DNA of 64,000 nucleotides, taken from NCBI GenBank assembly GCA_963711835.1, contig CAVQFQ010000004.1, positions 1 to 64,000 on the forward strand. The letters run 5' to 3'. The position numbers and the translations under genes were made by a program. Positions within the stretch are counted from its first letter, which is position 1; every line of letters begins with the position of its first letter. Of the stretch, positions 1 through 64,000 are shown piece by piece. The notes under the pieces were generated by a model, which ran no database searches, was not told the DNA's origin, and saw only the letters and a program-made list of their open reading frames with translations. Source of the stretch: an uncultured delta proteobacterium (GTDB lineage Bacteria > Desulfobacterota > RBG-13-43-22).

Positions 1-11
1 AAGGATCAGGG

Positions 12-803
12 GTGAGCGGATTACCGTTTGTGCGTGGCACGTACCGGACCGACGAAACTCGGCGCTCGGCCCTCGGGCGGTTGTCGCCCGGGCTAGTTCT
101 CTATTCGCGCATCGTCTCCATCGTCCTGCGTGCCGGGGCCAAGGCCAAGCGGGGACGGTACGATGATGGCGAGTGGAAAGCGAGCAGCCTCGAGACCGTG
201 CGTGCGCTCGAGGCGGCGGGTGTCACGATCGACATCTCCGGCCTGGAACACCCGGCAGCGGTGGAGGGGCCCTGCGTCTTCATCGGTAACCATATGAGCA
301 CGCTGGAGACGTTCGTCCTTCCGGTGGTCTTGCTCCCCTTCAAGCGGGTCACCTTCGTGGTCAAGCGCAGCCTGGTGGAGTACCCGGTGTTCGGGCACGT
401 CATGCGGTCCAGGGATCCCATCACGGTGGGGCGGATCAATCCGCGGGAAGACCTGAAGGCGGTGCTGGAGGGCGGCGTGGAACGGCTCGGCAAGGGGATC
501 TCGCTGATCATCTTTCCCCAGACGACGCGCGTGCCGCTCTTCGATCCGAAGGAATTCAACACCATCGGCGTCAAGCTGGCGAAGAAGGCCAATGTCCCGG
601 TGGTCCCCCTGGCGCTCAAAACGGATGCGTGGGGCAACGGGACGCTGATGAAGGAGTTCGGCAGGATCGATCCGTCCAAGACCGTGCACTTCGCGTTTGG
701 GGCGCCGATGCGGGTCCAGGATCGGGGCGCGGAGGAGCACGAGGCCATCGTCCGGTTCATCACGACGAAGCTCGAGGCGTGGGGCGGATCGGTCAAGACA
801 TAA
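12..803 (+). CDS. plsC: 1-acyl-sn-glycerol-3-phosphate acyltransferase (lysophospholipid acyltransferase family)
   Basis: NHMSTLE (HxxxxD/E-like) motif, FVVK block, IIFPQTTR and VPVVP motifs. Confidence 0.85.
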   Translation: MSGLPFVRGTYRTDETRRSALGRLSPGLVLYSRIVSIVLRAGAKAKRGRYDDGEWKASSLETVRALEAAGVTIDISGLEHPAAVEGPCVFIGNHMSTLETFVLPVVLLPFKRVTFVVKRSLVEYPVFGHVMRSRDPITVGRINPREDLKAVLEGGVERLGKGISLIIFPQTTRVPLFDPKEFNTIGVKLAKKANVPVVPLALKTDAWGNGTLMKEFGRIDPSKTVHFAFGAPMRVQDRGAEEHEAIVRFITTKLEAWGGSVKT

Positions 804-902
804 GCCCGCACACCCCTCTTGTCTTGGCTGCCACCCGAGGCGAATCGCCCGGCTCGCCGACTCCCCCGAGGCGGGTCGCGGCCATCACTCCGATGCGGCG
901 GC

Positions 903-2165
903 CTACCGGAAGGAATCCAAGCCGGCGAAATCCAGCGTTCGGAAGTAGTCTTCCACGGTCTCGGCGCGACGGATCAGGCGCACGTTTCCGTCCTCGCGCA
1001 GGAGGAGTTCCGCGGACCGGAGCTTGCCGTTGTAGTTGAAGCCCATGGCCCAGCCGTGCGCGCCGGTATCGTGGATGGCGAGGAGGTCGCCGACCGCGAT
1101 CTCGGGCAAGGACCGCTGGATCGCGAACTTGTCGTTGTTCTCGCACAGGCTTCCAGTCACGTCGTACGTCGCGGTGGCAGCCGCCGACTCCTTGCCCAGC
1201 ACGGTGATGTGATGATACGCCCCGTACATGCCGGGGCGCATCAGGTTCGCCATGCTGGCGTCGGTGCCGACATAGCGTCGGTAGGTCTCCTTCAGGTGAA
1301 TCACGCGCGTCACGAGCCAACCGTAGGGCCCCGTGACGACTCGACCGCACTCCATGGCAAGCCTGACCGGGTGCAGCCCGTTCCGCACGATGAGGTCGTC
1401 GTACGCCTGCTGGATCCCCGCCGCGACGCGATCGTAGGGTACCGGTTTCTGGTCGGGCCGGTAGGGGATACCGACGCCGCCGCCGAGATTGACCAGCTCC
1501 ATCCGGATCCCGAGGCGTTGCCGGATCTCCACCGCGAGCTCGAAGAGGAGCCGCGCCGTCTCCACGAAGTACGCCGGATCGAGCTCGTTCGAGGCGACCA
1601 TCGTGTGCAGCCCGAACCGGGTGGCCCCCTTCGCCTTGAGCCGGGCATATCCGGCGAAGAGCTGGTCGCGGGTGAAGCCGTATTTCGCCTCTTCCGGCTT
1701 TCCGATGATGGCGTTGCCTTCCTTGAGGGGGCCCGGGTTGTAGCGACACGAGACCAGTTCGGGAATCCCGCACGCTCGCTCCAGCGACTCGATGTGGCTG
1801 ATGTCGTCGAGATTGATGACGGCGCCGAGCCGCCGGGCCTCTCGAAACTCCTCGGCGGGCGTGTCGTTCGAGGTGAACATGATGGCTTCGCCCGTGATGC
1901 CGACCCGTTCCGCCAGCAGGAGCTCGGACAGGCTGGAGCAGTCCGCGCCGAACCCCTCGGCCTTCAGGATGGCGAGGATGTACGGGTTCGGCAGGGCCTT
2001 GACGGCGAAGTAATTGATGAAGCCGTCGAAGACGGAGAACGCCCGCGTGAGTTCGCGAGCATTCACTCGCATGGCCCGCTCGTCGTATATGTGGAAGGGG
2101 GTTGGAAACTCGGCCGCGATCTCCTCGGCCCGCGCTTTCGTGAAGGGTACGATCTTTGTGGTCAT
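903..2165 (-). CDS. lysA: Diaminopimelate decarboxylase
   Basis: PTPFHIYD, FAVKA PLP lysine, NLGGG, ECGR, GSLCENND, GAHGWAMGFNYN; start at MTTKIVPF behind GGGGAGG. Confidence 0.93.
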   Translation of the reverse strand: MTTKIVPFTKARAEEIAAEFPTPFHIYDERAMRVNARELTRAFSVFDGFINYFAVKALPNPYILAILKAEGFGADCSSLSELLLAERVGITGEAIMFTSNDTPAEEFREARRLGAVINLDDISHIESLERACGIPELVSCRYNPGPLKEGNAIIGKPEEAKYGFTRDQLFAGYARLKAKGATRFGLHTMVASNELDPAYFVETARLLFELAVEIRQRLGIRMELVNLGGGVGIPYRPDQKPVPYDRVAAGIQQAYDDLIVRNGLHPVRLAMECGRVVTGPYGWLVTRVIHLKETYRRYVGTDASMANLMRPGMYGAYHHITVLGKESAAATATYDVTGSLCENNDKFAIQRSLPEIAVGDLLAIHDTGAHGWAMGFNYNGKLRSAELLLREDGNVRLIRRAETVEDYFRTLDFAGLDSFR

Positions 2166-2376
2166 GGCCTCGCCGGGGTGTGGGTGACAGGCAATCCGAT
2201 CCGCGCGGTCGCGGCGCGCGACGCACCGAGCCTTCCCGGCTTGGCGGGAGTGGCACGGAGCGCCGACAAGATGCAACACCAGTCCGGCAGGCGTCAAGCG
2301 AAATGTGACCACCTGGTCGAGGCAGGAGAGGAGCTGTTGCTGGAAGCGGCGAGCGGCGGTTCCCGGGCGGCACCGC

Positions 2377-3462
2377 CTATACCCAGGGGGCGAAGAACTC
2401 CCGTAATCGCCGCGTCTCGGCGGCGGTTTCGACCACGACCTGAAGGTACAGACCGTCCGGCGAAAGGTGCGTCCGAAGGAGTGTCAGGTCCTCGATGTCG
2501 AGCTTCCCGCGAATCAACAGGCTCCGCCGCCGCGCCTGGACCATTCGGAAGAAGGGCATCATCTCGGCGATGGCGGCGTTGCCCACGTCCTTGTTGATCT
2601 GGATGCAGCCGAGCGATTCGACGTCGAGGATACGGTCCAGAAGAAACAGCGACGAGGAGTGGAGGTGGATGGCGGAACAGGGAAACGCTTCGGCCATCCG
2701 CCGGTCCCACGGCTGCAAGAGGGCCGTGTACAGGTCGGGCGAGAACAGGGCCGACGAGTCCTCCTGTAGCCTGGCGAGGCGGTCCGGTGCCCAGAGGCCC
2801 AGCTGCTCGATCAGATATCCGCCGGCAAAAGGGCCGGTGATGGTGTGCTGCGAACGCACCAGGCCGATCGCAAAGTCCGTGCAACGCTCAGCCAGGTTCC
2901 GGAAGCCGTCCGGATGGTCGTACAGGTCAAAGATCATCTCCGAGGAGCCGCGCATCGCGGCGATCATGTCGGACGGACCCCGCAGAATGGGTTGGCCGAC
3001 GGGGACCCGATCGCCGAAATGCCCCTTCAGCGTCGCCACGAACTCCAGGTATTTCCTCCGCCAGGGATTCCCGTCGGTAAGATCGATCCGGGGAAGATCC
3101 GCGTACTCGAACCCTCCCTCTTCGGCCCAGATCGATTCCGCGCCGATCTGGACGCGACACCCCAGCATCGCTTCCAGCCACGGGAAAGGCGGGATCGGGG
3201 CCAGCCCCCGGATCATGTCGTCTTCGATGCCGTCCCACAAACCGACGACGCCTTGGTAATCGGCCAGGAACTCCTCGGGGTGGAGATCGTCCGGTGCGAG
3301 TTCCGCCTTGCCACGGAGCTTCTGCATGGCGCGGTAGCTTTGCAGGGGAAACCACCCGCCCACGGAGAATCCAATCAGGGGACGGTCAACCGGCGAACAG
3401 TTCCAGAACCGACGGTAGCGATCGATCTTGCCTGCGATAGTTGAGGGAGATGTACCTGTCAC
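2377..3462 (-). CDS. Uroporphyrinogen-decarboxylase/methyltransferase-fold (URO-D-like) hypothetical protein
   Basis: GPSDMIAAMRG..MIFDLYDHP, LQED..LFSP, IHLHS pattern; GTG start with AGGAG RBS. Confidence 0.65.
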   Translation of the reverse strand: MTGTSPSTIAGKIDRYRRFWNCSPVDRPLIGFSVGGWFPLQSYRAMQKLRGKAELAPDDLHPEEFLADYQGVVGLWDGIEDDMIRGLAPIPPFPWLEAMLGCRVQIGAESIWAEEGGFEYADLPRIDLTDGNPWRRKYLEFVATLKGHFGDRVPVGQPILRGPSDMIAAMRGSSEMIFDLYDHPDGFRNLAERCTDFAIGLVRSQHTITGPFAGGYLIEQLGLWAPDRLARLQEDSSALFSPDLYTALLQPWDRRMAEAFPCSAIHLHSSSLFLLDRILDVESLGCIQINKDVGNAAIAEMMPFFRMVQARRRSLLIRGKLDIEDLTLLRTHLSPDGLYLQVVVETAAETRRLREFFAPWV

Positions 3463-3893
3463 GTGCGTTCTCCTGGCAGTGGGCCGTTTCCCTTGGAGAG
3501 AAGAGCGCCAGCTTGCCTGAGCCGCGCTGCGCGTGTCAAGGAGAAAGCCCGCGCCCACCCATAGGATCTATCGCCGCCTACTCTCTTCGCCCTTCCAGGT
3601 ATGGGATCGGCCGCTGGCGGTAAACGCCGCCCTCTGGGGGCGGGATCCGCCCCGGCGACCACCCGGGACCGGGCTAGGCCACCCGCAAGAGCCGCGCCAT
3701 CTCTCCTTGACGCCCACGTCCCCTGTGCCGATAATCCCCCCGACCACGGCGACCCCATGGGGGGTGGGCGATGCGTGGCGCCGGTGGTCCCCTGGGGCCG
3801 CGGGGCCGCCGCCGCTCCGATCGTCCCGCGGCACCGAAAAGCAAAATCATGTCAACTTTTTCCCTCGATCCGGGGCGAGATTCCGATCGACAT

Positions 3894-3923
3894 CACACAT
3901 TTAAATGTGTCATTATATGTGTG
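3894..3923. promoter_or_regulatory. Probable autoregulatory operator of vapBC
   Basis: Perfect 16-bp palindrome ACACATTTAAATGTGT (3895-3910) plus a second ATGTGTG half-site just upstream of the RBS, AT-rich in a GC-rich context. Confidence 0.6.
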
Positions 3924-3935
3924 GAGGTGATGCCA

Positions 3936-4136
3936 ATGGCAACGAATCTCCAGATCGACGACACCCTGATCGCGAAGGCCGCCAAGCTTGGTGGCCACAG
4001 GACGAAGAAGGCCGCCGTTACCCATGCCCTGCTTGAGTATGTCCGCCATCTCCAGCAGCAGAAGGTCACGTCGCTGTTTGGAACGGTGGACTACGATCCA
4101 GCATACGACTACAAGAAGCAGCGAGCACACTCGTGA
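3936..4136 (+). CDS. vapB: VapB-family antitoxin
   Basis: MATNLQIDD..L..A..LGGHRTKKAAV..AL.EY ribbon-helix-helix pattern; GGAGG RBS; GTGA overlap with the PIN toxin. Confidence 0.85.
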   Translation: MATNLQIDDTLIAKAAKLGGHRTKKAAVTHALLEYVRHLQQQKVTSLFGTVDYDPAYDYKKQRAHS

Positions 4137-4549
4137 GAGTCTTGGTGGATACGAGTGTCTGGTCGCTGGCGTTGCGGCGGGGCGCAGCCGAGGGCGTCTC
4201 GGTCCCCGCCCAAGCGCTGCGGAGCCTGCTTGCGGACCATCGCATCCAGATGATCGGGCCCATCCGCCAGGAATTACTGTCCGGCATTCGGGACGAACGG
4301 CAGTTCGACAGGCTCGCCAAACACCTAGCAGCGTTTTCAGACATCCCGCTTGCCACCGACGACTACGTCACGGCTGCCAGGTTCAATAATCTGTGCCGGT
4401 CGAAGGGGCTCCAGGGCTCAAACACGGATTTTCTCATCTGCGCGGTCTCCGTGCGTCATGGCCTCGCCATCTACACGACCGACCGCGACTTCGCATCGTT
4501 CGCCAAACACCTCCCGCTTGTGTTGTACAGGCCGGAGGACCTTGTGTAG
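4133..4549 (+). CDS. vapC: VapC PIN-domain toxin
   Basis: VLVDTSVW, ELLSG, TDFLI, IYTTDRDF PIN acidic motifs. Confidence 0.9.
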   Translation: MRVLVDTSVWSLALRRGAAEGVSVPAQALRSLLADHRIQMIGPIRQELLSGIRDERQFDRLAKHLAAFSDIPLATDDYVTAARFNNLCRSKGLQGSNTDFLICAVSVRHGLAIYTTDRDFASFAKHLPLVLYRPEDLV

Positions 4550-4689
4550 CCTGCGGCAAGCTACCCACGTAAGCCCCCCCCTCAAGCGGCCCTCTCGGTC
4601 AACGGACCTGCGATTCGCAGGCTCGTCGGCTGGCACCACTCGGGCTTCAGTCTGCATAACGCCGTGCGGATTGGGGCCCAGGACAGCGA

Positions 4690-4910
4690 GGGCCGCCGGG
4701 CGGTTTCAGAATCCGTCCTCCATTCGCCCTTCTCCCTGGAGACGATGCGGTACCGGGCGACGTCCGGGACGATCATCGACCAGTCGAAGATGCACCCGCT
4801 GCTGAAGCGGAACGTCGAGGTCTTCTCGGCGTGCGACTGGCTGGCGGCGCTCACCGCACACATCCCAAACGCGGGAGAGCATCTGGTGCGGTACTACGGG
4901 TCGTCGATCT
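4690..4910 (+). mobile_element. IS91-like (Y2) transposase C-terminal remnant
   Basis: PFSLETMRY...DWLAALTAHIPNAGEHLVRYYG resembles the IS91-type C-terminus; no N-terminus. Confidence 0.65.
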
Positions 4911-5151
4911 TCCCCTTGACACCGCCGTCCGGTGCGTCGGATACTCCGCCTTGACTTTGCGACACCGTCCGGGTCGTGCGGAGGCGAGGGCCGGCGCGGT
5001 TCCGACGGACTCGCGGGGCGGCCGACCGCCGGGTGTCCATCGCCCGTGAGCCCATGGGGCGGGTTGTTGCGCCAGTCGCCGGTCAGCCTGGCCGTCATGA
5101 TATGATCAGCGGCACGGCACCATAAAAGCGGCCTGCAGAGGGAGGACCACC

Positions 5152-6095
5152 ATGAAGATTGCCAGCGTTCTCGCGACCTCGTTGATTGCCTCGGTGCTGG
5201 CCGCTTCGGCGGCCGTGGCCGCCGACCTGCGGGTGGGCGAGCGGGCGGTGAAGCTCACGCGGGGCACGGCCTGGAAGCAGGTCGCCGCGATTCCCATCGC
5301 CTTCCCGACCTTCCACCCCCAGGGCATGATCAAGATCGGCGATGCCTTCTTCGTGTCGTCCGTGGACATCCGCAAGCCGACGACGCGCTACAGCCAGCCC
5401 CAAGACGGCTATGACCGCGATACGGGCGAGGGCGAAGGGCATCTATTCAAGATCGGCGCCGACGGCAAGCTTCTGGCCGACCTGAAGCTGGGGGAAGGCA
5501 CGGTCTACCATCCCGGCGGCATCGATTTCGACGGGCAGTTCATCTGGGTGCCGGTCGCGGAATATCGGCCCAACAGCCAGGCGATCATCTACAAGGTCGA
5601 TCCGGCCACGATGAAGGCGGTCGAGGTGTTCCGCTTCAAGGATCACATCGGCGGGATCGTCCACAACACGGATGGCAAGTCGCTGCACGGCGTGAGCTGG
5701 GGGTCGCGGCGGCTGTACAAGTGGCCGCTCGGCGCGGACGGCAGGATCACGAATGCGGATGCGAAGCCGGAGGCGTTACGGGTCATGAACCCCGCGCAGT
5801 ATATCGACTACCAGGATTGCCACTATATCGGCGGCGAGCGGATGCTGTGTTCGGGCTGAACAACTACGTAACCGCGCCCGGGGCCACGCCGTTCCGCCTG
5901 GGCGGATTCGAGGTCGTCGACCTCAAGGACAACCGGCCCGTCTGGCAGGTTCCGGTCGAACTCTGGTCTCCGTCCGGGCTGCCGATGACGCAGAATCCGG
6001 TCTTCGTCGAAGCGACGGACAGCGGGCTGCGCGCCCATTTCATGCCCGACGACGACAAGTCGACGCTGTTCATCTACGAAGCCCAGATTCCGTAG
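5152..6095 (+). CDS. Secreted beta-propeller-like protein (DUF6454-like), frameshifted near 5855
   Basis: Signal peptide, FHPQG and YHPGGIDFDG; ...LCSG continues as LNNY... in another frame (one G missing). Confidence 0.65.
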
Positions 6096-6129
6096 CTTGT
6101 CATTCGCGCACTGAACGGTCGCGACGGCC

Positions 6130-6352
6130 CTACCCCACCTCCTTCGTCTCGCGCAGCGCCGCGATCCTCGGCGCCGCGACGGGGGCAGGTGTCCTGATCC
6201 TGGCCGAAGCGACCGTCGGCCTCCTCATGCATGCGCTGGGATTCACGATGCTTCTCGGCGGGATGTACGTCGCGGCGGCCGCCGGCGTCTGGGCCCTGCT
6301 CATCGTGGTGACCGTCCTGGCATCGCTGTCGTCCGGCTCGTCCACACGATAG
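6130..6352 (+). pseudogene. C-terminal fragment of a membrane protein with no start
   Basis: Hydrophobic frame AAILGAATGAGVLIL...VWALLIVVTVLASLS ending in TAG. Confidence 0.3.
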
Positions 6353-6385
6353 GGTCAGGTCCGCTCCTACGTGCCGGGATCGGGG

Positions 6386-7375
6386 CTACGCGAACGCGAA
6401 CGGCTGCCCGAGCCCCCGCTCCAGCGCCCGCCGATAGGCGACGGTCGCCACGGCAATGTCCATGGCGCCGGTCCCGAGGGGAACGCAGAGGATGCGCTCC
6501 GTGGGTGAGGTGCGGCCCGGCTTCTTTCCTGCCACCATCTCGCCGATGGTGGCGTGAATGTGCCGCTCGGTAATCTTCCCCGCCGCGTGGACGTCGCGGA
6601 GCGCCCCCCGGTGGAGGCACTGCTCGACGTGGTCCACGAGGATCTTGTCCGTCGCGAGGAGAAATGCATCCTCGCACTCCTGATAGGATCCCAACGGCAG
6701 GACCGTGGTCCCTGGCCGGATCCAGGCCTCCCTCAGAAACTTCTCTCGCGAGGTCGTGACGCAGACGATAGCATCGCTCTCCGCCGCCTGCTCGGGCAAG
6801 TCCGCGACCACGATCCGTCCCTGCACCACCGACGCCAGCTCGCGAGCAAACTGGAGGGCGGCATCCCGGCGAACATCGTAGACCGTCAAGCGGGCAATCT
6901 CGAACAATTCGGCGATGGCACGCGTCGCGGTCCGCGCTTGCGCACCCGCACCATAGAGACCGATCCGGATGCGCGGTCCGGCCTGAAGCCACTTGAGCGG
7001 GACGGCGGCCTGGGCGCCCGTTCGCAGGCTGGTGATGAGCGCCCCGTCCATCACCGCCAGGAAGCGGCCGGTCCTGGGGTCGATCACGAGGGTCATGGCG
7101 GTGATAAACGGCAGACCCAGGGCCGCGTTGTCGCGAAAGCCCCCCACCCATTTCAGCCCGGCGGTATCCAGCCACCCGACGTAGGCGGGCATGGCGTTCA
7201 TGAACCCTTTGTAGGGTGGCCAGGGGGCGCTCTCCCCCAGGTCCAGCGCCGCCTTGGTGGGATTCACGACCGTGCCCTCGCCCATCCCGCGGAAGGTGTT
7301 CTCCACGGCCTCCACGACATCCTTCATCGCAATCACCCGCTCGATGTCCTGCCGGCTCAAGAGCAGCGTGCTCAT
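6386..7375 (-). CDS. Ornithine cyclodeaminase / mu-crystallin family protein
   Basis: AMPAY, GLKWV, ITSLRTGA, GAGAQA Rossmann motif, G.AMDIA. Confidence 0.9.
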   Translation of the reverse strand: MSTLLLSRQDIERVIAMKDVVEAVENTFRGMGEGTVVNPTKAALDLGESAPWPPYKGFMNAMPAYVGWLDTAGLKWVGGFRDNAALGLPFITAMTLVIDPRTGRFLAVMDGALITSLRTGAQAAVPLKWLQAGPRIRIGLYGAGAQARTATRAIAELFEIARLTVYDVRRDAALQFARELASVVQGRIVVADLPEQAAESDAIVCVTTSREKFLREAWIRPGTTVLPLGSYQECEDAFLLATDKILVDHVEQCLHRGALRDVHAAGKITERHIHATIGEMVAGKKPGRTSPTERILCVPLGTGAMDIAVATVAYRRALERGLGQPFAFA

Positions 7376-7411
7376 GGCGCTCCCCGCGGCGATGGTCGCC
7401 GCGCGAACGAA

Positions 7412-7439
7412 ACGGGGGCCGCCCGAGAGCGGCCCCCGT
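7412..7439 (-). terminator. Hairpin/terminator after tctC
   Basis: 11-bp stem ACGGGGGCCGC/GCGGCCCCCGT with 6-nt loop and weak T tail on the minus strand. Confidence 0.5.
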
Positions 7440-7475
7440 ACTTCAGGCGGAGGAAGGGCCTTTTTCAGCAGCCTG

Positions 7476-8459
7476 CTAGTCCAGCTTCGCGCCGACGTCC
7501 TGGACGGCCTTGCGCCAGACCACGATGTCGGCCTCGTTCCGCTTGCGGAACTCTTCCGACGTCGACCACATGGGCGTGATGCCCAGATCGGTCAGCCGCT
7601 TCTGGAATTCCTGGGACGAGACGATCTTCACCACCTCTTGGTTCAGGCGAGCCAGGATGGGGTCGGGCAGGTTGGCCGGCCCCAACAGGCCGTACCAGGT
7701 CGTACTCTCGTAGCCGGGGAGGGAGCACGCCTTCTCCACCGTTGGCAGGTCGGGCAGGGCGGCGATCGGCTTCAGCGTGGTGACAGCCAGGGGTTTGAAG
7801 GTCCCCTGCTTGATCGGGCCTATCACCGTCAGGGACTGGTGCCACATGACCTGCGTCTCGCCCGACATCATGGCGTTCATGGCGGGGGGTGTGCCGCGAT
7901 ACGGGATGTGCTCGATCCGGAGCCCCGACATCTTGGTGAAGATCGCCCCGGCCAGGTGCGTGGAGGCGCCGTTGCCGGTCGAGGCGTAATTCAACTGCCC
8001 CGGCTTCTCCTTGGCCAGCTTCATCACATCGGCGCAAGAATTCACGTTGGGCATGATCTTCGGGTTGACGATCATGATGTTCGGCACGTCCCCCAGGATG
8101 CTGATGTGCGAGAAATCCTTGATCACGTCGAAGGGGAGCTTCCCGTACAAGGTGACGTTGATGGCGTGGGTGCCGGCCGTTCCGAAGTAGAGGGTGTAGC
8201 CGTCCGGGCGGGCGCGGGCGACGAATTCGCTGCCCACGTTGCCGCCGGCCCCGGACTTGTTGTCCACGATCACGGACACGCCCAGGGCCTTGGAGAGGGG
8301 CTCGGCCAGCATGCGGCTGTAGATATCGGTGCCGGCCCCGGTCGGAAAGCCGCCCACGATGGTGATCGTGCGGCTGGGCCACTTATCCTGCGCCGCCGCC
8401 GGCAGCGCGACCAGCAGGACGAGTGCGGCCGCCAGAAGGACACGTCGGGTCATCCGCAT
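7476..8459 (-). CDS. tctC: Tripartite tricarboxylate transporter substrate-binding protein (Bug/TctC)
   Basis: Signal peptide, WPSRTITIV, NKSGAGG, PDGYTL, IPYRG, PDLPT motifs. Confidence 0.9.
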   Translation of the reverse strand: MRMTRRVLLAAALVLLVALPAAAQDKWPSRTITIVGGFPTGAGTDIYSRMLAEPLSKALGVSVIVDNKSGAGGNVGSEFVARARPDGYTLYFGTAGTHAINVTLYGKLPFDVIKDFSHISILGDVPNIMIVNPKIMPNVNSCADVMKLAKEKPGQLNYASTGNGASTHLAGAIFTKMSGLRIEHIPYRGTPPAMNAMMSGETQVMWHQSLTVIGPIKQGTFKPLAVTTLKPIAALPDLPTVEKACSLPGYESTTWYGLLGPANLPDPILARLNQEVVKIVSSQEFQKRLTDLGITPMWSTSEEFRKRNEADIVVWRKAVQDVGAKLD

Positions 8460-8509
8460 TGCCTCCACCTCCCATGGGATTGCGGGTTCCGGATCGCATG
8501 CCGAGTGCG

Positions 8510-10006
8510 TCATTCCTGGAAGGCGTCCTGCCGGACCCGGCTCACCTTCGGCAGGAGCGCGGCGATCAGCAGCATTGCCGATACGGCCAGCAGCGCGGCC
8601 GATATCGGGCGCGTGATGAAGACCGAGGCATCTCCGCGCGACACGGCGAGCGCCCGGCGCAGATTCTCCTCCATCATCGGCCCGAGGACGAAGCCCAGGA
8701 GCATCGGCGCGGGCTCGAATCCCAGCTTCAGGAGAGCATAGCCCAAGAGGCCGAAGAGCGCCATCAGGCCGACCTCCAGCGCCGATCCGTTCAGCGAGTA
8801 GACGCCGATGCAACACAGCAGCAGGATGATCGGATGCAGTAGGCGATAGGGAATGCGCAGCATCTGCACCCAGAGGCCGATCAGCGGCAGGTTGATCACC
8901 AGGAGCATCGCGTTGCCGATCCACATGCTGGCGACCAGGCCCCAGAACAGCTGCGGCTGCTCGGAGACGATGCGCGGCCCGGGCACCACGCCGAAGATGC
9001 TCATCGCGCCGACCAGGAGCGCCATCAAGGCGTTGGAGGGGATGCCCAGCGTCAGCATGGGAATGAAGCTGGTCTGGGCCCCCGCATTGTTGGCGCTCTC
9101 CGGACCCGCCACCCCTTCGATCGCCCCCTTGCCGAACTGCTCCGGATGGCGCGAGATCTTCTTCTCCAGCGCATAGGCGGTGAACGAGGAGAGGATCGCC
9201 CCCCCGCCCGGCAACACGCCCAGCAGGCTCCCGAGGACGGTCCCGCGCAGGACGGCGGGTGCGGCGCGGCGCAACTCCTCGCGCGTGGGCCAGAGTCGGC
9301 CCACGATCGCGGTCAGGCGCGGCAGGGCGCCCCGCTCCAGGTTCACCAGGATGTCGGCGACGCCGAACAGGCCCATGGCCAGCGTGACGAATCCGATGCC
9401 GTCGGACAATTCGCCGATGCCGAAGGTATAGCGCTGGCGGCCGGTGGTCAGATCGGTGCCGACCAGCCCCAGCAGCAGGCCCAGGAGAATCATGCCCAGC
9501 GCCTTCACCACGCTGCCGTGGGCCAGCACGACCGCCCCGATCAGCCCCAGCACCATCAAGCTGAAGTAGTCCGGCGCCTGGAACAGCGTGCCCAGGCGGG
9601 CGAGGGGCGGACTGGCCACCGCGATCAGGAGCGTGGACACGCAGCCGGCGAAGAAGCTGCCCAGCGCCGCCACGGCGAGCGCCGCGCCGGCGCGGCCGTT
9701 CTTCGCCATCTGGTGGCCGTCGAGGCAGGTCACGATGGACGAGGTCTCTCCCGGCAAGTTGACCAGGATGGACGTGGTGGAGCCGCCGTACTGGGCGCCA
9801 TAGTAGATGCCGGCCAGCATGATCAGCGCCGTCACCGGCTGGAACTGGAAGGTGATCGGGAGCAGCATCGAGATCGCGCCAAGCGGTCCGATCCCGGGCA
9901 GCACGCCGATGAGCGTACCCAGGAGCGCGCCGACGAGGCAGAAGAGCAGGTTCACGGGACTGACGGCGACGCCGAAGCCCAGGGCGAGATTGCCGAGGAG
10001 TTCCAT
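8510..10006 (-). CDS. tctA: Tripartite tricarboxylate transporter large permease TctA
   Basis: GTLIGVLPGIG, YYGAQYGGS, GPESANNA, LTLGIP. Confidence 0.93.
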   Translation of the reverse strand: MELLGNLALGFGVAVSPVNLLFCLVGALLGTLIGVLPGIGPLGAISMLLPITFQFQPVTALIMLAGIYYGAQYGGSTTSILVNLPGETSSIVTCLDGHQMAKNGRAGAALAVAALGSFFAGCVSTLLIAVASPPLARLGTLFQAPDYFSLMVLGLIGAVVLAHGSVVKALGMILLGLLLGLVGTDLTTGRQRYTFGIGELSDGIGFVTLAMGLFGVADILVNLERGALPRLTAIVGRLWPTREELRRAAPAVLRGTVLGSLLGVLPGGGAILSSFTAYALEKKISRHPEQFGKGAIEGVAGPESANNAGAQTSFIPMLTLGIPSNALMALLVGAMSIFGVVPGPRIVSEQPQLFWGLVASMWIGNAMLLVINLPLIGLWVQMLRIPYRLLHPIILLLCCIGVYSLNGSALEVGLMALFGLLGYALLKLGFEPAPMLLGFVLGPMMEENLRRALAVSRGDASVFITRPISAALLAVSAMLLIAALLPKVSRVRQDAFQE

Positions 10007-10018
10007 CGCGGCTGCCCC

Positions 10019-10469
10019 TCACCGACCCCAGAGCGGCAGGGGCAAGTTCAGCGCGTAGACGAACAGCACTGCCACGCCGCCCGCCATGATCGCGGCCAGC
10101 GATCGCGACCTCGATCGGGCGCGCATCCCGCCCCGCGACGGCGCCCACGCCCACCACCGCCGCGGTGGCGGCGATCAGTCCGACGCGGTCGATCAGCAAT
10201 TGGAAGGCCAACACGGCAACGGTGACCAGGACAAGGGGCCGCCAGGCGACGCGTGTGACGGTCTCGCCGCCCACCGCCATCGCGCCCTGGGCGGCGATCG
10301 CGCCGCCGATCGCGATCAGCAGCCAGGACAGGAGCCTGGGAAAGAACCCCGGTCCCATGCGGTGGGCGGTTCCTACGTCGAGTGAGGTGCCGAGGAGGAG
10401 ACCGAAGATGCCGAAGGCGATGAGGAGCAGGCCGCCGAGGACGTTCTGGCGTCGAAAAATATGGACCAT
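10019..10469 (-). CDS. tctB: TctB small subunit, +1 frameshift near 10100
   Basis: GTAHRMGPGFFP motif; C-terminus ...VLFVYALNLPLPLWGR in a shifted frame; span is 3n+1. Confidence 0.8.
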
Positions 10470-10619
10470 CTGCGATTCTCCCTCCGGTGTGCCGAGGACC
10501 CTAACATTGCGGGTTAGGGCTGTCAAGCGTGCGCGATCGCCCCTTGACGCCCGGATGCGGCCCCTGGTAGCCTGAGACCGTGCGGCTGTTGCCGCCGGTC
10601 GTCCACCCGGGACACGGAC

Positions 10620-12026
10620 ATGGAAACGAACATGGGATCTCCCGGCGGCCTCCCCCACGAGTCCATTGCCGAAGCCGTGGCGCGATTCGCCGTCTCGCTT
10701 CGGTACGAGGCGGTGCCGTCCGCCGTCGTGGAGCGCGCCAAGCTCTGCCTGCTGGATTTCGTCGGCGTGGCCCTCGCCGGTGCGAAGGAGGCGCCCCCCC
10801 GCGCGCTGGGGGCGTTCGTGCGCGCGCAGGGGGGCGTCTCCGAAGGGGCCGTCTGGGGCTTCGGCTGTCGCGCGCCGGCCGGCCTTGCCGCTCTCTCCAA
10901 CGGCTCGGTGGGGCATCACCTGGAACTGGACGATGGCCACATCCTGGGCCATGTCCACCCCGGGGCGACGGTGATCCCCGCGGCCTTCGCCCTGGCCGAG
11001 GCGCGCAAGGCGAGCGGACGGGACCTCCTGACGGCGATCGTGGCGGGATACGAGGTCGTGATCCGGGTGGGCCGCGGTATCGCGGCCTCCGCCATGTACG
11101 ACCGCGGCTTCCACGGGCCGGGTCTGTTCGGGGCCTTCGGGGCCGCGGCCGCCGCCGCGGCCGTGCTCCGGCTGGACCCCGAGCGGGCCGCACACGCCAT
11201 CGGCAACTGCTGCCTCACGCCCGCCGCGACGTTCCAGGCCTTCACGGAGGGTGCGGGCATCAAGGATCTGTACTGCGGCTGGCCCGCCATGGTCGGGACG
11301 CTGGCGGCACAGCTCGCGGCGGCCGGCATCAGCGGCCCACGACTTCTCTTCGAAGGGAAGCTGGGTCTGGCCCGCGCCGTGGCGGACCGCCACGACCTCG
11401 GGAGCATCACGGCCGACCTGGGCCAGGCCTGGCTCCTCCCCACGGCCTACATCAAGCGCCACTCGGCATGCAGCTTCGCCCACACCATGATCGACGCTCT
11501 TCTCGGCCTGACTGCGGCCGGCCCCCTGGCACCGGAGCGCATTCAGCGCATCGGGGTGTTCACGCATCGTTTTGCGGCGGAACTCAACGACAGCTCCCCC
11601 GCGACGCTCACGGCGGCCAAGTCCAGCCTGCCGTTCTGCGCCGCCCTGGCGGCTTCCAGGGGACACGCCCTGCTCGCTGATTTCACGCCGGAGGCACTGA
11701 CCGACCCGGCGCTGCGGGCACTTGCCACGCGCACCACGATCTTCCTGGACGCGGAGCTGGACGCCCGGCATCTGGCCCGCGAGGATCGCCGCCCGGCCCG
11801 CGTCCAGGTCGTGCTCGCGGACGGACGGTGCCTCACGGCCGAGCGGGACGTCGCCCGAGGCTGGCCCGAGGACCCGATGACGGCGGGAGAAATCCGGGAC
11901 AAATTCCGGGCGCTGGTCGAGCCGGGCTACGGGTCGGAGATCGTTCGCGATCTGACGGACGCCGTCAGCACCCTCGAGGAACTGGACGACGTGACCGTCC
12001 TCGGGGGCGTCTTGGCGGCGAGCTGA
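10620..12026 (+). CDS. MmgE/PrpD family protein
   Basis: LLDFVGVALAG, ELDDGH..HPG, GYEV, RGFH, FEG..G, YIKRHSAC, RGWPEDP. Confidence 0.9.
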   Translation: METNMGSPGGLPHESIAEAVARFAVSLRYEAVPSAVVERAKLCLLDFVGVALAGAKEAPPRALGAFVRAQGGVSEGAVWGFGCRAPAGLAALSNGSVGHHLELDDGHILGHVHPGATVIPAAFALAEARKASGRDLLTAIVAGYEVVIRVGRGIAASAMYDRGFHGPGLFGAFGAAAAAAAVLRLDPERAAHAIGNCCLTPAATFQAFTEGAGIKDLYCGWPAMVGTLAAQLAAAGISGPRLLFEGKLGLARAVADRHDLGSITADLGQAWLLPTAYIKRHSACSFAHTMIDALLGLTAAGPLAPERIQRIGVFTHRFAAELNDSSPATLTAAKSSLPFCAALAASRGHALLADFTPEALTDPALRALATRTTIFLDAELDARHLAREDRRPARVQVVLADGRCLTAERDVARGWPEDPMTAGEIRDKFRALVEPGYGSEIVRDLTDAVSTLEELDDVTVLGGVLAAS

Positions 12027-12607
12027 GAAAGGCACGGAGGGCCGAGAGAGACCGACGGTCGGTCGAACCCTACTGCGGATCTGCGACCAGTTCGAACTGG
12101 TGGTAGTCGTCGATACGGCCGCTGACGATGCCGGCGACTACTCTGCCGGTGATCGTAGTGGGGGACGCCCTCAATTTGTTTACCTTATTCCACCCCTGAC
12201 CGCTCACCTGTGCGCCCCGGCCGCCGCCGGGTCCGGAGCCGCCGATGGCTTCGCAGTCCGCCCGGCAACTCGTCCCCGTCGTCGATCTTTCCTCTTGACA
12301 CATCACTACCAGGACCACGCTGAGCCTCCTCTGTATGGCGCCCTAAGTACACGCGGACAAATATTCGATGACGTATACATTGGCCTTACTTAAGACCAGG
12401 TCCCCCGGGCCGACCCGAGACGCCGCGCCCGCGGGTGAGCCCGTCCCCGGCACGGAGGTCCACTTCTGAGTGGACCGACCCGGGGTAAGGGCGAGCCGGC
12501 ATCGACGAGGCGCTAGGCGTCCGAGGGTCGGTCCGGGGGACCGGCGATACGTCACCGTAATTGCGGGCAGAAGCACTAAGACTCAGGGAGGTCGAGGACC
12601 TCGTGTA
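12027..12607 (+). ncRNA. Candidate large multi-domain structured RNA, family not recognised
   Basis: No credible ORF; many nested stems including an 18-bp stem 12399-12416/12525-12542; most non-WC pairs are G-U on the + strand. Confidence 0.5.
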
Positions 12608-12608
12608 G

Positions 12609-13163
12609 AAGTTTGATCGCTATGGCGCCCCTCTGGTGTTGAAACGAGATAACGGAGGGAACATGAACCATCTGGCCATCAACGAGGTGTTAGCTGAATC
12701 CTTTGTTCTGCCTTTGAACAACCCCGAGTATTATGCACCGTACAATGGAGCGATCGAGGAGTCGCAACGAGAGGTAAAGAGTTGCTTAGGCAAGAAGCTG
12801 ATGCAGGGCCTACTCGATCCCGGGGGGCATATCACTGCGTATGCGGAGGCTGCGGTCAACGATCTGAACCATCAGATCCGGCCTTGTCTAAATGGAAAGA
12901 CATCCTGCCAGGCGTTCTTTGAATCTGGCAATAGGCTGGCTTTTACGAAACGGAAAAGGAGGGAAATCTATGATTGGGTGCTGGAAAGGGTCGAGAGGAT
13001 CTTATCAGCAATGAGTCAATCCGGACAGGCTGTCAGAGACTCAGCTTGGAGGATCGCGGTGGAATCTTGGCTCCGATCTAAGGGGTTTATCAAGGTTCAT
13101 ATCAACCAAAAGTGTCACCCAATTTTATCCCCTTTTTTAGCTCATAATTAGGTAGCCTGAACA
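12609..13163 (+). mobile_element. 5'-truncated DDE (rve integrase core) transposase with right IS end
   Basis: RYGAPLVLKRDNGGN...PYNGAIEESQRE catalytic D/E region; stop at 13151; ends ...CCTGAACA like IS3/IS481-type termini. Confidence 0.7.
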
Positions 13164-13964
13164 AGGTTTGGGGTAGGATCTATAGTTTTTTTGCCAATGG
13201 TTTAAATCTCCTGGTGACCTGATAAGGAGTCGGGTGGCGCGGGGGAATTTCACCCCCACGCTCCCACAGAACCGGACGTGACGGTCTCCCGTCATCCGGC
13301 TCTTATCATCCAGCCGCCGGGCTAACCCAACGGTTTTATCTTATTCCCTGGCTCCTCCCATCGCTGGTTGACCAACCAATAAGACCAGATGATCCAACCC
13401 CTTCGCTCCATCCCCATTACAGGAACTTCCACACTACTACGAGTTGGTCCTCCCCCGTGCCCCGCATCGGTACTCTCATTCTTGTAGGGTCCTCCACTTG
13501 AATTTCTCCCTTAACATCGGGACGATCCCGCCCCGGCGGGATTCCATACAAGAGCCTGAATCAGGTTCGCGCTACCTCTATGCCGGATGCCGCCCAAGCC
13601 GTAAACAGGTTCCCCTTGAACTTATCCTGGAGATCAGTAAGTCCCCCAGTTTTGACATCATCCAATTCATTTCGACACCTCAGAAGTAGTTCGCTTGCGC
13701 TCGCCTCCCTGATCCTTACCTGACAGGGTCGTTGCCCTGCCTTTTCCTTAACGCTCACCACAATGGCTCTTAACCATCGCAGCTTAAGGTGGTTTGAAGC
13801 CAACTTCTGCAAGCCGGCTTCGAGGGACCTCCCCTCATCTCTTGTGCAGCTTCGTGGCACACTTACTGATTGAACTCTTTTCTTTTTCCAAAAAGGGAAG
13901 TTTGAGAACTTCAGGAAGGAGCCCTCAAGTTTCCTCGACAATTGCCTCTCCCCACTGAATTCAA
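13164..13964. repeat. Dispersed repeat family A copy split by the group II intron
   Basis: Joined flanks 13164-13228 + 13863-13964 align with the uninterrupted copy at 16009-16175. Confidence 0.75.
13229..13862 (-). mobile_element. ORF-less group II intron (634 nt)
   Basis: 5' end GUGUG; domain V GAGCCGGAUGACGGGAGACCGUCACGUCCGGUUC (13269-13302, AGC triad); domain VI ending ACCCGAC; no RT ORF. Confidence 0.9.
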
Positions 13965-14056
13965 AGAGTAAGCCTTTCGGGGGAAGAGGTCTTTTTAAAG
14001 CCCCCTCTGGTTCTGCCTTAGCCGGACCATGAGGGGACTTCAAGAGATTTAAAAAA

Positions 14057-15730
14057 CTACTTTTTCTTTTTCAGGACGAGCAACCCGCGGTCAGCTGTGG
14101 GGATATAGATGTTTCCTTTGGGGCTGACGGTCATGGGCGAAGGAAATTCCAAAGCCGGATAGGTGCCGAGCACTGTATAGCCCACCGGGAGATTTTCGGC
14201 AACGACGGAAATGGCCAGGTTTTTAGGATTGATCCGGAAAAGCCTTCCGCTGGCACCGTCTAAGGCCAGAAGATTCCCGGCCCCGTCATTGGCCAGGGCC
14301 CCGACCTTGCCGACCACACCGGAAAGGAAAACCTCCGCTTTGCCGCTGGCCAGATCCACCTTGCTGATCCTGCCGGCCTTTCCCTCGGCCACATAAAGGG
14401 TGTCATCAATAATGGCTAGGGCCAAAGGACCTTCAAGTTTGCCGGTAAGAACCTTCTTGTCGCCGTCTTTCAGGCTGACTTCGGTGATCTGGTCGGCGGC
14501 GTATTCGGCCACATAGATTTTAGGTTCTCTTTTGCTCATCACAACGGCCATGGGCCGGTTGAGTCCGCCGGCAATGGCCTTGAATTCACCTTTGACCGGG
14601 TCGCCCATGGCCACGGCGTTATTGACGCAATCGGGCCAAAAGACCTGGTCCCCCGGACCATCGGCTAAGCCAAGGGGCAGGGGCATTCCATGGGCGGCCC
14701 AGGCATTGAGCTTGGTCGGGGCGTATTGATTCTTTTCCACGGTGCGGATCATAATGGCATCGCTGACCAGCACCTTATCGTTTTTGAAAAGGACCCCATT
14801 GATCTGATTGGGGCCGTTGGGGAAGAGGGTTTTGAACTTGCCGCTGCCGTCCGTAGAAACCTCGTAGACCGTGGCGTTCCAGTAGCTGGTTATAAAAAGG
14901 CGGCCTTCTGGGGTGATGGCCAGATTGTCAAGGCCGGGAGGAAGCTGGGCCAGTTTTTCCCTTTTCTGCCCGTCCAGGCTGAGCCGAAAGACGGCTCCGC
15001 CGAGCTCAGGGAAGTAGGCCATCTTGTCAGGACCGACCTTCAAGGCAATGGGGGCGGCAAATTTGTCGGCAATCAATTTAATGTCGCCCGTATCCGGGTT
15101 GACCCTCAGGATCTTGCCCGTACCCATATCGGGGATGATCAGATCATTGGTATCGGGATCAAAGCTGAATCCTTCGGGTACAGCGATGGTATTTTCTTTG
15201 ACCAGAAGTTTGGGCTCCTTGATTCCGGAGGGGTCGAGCTCAAAAACGCGGTTGGCCTGGAAGCACTCACTGGTAAAAAGACGTCCGGTGCGGTTGTTAT
15301 ACTGAATCCCGTTAGGGGCGGTCAGCCCTTTGGCAATCACCGTCTTCATGCCAGTCTTGTCGAGGCGATAGACCTCACCCACGATCGGTGTCGTTCCGGT
15401 AACGTAGAAATTCCCTTTGTCATCGGAGGTCATATCATCGGTAATAAAGATCCCAGCATAGGGCGGCAAGAATCGGCTGGCCCTCATGGTCTTCAGGTCC
15501 ACCCGGGTAACCTGGCCGTTTCCGGTATGAACCATGTAAAGGGCGCCGTCCAGGCCGATAGTGGCCCCGTTGCAGCCCGGGAACAGGGTATCCTTAACCA
15601 CCCTGCCCACTCCGTAATTAGCGTCAAGGACCTTGGGCCCTGCGGCCAGGGCCCCATCGATGGAAACAAACGTCCATAGCATGAAAAACAAGAGTACACA
15701 CCAGGGTGAAAATTTTCTCAGATTCCTCAT
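14057..15730 (-). CDS. Secreted SMP-30/gluconolactonase/NHL-like beta-propeller protein
   Basis: Signal peptide; repeated PNGI, PEGF, LDNLAITPEG blades; GGAGG RBS. Confidence 0.75.
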   Translation of the reverse strand: MRNLRKFSPWCVLLFFMLWTFVSIDGALAAGPKVLDANYGVGRVVKDTLFPGCNGATIGLDGALYMVHTGNGQVTRVDLKTMRASRFLPPYAGIFITDDMTSDDKGNFYVTGTTPIVGEVYRLDKTGMKTVIAKGLTAPNGIQYNNRTGRLFTSECFQANRVFELDPSGIKEPKLLVKENTIAVPEGFSFDPDTNDLIIPDMGTGKILRVNPDTGDIKLIADKFAAPIALKVGPDKMAYFPELGGAVFRLSLDGQKREKLAQLPPGLDNLAITPEGRLFITSYWNATVYEVSTDGSGKFKTLFPNGPNQINGVLFKNDKVLVSDAIMIRTVEKNQYAPTKLNAWAAHGMPLPLGLADGPGDQVFWPDCVNNAVAMGDPVKGEFKAIAGGLNRPMAVVMSKREPKIYVAEYAADQITEVSLKDGDKKVLTGKLEGPLALAIIDDTLYVAEGKAGRISKVDLASGKAEVFLSGVVGKVGALANDGAGNLLALDGASGRLFRINPKNLAISVVAENLPVGYTVLGTYPALEFPSPMTVSPKGNIYIPTADRGLLVLKKKK

Positions 15731-16008
15731 TTCGTTTCCTCCTTTAAATAAAATTGGGTTGTGGGGTTTGGATTCTCCGGTCTTTGGACTTCTTACCCTA
15801 ATCGAAACTGAAGATCTCCAGAGTAATCCCGGTAATGGCAAAGCTTCTCGTTGACGATTTTTTTTGAAAAAACAGACAGAGTGAAACCTAATTTTTTGTG
15901 GAAAATTTAGGATAAGCCGATTAAAAAAAATGTCAAGGGTTAGCCTAGGCTTTCCTTCATAAATTATCCTTCGGATAACCTTTGAGTCTATATGAATTCA
16001 AGGGCTTT

Positions 16009-16175
16009 GGGTTTGGGTGGGGGTCTCTGGTTGGGTTGCCAATGGTGTAAATCTCCTGTCGACTTAATATCGATTATCAATTGAACTCTTGTCTTTTTTC
16101 AAAAATGGAGGTTTGAGGAGTACAGGAAGGAGTTCTCACATTTCTCCAGAAATAGCCCCTCTACCCCAAATTGAA
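16009..16175. repeat. Dispersed repeat family A, uninterrupted copy (imperfect palindrome)
   Basis: Ends TTTGGGTGGGGG / CCCCTCTACCCCAAA; internal TCCTGT/ACAGGA and TTGAA/TTCAA pairs; partial copies near 19050-19477, 40404-40464, 54726-54798. Confidence 0.7.
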
Positions 16176-16391
16176 AAAAACTTTTTGATTAAAGAGCTCT
16201 TTCATATATTTAAGCTTAACGGCTGGGATAACGCGGAACACAACCGGGCCATAGAAACAACCGTCGGGGACCAGGGAGAAAGGAAAGGCCATCCCCTGAA
16301 GTTCTGAGGATCGGATATGCCGGGATTCTGAATTGAAGCTCCCCAATCGTGAGCCAAGGAGCTTCAATTCAGGGCGGTTATTAACCTGGTC

Positions 16392-16961
16392 TCATTCCTT
16401 CTTTTTTAAGGCATTTCCCATTCCCCAGGCCGGACCAAGGTCCGGTCCGATAGTCGCATACATTTTTTGAGGCAGGAGGAGGATGAAGGGGTTGATTTTC
16501 CTGAGGTCAGGAAGTCCGTCGGTCAGGTAGCGCTCTTCGCTGTAAACGGAGACGATTTCGCCGATAAAAAGTTCCTCCATTGGGAGATCGACAGATTGTA
16601 CCAGCCGGCACTCCATGTTACAAGCGCACTCTTTGATCATCGGGGCTGTTTTCAGCTTTCCGTAAAAGGTCTCGAATATCCCTGACTTGTCATAGCGGTG
16701 TCCCGAAACCAAACCGCAGTAATCCGTTCGGTCGGCGATTTCCATCGAAGGAATATTCAGGCTGAAGGTTCCATTCTCCTTAACCCCGCCGTTGGTATAG
16801 TGGGCCTTATTCATGGCCACCAAAAGATAAGGGGGTTTGGGGTTGGCCATGGTAAACCAGGCCACCGTAAGATTGTTCGGCCTGCCTGACACGTTCGCGC
16901 CCACGAGGGAGCAGGGCATGGGGTAATAAGCTCTTTCCGGAGCGATTTCGATCTTATCCAT
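16392..16961 (-). CDS. Flavin reductase (flavoredoxin-like) family protein
   Basis: YPMP..LVGA, DYCGLVSG...DK, APMIKEC..NMEC, FIGEI. Confidence 0.9.
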   Translation of the reverse strand: MDKIEIAPERAYYPMPCSLVGANVSGRPNNLTVAWFTMANPKPPYLLVAMNKAHYTNGGVKENGTFSLNIPSMEIADRTDYCGLVSGHRYDKSGIFETFYGKLKTAPMIKECACNMECRLVQSVDLPMEELFIGEIVSVYSEERYLTDGLPDLRKINPFILLLPQKMYATIGPDLGPAWGMGNALKKKE

Positions 16962-17058
16962 TTTTTTCCTCTTTTGGAGTTTTTATTGTTTATCTTCGAT
17001 CGATTCGTAAAAAGTCATCCGAAGGACGGCACCGTAAAAAGGATCTGAAGCAGATGAA

Positions 17059-18654
17059 TTACCACGGATCGACAAAATCGTGACCAGTCTCCTTGGTGCC
17101 CTCAGGGGGAACGGCCTTCAAACCCTGCATGATCCACTTTCGTGTATCGGCCGGATCAATGACCGCATCGATTTCAAGGTAAGAGGCCATGTTGATGGCT
17201 TTCCCCCTTTCATACATCTGGGCGACCAGGTTATCGTAAAGGGCCTCGCGCTCCTGCGGGTCTTCAATGGCCTCAAGCTCTTTCTTAAAACCGGCCTTGA
17301 CCGCCCCTTCCAGCCCCATGCCGCCGAATTCCCCGGTCGGCCAGGATGCCGTAAAAAAAGATTCATGGAAGCCGCCCTTGGCCATGGCCATGGCTCCAAG
17401 TCCGTATCCCCTGCGCAAAACAACCGTAAAATAAGGTACGGTTACATGTGAGCCGATTACAAACATACGACAAACATGGCGAACCTGGGCGCGCTTCTCG
17501 ATCTCCGGTCCCACCATGAATCCCGGTGTATCGCACAGAGACAGTATCGGCAGACCATGGGCATTGCAAAGCTGCATTAAACGGGCGGCCTTGTCCGCGT
17601 CTTCAGCTTCAATGGCGCCGGCCATGTGCATGCAGTTATTGGCCATAAGGCCGAAAGGCCTGCCTTCGATGCGTATTAATCCGGTAATGATTCCCGGGGC
17701 CGAATTTGGGCCGCAGTTCGAGAAATGAGCTCCGTATCGGCCAGCGTTCTGATTACGGCCCGAACGTCATAAACGCGCCGCCGGCTTTCCGGAATCAGAC
17801 CGCGAAGAACCCGCTGGTCGGCGGCCTCCCATTGAGAAGTCGTTCCCTGAAAATAGGAAAGGTATTGTTTGGCCACAGCCACCGCTTCCGGATCATCGGC
17901 CACGGCGATGTCGACAACGCCATTATTCGTCTGCACATCCATCGGGCCGACTTCCTCCGGTCTGAAAACACCGAGTCCGCCGCCTTCAATCATTACCGGA
18001 CCGCCCATCCCGATGTTGGACTTTTCGGTGGCAATAATCACATCACAGCAGCCGAGCAAGGCTGCGTTGCCTGCAAAACAGGGTCCCGATACTATGCCTA
18101 CCAGCGGGACCCGGCCGCTCAACCTGGCGAACGAGCCAAAGGTGGATAAATCCAGACCCGCTACCATAACCCCGGCAGCGTCGATGTCGCCAGGCCTTCC
18201 GCCGCCGCCTTCCGCGAAAAGAACAAGAGGCAGGCGCTGCTCGTGTGCCAATTTCAGCATGCGGTCCATCTTTTTGTGATTAAAATAACCCTGGGTTCCG
18301 GCCAGAACCGTATAATCGTAGGCCATGACCATGCAGCGGGACCTTATTGTCTCCGAACAGAGAGCTGTTTACCGTTCCAATGCCCGCGATCAGGCCATCG
18401 GCCGGGGTCCTGCTGATGAGATCGTCCAGGGATCGCCGCTCGCGTTGTGCGGCGATCGTCAGGGCTCCGTATTCAATGAAACGGTCGTCATCGCAGAGAT
18501 CTTTTATGTTTGCACGAGCCGTGCGCTGGTTTTTCTGTTGCCGCCGGGCCACCGCTTCGGGGCGCCGCTCGTCCAGGCCGAAAGAATGCCTCTCTATAAC
18601 CTCAGAAAGATCGGCGCGCAGTGAATCTAAATTGATTTCCTTATCAACCGGCAT
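17059..18654 (-). pseudogene. Acyl-CoA carboxylase carboxyltransferase split by frameshifts (~18335 and ~17700-17730)
   Basis: RTARANI, PADG, YDYTVLAGTQG, EGGGGRPGD, DTPGFMVGP, GGMGLEGAV motifs over three ORFs; may be sequencing error. Confidence 0.85.
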
Positions 18655-19125
18655 TTAGCTTTTTCCTCCCTCCGCCACTTTGTTGCTGTTGAATGTTTTT
18701 ATGACTCCGGTCGTAGCCTGCCGATTCCGTAAATCTTCAATTTTTTTCTTGCCAACTCACTTATCAGCACTTCTTTTGTTCTTATCATCCGGACCTAACT
18801 TTTTAATTCACCGGTGATCATCTCTTTGAACTTATTTTTTTAATTTTATTGGTATGGGTGCGGGGCAAGATCTCGGCAAAATTGAACTAAAAACCCCACC
18901 TCTCTTTTGAGAAATAGGGTCTAATATTCTTCCATTGGGACTCCTTTAGGCGAGGATTGCCAACGAGAAAACTTCTTTAATTCATTAGGGATTTCCTATC
19001 CCATAATTACCAAAAAGTCAATAAATTTCGAGTCCCTTTTGTTTATTGTTGTTTGAAGTATTGTGTGTTTTTCAAAAATGGAGAATTGATGACTTCGGGA
19101 AGGAGCCCTCAAGTCTCCTCGAAAG

Positions 19126-19450
19126 TTAAATGACCCCCGGCAAAGCCGGGGGCTTATCTTTGTTAGCCCCCCAAGGGGGCCGTTTCATGAGTCCCCTGAA
19201 GGGGACATACTTCATGTTCGGACTTGGGAAGGTGGAGACGCCCATCTTTCTTTGTTTGTTCAGGAGTATATTTCTTAAAGATTTTTTAATCCTGACCAAT
19301 GGGCATTTCCAGAATATTTAAACTCTTAAAAGATTTTTGCTTTAATCTCTGAGTGGAAAATCCAGCAATTTATATTGGTGGTTTTTACTATTCTATTGCC
19401 TCACACGGTCAAACCTTTCGGAGTCCCCCGGCAAAGCCGGGGGTTTACCT
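19126..19450 (-). mobile_element. Degenerate non-autonomous IS200/IS605-like element
   Basis: Identical CCCCCGGCAAAGCCGGGGG hairpins at 19134-19152 and 19425-19443, extra GC hairpins, no intact TnpA. Confidence 0.65.
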
Positions 19451-19547
19451 GTTAGAATTACCCCTCCACCCCAAATCTAACGATGTCATCTACTAGGGTG
19501 GCCCACATAGAGTAGACACCCATAAAGCTGCTTCGCCTAAGATCTTC

Positions 19548-19916
19548 TTATTTCTTTGCACCTTCCTTAGCGTAGTCGGCCATACCTTGGAAGTCGATCA
19601 AGACGACCGGCTCATTCCCGACCACCCAGGCGTCATGTCCCGATGGAACCAATGATACCTCACCAGCTTTTACATCTCTCTCCGTGCCATCATCCATCCT
19701 GATCCGAATAGTACCGGAGGCATGATACTGAAAATGAGGAGCCTCACAGCTCTCTGTCTTTGCTATGGGCTTGACCGATTCCGACCACTTCCACCCGGGC
19801 TGGAGTGTGGCTCGGCCAATCAATGCTTCGCCGACCTTGATCAGTTCTAATTTTCCCTTGTCAAACGTTCTTACCTCATCCGGATTACTGAAGCCTTTTA
19901 CTTCCAGCTTTTTCAT
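19548..19916 (-). CDS. Cupin domain protein
   Basis: PGWKWS..VKP...T.SCEAPH and GHDAWVVG. Confidence 0.85.
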   Translation of the reverse strand: MKKLEVKGFSNPDEVRTFDKGKLELIKVGEALIGRATLQPGWKWSESVKPIAKTESCEAPHFQYHASGTIRIRMDDGTERDVKAGEVSLVPSGHDAWVVGNEPVVLIDFQGMADYAKEGAKK

Positions 19917-20194
19917 GATTCTCTCCTTTCTTGACTTGATTTTATCTTGAGCAGAGCGGGATACGAGCGGCTCAAGTGCAGGACAATGTTAAGCCGAATT
20001 TAGACTGTTCTCATATACACCGCCCCACAATCCTTAGGCGACGAACCCGCAGACGGCCAGCATAACGGAAGACAGTGGGTAGAGTAATTCGATATGATAA
20101 ATTCCTCTGGTCCTCATCCCGTATTCTGCTTCGCTGCTCTAACACACAGGACGACTTACGCAAACTCCTGCAGGGGTGAGCGGTTAGCTCGATC

Positions 20195-20500
20195 CTAAGA
20201 CCACTTTTTCCCGAGCTTTTCAAGGCCTGCCCGCCCTAATTCTTCCGGGGTCATGGCAATATGAAATTGGACGTCGGCGTTGAACGATAGAAACCACGGT
20301 TCCGCAAACTTTGGCACTTCCGATGGGTCATCAATGTTGATGATCATAATGGCCCCACGCTGGCCGTCATACTCGGTAAAATAAACGGCTTCCGCCTTTG
20401 TTTCATCGAGAATTTTTTTCATCTTCCTCCCTACACTACCGTCTCGAACAGCAGCGTTGAACTTTTCGTGAGGAATCCTCGCATGTAGAAGCATTCGCAT
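20195..20500 (-). CDS. Conserved ~100-aa hypothetical protein (DUF3303/GYD-like), paralog of 47641-47946
   Basis: EAVYFTEYDGQRGA, AEPWF..FNADV.FH..MTP; AGGAG RBS. Confidence 0.75.
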   Translation of the reverse strand: MRMLLHARIPHEKFNAAVRDGSVGRKMKKILDETKAEAVYFTEYDGQRGAIMIINIDDPSEVPKFAEPWFLSFNADVQFHIAMTPEELGRAGLEKLGKKWS

Positions 20501-20759
20501 TGTGGTCTCCTTTCATATCCGATAAATTTGTATATAGTAATTTTATTCAAAGAATAGACATGCGTAAATAAGGTGAACACCGTATTTTTTGGATAAAAGT
20601 ACCGTATTTTAATGCCAGCCTATTCATTCGGCAATTGACCTGTTTTACTAATTATTGCTTGAAATGTTGTCTCGAAGGAAGAGATTGGAAAATCACTCTA
20701 AAATTCCTCTCCCCCCAAATTCAACTATCCCTCATTCCGCCATGGCTCACACCAACGGC

Positions 20760-21278
20760 TCAGAGCGCACCCCAGTCGATACTGCCCTTTTCAGAGGGCA
20801 GCGGGATAAGAAAAGTCGGTTTTCGGGTCCTCTCGATCACTGACCGGGCCACGCTCCCAAGAAACTCCCGGCTTAGCCACCCCTTCCCGTGGGTCCCAAG
20901 GACGATCACGTCACACCCCTTCTCATCTGCCGTGTTCAGGATTTCTTCCACGGCATAGCCTTCTTTGACGATGACGTCAATGACGAGGCTCACGCACGGC
21001 AAACCAGTCTGAGACTCGACCTTCAGGCAGAATTCCTCTAAGTGCTTCTTTATCTCGGCAACCTCATCCTCCTTCTCCCGTTCTCTTGCACTTTTCATGA
21101 CCGTCTCACCACGCAAACCTGCTTCGAAGTATACCTGAGCTGGAATTGGCTCCATGCAGTGGAGGATTACAATCTGGGCCTCATTTTTTTGAGCCAGACC
21201 CGAAGCAAAATAAAACGCGTACGCTGAATTCTTTGTAAGATCCGTGGCATAAAGAATCTTTTTAATTTGTGGTATCAT
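20760..21278 (-). CDS. Universal stress protein
   Basis: IKKILYATD, DVIVLGTHGKG, FLGSVA. Confidence 0.92.
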   Translation of the reverse strand: MIPQIKKILYATDLTKNSAYAFYFASGLAQKNEAQIVILHCMEPIPAQVYFEAGLRGETVMKSAREREKEDEVAEIKKHLEEFCLKVESQTGLPCVSLVIDVIVKEGYAVEEILNTADEKGCDVIVLGTHGKGWLSREFLGSVARSVIERTRKPTFLIPLPSEKGSIDWGAL

Positions 21279-21391
21279 TTTGTTCCTCCGTTTCTTTTTT
21301 CAATCTTTCGATAGCTATTTTGAGGTTCCTGACCGATCAGCGATCGGGTTAATAGCGCCTGGATCGTCATGCCAATCTTTGATAGAATTTA

Positions 21392-21580
21392 TTCTTTGAT
21401 GAGAAGAGTATAAAATAAGAAAAAAATTGGATCAAGGAGAATATCAGGGCGAAAGTCTATGGGACGGAAGGCGCCTTCTGATGGAAATGGGGCAGTGACG
21501 GGCTGACTATACTGTTAACTGATTGATAAGGGGACAAGCAGGGGCAGGCTTCCCAAATTTAAACATACTGTTGCTTCCTA
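21392..21580 (-). repeat. Dispersed repeat family B with sigma70 promoter
   Basis: TTGATC-17-TATACT on the minus strand; similar to 38490-38680 and 40281-40390. Confidence 0.65.
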
Positions 21581-21731
21581 TGTGTCCTGACATAACCCCA
21601 GCATTTAGCATCGGAATTCAGAAGCGGCCCTCTTTAAATCTATTGACAATCCAATCCATATTTAATACACTCCTATTGAAGCTAAGGACCCCGCAGGGGA
21701 AGAAATGCTTTTTATTTGATGTGGAGGAATC

Positions 21732-22043
21732 ATGAGAATTAAAGTACAGGATGAGAAGATCACCAAGGCTATTAAAAAACTGGAGGGGATTGATATCATT
21801 CTTAAGACCGTCGAAGATGCTCAAAAAGCCATGCATCTCATTCTCCACAAGACGGCAATATCCAGTACTAAAGACTTTGAAGGCCTCAAGGACATTGCCA
21901 TTACTAAGGCCACCGAGCATGCCTCCAGTGCCGTGGAATACCAAACTTATTACGAGGTAGAATTCATCCTCACCGATGACCGCTTCATCGAAATGGAGAT
22001 AGCTTTGATTAAGGAACTTCAGATTATGTTTGAAAAATTATAG
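21732..22043 (+). CDS. Hypothetical protein
   Basis: GGAGG RBS, upstream TTGACA, 103-aa ORF. Confidence 0.55.
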   Translation: MRIKVQDEKITKAIKKLEGIDIILKTVEDAQKAMHLILHKTAISSTKDFEGLKDIAITKATEHASSAVEYQTYYEVEFILTDDRFIEMEIALIKELQIMFEKL

Positions 22044-22112
22044 CTGGAACATGGAAGTATCATTAATACTTTATAAACATCCTTTCCAAAATCGGGAAGT
22101 GTCTCACTAAGA

Positions 22113-23185
22113 TCATCCTACCCGGATATGTTTTCCAACCCATTGGGGGATGGTGGCCATCTTATAATAATGCCCCATGGTATGGAAGCAGGTGGAAGAG
22201 CAGAGGGGCAGACATTTTTCCTTCAGGACCTGGCCAGTCGCTGCCGGTCAAAACGTTCATCCCATATCCTGCCCCAGTCGACATCATGGGTAATCATGTC
22301 AAAACAGGGCGACAAGGTGCCGTCGGTGCGAACTAAGGCGCCGTTGATACCGGCCCGACAGTCCCAGGGAAGGAGGCAACCCCGCATCCGGCCTTTAAAG
22401 GCCCGGAGATGTTCAATCGAGTTCACCATAGGCCAGCCCTGAAGCTGCCTTTGGATCAACCAGCCCAAGAGTTCATCCACCTCCTGATACTGATCCGGAG
22501 TGATCTGGAGTCCCTCCTCCCGGTGTTGATAGTGATCAACATTCACGAAGCTGTGGGGCGGCTCATTGAGGTGGTAGTCGGTGCCGATTTTATTCTCATG
22601 GGCTATCTCGGTTAACATTTTTACATCTTTGATATTGGTCCGGCAGATATTGATGTTAAAAAAAAGGAGATACCCATACTTTTTCTGCTGTTCGATCAAA
22701 TAGCGGAACTGGGGCTCAATGCTCAACAGGGCCTTGGGAAGTCCTTTCCGCGGGGCAATGCAATCCACAGCCAGATTTACGGCCGCCACTCCGGCTCTTC
22801 CCATCTCATCGATAAATGGCCTGTCCATCAGGGTGCCGTTGGTGGGCAGATAGACAAAAAAACCCTGCTCGCTGCCGTAGCGGATCACCTCCAGGATAAA
22901 ATCCTTTCGCACCAGCGGCTCCCCGCCCATCAAAGGAATCACCCGGCAGCCGATGGATTTGAGCCAATCGATTGCCGAACAGGCGGTCTCTAAAGTCATG
23001 CCGGGTTGATCATTGTTGAATTGGAAGCAGTAATGGCAGTCGATATTGCATTTCCAATCGGTATAGAGGTAACAGAGGACAGGACGAAATTCCTCAGGAC
23101 GAATCCGGGAGTTCAGGTAGGGAATAACCCAGCGCCGAATTGCTCGGGCGCCATTAAGGCCTTTATAACGCACATTCTGAAGCAT
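22113..23185 (-). CDS. Radical SAM protein with SPASM/twitch-type C-terminus, frameshift near 22228
   Basis: CNIDCHYC, GGEP, PTNG; C-terminal Cys cluster ...KCLPLCSSTC continues in a shifted frame to 22113. Confidence 0.85.
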
Positions 23186-23279
23186 CGAATCCTCACCCCT
23201 TAAAATAAGGTCAGAAACGAATCGGAGGAATGAGCTTTTTTACTATCCTATTTTAATGATTCTTTATTATTAATTCAAG

Positions 23280-23690
23280 TTAAAGAGACAAAAGGATTCC
23301 GGCTATGAGGGCCAGAAGGATGCCGATAAAATTAACACCGGAAATGCTCTCCTTCAACAGGAGGAAGATCAAAATCACCGTGACCAGGGGATACAGGGCG
23401 GTCAAGGGTACGACCACCGAGGCCTTGCCGTTTCTCAAGGCCAGGTAGAAAAAAATCGCCCCAATCGAGCCGGCGATTCCTGCCAGCATGGCGTATCCGA
23501 TGCCCAGCCCTTTTTTTTCGATTTCAAAGCCGTAAATCAGGAAAACAATCCAGATCAGCAGAAAGGACGTCGACGTCGATATAAGGATCAGCAGTCTGGA
23601 ATTGATCTGGGCTGAAGCCAGCTTGCCGAAAACCCCCCACATTCCCCAGCAGACCATGGTGGCCAGGGAAAAAAGATACCAGTTCTTCAT
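23280..23690 (-). CDS. EamA/DMT family transporter
   Basis: WG.WG..GK, FFYLAL..GKASVVVP..ALYP. Confidence 0.88.
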   Translation of the reverse strand: MKNWYLFSLATMVCWGMWGVFGKLASAQINSRLLILISTSTSFLLIWIVFLIYGFEIEKKGLGIGYAMLAGIAGSIGAIFFYLALRNGKASVVVPLTALYPLVTVILIFLLLKESISGVNFIGILLALIAGILLSL

Positions 23691-24018
23691 ACCCTTCTCA
23701 GACCTTGCCTTATAATTTTTGAGTATCGTTCGCTAACGTTACCAGCGTCGAGTCAAAACATGGAGCAGCTTTTTTCCACTATAGCTTTCCTTCCCCTCCT
23801 CCACAAGTTTTTCCTTCCATTGCCGGAAACCCGGTTTCCGAGCTCTTTCTTTTATTAATCGTCCTTGTCCCGGTCCAATTCATTGCCGGCCTATTTTTAT
23901 CTATTGGCTATTTAGGTTCAAATCCTATAAAATAATAGCCTTAAAAGGAACTGATCGGTATTGCGCTTCTCACCCAATGCCCCTGTGACTAATTAACGGG
24001 ATCGATGAGGAGGTGTTT

Positions 24019-24426
24019 ATGGGACTACTCGATGGGATGTTAAAGGGCCTAGCGGATAAATTTTTAGGCCAGGAAGGCGCCAACCCCCTTCTGGGGCTGA
24101 TCGGCAATCTCCTGTCCAATCCCCAAACCGGGGGGCTTTCCGGCTTAATTCAAAACTTCAGCAACAAAGGACTGGGCGACGTCGTTTCCTCCTGGGTCGG
24201 CACCGGGGAGAATCTCCCTATCTCCGGCCGGCAAATCCAGGAAGTCCTTGGCAGCAGCCAGATCGAACAACTTGCCGCTAAGCTGGGGACTTCGAGCCAA
24301 GAGGTTTCCGGAGGATTGGCCGGTCTGCTGCCCCAGTTTATAGATAAGCTCACACCGGACGGGACGGTGCCGGAATCCAATCTGCTGGAAAAAGCCTTGA
24401 ATATGTTGAAAACCGGCCTGGGATAA
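24019..24426 (+). CDS. YidB (DUF937) family protein
   Basis: MGLLD, GGLSGL, SWVGTGENLPIS, LP..IDKLTPDG. Confidence 0.88.
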   Translation: MGLLDGMLKGLADKFLGQEGANPLLGLIGNLLSNPQTGGLSGLIQNFSNKGLGDVVSSWVGTGENLPISGRQIQEVLGSSQIEQLAAKLGTSSQEVSGGLAGLLPQFIDKLTPDGTVPESNLLEKALNMLKTGLG

Positions 24427-24574
24427 ATCACGAGTTTATTTTGCAGCTTCCTTAGAAGGCTATTCACCAAAATGGTGGTTTAAAAGAGTGGAGGGGTGGG
24501 GGTGACATCCCAAATAAATTTTGAGTAAGGGGGGACATCTCAGATAACTATTTTCAGTAACGTTTAGTTTGACT

Positions 24575-25852
24575 ATGCCTCCAACAAAAGGGATCATTAC
24601 CCTGATGGGTTCCGGGGAGTTTACGGCCTCCATGGTGGAAGTGCACAAAGGCCTTCTGACCGGGCTGCCCCAACCCCCCCGGGCGGTATTTCTGGATACC
24701 CCCGCCGGATTCCAGCTCAATGCCGACCAGCTTTCCGAAAAAGCGGCCGATTATTTCCGCCAACGCATCCTTCATCCTTTAGGCCTTGCTTCTTTCAAAT
24801 CCAAAGAAAACGTTTCTCCCCTTCAGGCCGAACAGACCTTTCATATCCTGAGAGAGGCGGACTACATCCTGATCGGCCCTGGAAGCCCCACCTATGCCTT
24901 GCGCCAGTGGCAGGGGACCCCCATACCCGACTTGTTTGTCCGGAGGATCGAACAAGGGGCCTGCCTGGTGGCGGCCAGCGCCGCTGCGCTGACCGTGGGG
25001 AAATTTACCCTGCCGGTCTATGAAATCTACAAAGTGGGCCAGGATCTCTACTGGGCCGAAGGCCTGGATATCCTCGGCCGTTTCGGTTTTAAACTGGTGG
25101 TCATCCCCCATTGGAATAACGCCGAGGGCGGCACCCATGACACCCGGTTCTGTTACCTCGGGGAACCCCGCTTGAAGAAACTGGAGGCCCTCCTCCCCGA
25201 GGGAATAAGTATACTGGGACTGGATGAGCACACCGCCTGCCTGATCGATTTTGATAAAAAATCGGTGACCGTCAAAGGGATCGGCCAGGTGGTCCTCCGG
25301 CAAAGGGGAAAGGAAAAGCTCCTGACCAAGGGCGGAGCTCTGCCCCTGGAGGTGCTTTCCTGGGAAGACTGGAGTCCGGGAGGAAAACCGCCTCCTCCGG
25401 CCTCCCAGCCCCTGGCCCTGGGAAGGGAAGAGCCAGGGAAGGGATTCTGGGAAGGAATCCACATCCTGGAAGCGGCCTTTGATGAAGGTCTTAACAACCA
25501 TCAACCCAAGGAAATGATCAATGCCCTGCTGGATCTGGATCACCTTATCTGGAAGGGCCTGCAGGAAGGTGAAAGCGAGGAATTCATTATCCAGGCCCGG
25601 GAGGTATTTCGAGACCGAATCGTCTTCCTGGGCAGCCATCTGGAATCCCCGCCGGCGGATGAAAAGGGAACGCTCCAGCCCTTAATAGAGGCCTTGGTAG
25701 AACTCCGGGAGTCCTTTCGGAGAGCAAATCTCTGGAAGGAAGCAGATGCCCTTCGGGCCTGCCTGCAACAGGCCGGCATCATCCTGGAGGATACCCAGGA
25801 CGGCCCTCAATGGCGGAAACAAAAAGATTGGGATAGTCCCAAAGTTACCTGA
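24575..25852 (+). CDS. Peptidase S51/cyanophycinase-like domain fused to a CysRS C-terminal-like domain
   Basis: LMGSGE, GPGSP, ASAAA nucleophile elbow, VIPH, GLDEHTA; C-terminal R...R....W..AD.LR..L...GI.LED...G..W. Confidence 0.8.
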   Translation: MPPTKGIITLMGSGEFTASMVEVHKGLLTGLPQPPRAVFLDTPAGFQLNADQLSEKAADYFRQRILHPLGLASFKSKENVSPLQAEQTFHILREADYILIGPGSPTYALRQWQGTPIPDLFVRRIEQGACLVAASAAALTVGKFTLPVYEIYKVGQDLYWAEGLDILGRFGFKLVVIPHWNNAEGGTHDTRFCYLGEPRLKKLEALLPEGISILGLDEHTACLIDFDKKSVTVKGIGQVVLRQRGKEKLLTKGGALPLEVLSWEDWSPGGKPPPPASQPLALGREEPGKGFWEGIHILEAAFDEGLNNHQPKEMINALLDLDHLIWKGLQEGESEEFIIQAREVFRDRIVFLGSHLESPPADEKGTLQPLIEALVELRESFRRANLWKEADALRACLQQAGIILEDTQDGPQWRKQKDWDSPKVT

Positions 25853-25950
25853 TTCTCAAACCGAAGGAGGTGTCTCTTAAAATATTAAATCACCCCCGAA
25901 GCCCGCGACGAATGGAGTACTTAAAAATCACGTAACCTTGGGACAAACTC
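25830..25950. mobile_element. MITE, short copy, with 8-bp TSD AAAAGATT
   Basis: TIR TAGTCCCAAAGTTACCTGATT / AATCACGTAACCTTGGGACAA; TSD at 25822-25829 and 25951-25958. Confidence 0.8.
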
Positions 25951-25984
25951 AAAAGATTAATAGCGAACAAAGGAAACTGTCAGG

Positions 25985-27637
25985 ATGATAGACCACCCCT
26001 GTATTGATGTGCTTTTCCTCTTCTCACCCGGGGATTCCTTGCCTGCTCCCCTGACTTCTTATCTTCAGACTCTATCCCATATTAGGATCACCCTCCGGGA
26101 AGAGTCTCCTGATGATTTAAGCCCCTATAACGTTGTTGTCACCACCGGCCGATTATCATCAGGGAATGAGAAAAGGCGACTGGAACAATTCGTTCAGTCT
26201 GGAGGAGGCTGGCTGGCCCTGCTCAATACCTCGGAAACAGCCTTGCCGGAGTGCTTTGGGGTACGTCCTGGAAAAGTTGGTCCTAAGGCCGAACTGCGCG
26301 TCTATTTCACCCCCAAAGATCATTCCCTTGGAGAACGTCTACCTGAAACGGTCTATTTCAACGGCTTCCATCATCCTTTGGAAATAACGAATGACGCCAC
26401 CCAGGTTCTGCTGGCCGCCGACTGGCATTATCGTCATTCCCCGGTCCTTGTTTCCCGCACATTCGGCGCTGGAAGGTTAGCCTGCACCAGCCTTCAGGAC
26501 CTGCAACACCCGATTCTGCAGCAAATCCTTTACCGGATGATTATCAGCCTTTCCGCCCGTCGAACGCCACGGCACCATCTGGGCGTCGGAATCCTGGGTT
26601 ATTCTCCGGCCATGGGCCGGTTTCATGGGCTGGGCGCGGAGGCCACTGCCGGTCTTAACCTCAAAGCCGTGGCTGACTTGAGTGAAGAAAGCCGTCATCA
26701 GGCGGGGTTTGATTTTCCTCAAGTCCATATCTATCCTGACGCAGAAGCCCTGGCAGCCGACCCTGAGGTCGACCTGATCATCATAGCCACCCCTCCCGAC
26801 AGCCACGCCCGGCTCTCGCTGCAGATGATGGCAGCCGGTAAACACGTGGTCAGCGAAAAACCCCTGGCCCTCACCTGCCGGGAGGCTGCGGCCATGATGG
26901 AGGAGGCCGACAAACGGCGCCTCCATCTAAGCTGTCATCAGAACCGGCGCTTCGATGTGGATTACCTGGCTATCAAGCAGGCCCTTGATGAAGGACTCCT
27001 CGGCAATCTCTTCTATCTGGAAACCTTTGTCGGCGGATTCAGCCATCCCTGCGGCTTCTGGCATTCCCATGAACCGGTCTGCGGGGGGACGGCCTTCGAC
27101 TGGGGGGGCCACTATGTGGATTGGATTTTAAGCCTCTTTCCGGACCCGGTCACTCAGGTCATCGGCACCCGCCATAAAAGGGTCTGGCATGACATGACCA
27201 ACGCCGACCAGGAACGGGTACAGATCCGGTTCCAGGGGGGGCAGGAGGCGGAATTCATCCATTCCGATATTGCCGCCTTCCGAAAACCCAAATGGTACTT
27301 GTTGGGGACTCAGGGCGCTATTGTGGGAGATTGGCGGGAAGAATCCGTTTTTCAAATCGACCCGGTCCATTACTATCAGCAACAAGAAATCCCTTGCACG
27401 GAGATGACGCCCCATTTGCGTCTTTTTCGTCGCCGCCCTTCCGGGGAAATCCTTCTCCAGCACCTGGCTCTACCCAAACGTGAACCCTACCCTTTTCACC
27501 GCAATCTGGCCGACCACCTCCTGACCGGGGAACCCCTGACCGCCCCCCTGATCGAATCGGTGCGGGTTGTAGCCGTTCTGGAGGCAGCCGCCCGATCGGC
27601 CGCCCGAGGGGGCGCCATTGAGGTCCTTGATGTCTAA
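25985..27637 (+). CDS. Gfo/Idh/MocA oxidoreductase with N-terminal ThuA/GATase-like domain
   Basis: FVQSGGGWL N-domain; IATPP..H, GKHVVSEKP, HQNRRFD, DWGGH. Confidence 0.82.
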   Translation: MIDHPCIDVLFLFSPGDSLPAPLTSYLQTLSHIRITLREESPDDLSPYNVVVTTGRLSSGNEKRRLEQFVQSGGGWLALLNTSETALPECFGVRPGKVGPKAELRVYFTPKDHSLGERLPETVYFNGFHHPLEITNDATQVLLAADWHYRHSPVLVSRTFGAGRLACTSLQDLQHPILQQILYRMIISLSARRTPRHHLGVGILGYSPAMGRFHGLGAEATAGLNLKAVADLSEESRHQAGFDFPQVHIYPDAEALAADPEVDLIIIATPPDSHARLSLQMMAAGKHVVSEKPLALTCREAAAMMEEADKRRLHLSCHQNRRFDVDYLAIKQALDEGLLGNLFYLETFVGGFSHPCGFWHSHEPVCGGTAFDWGGHYVDWILSLFPDPVTQVIGTRHKRVWHDMTNADQERVQIRFQGGQEAEFIHSDIAAFRKPKWYLLGTQGAIVGDWREESVFQIDPVHYYQQQEIPCTEMTPHLRLFRRRPSGEILLQHLALPKREPYPFHRNLADHLLTGEPLTAPLIESVRVVAVLEAAARSAARGGAIEVLDV

Positions 27638-28652
27638 TCGCATCAACTGGGCTATCTTAGGCAATGCGACTATCGCCCGGGTCTGCGTTATCCCGGCCAT
27701 TCAAAAATCCAGGAATGGCCGGGTAATCGCCCTGGCCAGTCTCAATCCAGGGCGTTCCCGGGAACTGGTCAGCCAATGGAACATCCCTTGTCTTTACGAT
27801 CGTTATGAAATCGCCCTCGACGATCCGGAGATCGATGCCGTCTATATCCCCCTGCCTAATCACCTCCACCACCATTGGACCCTCAGGGCCTTGGAGGCAG
27901 GCAAGCATGTGCTCTGTGAAAAACCCCTGGCCTGCAATGCCCGGGAAGCCCGGGAAATGGCCGGGGCCGCTTCCCGGTCAGGACGTCTGCTGATGGAAGC
28001 CTTCATGTACCGTTTTCATCCCCGAAGCCGGCATATAAAGCAGATGGTCCGGGAGGGAGCCATCGGAAAACCCTGCCTGGTTCATTCCTCCTTCTGTTTT
28101 CCTATGGAAGCCGGGATACTGGCCGGGGGGGAGGATGCCCGCCTGCAAAGGGGAAGAGGAGGCGGCGCCCTCTTGGATGTGGGCTGTTACAGCGTCAATC
28201 TGGCCCGCTGGTTGTTTGACGCCGAACCGGTTCGGGCTCAAGGCCAGGCGGTTTATCATCCCAATGGTGTCGATGTCCACTTCGTGGGATCCTTAAGTTT
28301 CCCCGGAAACGGTCTGGCCGCCTTGGAGGCCAGCTTTATCTCCGCCCTGCAACAGACCTTTACGGTCGCCGGCCTGGAGGGCGCCATTGACCTGCCCCAC
28401 GACGCCTTCATCCCCTGGGAAAAGGAGGCCCTCTTCACCTTTCGCCGCCAGGACCAGGAAAAGGGAGAAATAAGAAGGTTTCCCGGCATAGACGAGTACC
28501 GGCTCATGGTGGAGCATTTCGCGGAAGCCGTGGCCGGGCAGTGCCGGCTGGAGATTCCCCCGGAAGACAGTGTCCAAAATATGCTGGTACTCGAGGCCCT
28601 GGCCGAGGCCGCCCGAACTGGTCTCACCCAACAGCCTGGGGGACCCTCATAA
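27630..28652 (+). CDS. Gfo/Idh/MocA oxidoreductase
   Basis: YIPLPNHLH, GKHVLCEKP, EAFMYRFHP, GGGALLDVGCY. Confidence 0.92.
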   Translation: MSNRINWAILGNATIARVCVIPAIQKSRNGRVIALASLNPGRSRELVSQWNIPCLYDRYEIALDDPEIDAVYIPLPNHLHHHWTLRALEAGKHVLCEKPLACNAREAREMAGAASRSGRLLMEAFMYRFHPRSRHIKQMVREGAIGKPCLVHSSFCFPMEAGILAGGEDARLQRGRGGGALLDVGCYSVNLARWLFDAEPVRAQGQAVYHPNGVDVHFVGSLSFPGNGLAALEASFISALQQTFTVAGLEGAIDLPHDAFIPWEKEALFTFRRQDQEKGEIRRFPGIDEYRLMVEHFAEAVAGQCRLEIPPEDSVQNMLVLEALAEAARTGLTQQPGGPS

Positions 28653-28660
28653 CAAACAGC

Positions 28661-29668
28661 ATGAACACTGGATTTAACAGGTCCCCTTTAACGGTCTCTT
28701 TGGAGAACTTCGAGACCCTCTCCTCCTGCTGGCAGGATCCCCTTTCCTCCTTGAACTGGACCTGCCCCTTTGTTTTGCCGCCCTGGCTGCGGGTCTGGTG
28801 GGATCATTTTGGCGATGGGTTTTCTCCCTTGCTCCTTTCGATCAACCGGGAAGGGCGCTGTCTGGGATTGGCCCCGTTGATGGTCCAGGCCGGGAAGGCC
28901 TGCTTCATGGGCAGCCCGGATGTCTGCGATTTCCAGGAATTGGTCTTTCCTGAGGGTCAGGAAGAACCTTTTCTAAAGCTGATCCTGAATCATCTGCGAT
29001 CGATTGGAATCAGGGAGTTGGAGTTGGAGCCGCTGCGGGGGGACACCGTATTCTTCCAGGTCCTTTCCCGGCTGCCTGAAACAGAAGGGCAGAGCCTAAC
29101 CATTCGGCCTCTGGACGTGCTGGCGGAGATGGATTTGCCTGCTTCCTGGGAAGATTTTTTACAGGGAATCCCCGGAAAGGAACGCCACGAGATCCGGCGC
29201 AAACTGCGCCGTCTGGAAGAATCAGGCCCGGTCCGCTGCCGGATGGTTGAGACGACGGGCTCCCTGGAAGAAGCCATGACGACCTTTCTCGACCTCTTTC
29301 GTTCCAGCCGGCCGGACAAAAAGGAATTCATGACCGAGCAGATGGCCTCCTTCTTTCGATCGCTGGCCGGGGAAATGGCCGGGGCCGGGCTCTTAAGGCT
29401 CTACTTCCTGGATCTCCAGGAGCAACCCGTAGCTTCGGTTCTCTGTTTCGATTACCGTTCCACCCTTTACCTCTACAATAACGGTTACGATGAACGGTAC
29501 CGCGCCCTCAGCCTGGGTCTGCTCAGCAAGATCTTCACCATCCAGGACAGCATCCGGAAAGGCCGCCGCCTCTATAATTTTCTAAAAGGGGCTGAGGCCT
29601 ACAAATACCGGCTGGGAGGAAAACCGGTCCCCCTCTACCAATGCCGCATCGCCTTTACCTCCACATAG
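28661..29668 (+). CDS. GNAT acetyltransferase, CelD/BcsL type
   Basis: PF..P.WL..WW, GLAPL, RRKLRRL, YNNGYD..Y..LSLG, FLKG.E.YK. Confidence 0.85.
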   Translation: MNTGFNRSPLTVSLENFETLSSCWQDPLSSLNWTCPFVLPPWLRVWWDHFGDGFSPLLLSINREGRCLGLAPLMVQAGKACFMGSPDVCDFQELVFPEGQEEPFLKLILNHLRSIGIRELELEPLRGDTVFFQVLSRLPETEGQSLTIRPLDVLAEMDLPASWEDFLQGIPGKERHEIRRKLRRLEESGPVRCRMVETTGSLEEAMTTFLDLFRSSRPDKKEFMTEQMASFFRSLAGEMAGAGLLRLYFLDLQEQPVASVLCFDYRSTLYLYNNGYDERYRALSLGLLSKIFTIQDSIRKGRRLYNFLKGAEAYKYRLGGKPVPLYQCRIAFTST

Positions 29669-29739
29669 AACTTGACCCATCCCGGTATTCTTCTTACTAT
29701 CCTGAAAGAAAATGAATTGAGAAACCTTGGAGGAAGAAA

Positions 29740-30111
29740 ATGGAAACCAAACCCGACAAACTGGTCATCATTGCCACCCAGGCTGAAGAAAATCCGGACA
29801 AAGCTACCCTGCCTTTTGTCCTGGGCAATGCCGCCCTGGCTATGGAGGTAGAGGCTACGGTAATTCTGCAGTCGACGGCTGTTTATCTGGCCATGAAAGG
29901 CTATGCCGATCATGTCCAGGCCGCCGGATTTCCCCCCCTGCCAGCACTCCTGGAGGCCTTCTTTGAAGGTGGCGGCAGGCTGATGGTCTGCTCTCCCTGT
30001 CTCCAGGCCCGGAAGATCAAGCCGGAAGATCTGATACCCGAAGGCGCCATTATTGCCGGGGCCACCCTGGTGGCGGAGATCCTCTCGGCCACCAATTGCC
30101 TGTCCTACTGA
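29740..30111 (+). CDS. DsrE/F-like protein
   Basis: ATLPFV.GNAALAM, VCSPC...R.I. Confidence 0.85.
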   Translation: METKPDKLVIIATQAEENPDKATLPFVLGNAALAMEVEATVILQSTAVYLAMKGYADHVQAAGFPPLPALLEAFFEGGGRLMVCSPCLQARKIKPEDLIPEGAIIAGATLVAEILSATNCLSY

Positions 30112-30315
30112 CAGGATTCAGAAAGATGGCTGCCCGGCGCGGATCAAAGCGCTGGGTCTGAAATAATCGATCACTCTGCCCCTTGTCAAAAAGGAAAAAG
30201 GACTTATTTTTTTCATATAGCTCAAAAGTTAGGAAAAAGGTGAAGGAGTGCCTGAGAAGGGTGGGCGAAGTCCCTTTTTTTTAAGCAGCTTTTTGAAAAG
30301 GTTCGGAGGTTTGAA

Positions 30316-31434
30316 GTGAGACTTTTTTTTAGATGGGGTTTTTTAGGGGTGATTCTTTCAGGCCTTCTGGTAATGGTCCAGGCCTGCCAAAAATCCGATC
30401 TATCCAACCAGGAGATTAAAAATACCATGTCCCAAGAAAACCAATCCTGGCCGAAGGCTACCTTTGCCGGAGGTTGTTTTTGGTGTACCGAAGCCGATTT
30501 CGAAAAATTACCCGGGGTGGTCAAGGTTATCTCAGGCTATACCGGGGGCCACAAAGAAAACCCCACTTACGAAGAGGTTTCAGCGGGAACCACCGGCCAC
30601 CTGGAGGCCATCCAGGTCCATTACGATCCGGCCCGAATAAGCTACCAGGAGCTGCTTGAGGTTTTCTGGAGGCATATCGATCCGACGGATCCCGGCGGCC
30701 AATTCGTGGATCGGGGCCGGCAATACCGCAGTGCCATATTTTATCACAACGAGGAACAGCGGCAGGCCGCCGAGAAATCGAAGGAAGCCTTGAACCGATC
30801 CGGAACCTTCGCCAAGCCGATTGTCACCGAGATCCTGCCGCTTCAGAAATTTTATGCCGCTGAGGACTATCATCAGGATTACTACAAGAAGCATTCCCTA
30901 AAATACCAATACTATCGCCATGGATCCGGCCGGGATCAGTTTTTAAAACAAACCTGGGACCAGGAGAAGAAAAACCCTTCTGCGGAAGAAAAACAGGCTT
31001 TTAAAAAGCCCGATGAGACCTCCTTACGGAAAAAACTTTCTCCCCTGCAATACAAGGTGACCCGGCAAAATGGAACCGAACCTCCTTTCCAAAATGAGTA
31101 CTGGGACAACAAAAGGGAGGGGATTTATGTTGATGTCGTTTCCGGAGAACCGCTCTTCAGTTCCCGCGATAAATACGATTCCGGGACCGGCTGGCCCAGT
31201 TTTTCCAGACCTCTGGGGCCGGAAAATATTGTCGAGAAGGAGGACCGGAGTCTTTTCAGCACCCGGACTGAGGTCCGGAGCAAACAGGGCGATTCCCATC
31301 TGGGTCATGTCTTCCCAGACGGGCCTAAGTCCACCGGCCTTCGTTATTGTATGAATTCCGCAGCGTTGCGCTTCATTCCAAAAGAAGAACTTGAGAAGGA
31401 AGGGTACGGAAAATACCTCCGCCTTTTTCAATAA
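30316..31434 (+). CDS. msrAB: Bifunctional methionine sulfoxide reductase, exported/lipoprotein
   Basis: MsrA FAGGCFWC and AEDYHQDYY; MsrB GTGWPSF, HLGHVF.DGP, RYCMNS. Confidence 0.95.
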
Positions 31435-31437
31435 ACA

Positions 31438-31555
31438 TCGATGTTGAAAAAGTTTCGGAAGTTGCAGATCCGAGAGGTCCAGGGCGACGGTGTATACGCA
31501 TACTGCGAGCCATGGACAATCCCCCCGGGGCGGGACGGCCTCCCAGACTTTCCCG
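31438..31555. repeat. Palindromic intergenic repeat, inverted copy of 62842-62955
   Basis: Shared AAAAAGTTTCGGAAGTTGCAGATCCGAG..GTCCAGGGCGA...CCCAGACTTTCCCG. Confidence 0.8.
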
Positions 31556-31640
31556 ACCGGCCCCTTTTAACCTCAAATGCTCCCTGAAGAAATAGGATCC
31601 CCGAAGCCAGGAAAAAAGCGGGATTAAGGGCGCATCGTCT

Positions 31641-32180
31641 CTATTCCAAGGATTTCAGGATCTCCGGGGTTATCTGAATAAAGCGGTAAATATTTTTTCC
31701 TTTGTGGTCTTTTAAAAATTCCCGGGCCTCGGCTTCCTTCTCAAAGGGGATCAGCTCTTTTCCCATGGGCCCGTAGATATCACTGCCGATGACATAAAAG
31801 GCCTTGGCGGCCTCGATAAGCCGCACGGCATAGTAATCGGTGACCCAAAGAAAGGCCATGTCCCCCCGTGATCGGGCCGGATGGTAACGGTTCAGGTCAT
31901 GATAGTACTTAAAAAAATCCTTGGCCCCGTCAAAATAAACCCGGAACCCATCCTTAAAGCGGATTTGGGCCATCCAATCCGGGTACTTGGCTACGAACAT
32001 CCCGCAGACCGGGCATTTGTCTTTGGCCGAGGGCTTGCCCGGATGATCTTCAGCCCCCGAGACCGGTGCAGCCAGGGCCAGGATCAAGACAAGCCAAAGG
32101 GACCTTCTAAGCAGACTGGTTTTCCTGACGGGGGGGATGGACATCCCCCCCGTCTTCATTACTGGATGGGTGGAACTCAT
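31641..32180 (-). CDS. NosL-family metal-binding protein
   Basis: CPVCGM, FDGAKD, V.GSD..GPMG.EL. Confidence 0.85.
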   Translation of the reverse strand: MSSTHPVMKTGGMSIPPVRKTSLLRRSLWLVLILALAAPVSGAEDHPGKPSAKDKCPVCGMFVAKYPDWMAQIRFKDGFRVYFDGAKDFFKYYHDLNRYHPARSRGDMAFLWVTDYYAVRLIEAAKAFYVIGSDIYGPMGKELIPFEKEAEAREFLKDHKGKNIYRFIQITPEILKSLE

Positions 32181-32689
32181 TTTTTCTCCATCATTTTCTG
32201 CCGCATCATCCGCCGCCTATCGCGGATCATCTTGGTGTCTTCATTTGTGTCTTCATGGGACGCTTTCAGGGCCTGATCAAAATCGGCCAGGAGGCCGCCA
32301 TTTTCCTTGATGAATTTCTCAGCCCCTTCTCTGCCGGTAAAGGCCCACTTGGCCCTTCGGGTCATAACGCCGGGTTTGTTCCCGCCGATTACCCAGACGG
32401 CCTTTTCCGCATCAATCAAGTTTTTTCCCGTAAAATCCCCGACCATGAAGAGCTTCGGGGTCAGGTCGATATTCAGAGCCAGATCAATAGCCGCGCAGTG
32501 GATGCTGCAAGTCCCGACCGTGGTGCCGTTATCATACTCTATCAGCATCCGGCTGTGGGCGAATTTCTCCCGGTCCATTCCGCAGTATTTGCAGGATGGA
32601 TGCTTCTTGATATCGTCATTGGCGAATACCAGGGTTGCGACAAATAGACAAGTTACCAAGGCCATAATAATAGAAATAGATTTTTTCAT
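32177..32689 (-). CDS. NosL-family protein
   Basis: Signal peptide, CKYCGM, CSIHC, GVMT..AKWAF. Confidence 0.82.
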   Translation of the reverse strand: MKKSISIIMALVTCLFVATLVFANDDIKKHPSCKYCGMDREKFAHSRMLIEYDNGTTVGTCSIHCAAIDLALNIDLTPKLFMVGDFTGKNLIDAEKAVWVIGGNKPGVMTRRAKWAFTGREGAEKFIKENGGLLADFDQALKASHEDTNEDTKMIRDRRRMMRQKMMEKK

Positions 32690-32957
32690 GAATCCTCCTT
32701 TTTATATCGAATTTCTAATGGAACCCGTAGCTTTCTCCCCCCTCCACGGTCCGAAGCAGCACCCCCTATTTTATTCTAGTTATTCTAGTGTATAGGTCAA
32801 GTGTATATCTATATCTGCATCTAAGCCAGTTCCTCCGCCCGACCTCGGCTATCCCTTTCCTATCTCCTTTTGTCCTTGACAACCAGGTGGCCTTATTCAA
32901 TACTCCTCTCAAAAAAATACACTTGCCCATTCTAGAAAATAAAACGGAGAGACATAG

Positions 32958-34174
32958 ATGATGAAAAAATGGTTCGTATTCGCATTGATCATCCTTTTTC
33001 AGCCGGGCTGGCTGAAGCAAAACCCGTCAAACCCCAAAAATTCAAAGCCGTCAAAAAGATTGCCCAACCCTCCAAAAAAACGGCTTCTTCCAAGAAGCCG
33101 GTTGTAAAGGAAGACCCTTATAAGGCCGTTATCGTCATGGAGGCCCGGACCGGCAAGGTCCTGGAAACGGAAAACGAACATCTGAAACGGGCCCCGGCCA
33201 GCGTCGTCAAGCTTATGCTGGCGGCCGTGGTTCTGGAAAAACTGTCCAAAGGAGAGCTGAAGCTTTCAGACAAGATCACGGTTTCCAAAGAAGCCTCCCG
33301 GATGGGCGGCAGCCAGGTTTACCTGGAAGCCGGCGAGACCTTCACCCTGGAAGACATGATGAAGGCCGTGCTGATCGCCTCCGGCAATGATGCGGCCTAT
33401 GCCGTGGCCGAACACGTCGCCGGTACGGCCGAGGCCTTTATCAAACTGATGAACGAAAAGGCCAAGGCCCTGAATATGGCGGACAGCGAATTTCATTCCG
33501 TCCACGGCCTGCCCCCCTCCAAAGGGCAGCAGGAGGATTCCAGTTCCTGCAGCGATCTGGCCATCCTGGCCCGGGAGCTTCTCAAGTACCCCAAAACCCT
33601 AGAATGGACCGCAGTCCCCAGCGCCGGTTTTCGGGACAACCAGTTTATCATGAACAACCACAACAAGCTGCTCTTCAAATTTCCCGGGACCGACGGATTG
33701 AAGACCGGTTATTACCGGGAAACCGGATTCAATGTGGCTGCCACCGCCAAACGCAATGATCTGCGCTTTATCGTGGTAGTTCTCGGAAGCCCCTCAGCCA
33801 AGATCAGGGACAACGTGGCCATCGAGAAATTCAAAAAAGCCTTTGCCCAGTACAAGGCCCTGCCGGTGGTTAAGAAGGGGGATTTGATTGACAGGGAGAT
33901 CGTCCTGGCCGACGGCCAGCCCGGGAAGATCAAAGGAGTAGCCGGCGCTGATTTTATCTACCCGATCGCACTTGACAGCAAGGGGACCGCTACCAAGGAA
34001 ATCGTGGCGCCCGGCAAGATTAAAGGGGAAGTGAAGCAGGGCCAGAAGCTGGGAGATCTGGTCATTAAATTCGCAAACCAGGAAGTGGGCAAGGTGGACA
34101 TCGTCTCCCCGGTGAACGTCCCCAAGGCCAATTTTTTTATCCGGCTTCTTCGTAAGGTGGGGATTAACCTTTAG
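32958..34174 (+). CDS. D-alanyl-D-alanine carboxypeptidase (peptidase S11); signal peptide frameshifted at a T-run near 32995
   Basis: SVVK, SGN, KTG motifs; MMKKWFVFALIILF signal lies in another frame. Confidence 0.9.
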
Positions 34175-34190
34175 ATCTAAGGAGGAAAAA

Positions 34191-34947
<757 letters not shown>

Positions 34948-35109
34948 GTCCCAAAGCATAAAATTCATGATTTAGAGGCACATGGGGCTTTTCAATTGGC
35001 GACTACCTCCCCGCCAATTGAAAAAATTCATTCTCTGTGCTCTCTGTGCCTCTGTGGTGAAAAATCTTTTTGGGGTATTGGTGATCTTATCCGAAAGCTG
35101 CGGATCGCT

Positions 35110-36603
35110 TTATGACAGCCGGTTGGCCAAATCGGCCAGACCGGATTCCACCGAATTGTCGGTGCGGATCTCCTCAAAGGGGATGGCGTATTCCCGGCCG
35201 GCCAGGATAGCCGGCATCACCCGGCTCCGGCCTTCCTTGAGCAGCCTGGTCAATTGGCGGGCCATCCTCTGGGATAAGGTTATGTCCCGGTAGTTGGGGG
35301 CCGCACCCCGGATGTCCCTGGAAAAGCCCTCACAAATGGCCCGGCGCCGGGTGCCTAGACCGGCCTTCAGCAATTCTTCACGAAAATATTCAGCGGCATT
35401 GCCGCCAAAACCCTCCTCTTTTCGTTTGTCCCGTTTATAACCCTCGGCCACCACGATAACCGCCGATTCTTTCCGGTTGAGTGCCTCGGCTATCAAGACC
35501 GGATCATAGGAAGATGAAGGCAAAACCGCCAGGTCTGCCCCGGCCCCCAGGCAGGAATTAAGGGCATGATAGCCACCTTCAGCCCCCATCATCTCGATGA
35601 TATAAATCCGGTGGTGGGTCCTGGCATCAGCCATGTAGGAGAGAATTTTTTCCGCCCCTATCTGGACGCCGGTATGCTCCCCGATGCATTCGGTCCCAAA
35701 GATATCGCTGTCAATGGTGACCGGGATAAAAAAAAGCTGCACCGAATTGGGCAAAAGGCCGCTTAGGGCCTTGATTCCGGCCAGGGTCCCGTTGCCGCCC
35801 AGTCCGATCAGGACATTCACCCGGCGTTCTATCAGGTGCTGAGCGGCTCGGTTTTGATTTTCAGGCTTCAGGAATTCCGGGTAACGTTCGGTGCGGAAGC
35901 TGGCCCCCCGGGCCTCGCGCAAGGGCGGTGTATAAATGACCCCCGGCAGATTCTCCAGCTTTCCATAAAGGTCCCGGTCATTGACCAGGGAGCAGAAATC
36001 CCCGGCCTGCCCGACGACCAGGGATTTGAAGCCTTCCCGGGCCATATACACCTGGCGGCCGGCTTCCTCCAGATAATAGGTCAGAAACCCGGTAACACTG
36101 TCATATCCCGGTGCGCAGCCTCCGTCCTGGAGGAGCAGGCAATCCATCTCCCGATAAAGATCGTCCCCAAAACGGACATAAGAGGTGATCTTGCGGGCCA
36201 GTTCCTTGAGGATCTTGACAAAGCTGGCTGGGGCGATCCTTTTTTCATCTTCCAAATCACGGGCCTGAATCGCCAGGAGACGGCAAGCCGGGTCGGCCTT
36301 GACCGTGGCTGTCCGGGGCAAGGTATCAATGACGGCTATCTCACCAAAAAGGTCCCCGGGGTTCAAATGCTTGACCGTGCGGCCGGCGATTTCCAGAAAG
36401 CAGCCTCCTTCCTCAATGATGAACAAAGTTGTCCCGATCTCGCCCGCACTAAAGATGGTTTCCCCGGCCTGGTACTCCCAGCGGCTGAGAAGAGCAGCCA
36501 GGGCCTTGATTTCCGAGTCGGCCAGGGCCTGAAAGGGCCCGACGGAGTTCAGAAAAGAATGCAGTTTACTATCTTCCGGAATTAGTGGGATGGATGTAGC
36601 CAT
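35110..36603 (-). CDS. Cyclic-nucleotide-binding domain fused to a phosphofructokinase-family domain
   Basis: FGEIA..PRTATV; DGGCAPG, GGNGT, TIDSD, IEMMG, VVAEG. Confidence 0.85.
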   Translation of the reverse strand: MATSIPLIPEDSKLHSFLNSVGPFQALADSEIKALAALLSRWEYQAGETIFSAGEIGTTLFIIEEGGCFLEIAGRTVKHLNPGDLFGEIAVIDTLPRTATVKADPACRLLAIQARDLEDEKRIAPASFVKILKELARKITSYVRFGDDLYREMDCLLLQDGGCAPGYDSVTGFLTYYLEEAGRQVYMAREGFKSLVVGQAGDFCSLVNDRDLYGKLENLPGVIYTPPLREARGASFRTERYPEFLKPENQNRAAQHLIERRVNVLIGLGGNGTLAGIKALSGLLPNSVQLFFIPVTIDSDIFGTECIGEHTGVQIGAEKILSYMADARTHHRIYIIEMMGAEGGYHALNSCLGAGADLAVLPSSSYDPVLIAEALNRKESAVIVVAEGYKRDKRKEEGFGGNAAEYFREELLKAGLGTRRRAICEGFSRDIRGAAPNYRDITLSQRMARQLTRLLKEGRSRVMPAILAGREYAIPFEEIRTDNSVESGLADLANRLS

Positions 36604-36864
36604 GGATCAATGTTCTCCTTAGGGGATTAATTTTGGGGAGGAATTGTATATTGAGAATTTTAAACTATTACTTTAGAATATTCAAAAATAATTAAGGCGG
36701 GAACTTTTACCTGGCTTGCGCAAGGTGGCGGTGTCTATTTGACAACGGTCAATGCGGCCAACCCTCACCTGGTCTTGGCCTCGGGACAACGTCTGTACCC
36801 ACTGGGTGACCTCATAAATGCCCCCCCCTTTAAACACGTCACCAGATTATGTTGAAAAAAAAAC

Positions 36865-36893
36865 TTGACATCGCCTTTTCCATCATTTATTAT
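36865..36893 (+). promoter_or_regulatory. sigma70 promoter of csp with ~150-nt 5' UTR
   Basis: TTGACA-17-TATTAT. Confidence 0.7.
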
Positions 36894-37053
36894 AGAATCC
36901 AGTAAATCCGTCATTCACCCTTTCGGGACAGGGTGGCGGTCGGAGTTGGTGATCAAGTCGACAGTTCAAGGCATCGAAGCTTTTCAGGTCGATGCCTTTA
37001 ATTTTTAGGTCGTATCCCAACTTGAGAAATACTTCAAAAGGAGGAATACGGCT

Positions 37054-37257
37054 ATGAGTGAAGGACGCGTAAAGTGGTTCAATGAGAGCAAAGGGTTCGG
37101 CTTTATCGAGGTCGATGGCCAGGATAAGGATGTTTTTATCCACCATTCAGCCATCGCTATGCAGGGTTTTCGGACTCTCGCCGAAGGTCAGCGAGTAAGC
37201 TTTGATATTGAGCAAGGCCAAAAGGGACCCTCAGCAGTCAATGTAAAGACCATCTAA
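37054..37257 (+). CDS. csp: Cold-shock protein
   Basis: [24 protein letters not shown]. Confidence 0.96.
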
Positions 37258-37276
37258 CAACCTGTTAATAATCAAC

Positions 37277-37320
37277 AAAAAAGGGGCCGATCCGCTTACT
37301 GGATCGGCCCCTTTTTGTTT
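37277..37320 (+). terminator. Rho-independent, probably bidirectional terminator
   Basis: A6-GGGGCCGATCC / GGATCGGCCCC-T5. Confidence 0.9.
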
Positions 37321-37720
37321 TCATTGGCAGGCGGTTGGGGATTTGAACTCCCGCCCTCCCCTTTCCCATTTTAGCTCAAAACCGTTTTGGGTAAAAGTTC
37401 ACACCTATAGAGAGAGATGCCTTCTTTTTGCTTTGCTGGACCAGAAGGGACCGGTAGGCCAGGGCATCATGTTTTCCTTGACTTTCTCGAATCTTTGCGA
37501 GTATTCTCAATTCGACAGATAACTGGCCGTTATTCTTGGTTTTAACCCGTAGCAAGGAGGCTGATGGTGAAGGTGGTGGATTGACCCCACTTCTCAACAA
37601 GAGAGGTGGGGTTTTTTAATTTTGAGCTGACTTGGGCCGTTTCAATGCTTGTGAAGCCAGCTTGAGAGGAATAGGGCTTGCCAGATAAAAAGTTCATTCA
37701 GTAATTATGTCCCCTCCGAC

Positions 37721-38405
37721 TTAGTTGCTTAACAGCGTCTTCACATCCGATTCAAATGGATATTTTTTATTCTTTTCCTTCGCCATTGTCTGGAGCAGTT
37801 GGTCCTGATTCTCGAAAATAACCGACATTTCCACTGGTTGTTTATGAACCATCGTTATTGATCCCGTGGGGCAGGTAGAGGCACACAATCCGCACCCGAT
37901 GCACCGATCCTTTGATATGACCGAGACATCGGCTTCAATCTGAATGGCGTTTACCTGACACCGCTCGAAGCAAGTTTCACAGGCCGTACAGGTTTCAGTA
38001 TCAACCATAGCCTGGTAGTTTGAGTGGGCAATAGCCGCGGGATTATTGTATTTGTTGATATGGGCCAGTGCCTTGCAACAACATCCACAGCAGTTGCATA
38101 TGAACATCTTACTGCCCTTGTGGTTCGACGAATGATGGACCAGACCACTCTCCTCTGCCTTTAACAAGATCTCTTGGGCTTCTCCTTTTGAAATTTCCCT
38201 TCCCAGTCCATTTTCAATATAGTAGTCCGCAGCGAGATCAAACATCATGCAGGCTTCTAAAAGCTTGTCGCAGCCATGGCCCATCATTCTGGCCTCTTTG
38301 CGGCAAATGCAATCGGCCACCGCAAACCGATGACTTGACTCGATTATTTCGGACACCTTTTCAAAGGGCTGAACTTCGGTACTGTCCTTTATTTCCCTTT
38401 CTATC
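37721..38405 (-). pseudogene. 5'-truncated 4Fe-4S ferredoxin-domain protein
   Basis: CICR, ICNCCGCCC, two CxxCxxCxxxC(P/Q) clusters; usual N-terminal half is missing. Confidence 0.75.
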
Positions 38406-38489
38406 AGACCTTATGATTGAAAAAGAGAGGCAAGTCTCGAGTTTTCGGATATTGTTTTTGTAGAAAGCAAAAATCAAACCGATAAGACA

Positions 38490-38680
38490 TTCCTTTTTGA
38501 TAGGAAGAGTATAAAACAAGGAAAAGACAGGATCAAGGAAATAAATTGGGCCAAAGGAAAGGGGTCAGAGGGGGTCTACTGGAAAAAAAGGGATCTTGCC
38601 GGGTTGGATTTTACAAATAGAAAGAAATAAGGGGAAAAGGAGAGGCAGATTACCAAAATTTAGACATACTGCTCCCTCTG
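38490..38680 (-). repeat. Repeat family B copy with promoter
   Basis: 34-mer at 38503-38536 identical to 40294-40327. Confidence 0.7.
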
Positions 38681-38791
38681 CCTCCCGAATTTTCCTTAAA
38701 CGGAGGAGTGATCTGAGGAAGTCCCGAAATCTTGGTCAATAAAGGGGACAACTGTCCCCTTTATTTCAAAAGAAATTAACCGGCTTTTGAT

Positions 38792-39355
38792 CTATAATTC
38801 CAACCTATTATTCCTGATGAGGGATCGAAAGTTCTCGTCAAAATCTTCACGCAACCACCAGCGCGTTCGCCCCATTTTTTCCTTCACATGACTGGATATT
38901 TCATTTTCGAACATCTCTTTGCAATCCTTAGCGTCAGCATATTGTTTATCCCCGAAGTTGTACAACCTCACAACAGCCCCGAAAGCCACTAGTCCGGCAA
39001 TAACGAGCCAAACCATTGCCTGTGAATAGCGCCACAATAATAGAAGACAAATGAAAATAGCAAAAAAAACAAAAACCATCTTCATTTCGCCTTTTTTTCT
39101 CACTTTAACGCAGCTTTTGCAGAACCAAGTGCTAGATGAAACAAAGTTGCTATATGTTATAATTGTTTTATTGCGGTCACCAATTCTCCTATTTATCTCG
39201 TTTCCGCCGACCAAATATATTCTTATTCCTTCTTCCGAAGATGAACCACAGCAATCACACATCGCTGATGTTTTTGTTAATTTTTCTTCCTGAGCTTCTT
39301 CAGGGCTTTCTTTCCATGTCTTTGCCTTAAATCTGTCTAAAAATTTACCTACCAT
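38792..39355 (-). CDS. Hypothetical membrane protein with two CxxC pairs and two TM helices
   Basis: CDCC and CKSC, hydrophobic hairpin; AT-rich. Confidence 0.6.
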   Translation of the reverse strand: MVGKFLDRFKAKTWKESPEEAQEEKLTKTSAMCDCCGSSSEEGIRIYLVGGNEINRRIGDRNKTIITYSNFVSSSTWFCKSCVKVRKKGEMKMVFVFFAIFICLLLLWRYSQAMVWLVIAGLVAFGAVVRLYNFGDKQYADAKDCKEMFENEISSHVKEKMGRTRWWLREDFDENFRSLIRNNRLEL

Positions 39356-39407
39356 TTCATTGTTTCCCCTTTCGTTTCAAGGCTTGGTTCGACCCCGGAC
39401 AGACATT

Positions 39408-40070
39408 TTATCCTGAAATATTTTTCAAATCTTCTAATTTTCCTGTTTTTTTATAAGTATCTAAATACCTCTTGGAGGATCCCGTTGCATAATCCATTAC
39501 GGTTTTCCCGATTTCATCTTTCATTTTAAAGTCTGCGCCTTTTGCTAATAACAGCCAAATAGTTTTTGGTTTATCTTTATTCGCTGCGTACATTAATGGG
39601 GTTAAACCACCTTCTCCCTTTTGATTAAGGTTTGACCCTTTTGATATCAAGATTTCAATGATTTCAGACTGCGCAAAGCCTGATCCTACCAATAATGCTG
39701 AACTTCCTATATTGTTTGTTAAATTCACATCTGCTCCTTTGGAAATCAGCAATTTTATTATTTGTATCTTTTCATCCACTTTAAGATATTTGATTCCCTC
39801 TGACGTAAATTTAACTTGGTAAGGACTCCTTACAACCTTCATTAAAGAAGTATTCCCAAATTTATCTTTTATGTTAGGATCCATCCCTGCTCTTAAAAAC
39901 AATTTTACTACTTCTATATCTCCGGAATAAGCTTTCTCTAAAAAAGCTTCCGTGTTATAAGGAATACCCTTTTCTTTAATTAATTGCTTGGCATTTTCTG
40001 GATTTTGCCCACAAGAAACCGCAAAAAATACAAATGACAATAAAATAAATAGTTTTATTCCTCTCATCAT
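39408..40070 (-). CDS. Ankyrin-repeat lipoprotein
   Basis: Lipobox AVSC; G.T.LM, GADVN repeats. Confidence 0.85.
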   Translation of the reverse strand: MMRGIKLFILLSFVFFAVSCGQNPENAKQLIKEKGIPYNTEAFLEKAYSGDIEVVKLFLRAGMDPNIKDKFGNTSLMKVVRSPYQVKFTSEGIKYLKVDEKIQIIKLLISKGADVNLTNNIGSSALLVGSGFAQSEIIEILISKGSNLNQKGEGGLTPLMYAANKDKPKTIWLLLAKGADFKMKDEIGKTVMDYATGSSKRYLDTYKKTGKLEDLKNISG

Positions 40071-40280
40071 TTAACTCTTTCCTTTCTTAATGAATGCTGA
40101 TGGGCTAACGAACACGTAACCATAAACTTTCACCAGACGCAGAGACAACTTTTGGATTAGTCAAAAAGGACGCTGCTGGGGCAAAAACAAATTATCAAAA
40201 TGAGAGCATAAGACAAAGAAAAAAATGGCCAAGCAAGCTCGATTAGGCGCTTTTGGAAATAAAGATTTGTTTGATAAGCA

Positions 40281-40464
40281 TTTCCTTTTCATGGGAAGAG
40301 TATAAAACAAGGAAAAGACAGGATCAAAAAGGAAAATAAGGCCAAAGGCAAGGGGGGAAAAGGGTCTCCTGGAGAAAATGGGACTATGCAACCCTTTTAT
40401 CGACGATTACGGTTTGAACTCTTCTGTTTTTTTCAAAATGGAAATTTGACGAGTACAGGAAGAA
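40281..40464 (-). repeat. Repeat family B copy next to a partial family A copy
   Basis: TTGATC-17-TATACT, then TTGAACTCTT...GAGTACAGGAAG. Confidence 0.65.
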
Positions 40465-40636
40465 ATCAAGACTAGCCGAAGGAATTGTTTGAAAACCAAT
40501 CTTTTTCTGTTCCATTCAAGCGAGGGATATCATTTAATCACATCTAAAGTGGATTGATCCGACAAGCCAGGCGACGCGGGGCGATTCTTCCAGAGGCGAT
40601 GCAATAAGAGGACGGTTTCCAAGACCGGGGAATCCC

Positions 40637-41623
40637 TTAAGCCGTAATTATATTTTTCTCTCTGACCTTTCCTATGGATTCCTCGAGTAGGGAGCGGGCT
40701 TCCTCCACGGTCACGGCTTGAAATCTTATGGTCTCCCTCAATGGCAACTGGGCCATACGATCCATATCGGCGGCAATCAGACAGGCGATTTTCACATACC
40801 CTCCCATGGTTACACCATCCACCCCCAAACAAATGGGCTCTTTTCCGGCGGGGATCTGGATGGCGCCAATAGCATTACCGTCATCGACTATATTGGAGGG
40901 ATCCAGCCCGGCATCCCGGGATTCAGCCCTTGCCTTGAAATAGAGCTGAGGGCCTTCAAAGCGGTAGCCTACCCGGTTGGCTCGGATGGAGACCCGGTAA
41001 TCGGAATGCAAAAAGGTCTCGATGCTTTCATCGGTGACATGATCATCCTGGGGACCGAGGACAACCCGCAGGATTCTCTCCGATCCCTTTTCCGGCAGGA
41101 TTTCTTTTTTTGCTTTTCTCCCCTTGAGCGTATCCAGCGGAACCCTTGGTGGACCTGTTTCCAGGGAATCCCCTTTCTTCAAGGCACGACCGCGAATCCC
41201 CCCCAGGCCGCCCAGGGTATAGGTGGATTTAGAGCCCAGTACCTGGGGGACGTCGATCCCGCCGGCGACACAAAGATACGATCTCCACCCCCAGATGGCC
41301 CTTCCGATCGAGAGGAGGTCACCCGGCCTTACATAAATGGTCTCCCCAAAGGGCAGGGAACCTCCGTTTAACCTGGCGTCAAAGAAACCTCCGGTGAGGG
41401 CGATAACAGTTTCCTGATGAATTCTGACCGTTATACCTATGCCGGTCATCTCTATACCCGCTTCCCCCAGGGGGTTTTTAAGCAACAGGTTTCCCAGGCG
41501 CAAGGCAAAGCGGTCCATGGCACCGGAGGGAGGGATGCCGCTGGCAAAATAGCCTCGTCTGCCTAAGTCCTGGATGGTTGTGAATATTCCAGGTTGGATC
41601 ACTTCAAAGGTCACTGGGCTCAC
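40637..41623 (-). CDS. pxpC: 5-oxoprolinase subunit C (KipA-like)
   Basis: TTIQDLGR, SGAMD, VLGSKST, NRVGYR, GGY.KI. Confidence 0.88.
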   Translation of the reverse strand: MSPVTFEVIQPGIFTTIQDLGRRGYFASGIPPSGAMDRFALRLGNLLLKNPLGEAGIEMTGIGITVRIHQETVIALTGGFFDARLNGGSLPFGETIYVRPGDLLSIGRAIWGWRSYLCVAGGIDVPQVLGSKSTYTLGGLGGIRGRALKKGDSLETGPPRVPLDTLKGRKAKKEILPEKGSERILRVVLGPQDDHVTDESIETFLHSDYRVSIRANRVGYRFEGPQLYFKARAESRDAGLDPSNIVDDGNAIGAIQIPAGKEPICLGVDGVTMGGYVKIACLIAADMDRMAQLPLRETIRFQAVTVEEARSLLEESIGKVREKNIITA

Positions 41624-41632
41624 CGGGTCCTC

Positions 41633-42397
41633 CTATAATGAAAAACGTTCTTCAATCACTTTATACTCGTAACTGCCTTCCCAGACCATCTGCCGGATAT
41701 AATCGCATTCTTCCAGGTCGACGGGTACAAATTTGATGCGATCTCCGATCCTAAGCAAGACCGGGGATTGTTCAAAAATGGATAGGCTCTGATAACGATC
41801 ATAAATAGGGACCGGTGTGATCCCCATCATTTGGTATCCCCCCGGGCTGACCACCGGATAAATGGCCGTAATGCTGCCGCCCAGCGCCACGGTCCCTTTG
41901 GGCGTATAAATCCGGGGGGAGGTATATTTGGGAACCGAAAGCAGCAAGGGGGGATTGAGCTGCATGAGTTGGGGAGAGCCGGGCGTAAAACCGACCATCC
42001 CCACCCAATGGATGGTTTCCGAATGGATACTGATGACTTCCTCCGGAGAGATGTTGTTGCTTTTAGCGACAAACTCCAAATCCGGGCCCCATCTCCCGGC
42101 ATATTTCACCGGCAGTTCAATGAGCCGGGAGGGAACCTCGGTCACCTCGGGGATTTCATTTAAAATCGTTTTCAACTCAGCGATAAGATCAGGGGTGCTG
42201 ATTACCAGGTTGTCGTAGGACAGCAGAAGGGATCGCCAGCCGGGAAACGTTTCAATAAATCCCTTGATCCGGGCCTCCTTGATTACCATATCCAGGCCAA
42301 TGACCCTGAAATTGGCCCGAAGGGTCATTTCATCACCGAGTTCAATAGTCAGATACTGGTCACCGGAATAGAGATAGCGCGGGGATTCATAAATCAT
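41633..42397 (-). CDS. pxpB: 5-oxoprolinase subunit B (KipI-like)
   Basis: GPDL, GFTPG, YP..SPGGYQ. Confidence 0.85.
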   Translation of the reverse strand: MIYESPRYLYSGDQYLTIELGDEMTLRANFRVIGLDMVIKEARIKGFIETFPGWRSLLLSYDNLVISTPDLIAELKTILNEIPEVTEVPSRLIELPVKYAGRWGPDLEFVAKSNNISPEEVISIHSETIHWVGMVGFTPGSPQLMQLNPPLLLSVPKYTSPRIYTPKGTVALGGSITAIYPVVSPGGYQMMGITPVPIYDRYQSLSIFEQSPVLLRIGDRIKFVPVDLEECDYIRQMVWEGSYEYKVIEERFSL

Positions 42398-42541
42398 AAG
42401 GGTTTTCCTTTTTGAGACTGTTGATCACCGCCCACTCATCACGCCATGGCGTGACGCATTCAAGGCGCAAAGATCGCTAAGAGCAGAATTCTTTGCCTCC
42501 TTTGTGTCTTTGCGGTGAAAGAAAGCATTTATGTTTTTTCA

Positions 42542-43315
42542 TTAATGAGTCCAGGAATGGCGGCGCAGGGGGAGAATCTTTATCCCTTTGCCTTCCAGAT
42601 CCTTTTTGACGGCTTGAACGATTTCCGGACCTTTTGGGTTGTCACCGTGGAAACAGATACTGGTTCCCTGGGTCTCGATCTCTTTACCATCCGAGGCTAA
42701 GACCTTTCCCTCCAGGACGATCTTTGAGACTTTGGCCACTGTGGAGGGAATGTCAACTTCCCCATGGACCTTCTTTATAAAAGTGGTGCCGTCCGGGGCA
42801 TAGTCCAGGTCGGCATATATTTCTCCGGCTACCCGGATTCCCATGGCCTTGGCCATTTCATAGGGAATGGTATTATAGAGGGCCAGAAAGATGGGTTCCG
42901 GTTTGATGGTGCGAAGGGCCTCCAGGATGGCGCGGGCCAGCGCTTCGTCCTTCCAGGCCATATTATAGAATTGTCCGTGGGGTTTTACATGCTGGAGCTC
43001 AAGGCCGCTGGCTTCGCAAAAGGCCTTAAGGGCCCCAACCTGATACAGAATATAATCTTTGGCCTCCTCAGGGGTCACTTCGAGCTTTCTCCTCCCAAAT
43101 CCGATCAGGTCAGGATACCCGGGATGAGCCCCTACCGCCACACCGTACTTCTTGGCCAGGGCCACTGTCTTTCTCATGACGTGAGGATCCCCGGCATGAA
43201 GGCCGCCGGCAACACTGATGGAGGTCACCTGTTTCATCATTTCCTCATCGTTGCCGATCTTGAAAATCCCAAAACTTTCGCCCATATCGCAATTCAGATC
43301 GATCTCAACAGCCAT
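42542..43315 (-). CDS. pxpA: 5-oxoprolinase subunit A (LamB/YcsF)
   Basis: IDLNCDMGES, HAGDP, GAHPGYPD..GFGRR, HVKPHG, ICFHGD. Confidence 0.92.
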   Translation of the reverse strand: MAVEIDLNCDMGESFGIFKIGNDEEMMKQVTSISVAGGLHAGDPHVMRKTVALAKKYGVAVGAHPGYPDLIGFGRRKLEVTPEEAKDYILYQVGALKAFCEASGLELQHVKPHGQFYNMAWKDEALARAILEALRTIKPEPIFLALYNTIPYEMAKAMGIRVAGEIYADLDYAPDGTTFIKKVHGEVDIPSTVAKVSKIVLEGKVLASDGKEIETQGTSICFHGDNPKGPEIVQAVKKDLEGKGIKILPLRRHSWTH

Positions 43316-43548
43316 GGCCGAACCTCCTTTCAGTCGGTGATAAAACATGCATTCAAAGATTTTCAGAACAGACCCACACAGACAAAAACTGATTCCGCCA
43401 ACGGCGGAACTGGCGCGAGTTAAGCGGCCCTCCTAAATCTTAATAATGCCATGTTTTTGTGCCCGAAGGGCCTGACAGTTAGGGTGGCGGCAGGTCGCCG
43501 CCATCCTGTCCAGTCTTCGTCTGTGGCAAAAAAACGGTTCTGTTTTTT

Positions 43549-43592
43549 ATTAGCATTCATCCGGAAAGGATTATTTTCGGATGAATGCTAAT
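43549..43592. terminator. Long hairpin downstream of the SDR gene
   Basis: ATTAGCATTCATCCG / CGGATGAATGCTAAT inverted repeat. Confidence 0.55.
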
Positions 43593-44341
43593 TACTGTAT
43601 GATCAATCCCCCGTCAATCGTCAGGGTGAAGCCGTTTACAAAATCAGATTCATCTGAAGCCAGATAGACCGCTCCTGGGGCAATGTCCGTAACGCGGCCA
43701 ACCCTTCCATAAGGGGTGTTGTCCACCCGCGATTTAAGATACCGCGGTTTACTTAAGAGGTGTTCATTGAGAGGCGTGGCAATATCACCCGGGGCGATAC
43801 AATTGACATTGATTTTTTTCGGGGCCAGTTCCATGGCCATGGCCTTGGTCATTCCCATGATACCCCCCTTGGAGGCGCAATAGGCAATGCTGTTTGGAAA
43901 TCCGATCTGCCCGGCAATTGAGGCGATATGAATGACCTTGCCTTTCCCCTGCTTCAGCATTTCAGGCACAGCGCGTTGGGTGGTGAGAAAACTGCCTTTA
44001 AGATTGATATCAATAGTATCGTCCCAGACCTTCTCAGAGTGATGGGCAATATCAGTACTGATCAGGATGCCGGCGCAATTGACCAGGATATCCAGCTTTC
44101 CGAATTTTTTGACGGTCTCCGTTACCATATTGTCGACATCGTCAATTTTGGAGACATCTCCAATGATGGCCAGGGCTTTTCCGCCGCTTTTTTTGATTTT
44201 GGCAACAACTTCCTCCAGTTTGTTATGCCGCCTGCCGGTTAGGGCCACCTTGGCACCTTCCTTGGCAAATTCCAAGGCGATAGCCCTGCCGATGCCTGTG
44301 CCTCCCCCCGTCACCAGGGCCACTTTATTCTTCAGTCTCAC
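43592..44341 (-). CDS. Short-chain dehydrogenase/reductase
   Basis: TGGGTGIG, VNCAG, YCASK, IDGG. Confidence 0.93.
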   Translation of the reverse strand: MRLKNKVALVTGGGTGIGRAIALEFAKEGAKVALTGRRHNKLEEVVAKIKKSGGKALAIIGDVSKIDDVDNMVTETVKKFGKLDILVNCAGILISTDIAHHSEKVWDDTIDINLKGSFLTTQRAVPEMLKQGKGKVIHIASIAGQIGFPNSIAYCASKGGIMGMTKAMAMELAPKKINVNCIAPGDIATPLNEHLLSKPRYLKSRVDNTPYGRVGRVTDIAPGAVYLASDESDFVNGFTLTIDGGLIIQ

Positions 44342-44378
44342 GGTGATTCTCCTTTCATTTAGTAAAGTTTTTAACAAT

Positions 44379-44576
44379 TCAAACGTTTGATCATGCTTAA
44401 TCTTTAAAACTTTTAATTATTAATACATTATAATATCCTGGAAAATGAGTTACCTCATGGCTAAATTCTCCCCGAGGCCTTTTATAATTTCCATTATATA
44501 TATTATTATTAAATGTCAACAAATTTTCTTGACAGAGCTTATCCTTGACGTTATTAATATGATGTCAACGTTTGCA
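44379..44576. promoter_or_regulatory. Divergent promoter region with LacI-type operators
   Basis: TCAAACGTTTGA (44379-44390) and TGTCAACGTTTGCA (44563-44576); TTGACA at 44529; LacI gene nearby. Confidence 0.6.
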
Positions 44577-44688
44577 CAACTTTTTTGGGATGGTTTGGCC
44601 GTTCCTTTTTAATTGGATAGAAGGATCGGTTTTCGTTGGGAAGAAAATCTGATCAACCGGGCGGATCAGTCCGCAAGATAAGGAGGAA

Positions 44689-46092
44689 ATGATGAAAGCA
44701 TTTAAAAAGGAAGAATCTTTTTTTAGCCAGCTCAATTTTTCGCAAGCCCCCAAAATTGCTATCTCGCCTCCCGGTCCTCAAGCTCAAAAACTTTTGAATC
44801 GTCAAAAAAAGGTAGATTCCAATGCTTTGGTTTATCCCTACCAAGTGCCTTTGGCTCCTGAAAAGGGGCTGGGTGCTACGGTTATTGACGCCGATCAAAA
44901 TGTTTATATTGATTTTAGCGGGGGTGTGGGGGTTCTGAATGTGGGGCATTCCAATCCTGATGTCGTGGAGGCCATAAAAGCTCAGGCGGGAAATCTCACC
45001 CATGCCCTTGATTTTCCAGGTCTTCCCAGGGTTGCTCTTTCCGAAAAACTGGTACAATTGGCCCCGGGCGAGATGAAAGAAAAGTGCAAAATTTTTCTCT
45101 GTGGTCCTACCGGTGCGGATGCGGTTGAAGCTGCTGTAAAGCTGGGAAAATTCCACAGCCAAAGACCCGGGGTGATATCCTTTGAGGGCGGCTGGCATGG
45201 AGTGACCGGTGCGGGTTTGGCGGCCACAGGTAAGAAAGGGGCCAAAGAACGGTTTCTACCGTTGATGCCCGAGGTCTACATTATTCCTTACGCCTATTGC
45301 TATCGCTGCGCCTTCGGGCTGCAATACCCCTCTTGTAACCTTCAGTGCGCCAAATACCTTGAACATATCATCCGAGATCCGGATTCCGGAGCCACCAGCC
45401 CGGGCTCCATTTTGATTGAACCTATTCAGGGTGAGGGCGGTATTGTGGTGCCGCCGGAAGGTTATCTGAAGGAGGTCCGCCGCATCGCCACCCAGTATGG
45501 GTTGATTTTGATTATGGATGAGATCCAGACCGGCTTTGCCAGGACCGGAAAGATGTTCTGTTGCGAGAACTGGGGGGTGACTCCTGATATCATGACCGTT
45601 TCCAAGACCATGGGAGGGGGCCTGCCATTGGCCGCAGTCATGATCAAAAACGAGATAGATACCTGGCCGGCCGGGGCCCATGTCGGCACCTTCAGGGGAA
45701 ATCTCCTCTCCTGCGCCGCCGGACTGGCCTCCATTCATTTCATTGAAAAGACCGGCCTGATACAAAGGGCCCGGGATTTAGGGCAGAAGACTCTGGATCG
45801 ATTAAGGGAGATTGCCTCCAGGAGCCGGTTTATAGGCGACCTGAGAGGCCAGGGCCTTTATGTAGGAGCGGAATTCGTTAAAGATAAAAAAACCAAAGAG
45901 CCGGCGGCGGATATTCTCAAAACGCTGCAGGAGAATTGCTTCCAGAAAGGGCTTATCCTTTGGAAAGGAGGACGCTGGAACAATGTGGCCAGGTTCCTCC
46001 CGGCCCTGGTGATCACCGAGGATCTCCTCATGCAGGGTCTGGATATCTTTGAAAAGGAACTGAAAGCCTTGGAGAAGCAGGAAAGAAAATAG
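44689..46092 (+). CDS. Class III PLP aminotransferase (GabT/EctB-like)
   Basis: EPIQGEGG, DEIQTGFARTG, SKTMGGG, GTFRGN. Confidence 0.92.
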   Translation: MMKAFKKEESFFSQLNFSQAPKIAISPPGPQAQKLLNRQKKVDSNALVYPYQVPLAPEKGLGATVIDADQNVYIDFSGGVGVLNVGHSNPDVVEAIKAQAGNLTHALDFPGLPRVALSEKLVQLAPGEMKEKCKIFLCGPTGADAVEAAVKLGKFHSQRPGVISFEGGWHGVTGAGLAATGKKGAKERFLPLMPEVYIIPYAYCYRCAFGLQYPSCNLQCAKYLEHIIRDPDSGATSPGSILIEPIQGEGGIVVPPEGYLKEVRRIATQYGLILIMDEIQTGFARTGKMFCCENWGVTPDIMTVSKTMGGGLPLAAVMIKNEIDTWPAGAHVGTFRGNLLSCAAGLASIHFIEKTGLIQRARDLGQKTLDRLREIASRSRFIGDLRGQGLYVGAEFVKDKKTKEPAADILKTLQENCFQKGLILWKGGRWNNVARFLPALVITEDLLMQGLDIFEKELKALEKQERK

Positions 46093-46116
46093 GGACCCCT
46101 TTCTTAAGAATTCGTT

Positions 46117-47145
46117 ATGAACTATCAACGCATAACCATCAAGGACATCGCCAAAGCCGCCGACCTGACCCCTTCTTCGGTATCCAGGGCGCTTAATAAT
46201 CATCCCCGCATCAGCCGGCGAACCAAAGAGAAGGTCTTAGCCCTAGCTCGGAAAATGGGCTATTCCCCTAATCTATTCGCCCGCGGTCTGGTCAAGAAAA
46301 AGACCTATCTGATCGGGCTGCAGGTCTATGATTTTCGCAACCCCTTTTATGCCGAGCTGACCCGTTCCATCCAGGATACCGCCCAGGAATTTGGCTACTG
46401 GGTTATTCAGGCCAGCACCGATGATGATCAGGATAAGGCCGATGCGCTGATAGATTCCATGATCAGGATGGGCGTAGAGGGAATTATTTTTGCGTCATGC
46501 AAACTGCAGGATAAAACCGTAGAAAAGCTTATTGATAATAATTTCCCGGTGGTCCTGGTTAACCGCAAGCTCAAAAAAGACATCGGAGACTATGTCGTTC
46601 TGGATAATACCTATGGGGCTTATCTCATAGTGAATCATCTGATTAATCATGACTATCGTCGGATCGCCATGATCTCAGGACCCCGCTCCGTTTCTACCAG
46701 TGCCGATCGCAACCGGGGTTACACCCGGGCACTGAAGGACAGGGGCTTGAAAATTGATGAAGAGATCATCAAGTATGGGGCTTTTTCCCAGGAGACGGGA
46801 TTCCGACATACGAAACAATTGATGTCTCTCGTAAACCCGCCCAGGGCCATTTTTTGCGCTGATGATGCCATTGCCCTGGGAGCCATGAGGGCCCTGGGCG
46901 AATTGGAAAAGAGGGTGCCGGATGATGTTGCCGTGGTCGGGTTTGATGATGCCGAGATCTCTTCCCATCCCTTAATTCAACTGACGACGGTCAGCCAGAA
47001 TCTTCAGGAGATGGGCAGACTGGCAGCTAAAACCATGCTGGAACGGATTGAGGGCAAGCAGAAAAATCCCCAGAAAATCCTGATCGAGCCCCATTTGATT
47101 ATCCGCCGTTCCTGTGGATATAAATTGACTAACAAATCCGGCTAA
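46117..47145 (+). CDS. LacI-family regulator
   Basis: TIKDIA...SVSRALN, VPDDVAVVGFDD, LTTV. Confidence 0.95.
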   Translation: MNYQRITIKDIAKAADLTPSSVSRALNNHPRISRRTKEKVLALARKMGYSPNLFARGLVKKKTYLIGLQVYDFRNPFYAELTRSIQDTAQEFGYWVIQASTDDDQDKADALIDSMIRMGVEGIIFASCKLQDKTVEKLIDNNFPVVLVNRKLKKDIGDYVVLDNTYGAYLIVNHLINHDYRRIAMISGPRSVSTSADRNRGYTRALKDRGLKIDEEIIKYGAFSQETGFRHTKQLMSLVNPPRAIFCADDAIALGAMRALGELEKRVPDDVAVVGFDDAEISSHPLIQLTTVSQNLQEMGRLAAKTMLERIEGKQKNPQKILIEPHLIIRRSCGYKLTNKSG

Positions 47146-47248
47146 TCCGCTTGTCGATATCTCAGGGTTATTCTTGCGGTCAGTCCATTGTCGACCTCCC
47201 GGGGCAGCGCTTGTTCCTATCGAACCATCTTTTTTATGACTATCCGAG

Positions 47249-47413
47249 CTACGCTTCTTTTAACATTGCCTTTAAGTCATTTTCAGACACTGTCATCTTA
47301 TGAACTTTTATTGCATGTTCCTTGGCGATCTCGATGACTTCCTTTTCGTCATGGCTCCTCACCATAAAACCACAGGTGGGATCGCATTCAATTTTTTTTA
47401 ACTTCTCCGCCAT
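47249..47413 (-). CDS. DUF1059-like small metal-binding protein (54 aa, missing from the ORF track)
   Basis: MAEKLKKIECDPTCGFMVRSHDEKEVIEIAKEHAIKVH; AGGAGG RBS. Confidence 0.8.
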   Translation of the reverse strand: MAEKLKKIECDPTCGFMVRSHDEKEVIEIAKEHAIKVHKMTVSENDLKAMLKEA

Positions 47414-47640
47414 TTTTCTCACCTCCTTTTTTCTGAAAGCATTAAGCGGCTAATTTGTTTATACCAAATGCTTATATTATTTCTTTAAATCACCCCTGAA
47501 CCAATAGGCCACAGGGGTTTTGCTCCGGTACCATAGGTTTTTTCATTATTAAACTCCCTTTATCTAAGGTCAGGGGTTAGGGCTAATCAAAATCGCAAAG
47601 AGAGGCCCCCCAGTTCTCCCCTATCCAGGGATATCCAGGG

Positions 47641-47946
47641 TTACGACCACTTCTTGCCCAACTTGTCGAGCCCGGCACGCCCCAGGTCGTCCGGGGTCAT
47701 GACGATATGAAACTCCACGTCGGCGTTGAATAACAGGAACCACGGTTCCGCAACCATCGGAACCTTTGAGGACTCCTTCATATCAACGATCAGGATTGCC
47801 CCGCGCTGGCCATCATACTCGGTGAAATAGACCGCCTCCGGCTTCGTTTCCTCGAGGATGCGGTTCAATTTTAGTCCGGCCGTACCATCCTTTACGGCCG
47901 CATTAAACTCCTCGTGTGGAATCCTGACCTGTAATAGCATTCGCAT
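47641..47946 (-). CDS. Conserved hypothetical protein, paralog of 20195-20500
   Basis: Same length and shared motifs. Confidence 0.75.
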   Translation of the reverse strand: MRMLLQVRIPHEEFNAAVKDGTAGLKLNRILEETKPEAVYFTEYDGQRGAILIVDMKESSKVPMVAEPWFLLFNADVEFHIVMTPDDLGRAGLDKLGKKWS

Positions 47947-48566
47947 TTATCTCTCCTCCGCTTTCGTTACCCTTCTCGTGGAAGAGGTGGTTTTTTTAAT
48001 AGAGAATAACAGAAGAGATTTTAAAAAAAATAGGGTGAACCCTGTATTTTATTAAGAAAAGGGCAGTATTTTTGGTAACTGTTAAAGATGAGTTAAAGGA
48101 AGTAACAAAGGTCCCTGCCCTGACCGAAGCACCTAAACCAACCGCACCCCCCCAGGCAGTGGCCCCGCCGTCTGAGGGTTCCAAGGCCCCCCCGCCTGTT
48201 AAAGAACCGGAGACAAAAACTCCGGCACGACAAATGGTGTGTTATCCTCCTCTCGTTTGACTTAACTTATTGTAAATAGTAACTATTATTTTGACCATTT
48301 ATCTTGTTCTGGGCTTCTGCAGACCATGAAATTTTTATAATATCAGGGAATGAAAAAAAACCCCAATTCCCTGGTGAGAAATGAGGTCAATTATCTTTCC
48401 ATCGGCACTCCCTTAATGATAGGTTGCCGGCAAGAAAACTTCATTAATTTATATTAGATTTCCTATAGAAAGGATGAAACAGGTATAGACACGTCCACTA
48501 AAAAGTGATAGAGGAACTAAATATCCCTTTTTCTAAAAGGGGAGACATCAAAAAGATAAGGGGGTC

Positions 48567-49796
48567 ATGGTTATGTCGACGAAGAGAGGCTTAAGAATTT
48601 TTGTGGCGCTCGCCTTTACCCTTCTATTCTGGCACGGTCAGGTTGGGGGGGCAGAGCCGCCTATCAAAATTGGAATCGTTCAGGGTTTCTCCGGGGCTTT
48701 GGAAGCCTATGCCAAACAGATGCTGACTGGCTTCAAGTTAGGTCTCGAGTATGGAACCAAAGGGAAAAACGAAGTGCTGGGAAGGAAGATAGACTTGATT
48801 GTCGAAGACGACCAACTGAAGCCCGATGTGGCCAAGAGATTGATTACGAAACTATACGCCGATGACAAGGTCGACCTGGTGGTTGGAACCACAAGCAGCG
48901 CAGCGGCTCTGGCCATGTTACCGGTGGCTTTGGAGTTTAAGAAAATTTTGCTGGTGGAACCCGCAGTAGCCGATTCCATTACCGGCAGTGCCTGGAATCG
49001 ATATATTTTCAGAACAGGGAGAAATTCGGGTCAGGACGCCATCTCCAATGCGAAAGCCGTTGCGAAGCCGGGAGTTTTTCTTGCTGCCATGGCCCAGGAT
49101 TATGCGTTTGGAAGGGATGGCGTCGCGGCTTATAAAGAAGCAGCAGAGAAGTTGGGGGCAAAAGTGATTCACGAAGAATATAGCCCCATGGCACAAACGG
49201 ACCATACCTCCTCCGTTCAAAGAATCATCGATGCCTTAAAAGACAAGCCAGGGGAAAAATATGTTTTCGTAGTCTGGGCAGGAAAGAACCCCCCTATTGA
49301 GCAGATGGCCGTTATGAAGGTTGAAAAATATGGGATCAAGATCACGACCGGTGGTAATATCCTGCCGGTTCTAAAGGCTACCCTTCCCTTGTTGAAGGCC
49401 TACGAAAGCTTTAAGGGAATGATGGGAGGAGCCTATTACTATTATGAGCTCCCCAAGAATCCCGTGAACGATTGGTTGGTTAAAGAGCACCAAGCCAGGT
49501 TCAAGGAACCCCCTGACTTCTTCACCTGCGGAGGTTTCGCTGCAGCCATGGCAGTCGTCAAAGCCCTCGAAAAAGCCAATTCGACCAATACCGAAAAGTT
49601 AATAGCAGCAATGGAAGGGATGGAATTCATGACCCCCAAAGGTAGAATGGTCTTCCGTAATAGTGACCATCAGGCCATGCAATCCATGTACATCTTCCGT
49701 TTAGAGGCGAAGCCGGATCGGGAATGGGCCGTTCCCGTACTGGTGAGGGAAGTCTCCCCAGAGGAAGGAGCGCCTCCGATTTTGATTAAGAGATAG
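48567..49796 (+). CDS. ABC substrate-binding protein (LivK/Leu-binding family)
   Basis: Signal peptide, IKIG, EDDQ.KP, DYAFG. Confidence 0.9.
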   Translation: MVMSTKRGLRIFVALAFTLLFWHGQVGGAEPPIKIGIVQGFSGALEAYAKQMLTGFKLGLEYGTKGKNEVLGRKIDLIVEDDQLKPDVAKRLITKLYADDKVDLVVGTTSSAAALAMLPVALEFKKILLVEPAVADSITGSAWNRYIFRTGRNSGQDAISNAKAVAKPGVFLAAMAQDYAFGRDGVAAYKEAAEKLGAKVIHEEYSPMAQTDHTSSVQRIIDALKDKPGEKYVFVVWAGKNPPIEQMAVMKVEKYGIKITTGGNILPVLKATLPLLKAYESFKGMMGGAYYYYELPKNPVNDWLVKEHQARFKEPPDFFTCGGFAAAMAVVKALEKANSTNTEKLIAAMEGMEFMTPKGRMVFRNSDHQAMQSMYIFRLEAKPDREWAVPVLVREVSPEEGAPPILIKR

Positions 49797-50025
49797 CTTT
49801 CAAATCCCCCCATGCCCCCCTTTTTCTAAGGGGGGTATGATTTCTCCTCCCTCTGAACGGAAGGTGCCCCATTAGCCCTAGGGGGATAGGCGGGGTCAAG
49901 GGGGACACTATTAAAAGTATGACATTGCCGGGAAGCCCTACCGTACCTGTTCTATCTTGGCGGGGTGGGCGAGGAACTTCACCAAGGGAGTGGGGAGGGA
50001 TTTTGTAATATCATTTATTATCACT

Positions 50026-50793
50026 ATGACCCCAAAGCCCATCATCGAAACAAAAGATCTTACCATTCGGTTCGGCGGTCATGTCGCCGTGGATCATGTC
50101 TGTGCCCAAATTTTTCCTTTCACCTTCAAGTCTATTATAGGACCCAATGGAGCAGGCAAGACCACTTTTTTCAACATGATTTCAGGACAATACTCCCCCA
50201 CCGAAGGGAGGGTCCTTTTCAAAGACAAGGACATTACCCATCTCTCACCAGCCATCCGAACCAAACTCGGGATCGGGAGGTCTTTCCAGCTTACCAACGT
50301 CTTCCCATCCTTAACGGTTCTGGAAAATGTCAGATTGGCCGTCCAATCCCAGAGAAACATGGGATTTAATTTCTGGAAAAATTACCTTCATTTCTCTGAA
50401 TTTGAAGAGCGCGCTTATCAACTGCTAAGAATGGTTCTATTGGACACGAAGTGGAACCTTCCTGCCAGCAGTCTGACGCATGGGGAACAGCGGAAGTTGG
50501 AAATTGCCATTTTGCTTGCTTTGGAACCGGAAGTCCTCCTTTTGGACGAACCCACTGCCGGCATGGCTCTGGAGGAAGTCCCCTCTATCCTGGAAATACT
50601 CAAAGAGATAAAAAATCGAAGAGATAAAACGATCCTTCTGGTCGAACATAAAATGGATGTGTTGATGGCCCTTTCTGACTCCATTGCTGTCCTTCATGAA
50701 GGAAAACTGATCGCCGATGATACCCCTGAAGCCATCAGTCAAAACAGAGAAGTTCAGGAGGCCTATTTTGGTGGAGGTCGATCCCGTGTCTGA
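50026..50793 (+). CDS. ABC ATP-binding protein (LivG-like)
   Basis: GPNGAGKTT, LLDEPTAG, VEH. Confidence 0.92.
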   Translation: MTPKPIIETKDLTIRFGGHVAVDHVCAQIFPFTFKSIIGPNGAGKTTFFNMISGQYSPTEGRVLFKDKDITHLSPAIRTKLGIGRSFQLTNVFPSLTVLENVRLAVQSQRNMGFNFWKNYLHFSEFEERAYQLLRMVLLDTKWNLPASSLTHGEQRKLEIAILLALEPEVLLLDEPTAGMALEEVPSILEILKEIKNRRDKTILLVEHKMDVLMALSDSIAVLHEGKLIADDTPEAISQNREVQEAYFGGGRSRV

Positions 50794-51505
50794 ACCGATC
50801 CTTAAGGTGGAAGGGATTCATGCCTTCATTGGCAAACATCACATCCTGCAGGGTGTCTCCTTCGATGTCTACCCCGGTAAGGTTACTGTGCTCTTGGGAA
50901 GAAATGGAGCCGGCAAGACCACGACCTTGCGTTCAGTCATGGGATTGCTCTCTCCGTCTCAAGGCACCATCCTCTTTAAGAATCAAGCCATTCAAAACAG
51001 GCGATCCTTTGATATCGCCCGCTTAGGCATCGGTTTTATTCCGGAGGACCGTGGCCTTTTTAATCTTCTGACGGTGGAGGAGAACTTCAGGGTGGCCATG
51101 TTTCAAGAGGATAAAAGCACCCAACAGAGGTTGGAAACGATTTTAGAAATCTTTCCTGATTTGAAAAAATTTTGGAAGGCCAAAGCAGGCATCCTAAGCG
51201 GTGGACAGAAACAGATGCTAGCCATCGCCCGCCCCCTGGTTAATAAGAATGAACTTTTACTCATTGACGAACCCTCCAAAGGGCTGGCCCCTATCGTCAT
51301 TGAGCATTTGATTGAAGCCATCCACAGGCTAAAAGAACAGGCGATGATCATTTTAGTCGAACAGAACTTTTATATGGCGAGCCGTCTAGGAAACGATTTC
51401 TACCTGTTTGATGATGGAAGAACGGTCCTGAATGGTCAGATGGAAGACCTCATTCAAAATGAGGAATTGAAGAAAAAGTATTTAGGGATCTCGAGTACGA
51501 ATTAG
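50786..51505 (+). CDS. ABC ATP-binding protein (LivF-like)
   Basis: GRNGAGKTT, LSGGQ, DEPSKGLAP. Confidence 0.92.
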   Translation: MSEPILKVEGIHAFIGKHHILQGVSFDVYPGKVTVLLGRNGAGKTTTLRSVMGLLSPSQGTILFKNQAIQNRRSFDIARLGIGFIPEDRGLFNLLTVEENFRVAMFQEDKSTQQRLETILEIFPDLKKFWKAKAGILSGGQKQMLAIARPLVNKNELLLIDEPSKGLAPIVIEHLIEAIHRLKEQAMIILVEQNFYMASRLGNDFYLFDDGRTVLNGQMEDLIQNEELKKKYLGISSTN

Positions 51506-51518
51506 GAGGAAGATCATT

Positions 51519-52505
51519 GTGAACCCGCTGTGGAAAAGATGGCTTCCAACGTTGATGGTTTTGGCCATCTTCCTTTCACCCCTTATTTTGATCAACCCTA
51601 AAACCTATATCACCATAACCATTTCTGGTCTGGCCATGGGGATGCTGCTCTTTTTAGTCTCCTCTGGATTCTCGCTCATCTTTGGATTTCTAAGCGTGCT
51701 GAATTTAGCTCATGGAGCTCTTTTCACCTGGGGGGCCTATATCGGCTTTACCTCCTTCACCCTGATCAATAAATGGACCGGTTGGGGTGGACCGGATTCA
51801 ATCTTATTTAATATCGTCATTTTCCTTTTGACCCTCACCGTCGCCGGTCTCCTCGTAGCCCTATTGGGTATTATCACAGAAAGATTAGTGATCCGTCCTG
51901 TCTATGGGAGCCATCTTTTCCAGATCTTCATCACCGTGGGTGCCATGATTGTGATGGAGGAGCTGATTCGGATTGTCTGGGGACCCAACGATGAGGTGAT
52001 GCCCGTTCCTTTTAGCTTTATGGGTTCCTGGGATTTCTTTGACGTGGTCGTGTCAAAATATCATCTCATAGTGATTGTGATCGGGTTGATTCTGTATTTA
52101 GGAATTTACACCATCCTGAAAAAAACAAAACTGGGGACGATCGTACGGGCAGGGGTAGAAAACCCCGAGATGGTTCAAGTCATGGGCCACAATGTCTACC
52201 GATATTTTACAGGGGTGTTCGCGGCTGGGTCCGCCCTGGCTGCTATTGGCGGGGGGATGTGGGCCACCTTTGTCAAATCTATCCATCCAGCCATGGGTGG
52301 GGAAGTGATTGTGTTCGCTTTAATCGTGGCGATCATCGGTGGTCTTGGAAGCATGACCGGTTCTGTTGTGGGAGCTTTGATGGTAGGGCTTTCTTATAAT
52401 TACGTGGCCTATCTGGTTCCCAAGGCAGCGCTTGGGATTACGTTGTTGCTTCTTGTTATTATCCTTTCGATTCGGCCGACAGGATTATTTCCAGAGGGGA
52501 CCTGA
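51519..52505 (+). CDS. ABC permease (LivH-like)
   Basis: LNLAHG, GGLGS, RPTGLF. Confidence 0.9.
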   Translation: MNPLWKRWLPTLMVLAIFLSPLILINPKTYITITISGLAMGMLLFLVSSGFSLIFGFLSVLNLAHGALFTWGAYIGFTSFTLINKWTGWGGPDSILFNIVIFLLTLTVAGLLVALLGIITERLVIRPVYGSHLFQIFITVGAMIVMEELIRIVWGPNDEVMPVPFSFMGSWDFFDVVVSKYHLIVIVIGLILYLGIYTILKKTKLGTIVRAGVENPEMVQVMGHNVYRYFTGVFAAGSALAAIGGGMWATFVKSIHPAMGGEVIVFALIVAIIGGLGSMTGSVVGALMVGLSYNYVAYLVPKAALGITLLLLVIILSIRPTGLFPEGT

Positions 52506-52506
52506 T

Positions 52507-53601
52507 TTGGAAAAAGAAATTCTAAATCCCGTTCAAATCTTTCGCTTTAAAGAGAAACAAGCTCGGTTTCGAAACGGTTCTTTCTTTCTTAGAATTCTCC
52601 TTCTCGCCTTTTTCGTCTTAACTCCTTTTCTATTCCGTTCTTTTGAAGTAGCGGATGTTGTATTAAAGATCATGATCTTTTCGGCGCTGGTCGCCAGTTA
52701 CGATATCATTCTTGGATATACGGGAATCGTCTCACTGGGTCATGTGTTGTATTTTGGAATAGGCTGTTACTTCGTTGGGATTTTCATGGGAAAATTGGGG
52801 TGGGTTTCCTACAGTCATCTGGCACTCGCTTTTCTCATCGCCGTCATCATTTCGGGTATCCTTTCCGTGCTGATTGGATTTTTCTCCTTGCGGATCAAGG
52901 CGATCTTCTTTGCCATGATTACCTTGGCCTTTATGGAGTTCGCTTTCATCTTTTCGAGTCAGTTGAGAGCGATTACCGGAGGAGACGATGGAATCAGTTT
53001 TAAACTTCCCGGAATATTAGCGGTCGATTATAACCTTGGCCGGTTCCTTGGAATCGAGGTCACCGGGAGAGTGATGAGTTACTATCTCATCCTTGTGATT
53101 TGTTTGGTCCTTTTCTTATTGATGCTCCGATTTGTTAATTCACCGCTGGGCCGGGTCCTTCAGTCCATCCGGGATAATGAACAACGATCCATTGCCATCG
53201 GCTACCGAACCTATCAGTTCCAGGTCGTCGCCTCTTCGTTCGCCAGTTGTGTTGCCGCCATTACAGGGGGATGTTTTGCAATCTGGGTCCGGTATGTCAG
53301 TCCCGACTCGAGTTTAAGTGTCCCCATTATGTTGGATGTGCTGCTGATGGTCATTGTAGGAGGAATGGGAACACTCTATGGAGGAATTTTTGGAGCGGCC
53401 TTCTTAATGGTCATGCGCGCCTTTCTTCCAAAGCTGCAGGTGTTAATCGCCTCCCTTCTTCCAGGTGTCCCCATCGCCATAAGATTGTCCGAGCGCTGGC
53501 TTTTTTATTTTGGGCTTCTCTTCATCCTGATCGTCTATTTCTTTCCAAAAGGAATCGTCGGAACGGCCCAGGAGATTTTTGCGAAAAGAAAAGACGAATA
53601 A
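52507..53601 (+). CDS. ABC permease (LivM-like)
   Basis: GYTG.VSLGH, TGGDDG, IRDNE, GGMGT. Confidence 0.9.
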   Translation: MEKEILNPVQIFRFKEKQARFRNGSFFLRILLLAFFVLTPFLFRSFEVADVVLKIMIFSALVASYDIILGYTGIVSLGHVLYFGIGCYFVGIFMGKLGWVSYSHLALAFLIAVIISGILSVLIGFFSLRIKAIFFAMITLAFMEFAFIFSSQLRAITGGDDGISFKLPGILAVDYNLGRFLGIEVTGRVMSYYLILVICLVLFLLMLRFVNSPLGRVLQSIRDNEQRSIAIGYRTYQFQVVASSFASCVAAITGGCFAIWVRYVSPDSSLSVPIMLDVLLMVIVGGMGTLYGGIFGAAFLMVMRAFLPKLQVLIASLLPGVPIAIRLSERWLFYFGLLFILIVYFFPKGIVGTAQEIFAKRKDE

Positions 53602-53668
53602 ATACTCGAAGGTTGAGATTGAGTTTGGGTAAAGTTAAAAATACTGGTCTTTATAGAAAGAGAGAGTC

Positions 53669-54523
53669 ATGACTAAGCCAATCGCGATAAAGGCAAAAGG
53701 ATCAGGGATTGAAATTCAATTGACGGCCTGGGAGGGAAAAGGGAAAGAGATCCTTTGCCTTCATGGGCTGACAGCCAACTCCCGTTTTTGGGACTGCTTA
53801 GCCTCGGCTCTTTCTCCCCGTCACAAAATCATGGCCATGGATCTCCGAGGCAGAGGGCTTTCAGATAAACCTCCCACAGGTTATTCCATTAACCACCATT
53901 GCCAAGATATTTTAGCTTTGATCGATGATCTAGGTCTGGAACGGCCTGTCCTGATGGGCCATTCTTTGGGGGCATTCATTTCCCTCGTCTTTGCAGCTCA
54001 GTATCCTGATAGGGTGGATCGCCTCATTTTAGTGGATGGCGGGGGAAAACTCTCCGAAGCTCAGATGGCCAAGGTTTTCGCTGGAATCAAACCTTCTTTG
54101 GATCGGTTAGGAAAGATCTTCCCTTCCTTCGAGGACTATGTCTCACAAATGCAGGAGGCCCCATTTCTAAAGCCCTGGAACGCCTTTATGGAGACCTACT
54201 TCCGTTATGAGGTTGAGGAGGTTCAGGGGGGTGTCCGCTCTCGGGTTCATCCCAAGCACATTGAGGAGGAGGTCTTAAACTTGGGGAAGGTGGATTCAAC
54301 TCAATTCTACACCCAGGTCATTTCACCGACTCTAATTTTGCGGGCCACGAAAGGGATGCTCGCACAGGATGACCTCCTCCTGCCCAAGGACGTAGCCGAA
54401 CGGATGGTCCGGGAAATACCAAACGCCAGTTTAGTGGATTTAGAAGGGTCCAATCATTATTCCATACTCTTTCAGCCCAATAAGAACCGGGATCAAAAGA
54501 TCCTTGAATTTCTTAAGGGGTAA
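53669..54523 (+). CDS. Alpha/beta hydrolase
   Basis: HGLT, DLRGRG, GHSLG. Confidence 0.9.
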   Translation: MTKPIAIKAKGSGIEIQLTAWEGKGKEILCLHGLTANSRFWDCLASALSPRHKIMAMDLRGRGLSDKPPTGYSINHHCQDILALIDDLGLERPVLMGHSLGAFISLVFAAQYPDRVDRLILVDGGGKLSEAQMAKVFAGIKPSLDRLGKIFPSFEDYVSQMQEAPFLKPWNAFMETYFRYEVEEVQGGVRSRVHPKHIEEEVLNLGKVDSTQFYTQVISPTLILRATKGMLAQDDLLLPKDVAERMVREIPNASLVDLEGSNHYSILFQPNKNRDQKILEFLKG

Positions 54524-54695
54524 CGGCGCCCAGGCCTTCCGAAGCGCTTCCTTGCCCTCGACCTTTCCACCGGTCCAGTTTTCAAACAGGACCTCATCAT
54601 GAAAAAATTTCATCACGCCTTCGAGATCATGGTTGTCCCAGGCAAGATTCCATTCTTTCATGGCCTTCATGATCTCTTCTCGGGAAAGCGACCTA
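54524..54695 (-). pseudogene. SnoaL/NTF2-like gene remnant
   Basis: W..AWDNHDLEGVM..FHDEVLFENWTGG...GKEALR; cut off at the hydrolase stop. Confidence 0.65.
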
Positions 54696-55038
54696 TAGGA
54701 CTCCTTAAATTTTTCTAACGTGCGGACTTCAAAAAGAAAGTCCTCCAAGTTTCCTCGAAAATTGCCATTCCACCCCAAATTTATCAATGTCACCTACTGA
54801 TGTTGGTCCAGTAACTCTTTGGAAACAAAAGATTACTGTTTGAAGGTGATTAAATAAGGTGAAGAAAGAATTGCCGAAATGGACTGCCAAAGGTTTACTG
54901 GCAGAACTTTTTGTTCAAGAGGATCTTTTTCCTGGAATTCCAATCATATTATCCCACATCGAATTAATCTGTGGCTTTGCCCTAACTTTGATTTTTGATT
55001 ATCCCTTGAAGGTCCAATAATGAACCCTTTAACCGTGC

Positions 55039-55659
55039 CTAAACTATTAGAGATCCGGCCAGCCAGGCAATGCGGGCCGACTCTTCCATCAGCTCGGCTG
55101 TGTATTGGGCCTGCTGGAGGGTGGGCCCCATGGCCATCAGCCCGTGACCGGCCAGAAGCAGTCCGACGACTTCGGTGTCTAAGGCCGCCTCCCGGACAGC
55201 CTGAGCCAGCTCGCCGGACCCTTCCGGGTATTCGGGGATCAGGGGGATCTGTTTCAAGATACGCCGGGCATGCAGCGTAGGCAGAGGCAAGGGTTGGTTT
55301 TTTACGGCATAAGCCGTGGCAAAGGGAGGATGATAGTGGACGATGCCGCCTACATCCGGGCGAACGTGATAGATCGAAAGGTGGGTCATAACCTCCTTGG
55401 TGGGTTTTGTTTTACCTTCAATGGGCAGCCCCTCACCATTGACCAAAATAAGGTTCGCGCGGCGGCACTCGCTGAGGCCAATGCCGGTGGGTTTGGTTAA
55501 AAAAAGGTTCGGGCCGAGGCGCAGACTGATATTGCCTCCACTGCCGGCCTGCAGACCCAGTTGAAAGGCACGCCGGGCCGCCCAGCGAAAGGTTTTTATT
55601 GCTGAAAAAAGCTTCTCGTCCTTTCCAACAGTCGAATTAATTCCCTCATCCGTCCACAT
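55039..55659 (-). CDS. Class II aldolase/adducin family protein
   Basis: GGNIS, PT.E..H, VHYHP, L.GHG. Confidence 0.88.
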   Translation of the reverse strand: MWTDEGINSTVGKDEKLFSAIKTFRWAARRAFQLGLQAGSGGNISLRLGPNLFLTKPTGIGLSECRRANLILVNGEGLPIEGKTKPTKEVMTHLSIYHVRPDVGGIVHYHPPFATAYAVKNQPLPLPTLHARRILKQIPLIPEYPEGSGELAQAVREAALDTEVVGLLLAGHGLMAMGPTLQQAQYTAELMEESARIAWLAGSLIV

Positions 55660-55735
55660 CGCCGGCCCTGACCCTTCCGTTTCAATAATCTGCTCTCGGA
55701 ACTTGATGGAATATCTTATAACAGGTTTAAAAAAA

Positions 55736-56067
55736 GGGGTAGTCCCAAAATTACGTGATTCTCAAACCGAAGGGGTTGCCTCTTAAAATATTAAATCACC
55801 CCAAAGGGCTTCAGGGGTCTTGATTTCAAGGATTGTCCGCCAAAACGCCGGCAGCCTGAACCCGGGCAGGAAGTTTATAATGGGATTTAGAAACAGGCCA
55901 ACACCAAAGCGATTTATCGTTTTAGGTGAATGCCCGGCTCCCAACCAACTTAGAAATTCGGGCCGGGTTGGGGCTATGGATAACCTTTCGGACAACCTTG
56001 AAATTAAGACCCCCGAAGCCCTCGACGCATGGAGTGCTTAAAAATCACGTAACTTTGGGACTACCCC
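55736..56067. mobile_element. MITE, long copy of the 25830-25950 family
   Basis: TIR GGGGTAGTCCCAAAATTACGTGATT / AATCACGTAACTTTGGGACTACCCC; flanks TAAAAAAA / TAAAAATA. Confidence 0.8.
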
Positions 56068-56266
56068 TAAAAATAAAGTCCTGCCGGGTCTTTTTTGGAA
56101 TATTTCACGTTTCTTGTTTCATGAAAAATATCTTGACTGATGTCCGGCCGGGATGCTATAAGGGTTTTCAGGTAAATTAAGGATGGTGGTTGAAACCAGG
56201 CCCTGCCGGTATTCGACCAAAAGGAACGGGCCTAACCCAGGAAACTGAGAATCCTTAGGATAAGTT

Positions 56267-56932
56267 TTGGCGACCCGATCGACTAAAATAACCCCGCTGG
56301 TCCGCACCAATCTGAACAACCAGATCTACCAGATCCTCAAGGAGATGATCGCCGACCAGCGCTTCAACCCCGGCGGTTCCATCAACGTCGAGCAGTTGAC
56401 TCATGAACTGGATGTGAGCCGCACCCCGGTCTGGGAAGCCATTCGACGGTTGGAGCAGGAAGGGATTGTCATCCATGCCCCCCACAAAGGCGTGCGGGTC
56501 CGCGAACTGACCCGAGAAATGGCCCGGGAACTGTATATCGTCCGGGAGGCCCTGGAGGCAACCGCCGCCCGGATGGGGGCCGGCCGGGCAACCCCTCAGA
56601 TTATAACCCGGATGGAAAAATGTTTAGACAAACAGACCCAGATTGTCAAACAGGAAGACTCCGTCGCCTACTCCCGTTCCGATTATGAATTCCATCTCCT
56701 GATTTATGAGGCCAGCGGAAACAGCCTGCTGAAAGAGATTCTGGAGGGCTTGCGCTACAAAGCCCTTCCGCTGGCCTTTCGGATATCCCAACAACTGGGG
56801 GAATTCCTGGCTTATCATCGGGAGATCCTGGAATCCTTTCGACAAAAGGATGGGCCGGGCGCCGAAAAAGCCATTCGGCGCCATAACCAGCGTATGATTG
56901 ATCTTATAGAAACAAGCGTCTGGGGCGAATAG
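56267..56932 (+). CDS. GntR/FadR-family regulator
   Basis: VSRTPVWEA HTH, FCD domain FH..I..ASGN. Confidence 0.92.
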   Translation: MATRSTKITPLVRTNLNNQIYQILKEMIADQRFNPGGSINVEQLTHELDVSRTPVWEAIRRLEQEGIVIHAPHKGVRVRELTREMARELYIVREALEATAARMGAGRATPQIITRMEKCLDKQTQIVKQEDSVAYSRSDYEFHLLIYEASGNSLLKEILEGLRYKALPLAFRISQQLGEFLAYHREILESFRQKDGPGAEKAIRRHNQRMIDLIETSVWGE

Positions 56933-56946
56933 GTTCTTGAATCTTT

Positions 56947-57066
56947 AAATTCGAAATTCGAAGCACGAAATCCGAAACAAGCATGAATGTCCAAAATCCA
57001 AATGCGAATTTTGAGATTTGAGCCTTTGATTTTGTATCGGATTTCGGATTTCGGATTTCGAGTTTA
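56947..57066. repeat. Inverted array of 7-nt repeats
   Basis: AAATTCG/AAATCCG units facing CGGATTT units. Confidence 0.7.
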
Positions 57067-57119
57067 AAATAAAAAATCAAACATCTTTTTGGCTCATTTA
57101 TACTTTAAGGTATTACGTT

Positions 57120-58395
57120 ATGTCTCAATTGGCCTTCTATGGCGGTACTCCGATCCGAACCCGGCCGTTTCCCCCCTGGCCCCAGGGCGGAGCGGAAGAA
57201 CTGGCCTATCTGCAGCAGGTCATCCAGGGGACCCGCTGGTTCGCCGGTCCCCGGGGAGACGATCCCGAAGCCCTGGGAACCCTTTTCGGTCAACGTTTTG
57301 CCGGCCTGCACGGCGCCCGGTTCGGCCTGCCGGTGGCCAACGGCAGTGTGGCCATTGAGGTTGCGCTTCGGGCCCTGGGGATCGGGGCGGGGGATGAGGT
57401 GATCGTCCCCTCCTATACGTTCGTGTCTACGGCCACCTCGGTGCTCATGGTCGGGGCTTTGCCGGTTTTTGCCGATATTGACCCGGAAAATTATTGTCTG
57501 GACCCCGGGGATGCCGCCGGCCGCATCGGACCGCATACCCGGGCCATCCTGCCGGTTCACCTGGGCGGTCAGATGGCGGAGATGGAAGGCTTGGTTGATC
57601 TGGCTCGCAGGCACAATCTGTCTTTGGTTGAGGATTGCGCCCAAGCCATTGACGCCTCCTGGCTCGGGAAAAAGGCCGGGACCTGGGGGGACCTGGGAAC
57701 CTTCAGCTTTCAGTCCAACAAGACGATTACAGCCGGAGAGGGCGGCCTGGTAATGACGAATGACCCGGAACTGGCCGAGAAGGCCGTTGCCCTGAGGGCC
57801 TTCGGCCGGCATCTTCCCCATGGGCCTCTCTCCGGGCGGTCCTCCGCCTTCACCTCCCACATTCTGTCCAGCAATTATCGGCTCTCCGAGTTACAGGCCG
57901 CCGTCCTGCTGGCCCAGTTGGAAAAATTTCCCGGACAAGATCACAGGCGCCAGGCCAATGCCGAACTCCTCACCCGCGGCCTGACGGGTCTACCCGGTAT
58001 CAGGCCGGTCAGAAGCGATGCACCGGACTCGAAGCACGGCTATCTACTATTATCTGATCAACTACGACCCGGAGGCCTTTGGGAATATAGAACCGGACCG
58101 TTTGGCGACCTTATTAAACGCCGAAGGGATCCCCTTCCATCCGGGTGACCGGGAACCGATCTACCGGCATCCGGTATTTAAACCCGAGAATCTGGCCGGG
58201 TCCCTAGGCCCGGAAGTTTTTAACCGCTATCAAGAAACCATCGATTGGCCCGAATTACGTTTGCCGGCGGCCGAGGCCGCTTGTCATTCCACCCTCATTT
58301 TAAGGCATAATGTCCTTTTGGCCGAACCGGGGGACATGGCCGAGGTGGCCGAAGCACTCTGGAAAGTACAAAAAAACATCGAGGAGGCGAAGTAG
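57120..58395 (+). CDS. DegT/DnrJ/EryC1/StrS aminotransferase, +1 frameshift near 58042
   Basis: NGS.A, GDEVIVP, EDCAQA, SFQSNK..AGEGG; C-terminus in ORF 58018-58395. Confidence 0.88.
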
Positions 58396-58402
58396 TCGAA
58401 CG

Positions 58403-59674
58403 ATGAACATAGTCAAAGAATTAAAAAGCGCCAGGCCTTTCCAGCCGGAGGACATCAAGCTCCTGCGCCAGCGGGTGGAGGGGATCCTGGAGCGGGTCCA
58501 CCGCGAAGGAGACGCCGCTCTTAAGGACTACTCCCGGACCTTTGACGGGTACGATGGGCCGCTGCGTATCGGGGAAAAGGAAATTGAACAGGCCCGCCGG
58601 GAACTCCCGGACGACATCATCCAGGGCCTGGATTTTGCCATCGAGCGGGTTACGGCCTTTGCCCGCGCTCAACGGGCCTGCTTCAAGGAGTTCGAGCAGG
58701 AAATGATCCCCGGCGTTTTTATGGGCCATCGCCTGGTTCCGGTGGAATCGTGTGCTGCCTATGTGCCGGCCGGCAGGTACCCCTGCCTGACTTCGGCGGT
58801 CATGTCGCTGGTGCCGGCTAAGGTGGCCGGGGTGAAAAGGGTGGTGGCCTGTTCTTCTCCAGGCCGGGAGAAACGCATCAATCCGGCCATTCTCTATACC
58901 ATGGCCTCGATCGGGGCCGATGAGATTTATTGCCTGGGCGGTGCCCAGGCCATTGCCGCCATGGCCTACGGCACGGAAACCATACGGCCGGTGGACCTGA
59001 TCGTGGGTCCCGGGAACCAGTATGTGATGGAGGCCAAGCGGCAGGTCTTCGGCACCGTGGGTATTGACTTTCTGGCCGGCCCCAGTGAATGCCTGGTCAT
59101 CGCCGACGAGACCGCCCGTGCGGATTATATCGCCGCCGACATACTGGCCCAGTGCGAGCATGATCCCCAGGCCCGGGGCGCCGTGGTCACCACTTCGGAG
59201 AAGCTTGGCCAGGCGGTCCTGGTGGAGATGGAAAGGCAGTTAAAGGATCTGACCACCGAAGAAGTCGCCCGCCGTTCCTGGGAAGACCATGGGATCGTCG
59301 TCGTAGCCCCTTCCCTGGAAGAAGCGGCCGCCTATGCCAACGAATATGCCCCGGAACACCTGGAAGTCCATACCCGGGACCCCAAAGCCATCCTGCCGCT
59401 CTTGACTTCCTATGGATCGCTATTCCTGGGAGAGGCCGCGGCCGAGGTCTTTGCCGACAAGGTGGCTGGAACGAACCATATCCTGCCCACCCTCAGGGGG
59501 GCCCGTTATACCGGGGGCCTTTGGGTGGGAAATTTCCTGAAGGTCATTACTCATCAATGGGTGGACGAGAAAGGGATGAAAACCCTGGCCCCGTTCTCGG
59601 TGCGCCAGGCGGAATTTGAGACCATGGACGCCCATCGCCGGGCGGCCCTGATCCGGATGACCGGGAAACTATAA
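58403..59674 (+). CDS. Histidinol dehydrogenase family paralog (HisD/HpsN-like)
   Basis: YVPAGR, GGAQA, GPGN, AGPSE, EHD, PEHL, GTNH.LPT; no other his genes nearby. Confidence 0.85.
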
Positions 59675-59762
59675 AACCGGATTGAGGAGAGACCTATTTC
59701 GATTTTTTACGAATTCAACAGAACTAATCAACCCTATTTCAAATAAAAGGAAGGAGCAGCAC

Positions 59763-60710
59763 ATGTCAGCAAGGATCATTGAAAAGACTCAGATTCATAC
59801 CAAATCAACCCCCACGAAAGCTAAGGCCCCGGCCTTGAAAAAGAAAAATCCCCAAAAGGAAAAAGTGTATAATTTTTATCATTGCGGCTATCTGGAAGTC
59901 CGGGAATGGCTGAAGGAAACCGATATCATTCTGGTTCCGATCGGTAGTTGCGAACAGCATGGACGGCACCTGCCGGTCTGTACCGACGGTGTCGCCACCG
60001 AGATCCCGGTGCAGCGGGCGGCCCGACTGGCCAATGTCCCCCACACCCCGTTGATCTGGTTCGGTTATTCCCCCCAGCACCTGCACAGCGCCGGGACCGG
60101 TTCGGGGACCATTACCCTGCGGGCCGAAATTTATCAGAATCTCCTCTACGATGTGGCCCGCTGCCTCATTCACAATGGGTTCAACAAGATCGTCTTCGCC
60201 ACCGGGCATACCTCGAACATGAAAGTGGTGGACCCGGCCCTGCGGGCCATCCGCTATGAGACCGGGGCCTTTGTCTGCGTCTTCCGCAATGACGCCGAAG
60301 CCGCTCCGGCCATGGTGCCCGATATTATCGAGAACCCTCCGGAAGAAACGCCGGGCTGGCACGGCAGTGAAATCGAAACCTCCGAAGTACTGGCCTTTAA
60401 TGAAAACCTGGTCCATCTGGAGAGGACGGGCAAAGACTTCACCCATGCGCCCAAGTGGCTGGGGAAAAAGTTCAACAAGGTCAATGGAAGCCCTTATGTT
60501 ATTTATAACGGCATCAATGTGGCCTGGGTCCCCATGGACCATCAGGAGTACAGCGACACGGGCCTTATCGGCAATCCCTTCCGGGCTTCGGCCGCCAAGG
60601 GGGACCTGATATTTCAACGCAAGGCCGAAATTCTGGCCGCCTTTTTGGAGGAACTGAAAAAGGTCAAGGTGACGGTTAAAAATCGCTCCTATGATCGCCG
60701 GACCTTTTAA
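59763..60710 (+). CDS. Creatininase family amidohydrolase
   Basis: P.GS.EQHG.HLP..TD, GH..N, H...ETS. Confidence 0.88.
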   Translation: MSARIIEKTQIHTKSTPTKAKAPALKKKNPQKEKVYNFYHCGYLEVREWLKETDIILVPIGSCEQHGRHLPVCTDGVATEIPVQRAARLANVPHTPLIWFGYSPQHLHSAGTGSGTITLRAEIYQNLLYDVARCLIHNGFNKIVFATGHTSNMKVVDPALRAIRYETGAFVCVFRNDAEAAPAMVPDIIENPPEETPGWHGSEIETSEVLAFNENLVHLERTGKDFTHAPKWLGKKFNKVNGSPYVIYNGINVAWVPMDHQEYSDTGLIGNPFRASAAKGDLIFQRKAEILAAFLEELKKVKVTVKNRSYDRRTF

Positions 60711-60751
60711 TTAAAAGGGTTCAAGGGGTCGAGGATTCAAGGGTTCAGCCA

Positions 60752-62023
60752 ATGCGTGATAAAACCATCGCCGTTATCGCCACCCTGGATACCAAGGGGC
60801 CGGAGGTCGCTTACCTCAAATCCCGGATTGAACGGCAAGGGTTCAAGACCCTGATCCTGAACACCGCCATACTGGAATGCCGGGATGAAGCAGCTCCGGA
60901 GTGCCAGGTTATGCCGGATGAGATCGCCAGGGAAGGCGGGGTTGACCTCCAGGAACTCCGGCTCCTCTGCGCGGAAAAAGGCATGCGCAGTCAGGGTATC
61001 CGGGCCATGGCCGAAGGGGCGGCGAAAATTCTGAAGAAGCTCTATGAGGAAGGCCGATTCCGGGGGGTCATCGGCGTCGGTGGTGCCCAGGGGACGGAGA
61101 TCTGCACCACGGCCATGCGGGCCTTGCCCCTCGGGGTTCCCAAGGTCATGGTCTCCACCGTGGCCTCCGGAAAGACTCCTTTCGGCATCTATGTGGGTAC
61201 TCGGGACCTGACCATCATGCATTCGGTAGTGGATATCCTGGGGATCAATTCCGTGTCCCGGCGGATTTTAGCCAATGCCGCCGGGGCCATAACCGGCATG
61301 TGCTCCATCGACCCCCTGGAAGAAGGGCCTGTCCTGCCCCGAATCGGCATCACCATTTATGGGCAGACCACTCCCGGCGGACTGGCCTTGAAAACAGACC
61401 TTGAGGAAAAGGGTTTTGAGGTGATCGCCTTCCATCCCAACGGCACCGGGGGGCGGGCTATGGAAGAGATGGCCGTGGAACATTTCCTGGACGGGCTCTT
61501 GGATCTCAGCCCACATGAAGTGACCGATGAATTGTTCGGCGGGATTCATGCCGGACCCTCGGAGAGGATCCTGGCAGCGGGCCGGGCCGGAATCCCCAGG
61601 CTCCTGGTCCCGGGCGCTGTGGATGTGATCACCATGGCCGAACCGGAAACGATACCCGAGACCTTTCGAGGACAACCGCGCCTTCCCCATAATCCTCATA
61701 TTACCCTGGTGCGAACCAGCCGGGATCAGATGGTGAAACTGGCTTGGGTAATAGGCGAAAGGCTCAACCAGGCCAGCGGACCGACTGCGGTGGTTATTCC
61801 CCGAGGAGGGTATTCTTTTTACAATCGCCCAGGTCTAATCTTTTACGATCCTGAGGCTGATCAGGCCTTTATTGAGGCCCTTAAAGGAATTCTGAGAAAA
61901 GATATCCCGGTTCGGGAACTGGAGGGGCACATCAACGACCCGGAATTTGTTAAGGAATTAATCCCGATATTTCTGGACCTGATGAAACAGGCGGGTATCC
62001 GGGGGAAAGGGGATTGCGTTTGA
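60752..62023 (+). CDS. Tm-1-like ATP-binding (UPF0261) protein
   Basis: TLDTKG.E, LPLGVPK.MVST, FH.NG.GG.AME, HINDP.F. Confidence 0.88.
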   Translation: MRDKTIAVIATLDTKGPEVAYLKSRIERQGFKTLILNTAILECRDEAAPECQVMPDEIAREGGVDLQELRLLCAEKGMRSQGIRAMAEGAAKILKKLYEEGRFRGVIGVGGAQGTEICTTAMRALPLGVPKVMVSTVASGKTPFGIYVGTRDLTIMHSVVDILGINSVSRRILANAAGAITGMCSIDPLEEGPVLPRIGITIYGQTTPGGLALKTDLEEKGFEVIAFHPNGTGGRAMEEMAVEHFLDGLLDLSPHEVTDELFGGIHAGPSERILAAGRAGIPRLLVPGAVDVITMAEPETIPETFRGQPRLPHNPHITLVRTSRDQMVKLAWVIGERLNQASGPTAVVIPRGGYSFYNRPGLIFYDPEADQAFIEALKGILRKDIPVRELEGHINDPEFVKELIPIFLDLMKQAGIRGKGDCV

Positions 62024-62694
62024 AAACGGCCTTGGGTCCCCATGTTCAAAAAGATCATCGGATCCTTAAGGTTTACCAGGAGGCCCGCAGGCGTTATAAT
62101 CAGGGGCAACGGGCCCATCACAATTTTGACCATGTCCTTCGGGATCTGTACCGGGCCCTGATTATCGCTGAGACGGAGGAGTCGGTCAATTACAGTATCC
62201 TGATTCCCAGTGTCCTTCTGCACGATATCGGTTTTTTTGATCCTGAATTTAAAACACGGGGGCATGATCGGACCGGGGCTGAGATGTGCCGAGGGATCCT
62301 GGCCGGGTTGGGCTTTGAGAAGACGACCATTAAGGCGGTTGCCCATTGTATCTTGGCCCACAAAGGCAGGGCGGCCATTCCTTTGACCCTGGAGGCTAAA
62401 ATACTTTATGACGCCGACGTACTGGAAAAGGCCGGCCTCTATGCCTTCATTTTGGGAGGAAGGCTGATCTGGGAATTTCAGGAGACGCTGGCGGATTACT
62501 TGGACCGTGAGACGAAAGACCGTGAGGGCGAACTCTCCCGGGGTTTTTTTACGGCCAAAGGCAGGGAATTGGATGGAGGAAGGCTGGCCCGCACCGGAGG
62601 CTTATTGGCCGAACTCCGGACCGAGGTGCAGGGAGAGAGAAGGGATTTCCAAATCCGGGAAGAGGACCTCTGGAACGGTCCACCACCGGCCTAA
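62014..62694 (+). CDS. HD-domain phosphohydrolase
   Basis: H...H, LLHDIG, H, LEAKILYDAD. Confidence 0.85.
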   Translation: MRLKTALGPHVQKDHRILKVYQEARRRYNQGQRAHHNFDHVLRDLYRALIIAETEESVNYSILIPSVLLHDIGFFDPEFKTRGHDRTGAEMCRGILAGLGFEKTTIKAVAHCILAHKGRAAIPLTLEAKILYDADVLEKAGLYAFILGGRLIWEFQETLADYLDRETKDREGELSRGFFTAKGRELDGGRLARTGGLLAELRTEVQGERRDFQIREEDLWNGPPPA

Positions 62695-62841
62695 GTAAAC
62701 CTCGAAGTTGCATAAAAATTGATCGATAAAGGGTTTTTTCTAAATTAAAACGGTGTGTTCTAACGATTTTAGAGTTGAGACCAAAATTCACTCCAGGTGA
62801 GGTTTAGTATCCTAAAAAAGTATCGATCAATTTTTACCCTT

Positions 62842-62955
62842 CGGGAAAGTCTGGGAAGCCGCATCTCCTTTGTTGTCCAGGGCTCGCGGTATGCATATAC
62901 AGCTTCGCCCTGGACGCCTCGGATCTGCAACTTCCGAAACTTTTAGCAACATCGA
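62842..62955. repeat. Palindromic intergenic repeat, copy of 31438-31555
   Basis: GTCCAGGGC/GCCCTGGAC core stem with nested outer stems. Confidence 0.8.
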
Positions 62956-62979
62956 GGTAAAGGGAGACTCAAGGGAGAA

Positions 62980-63891
62980 ATGAAATCCAGGAATCAGAAC
63001 AAGGCCTTCCAATCCATCGATGAGGTCCATGAGGCTCTCCAAAAGGAACAATACATCTGCGATCGACGTTTGGCCACTATCGTCTACCTGGCCCTGAATA
63101 TGAGCAAACCCCTGCTCCTGGAAGGGGAGGCGGGGGTTGGCAAGACCGAAGTGGCCAAGGTCTTGGCCCCGGCCCTGGGCCGGCGCCTGATCCGCCTGCA
63201 GTGCTATGAAGGTCTGGACGCCAGCACGGCCATCTACGACTGGAACTATACCAAACAGATCCTCAGCATCAAAATGGCCGAGGCCCAAAAACATCCCCTG
63301 GAGGGACTGAAGAATATCTTCAGCGAGGAATACCTGATCCAGCGCCCTTTACTGGAGGCCATCCGCAGTGAAATGAAGGGCCGGCCGGCGGTCCTGCTGA
63401 TTGATGAGTTGGACCGGGCCGATGAGGAGTTTGAGGCCTTCCTGCTGGAGGTGCTTTCCGATTTTCAGATCACCATTCCGGAGATCGGAACCCTGACGGC
63501 TCATTCGAAACCCATGGTGGTGATTACCTCCAACCGCACCCGGGAACTTCATGATGCCATTAAAAGACGCTGCCTTTATCACTGGATCCCCTATCCCAGT
63601 CTGGAAAAGGAATACCAGATCGTCATGACCAAGCTGCCGGAAATCGGGAAAGAACTGGGTTTGCAGCTCTGCTCCCTGATGCAGGAGATCCGCCAATTGG
63701 ATTTCTTTAAGCAACCCGGTATCGCCGAGACCTTGGATTGGGTCCAGTCCCTGATCCTTCTCAACCGGGATCACCTGGATGAACAGACCCTGGAAGAAAC
63801 CCTGGGCTGCCTGTTCAAGGTCCAGGAAGATTTGGAAAAAGTGGAAGCGGAAAAATTGGTCGCCCTCTGGGCCGGCCGGCAATCTTCATAA
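62980..63891 (+). CDS. MoxR-family AAA+ ATPase (CoxD-like)
   Basis: LLEGEAGVGKT, RLQCYEG, LIDELDRAD, TSNRTR. Confidence 0.92.
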   Translation: MKSRNQNKAFQSIDEVHEALQKEQYICDRRLATIVYLALNMSKPLLLEGEAGVGKTEVAKVLAPALGRRLIRLQCYEGLDASTAIYDWNYTKQILSIKMAEAQKHPLEGLKNIFSEEYLIQRPLLEAIRSEMKGRPAVLLIDELDRADEEFEAFLLEVLSDFQITIPEIGTLTAHSKPMVVITSNRTRELHDAIKRRCLYHWIPYPSLEKEYQIVMTKLPEIGKELGLQLCSLMQEIRQLDFFKQPGIAETLDWVQSLILLNRDHLDEQTLEETLGCLFKVQEDLEKVEAEKLVALWAGRQSS

Positions 63892-63907
63892 CCTGAAAGG
63901 CTGGGAT

Positions 63908-64000
63908 ATGTTTTCAGCAAAGTCTCTGGATGAAATCAGGACCTTCATGGAAGAGAAACTGGGGGTTCCGGGACGCGACCCCTGGTCCCTTCCCACCTCC
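63908..64000 (+). CDS. Partial CDS running off the window
   Basis: MFSAKSLDEIRTFMEEKLGVPGRDPWSLPTS open to the edge. Confidence 0.5.
   Translation, partial: MFSAKSLDEIRTFMEEKLGVPGRDPWSLPTS

Follow-up and report, generated by a model that had tools for sequence, protein, structure and literature searches.

The stretch at positions 12027 to 12607 of the window (the whole 64,000-nt piece of DNA that was analyzed) is very probably a mosaic, composed of the tail of an oxidoreductase gene, likely remnants of mobile-element ends, and a nonautonomous element (MITE) of 230 bp. The sequence-only reading had divided the stretch into three domains and proposed that all 580 nt form one large ornate noncoding RNA of the OLE/ROOL/GOLLD type, a proposal that we now consider extremely improbable. 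The features are listed below from left to right.

10620 to 12026, + strand: MmgE/PrpD-family gene, here called prpD (Pfam PF03972/PF19305)
12027 to 12069, no strand assigned: spacer between convergent stop codons, with a hairpin at 12050-12064 (sequence)
12070 to 12153, - strand: 3' remnant of a FAD-dependent oxidoreductase gene, 27 codons plus stop, making up most of domain 1 (protein match)
12155 to 12224, no strand assigned: likely terminus of some mobile element, truncating the oxidoreductase gene (G521 match)
12213 to 12342, + strand: likely 3' noncoding end of IS91-like (Y2 transposase) elements; domain 2 (weak matches)
12343 to 12347, + strand: left target copy, CTAAG (the duplicated TAA is 12344-12346 in the 3-bp reading; sequence)
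12347 to 12576, + strand: MITE, 230 bp; domain 3 (empty site, copies, parents)
12347 to 12376, + strand: left terminal inverted repeat, 30 nt, the same end being found on full IS630-type elements
12399 to 12542, + strand: inner rod, ~145 nt, of seven stacked helices with purine-rich loops between them (covariation, model match)
12547 to 12576, - strand: right terminal inverted repeat, 30 nt
12576 to 12580, + strand: right target copy, CTAAG (the duplicated TAA is 12577-12579; sequence)
12607 to 13163, + strand: 3' half of an IS known from the host's family, with a rve integrase core and an IS3/IS481 resemblance below cut-off (94% identity)

Origins of the parts

A sequence check confirmed every helix named in the sequence-only reading, and all non-Watson-Crick pairs inside these helices are G-T on the + strand. 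The 581 nt as a whole folded better than shuffled sequences, with a z-score of -4.0 on the + strand and -2.8 on the - strand, but this signal was uneven across the parts. Most of it came from 12347-12576 (z -6.9), within which the rod at 12399-12542 reached -8.3. None of 200 shuffles folded as well as domain 1 alone (z -3.05); domain 2 scored +0.3. When 12027-12346 was folded as one piece, the z-score was -0.18 and 41 of 100 shuffles were equally good; folding of 12155-12342 was not above that of shuffles. The Rfam check of the stretch gave no match at the gathering score and two junk matches (E 0.75-0.95). Rfam searches of the window, the region, the loci of three relatives, and six rod loci returned nothing relevant, the rod included. 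A tRNA/tmRNA search and a sigma-70 promoter scan were negative, and the region had no match in plasmid and phage collections.

The stretch had been described as lacking a credible open reading frame. Contrary to that description, the minus strand of 12070-12153 encodes the tail of an oxidoreductase, in which 20 of 25 residues are identical to residues 360-384 of the ORF at L013 (E 2e-11). This ORF belongs to the DAO family (PF01266), and the DNA there is 81% identical to the window over 90 nt. The DAO-family oxidoreductase whose C terminus matches is carried by genome G061. The match therefore places a 43-nt spacer after prpD, followed by the tail of a convergent gene; the hairpin at 12050-12064 is a possible terminator common to both genes. 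In the G061 homologue, the 16-nt palindrome of domain 1 is broken and the 11-bp stem is mostly retained. The helix said to close domain 1 is disrupted elsewhere: two DNA contigs from other metagenomes span 12155 and carry three 1-base deletions and one substitution in its right arm. Because of the broken palindrome in G061 and the right-arm deletions in these contigs, the moderate z-score of domain 1, as judged from sequence comparison, is real and yet does not reflect a unit conserved as such.

A boundary lies at 12155. At the G521 locus, the similarity to 12155-12224 (89% over 70 nt; two matches with identical flanks, counted once) starts exactly at 12155, where a different ORF is cut. Two RNA-run contigs track the window from prpD to 12155 and then diverge, one of them continuing into other sequence. 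The next part, 12213-12342, has weak matches (E 3e-10 to 3e-3) located 100-200 nt downstream of Y2-type C termini at L145, L015, and L202, and the L202 ORF is an IS91-type Y2 transposase (PF04986). With a mean column identity of 55% and a window copy that has no transposase at 12213-12342, the assignment of this part to an IS91-like element end is likely, not firm. The same end probably resumes at 12581-12606, beyond the MITE. Positions 12219-12289 form a separate repeat, with a depth of 130-216 versus ~9 alongside in metagenomes X2 and X3. Elsewhere in the window, at 4694-4950, an IS91-type Y2 transposase remnant (4694-4900; 71% to the L202 ORF) is fused to its 3' noncoding end, and a -35/-10-like pair is present in this segment; a motif matching domain 2 follows the remnant directly, both together covering 4694-4922.

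These observations bear on the single large RNA. The z-scores of the whole region (-4.0) and of domain 1 (-3.05), together with a stretch that no Rfam family accounts for, speak for it. Against it, the three domains differ in origin, copy number, and homologues. Domain 1 is mostly a coding remnant, domain 2 lacks a fold and is a repeat of its own, domain 3 is missing at an otherwise matching empty site, and the entire stretch is missing from the three closest prpD loci. Homologues each cover single parts, and more than one domain was seen solely in contigs of near-identical strains; no full-length conservation or covariation within a stable gene context was found. The likeness to OLE, ROOL, and GOLLD RNAs in size and dense pairing is superficial, and the stretch differs from them in being a mosaic with no Rfam match, no full-length homologue, and no conserved gene context. 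A partner gene lost at the break, which had been suggested, is unnecessary for explaining the stretch. Retron, 6S, SRP, group I/II intron, hammerhead, and omega/HEARO RNAs were considered by their features and dropped, since Rfam supports none of them and domain 3 is accounted for by the empty site.

The high-GC block and its junction with the host contig

Contig C4 begins with the window, whose first 12 kb have 64-72% GC versus 53% for the genome. The tetranucleotide distance of this block is 0.116 to loci of the G061 phylum versus 0.54 to the host. On these measures, the 12.6-kb block, with prpD as its last gene, is foreign to the host genome. The break that the sequence-only reading had placed at ~12607 is exact: host-family IS DNA starts at 12607 and is 94% identical to intact IS copies in 3 of 20 family genomes (G016, G017, and G012). 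The 5' half of this IS is absent from the whole G000 assembly. The further suggestion that the stretch could be foreign to both flanks is correct for the right flank, which is the host-family IS, and wrong for the left, since prpD and domain 1 are contiguous in contigs of other samples.

At 12606/12607, a contaminant block has probably been joined to the host contig during assembly, giving a chimera. It is unlikely that the 12.6-kb block entered the host by a real rearrangement. The junction does lie between two mobile-element remnants, where genuine rearrangements occur, but the block opens its contig, as high-GC sequence also does in C5, C7, and C11. In addition, a separate lysA (30% identical) is present elsewhere in the host, the 5' half of the IS is absent from it, contamination is estimated at 6.4%, and among the contigs listed none bridges 12607. 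The other high-GC starts in G000 are C5:1-~70000, C7:1-~9000, and C11:1-~4000; in tetranucleotide use, the starts of C5 and C7 differ strongly from the host and that of C11 is intermediate. These starts are probably further chimeric or contaminant blocks.

Two other features of the window were recorded. An ORF-less group II intron of ~634 nt (Rfam RF00029, RF01999) lies at 13229-13862 on the minus strand, with a second copy (93%) at C4:87678-88329; ~20 nt upstream of the 5' end are common to both. At 3933-4549, the translations contain a small gene pair resembling the antitoxin and PIN-domain toxin of a toxin-antitoxin module.

For sequence scans, the stretch is a caution that a coding remnant and nested repeats can mimic a large ornate RNA, and the mimic here sits probably on the contaminant block of a chimeric contig.

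The MITE and its IS630-family parents

The sequence-only reading had allowed for the involvement of a mobile element, and domain 3 is indeed a MITE with an empty site and many copies. In metagenomes X1 and X2, the empty site joins 12342 to 12576, skipping 233 nt, and 5 letters at the joint fit both sides. The terminal inverted repeats are imperfect, with 17 of 30 positions matching between the ends and the inner 8 nt perfect. We collected 36 distinct full copies of 162-311 bp, whose flanks are unrelated beyond CTWAG. The flanking triplet is preceded by C in 35/36 copies and followed by G in 34/36. In 28 copies TAA or TTA is found on both sides, and the triplet is the same in 26 of these 28 (P = 1.5e-6, the copies being not fully independent); 9 of the 36 MITEs have unequal triplets. 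The element thus combines inverted repeats, a target duplication, an empty site, short gene-less dispersed copies, and an autonomous IS with the same ends. The long-range pair proposed between TACACG (12348-53) and CGTGTA (12602-07) would join the left end of the MITE to flanking DNA, its last base coming from the host IS.

The element is widespread. Parts of the stretch are contained in 20 public runs from 17 studies, mostly of sediments. Metagenome contigs accumulate over 12355-12582; their loose ends fall at 12576-12580 and have mixed flanks. Depth over 12412-12582 is 500-2000 in two DNA runs, versus ~10-20 on prpD. The excess of the element over prpD is ~25-35x in RNA-run contigs versus ~50-100x in DNA runs, contig depth being unable to rank expression. 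The right-end pattern was found at 83 metagenome loci and in 18 of 201 genomes of the G061 phylum. Viral contigs had no match to three element patterns and held one parent-type transposase.

A full element of 1,278 bp with the ends of the MITE occupies L078:461-1738. Its transposase passes the NCBIfam IS630 model NF033545 (111 bits, cut-off 100) and contains PF13358. Full elements of 1,275-1,278 bp at L221, L223, L229, and L230 have matching TWA on both sides; the triplets of the complete parents at L078, L228, and L173 are unequal. Close relatives of the L078 element were found in 13 of 201 genomes. The search for a close parent transposase was negative in four of the five MITE-rich genomes and in G000, which weighs against present activity. 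The MITE was most likely mobilized in trans by an IS630-family transposase. Such a transposase would bind the 30-nt ends, excise the element, and insert it at C-TWA-G with a 3-base stagger, by analogy with cut-and-paste transposition of ISY100. At L078:1742-1970, a MITE stands back to back with the full parent, with one target copy between both, and in G187 two parents are in tandem with a single triplet between them at two loci (L236 and L238). At six further loci (L019, L035, L093, L113, L116, and L126), the same CTWAG-type ends surround a different, REP-like palindromic filler.

The duplicated sequence reads equally as 3-bp TWA (with G..C ends) or as 5-bp CTWAG (with T..A ends). Because sister MITEs with CTAG flanks have the same GT..AC termini, the comparison favors the 3-bp TWA duplication. 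ISY100 reportedly prefers CTAG. IS630 and ISY100 duplicate TA (PMC2170065), whereas these elements duplicate TAA or TTA inside C..G; the parent resembles them in its HTH and DDE_3 ORFs and imperfect inverted ends, as do the sister MITEs of the same genomes in their CTAG flanks. As the duplication is TAA/TTA within CTWAG, with the empty site 233 nt shorter, and not the TA of canonical IS630, we class the parent, which otherwise works like IS630, as a target variant: its transposase belongs to the IS630 family, and its target is CTWAG, not TA.

Among known repeats, the MITE can be compared with RUP of Streptococcus pneumoniae (with IS630-Spn1), ERIC, and Correia elements. It has in common with them a short gene-less form, terminal inverted repeats, a duplicated target, the same ends as an IS630-family IS, a long stem-loop, and a mostly intergenic location. 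They are described as ~100-200 bp, A+T-rich, and TA-bounded (PMC2229807), whereas this element is 230 bp and G+C-rich, with TWA duplicated in a CTWAG target and a core that is not derived from the parent IS and recurs in other end types. Long stem-loops are typical of bacterial MITEs (PMC2229807, PMC3184786). In the literature searched, which covered little of the subscription journals, we found no published description of the element, of a CTWAG-targeting IS630 group, or of the rod spanning IS ends.

The rod inside the MITE

The pairing predicted for domain 3 belongs to a genuine covarying structure with a + strand bias. The rod model R1 matches the window at 12383-12553. When 20 chosen copies that lack inserted modules were aligned, 93.6% of cells were paired and 22 of 51 pairs had changes on both sides. 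None of 500 shuffles reached this pairing, slid controls were 34-53% paired, and RNAalifold agreed; the shuffle counts are not probabilities, given that the aligned sequences are relatives and themselves supplied the structure. On the + strand, 53 cells are G-T versus 12 A-C, a count inflated by the related sequences, and the minus strand of 12347-12576 folds almost equally well (z -6.0). Short hairpin modules of ~25 nt bounded by GGGTACCC replace ~4 nt in rod loops at L021, L033, L091, L161, and L164 and also occur in other palindromes (L126, L205, and L360); they are possibly a mini-insertion family of their own. In sequence, the rod loops resemble kink-turn motifs, in which a 3-nt bulge plus tandem G-A/A-G pairs bend the helix and bind L7Ae-type proteins.

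Compensatory changes in long DNA palindromes can arise without selection by template switching. It is accordingly conceivable, if doubtful, that the fold of the rod is not selected and that palindrome repair, through template switching and conversion between copies, keeps the stems of an old MITE core paired. This would suit the concentration of covariation in the long outer stem (12/18 pairs) and the tip (5/9 pairs), the similar folding of both strands, and the homogenization of copies within genomes. Such repair, however, should erase asymmetric loops, yet these rank among the most conserved positions, and it would not alone yield the G-T excess, even with the inflation by related sequences.

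The rod was missing from full IS copies at 16 loci, where the only match was the MITE beside L078. The rod model matched one copy in G000, 7 of 150 genomes of the G061 phylum, and 17 of 66 genomes of the G225 order; none was found in 149 other genomes of the host phylum or in 150 of the G062 phylum. These large searches scored 18-42 candidates per genome. A gene-bearing parent of the rod was not found among 20 partial or weak model matches or 9 extra right-arm matches. Likewise, 79/108 flanking ORFs were scanned and contained no recurring partner gene, two of them being transposases. By crude ORF calls, which give a weak picture, 33 of 46 upstream ORFs are co-oriented with the rod and 34 of 62 downstream ORFs are convergent.

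The rod is not confined to one kind of transposon end. Among 50 loci inspected, it lay within at least four end types (TWA, CTAG, GTAA..TTAC, and TG..CA), even within one genome, and further end sequences beyond these also enclose rods. The types were read by eye from script output, as automatic end finding misplaced many ends. The GTAA..TTAC type, with 8-bp duplications, was seen at L124, L264, L311, L318, L324, L325, L331, and L332, and the TG..CA type, also with 8-bp duplications, at L284 and L289 of G232. At the latter two loci the MITE ends are ~60-80 nt, with TG..CA termini and internal repeated boxes, and presumably resemble IS21-type ends. The GTAA..TTAC sister ends may be of the IS66 kind; at three PF03050 loci, GTAA..TTAC ends were not seen within the stretch covered. 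Genomes G225 and G226 have 40 and 46 rod matches, but the exact right-end motif of the type seen in the window occurs there 4 and 10 times; the remaining rods lie in CTAG-type and GTAA..TTAC ends.

Several observations connect the end types. At L314, a TWA-type left end is combined with a GTAA-type right stem. The tip hairpin tracks the genome and not the end type, being identical across types in G232 and nearly so in G225/G226 (45 rows were classified, with many GTAA-type copies absent). The outer stem differs by end type yet remains paired. At L305, L311, L318, and L324 (G225 and G226), a decayed CTAG-type end sits inside the outer repeat of the GTAA-type right end, which suggests that new ends were added outside older ones in GTAA-type MITEs. 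The rod would pass between end types by recombination among copies and by capture of new outer ends; because it moves between end types, it may outlive any one transposase.

Could the rod itself be the mobile unit? It might be a DNA palindrome of the REP/REPIN kind, inserted into empty IS-end pairs by a HUH (RAYT-like) enzyme, and we regard this as improbable. The same IS630-type ends do enclose other palindromic fillers, the rod boundaries are similar in all end types, and Y1 transposase genes exist in the lineage (L130). Yet the outer stem, the expected recognition site, changes completely with end type. Moreover, no Y1 (RAYT) gene was found beside any rod among the flanking ORFs scanned, and nearly all inspected rods lie within IS-like ends, which are less clear at L186, L193, L199, L354, L355, and L358. 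The likeness to REP, REPIN, and BIME sequences is that they are G+C-rich intergenic palindromes in many copies that serve as targets and carriers of other elements (PMC3184786); unlike them, the rod is ~145 nt with seven helices and lies in IS-type ends with target duplications.

In a long form of the rod, a side branch at the kink-turn-like position carries an insert that is always 37 nt long and varies in sequence; it was seen in 14 distinct copies (from 17 rows, of which 3 were mis-parsed and left out). The loci are L016, L128, L190, L192, L194, L198, L199, L275, L280, L295, L352, L360, L361, and L364. This branch is one argument for a functional small RNA that would serve an unlinked protein as adaptor, decoy, or guide, with several MITE families as its vehicles. 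The G-U bias of the + strand, loops conserved in sequence while stems are replaced, and extra hairpin modules that land in loops and not in stems point the same way. Against it, there is no free-standing single-copy locus with conserved neighbors, no partner gene was found, and the window copy has no such branch and no sigma-70 promoter. The inserts do not match their own flanks (mean longest match of 6.2 nt versus 6.5 nt for the flanks of other copies), and two of the 14, one searched in phages and one in plasmids, found nothing. We judge a functional small RNA to be improbable. The narrower version, in which the long form is a programmable adaptor or guide RNA for a distantly encoded protein, riding unrelated MITE families, with the window copy as an insert-less short form, is slightly less probable again. 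A guide role for the insert has no support, as own flanks match no better than those of others. IS110 bridge/seek RNAs, whose variable loops match target or element ends and which have a linked recombinase, were set aside on the missing own-flank match and on flanking ORFs that include no recombinase.

The rod likely spreads, by the comparisons made here, as a passenger and not as a host gene. Of the readings of the rod, our main one, held tentatively, is a passenger with a selected fold. Selection would maintain its fold on the + strand, most likely in RNA that arises by read-through of neighboring genes, and the self-contained folding would make an insertion tolerable, with no dedicated job for the host.

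In the usual view, a MITE core is a decayed remainder of its parent IS. Here, the core is missing from the parent, conserved by compensatory change, and common to elements that differ in ends and duplication lengths within one genome. If this picture holds, the long-lived unit would be a folded cargo that switches transposase families, and what selects that cargo then becomes a testable question.
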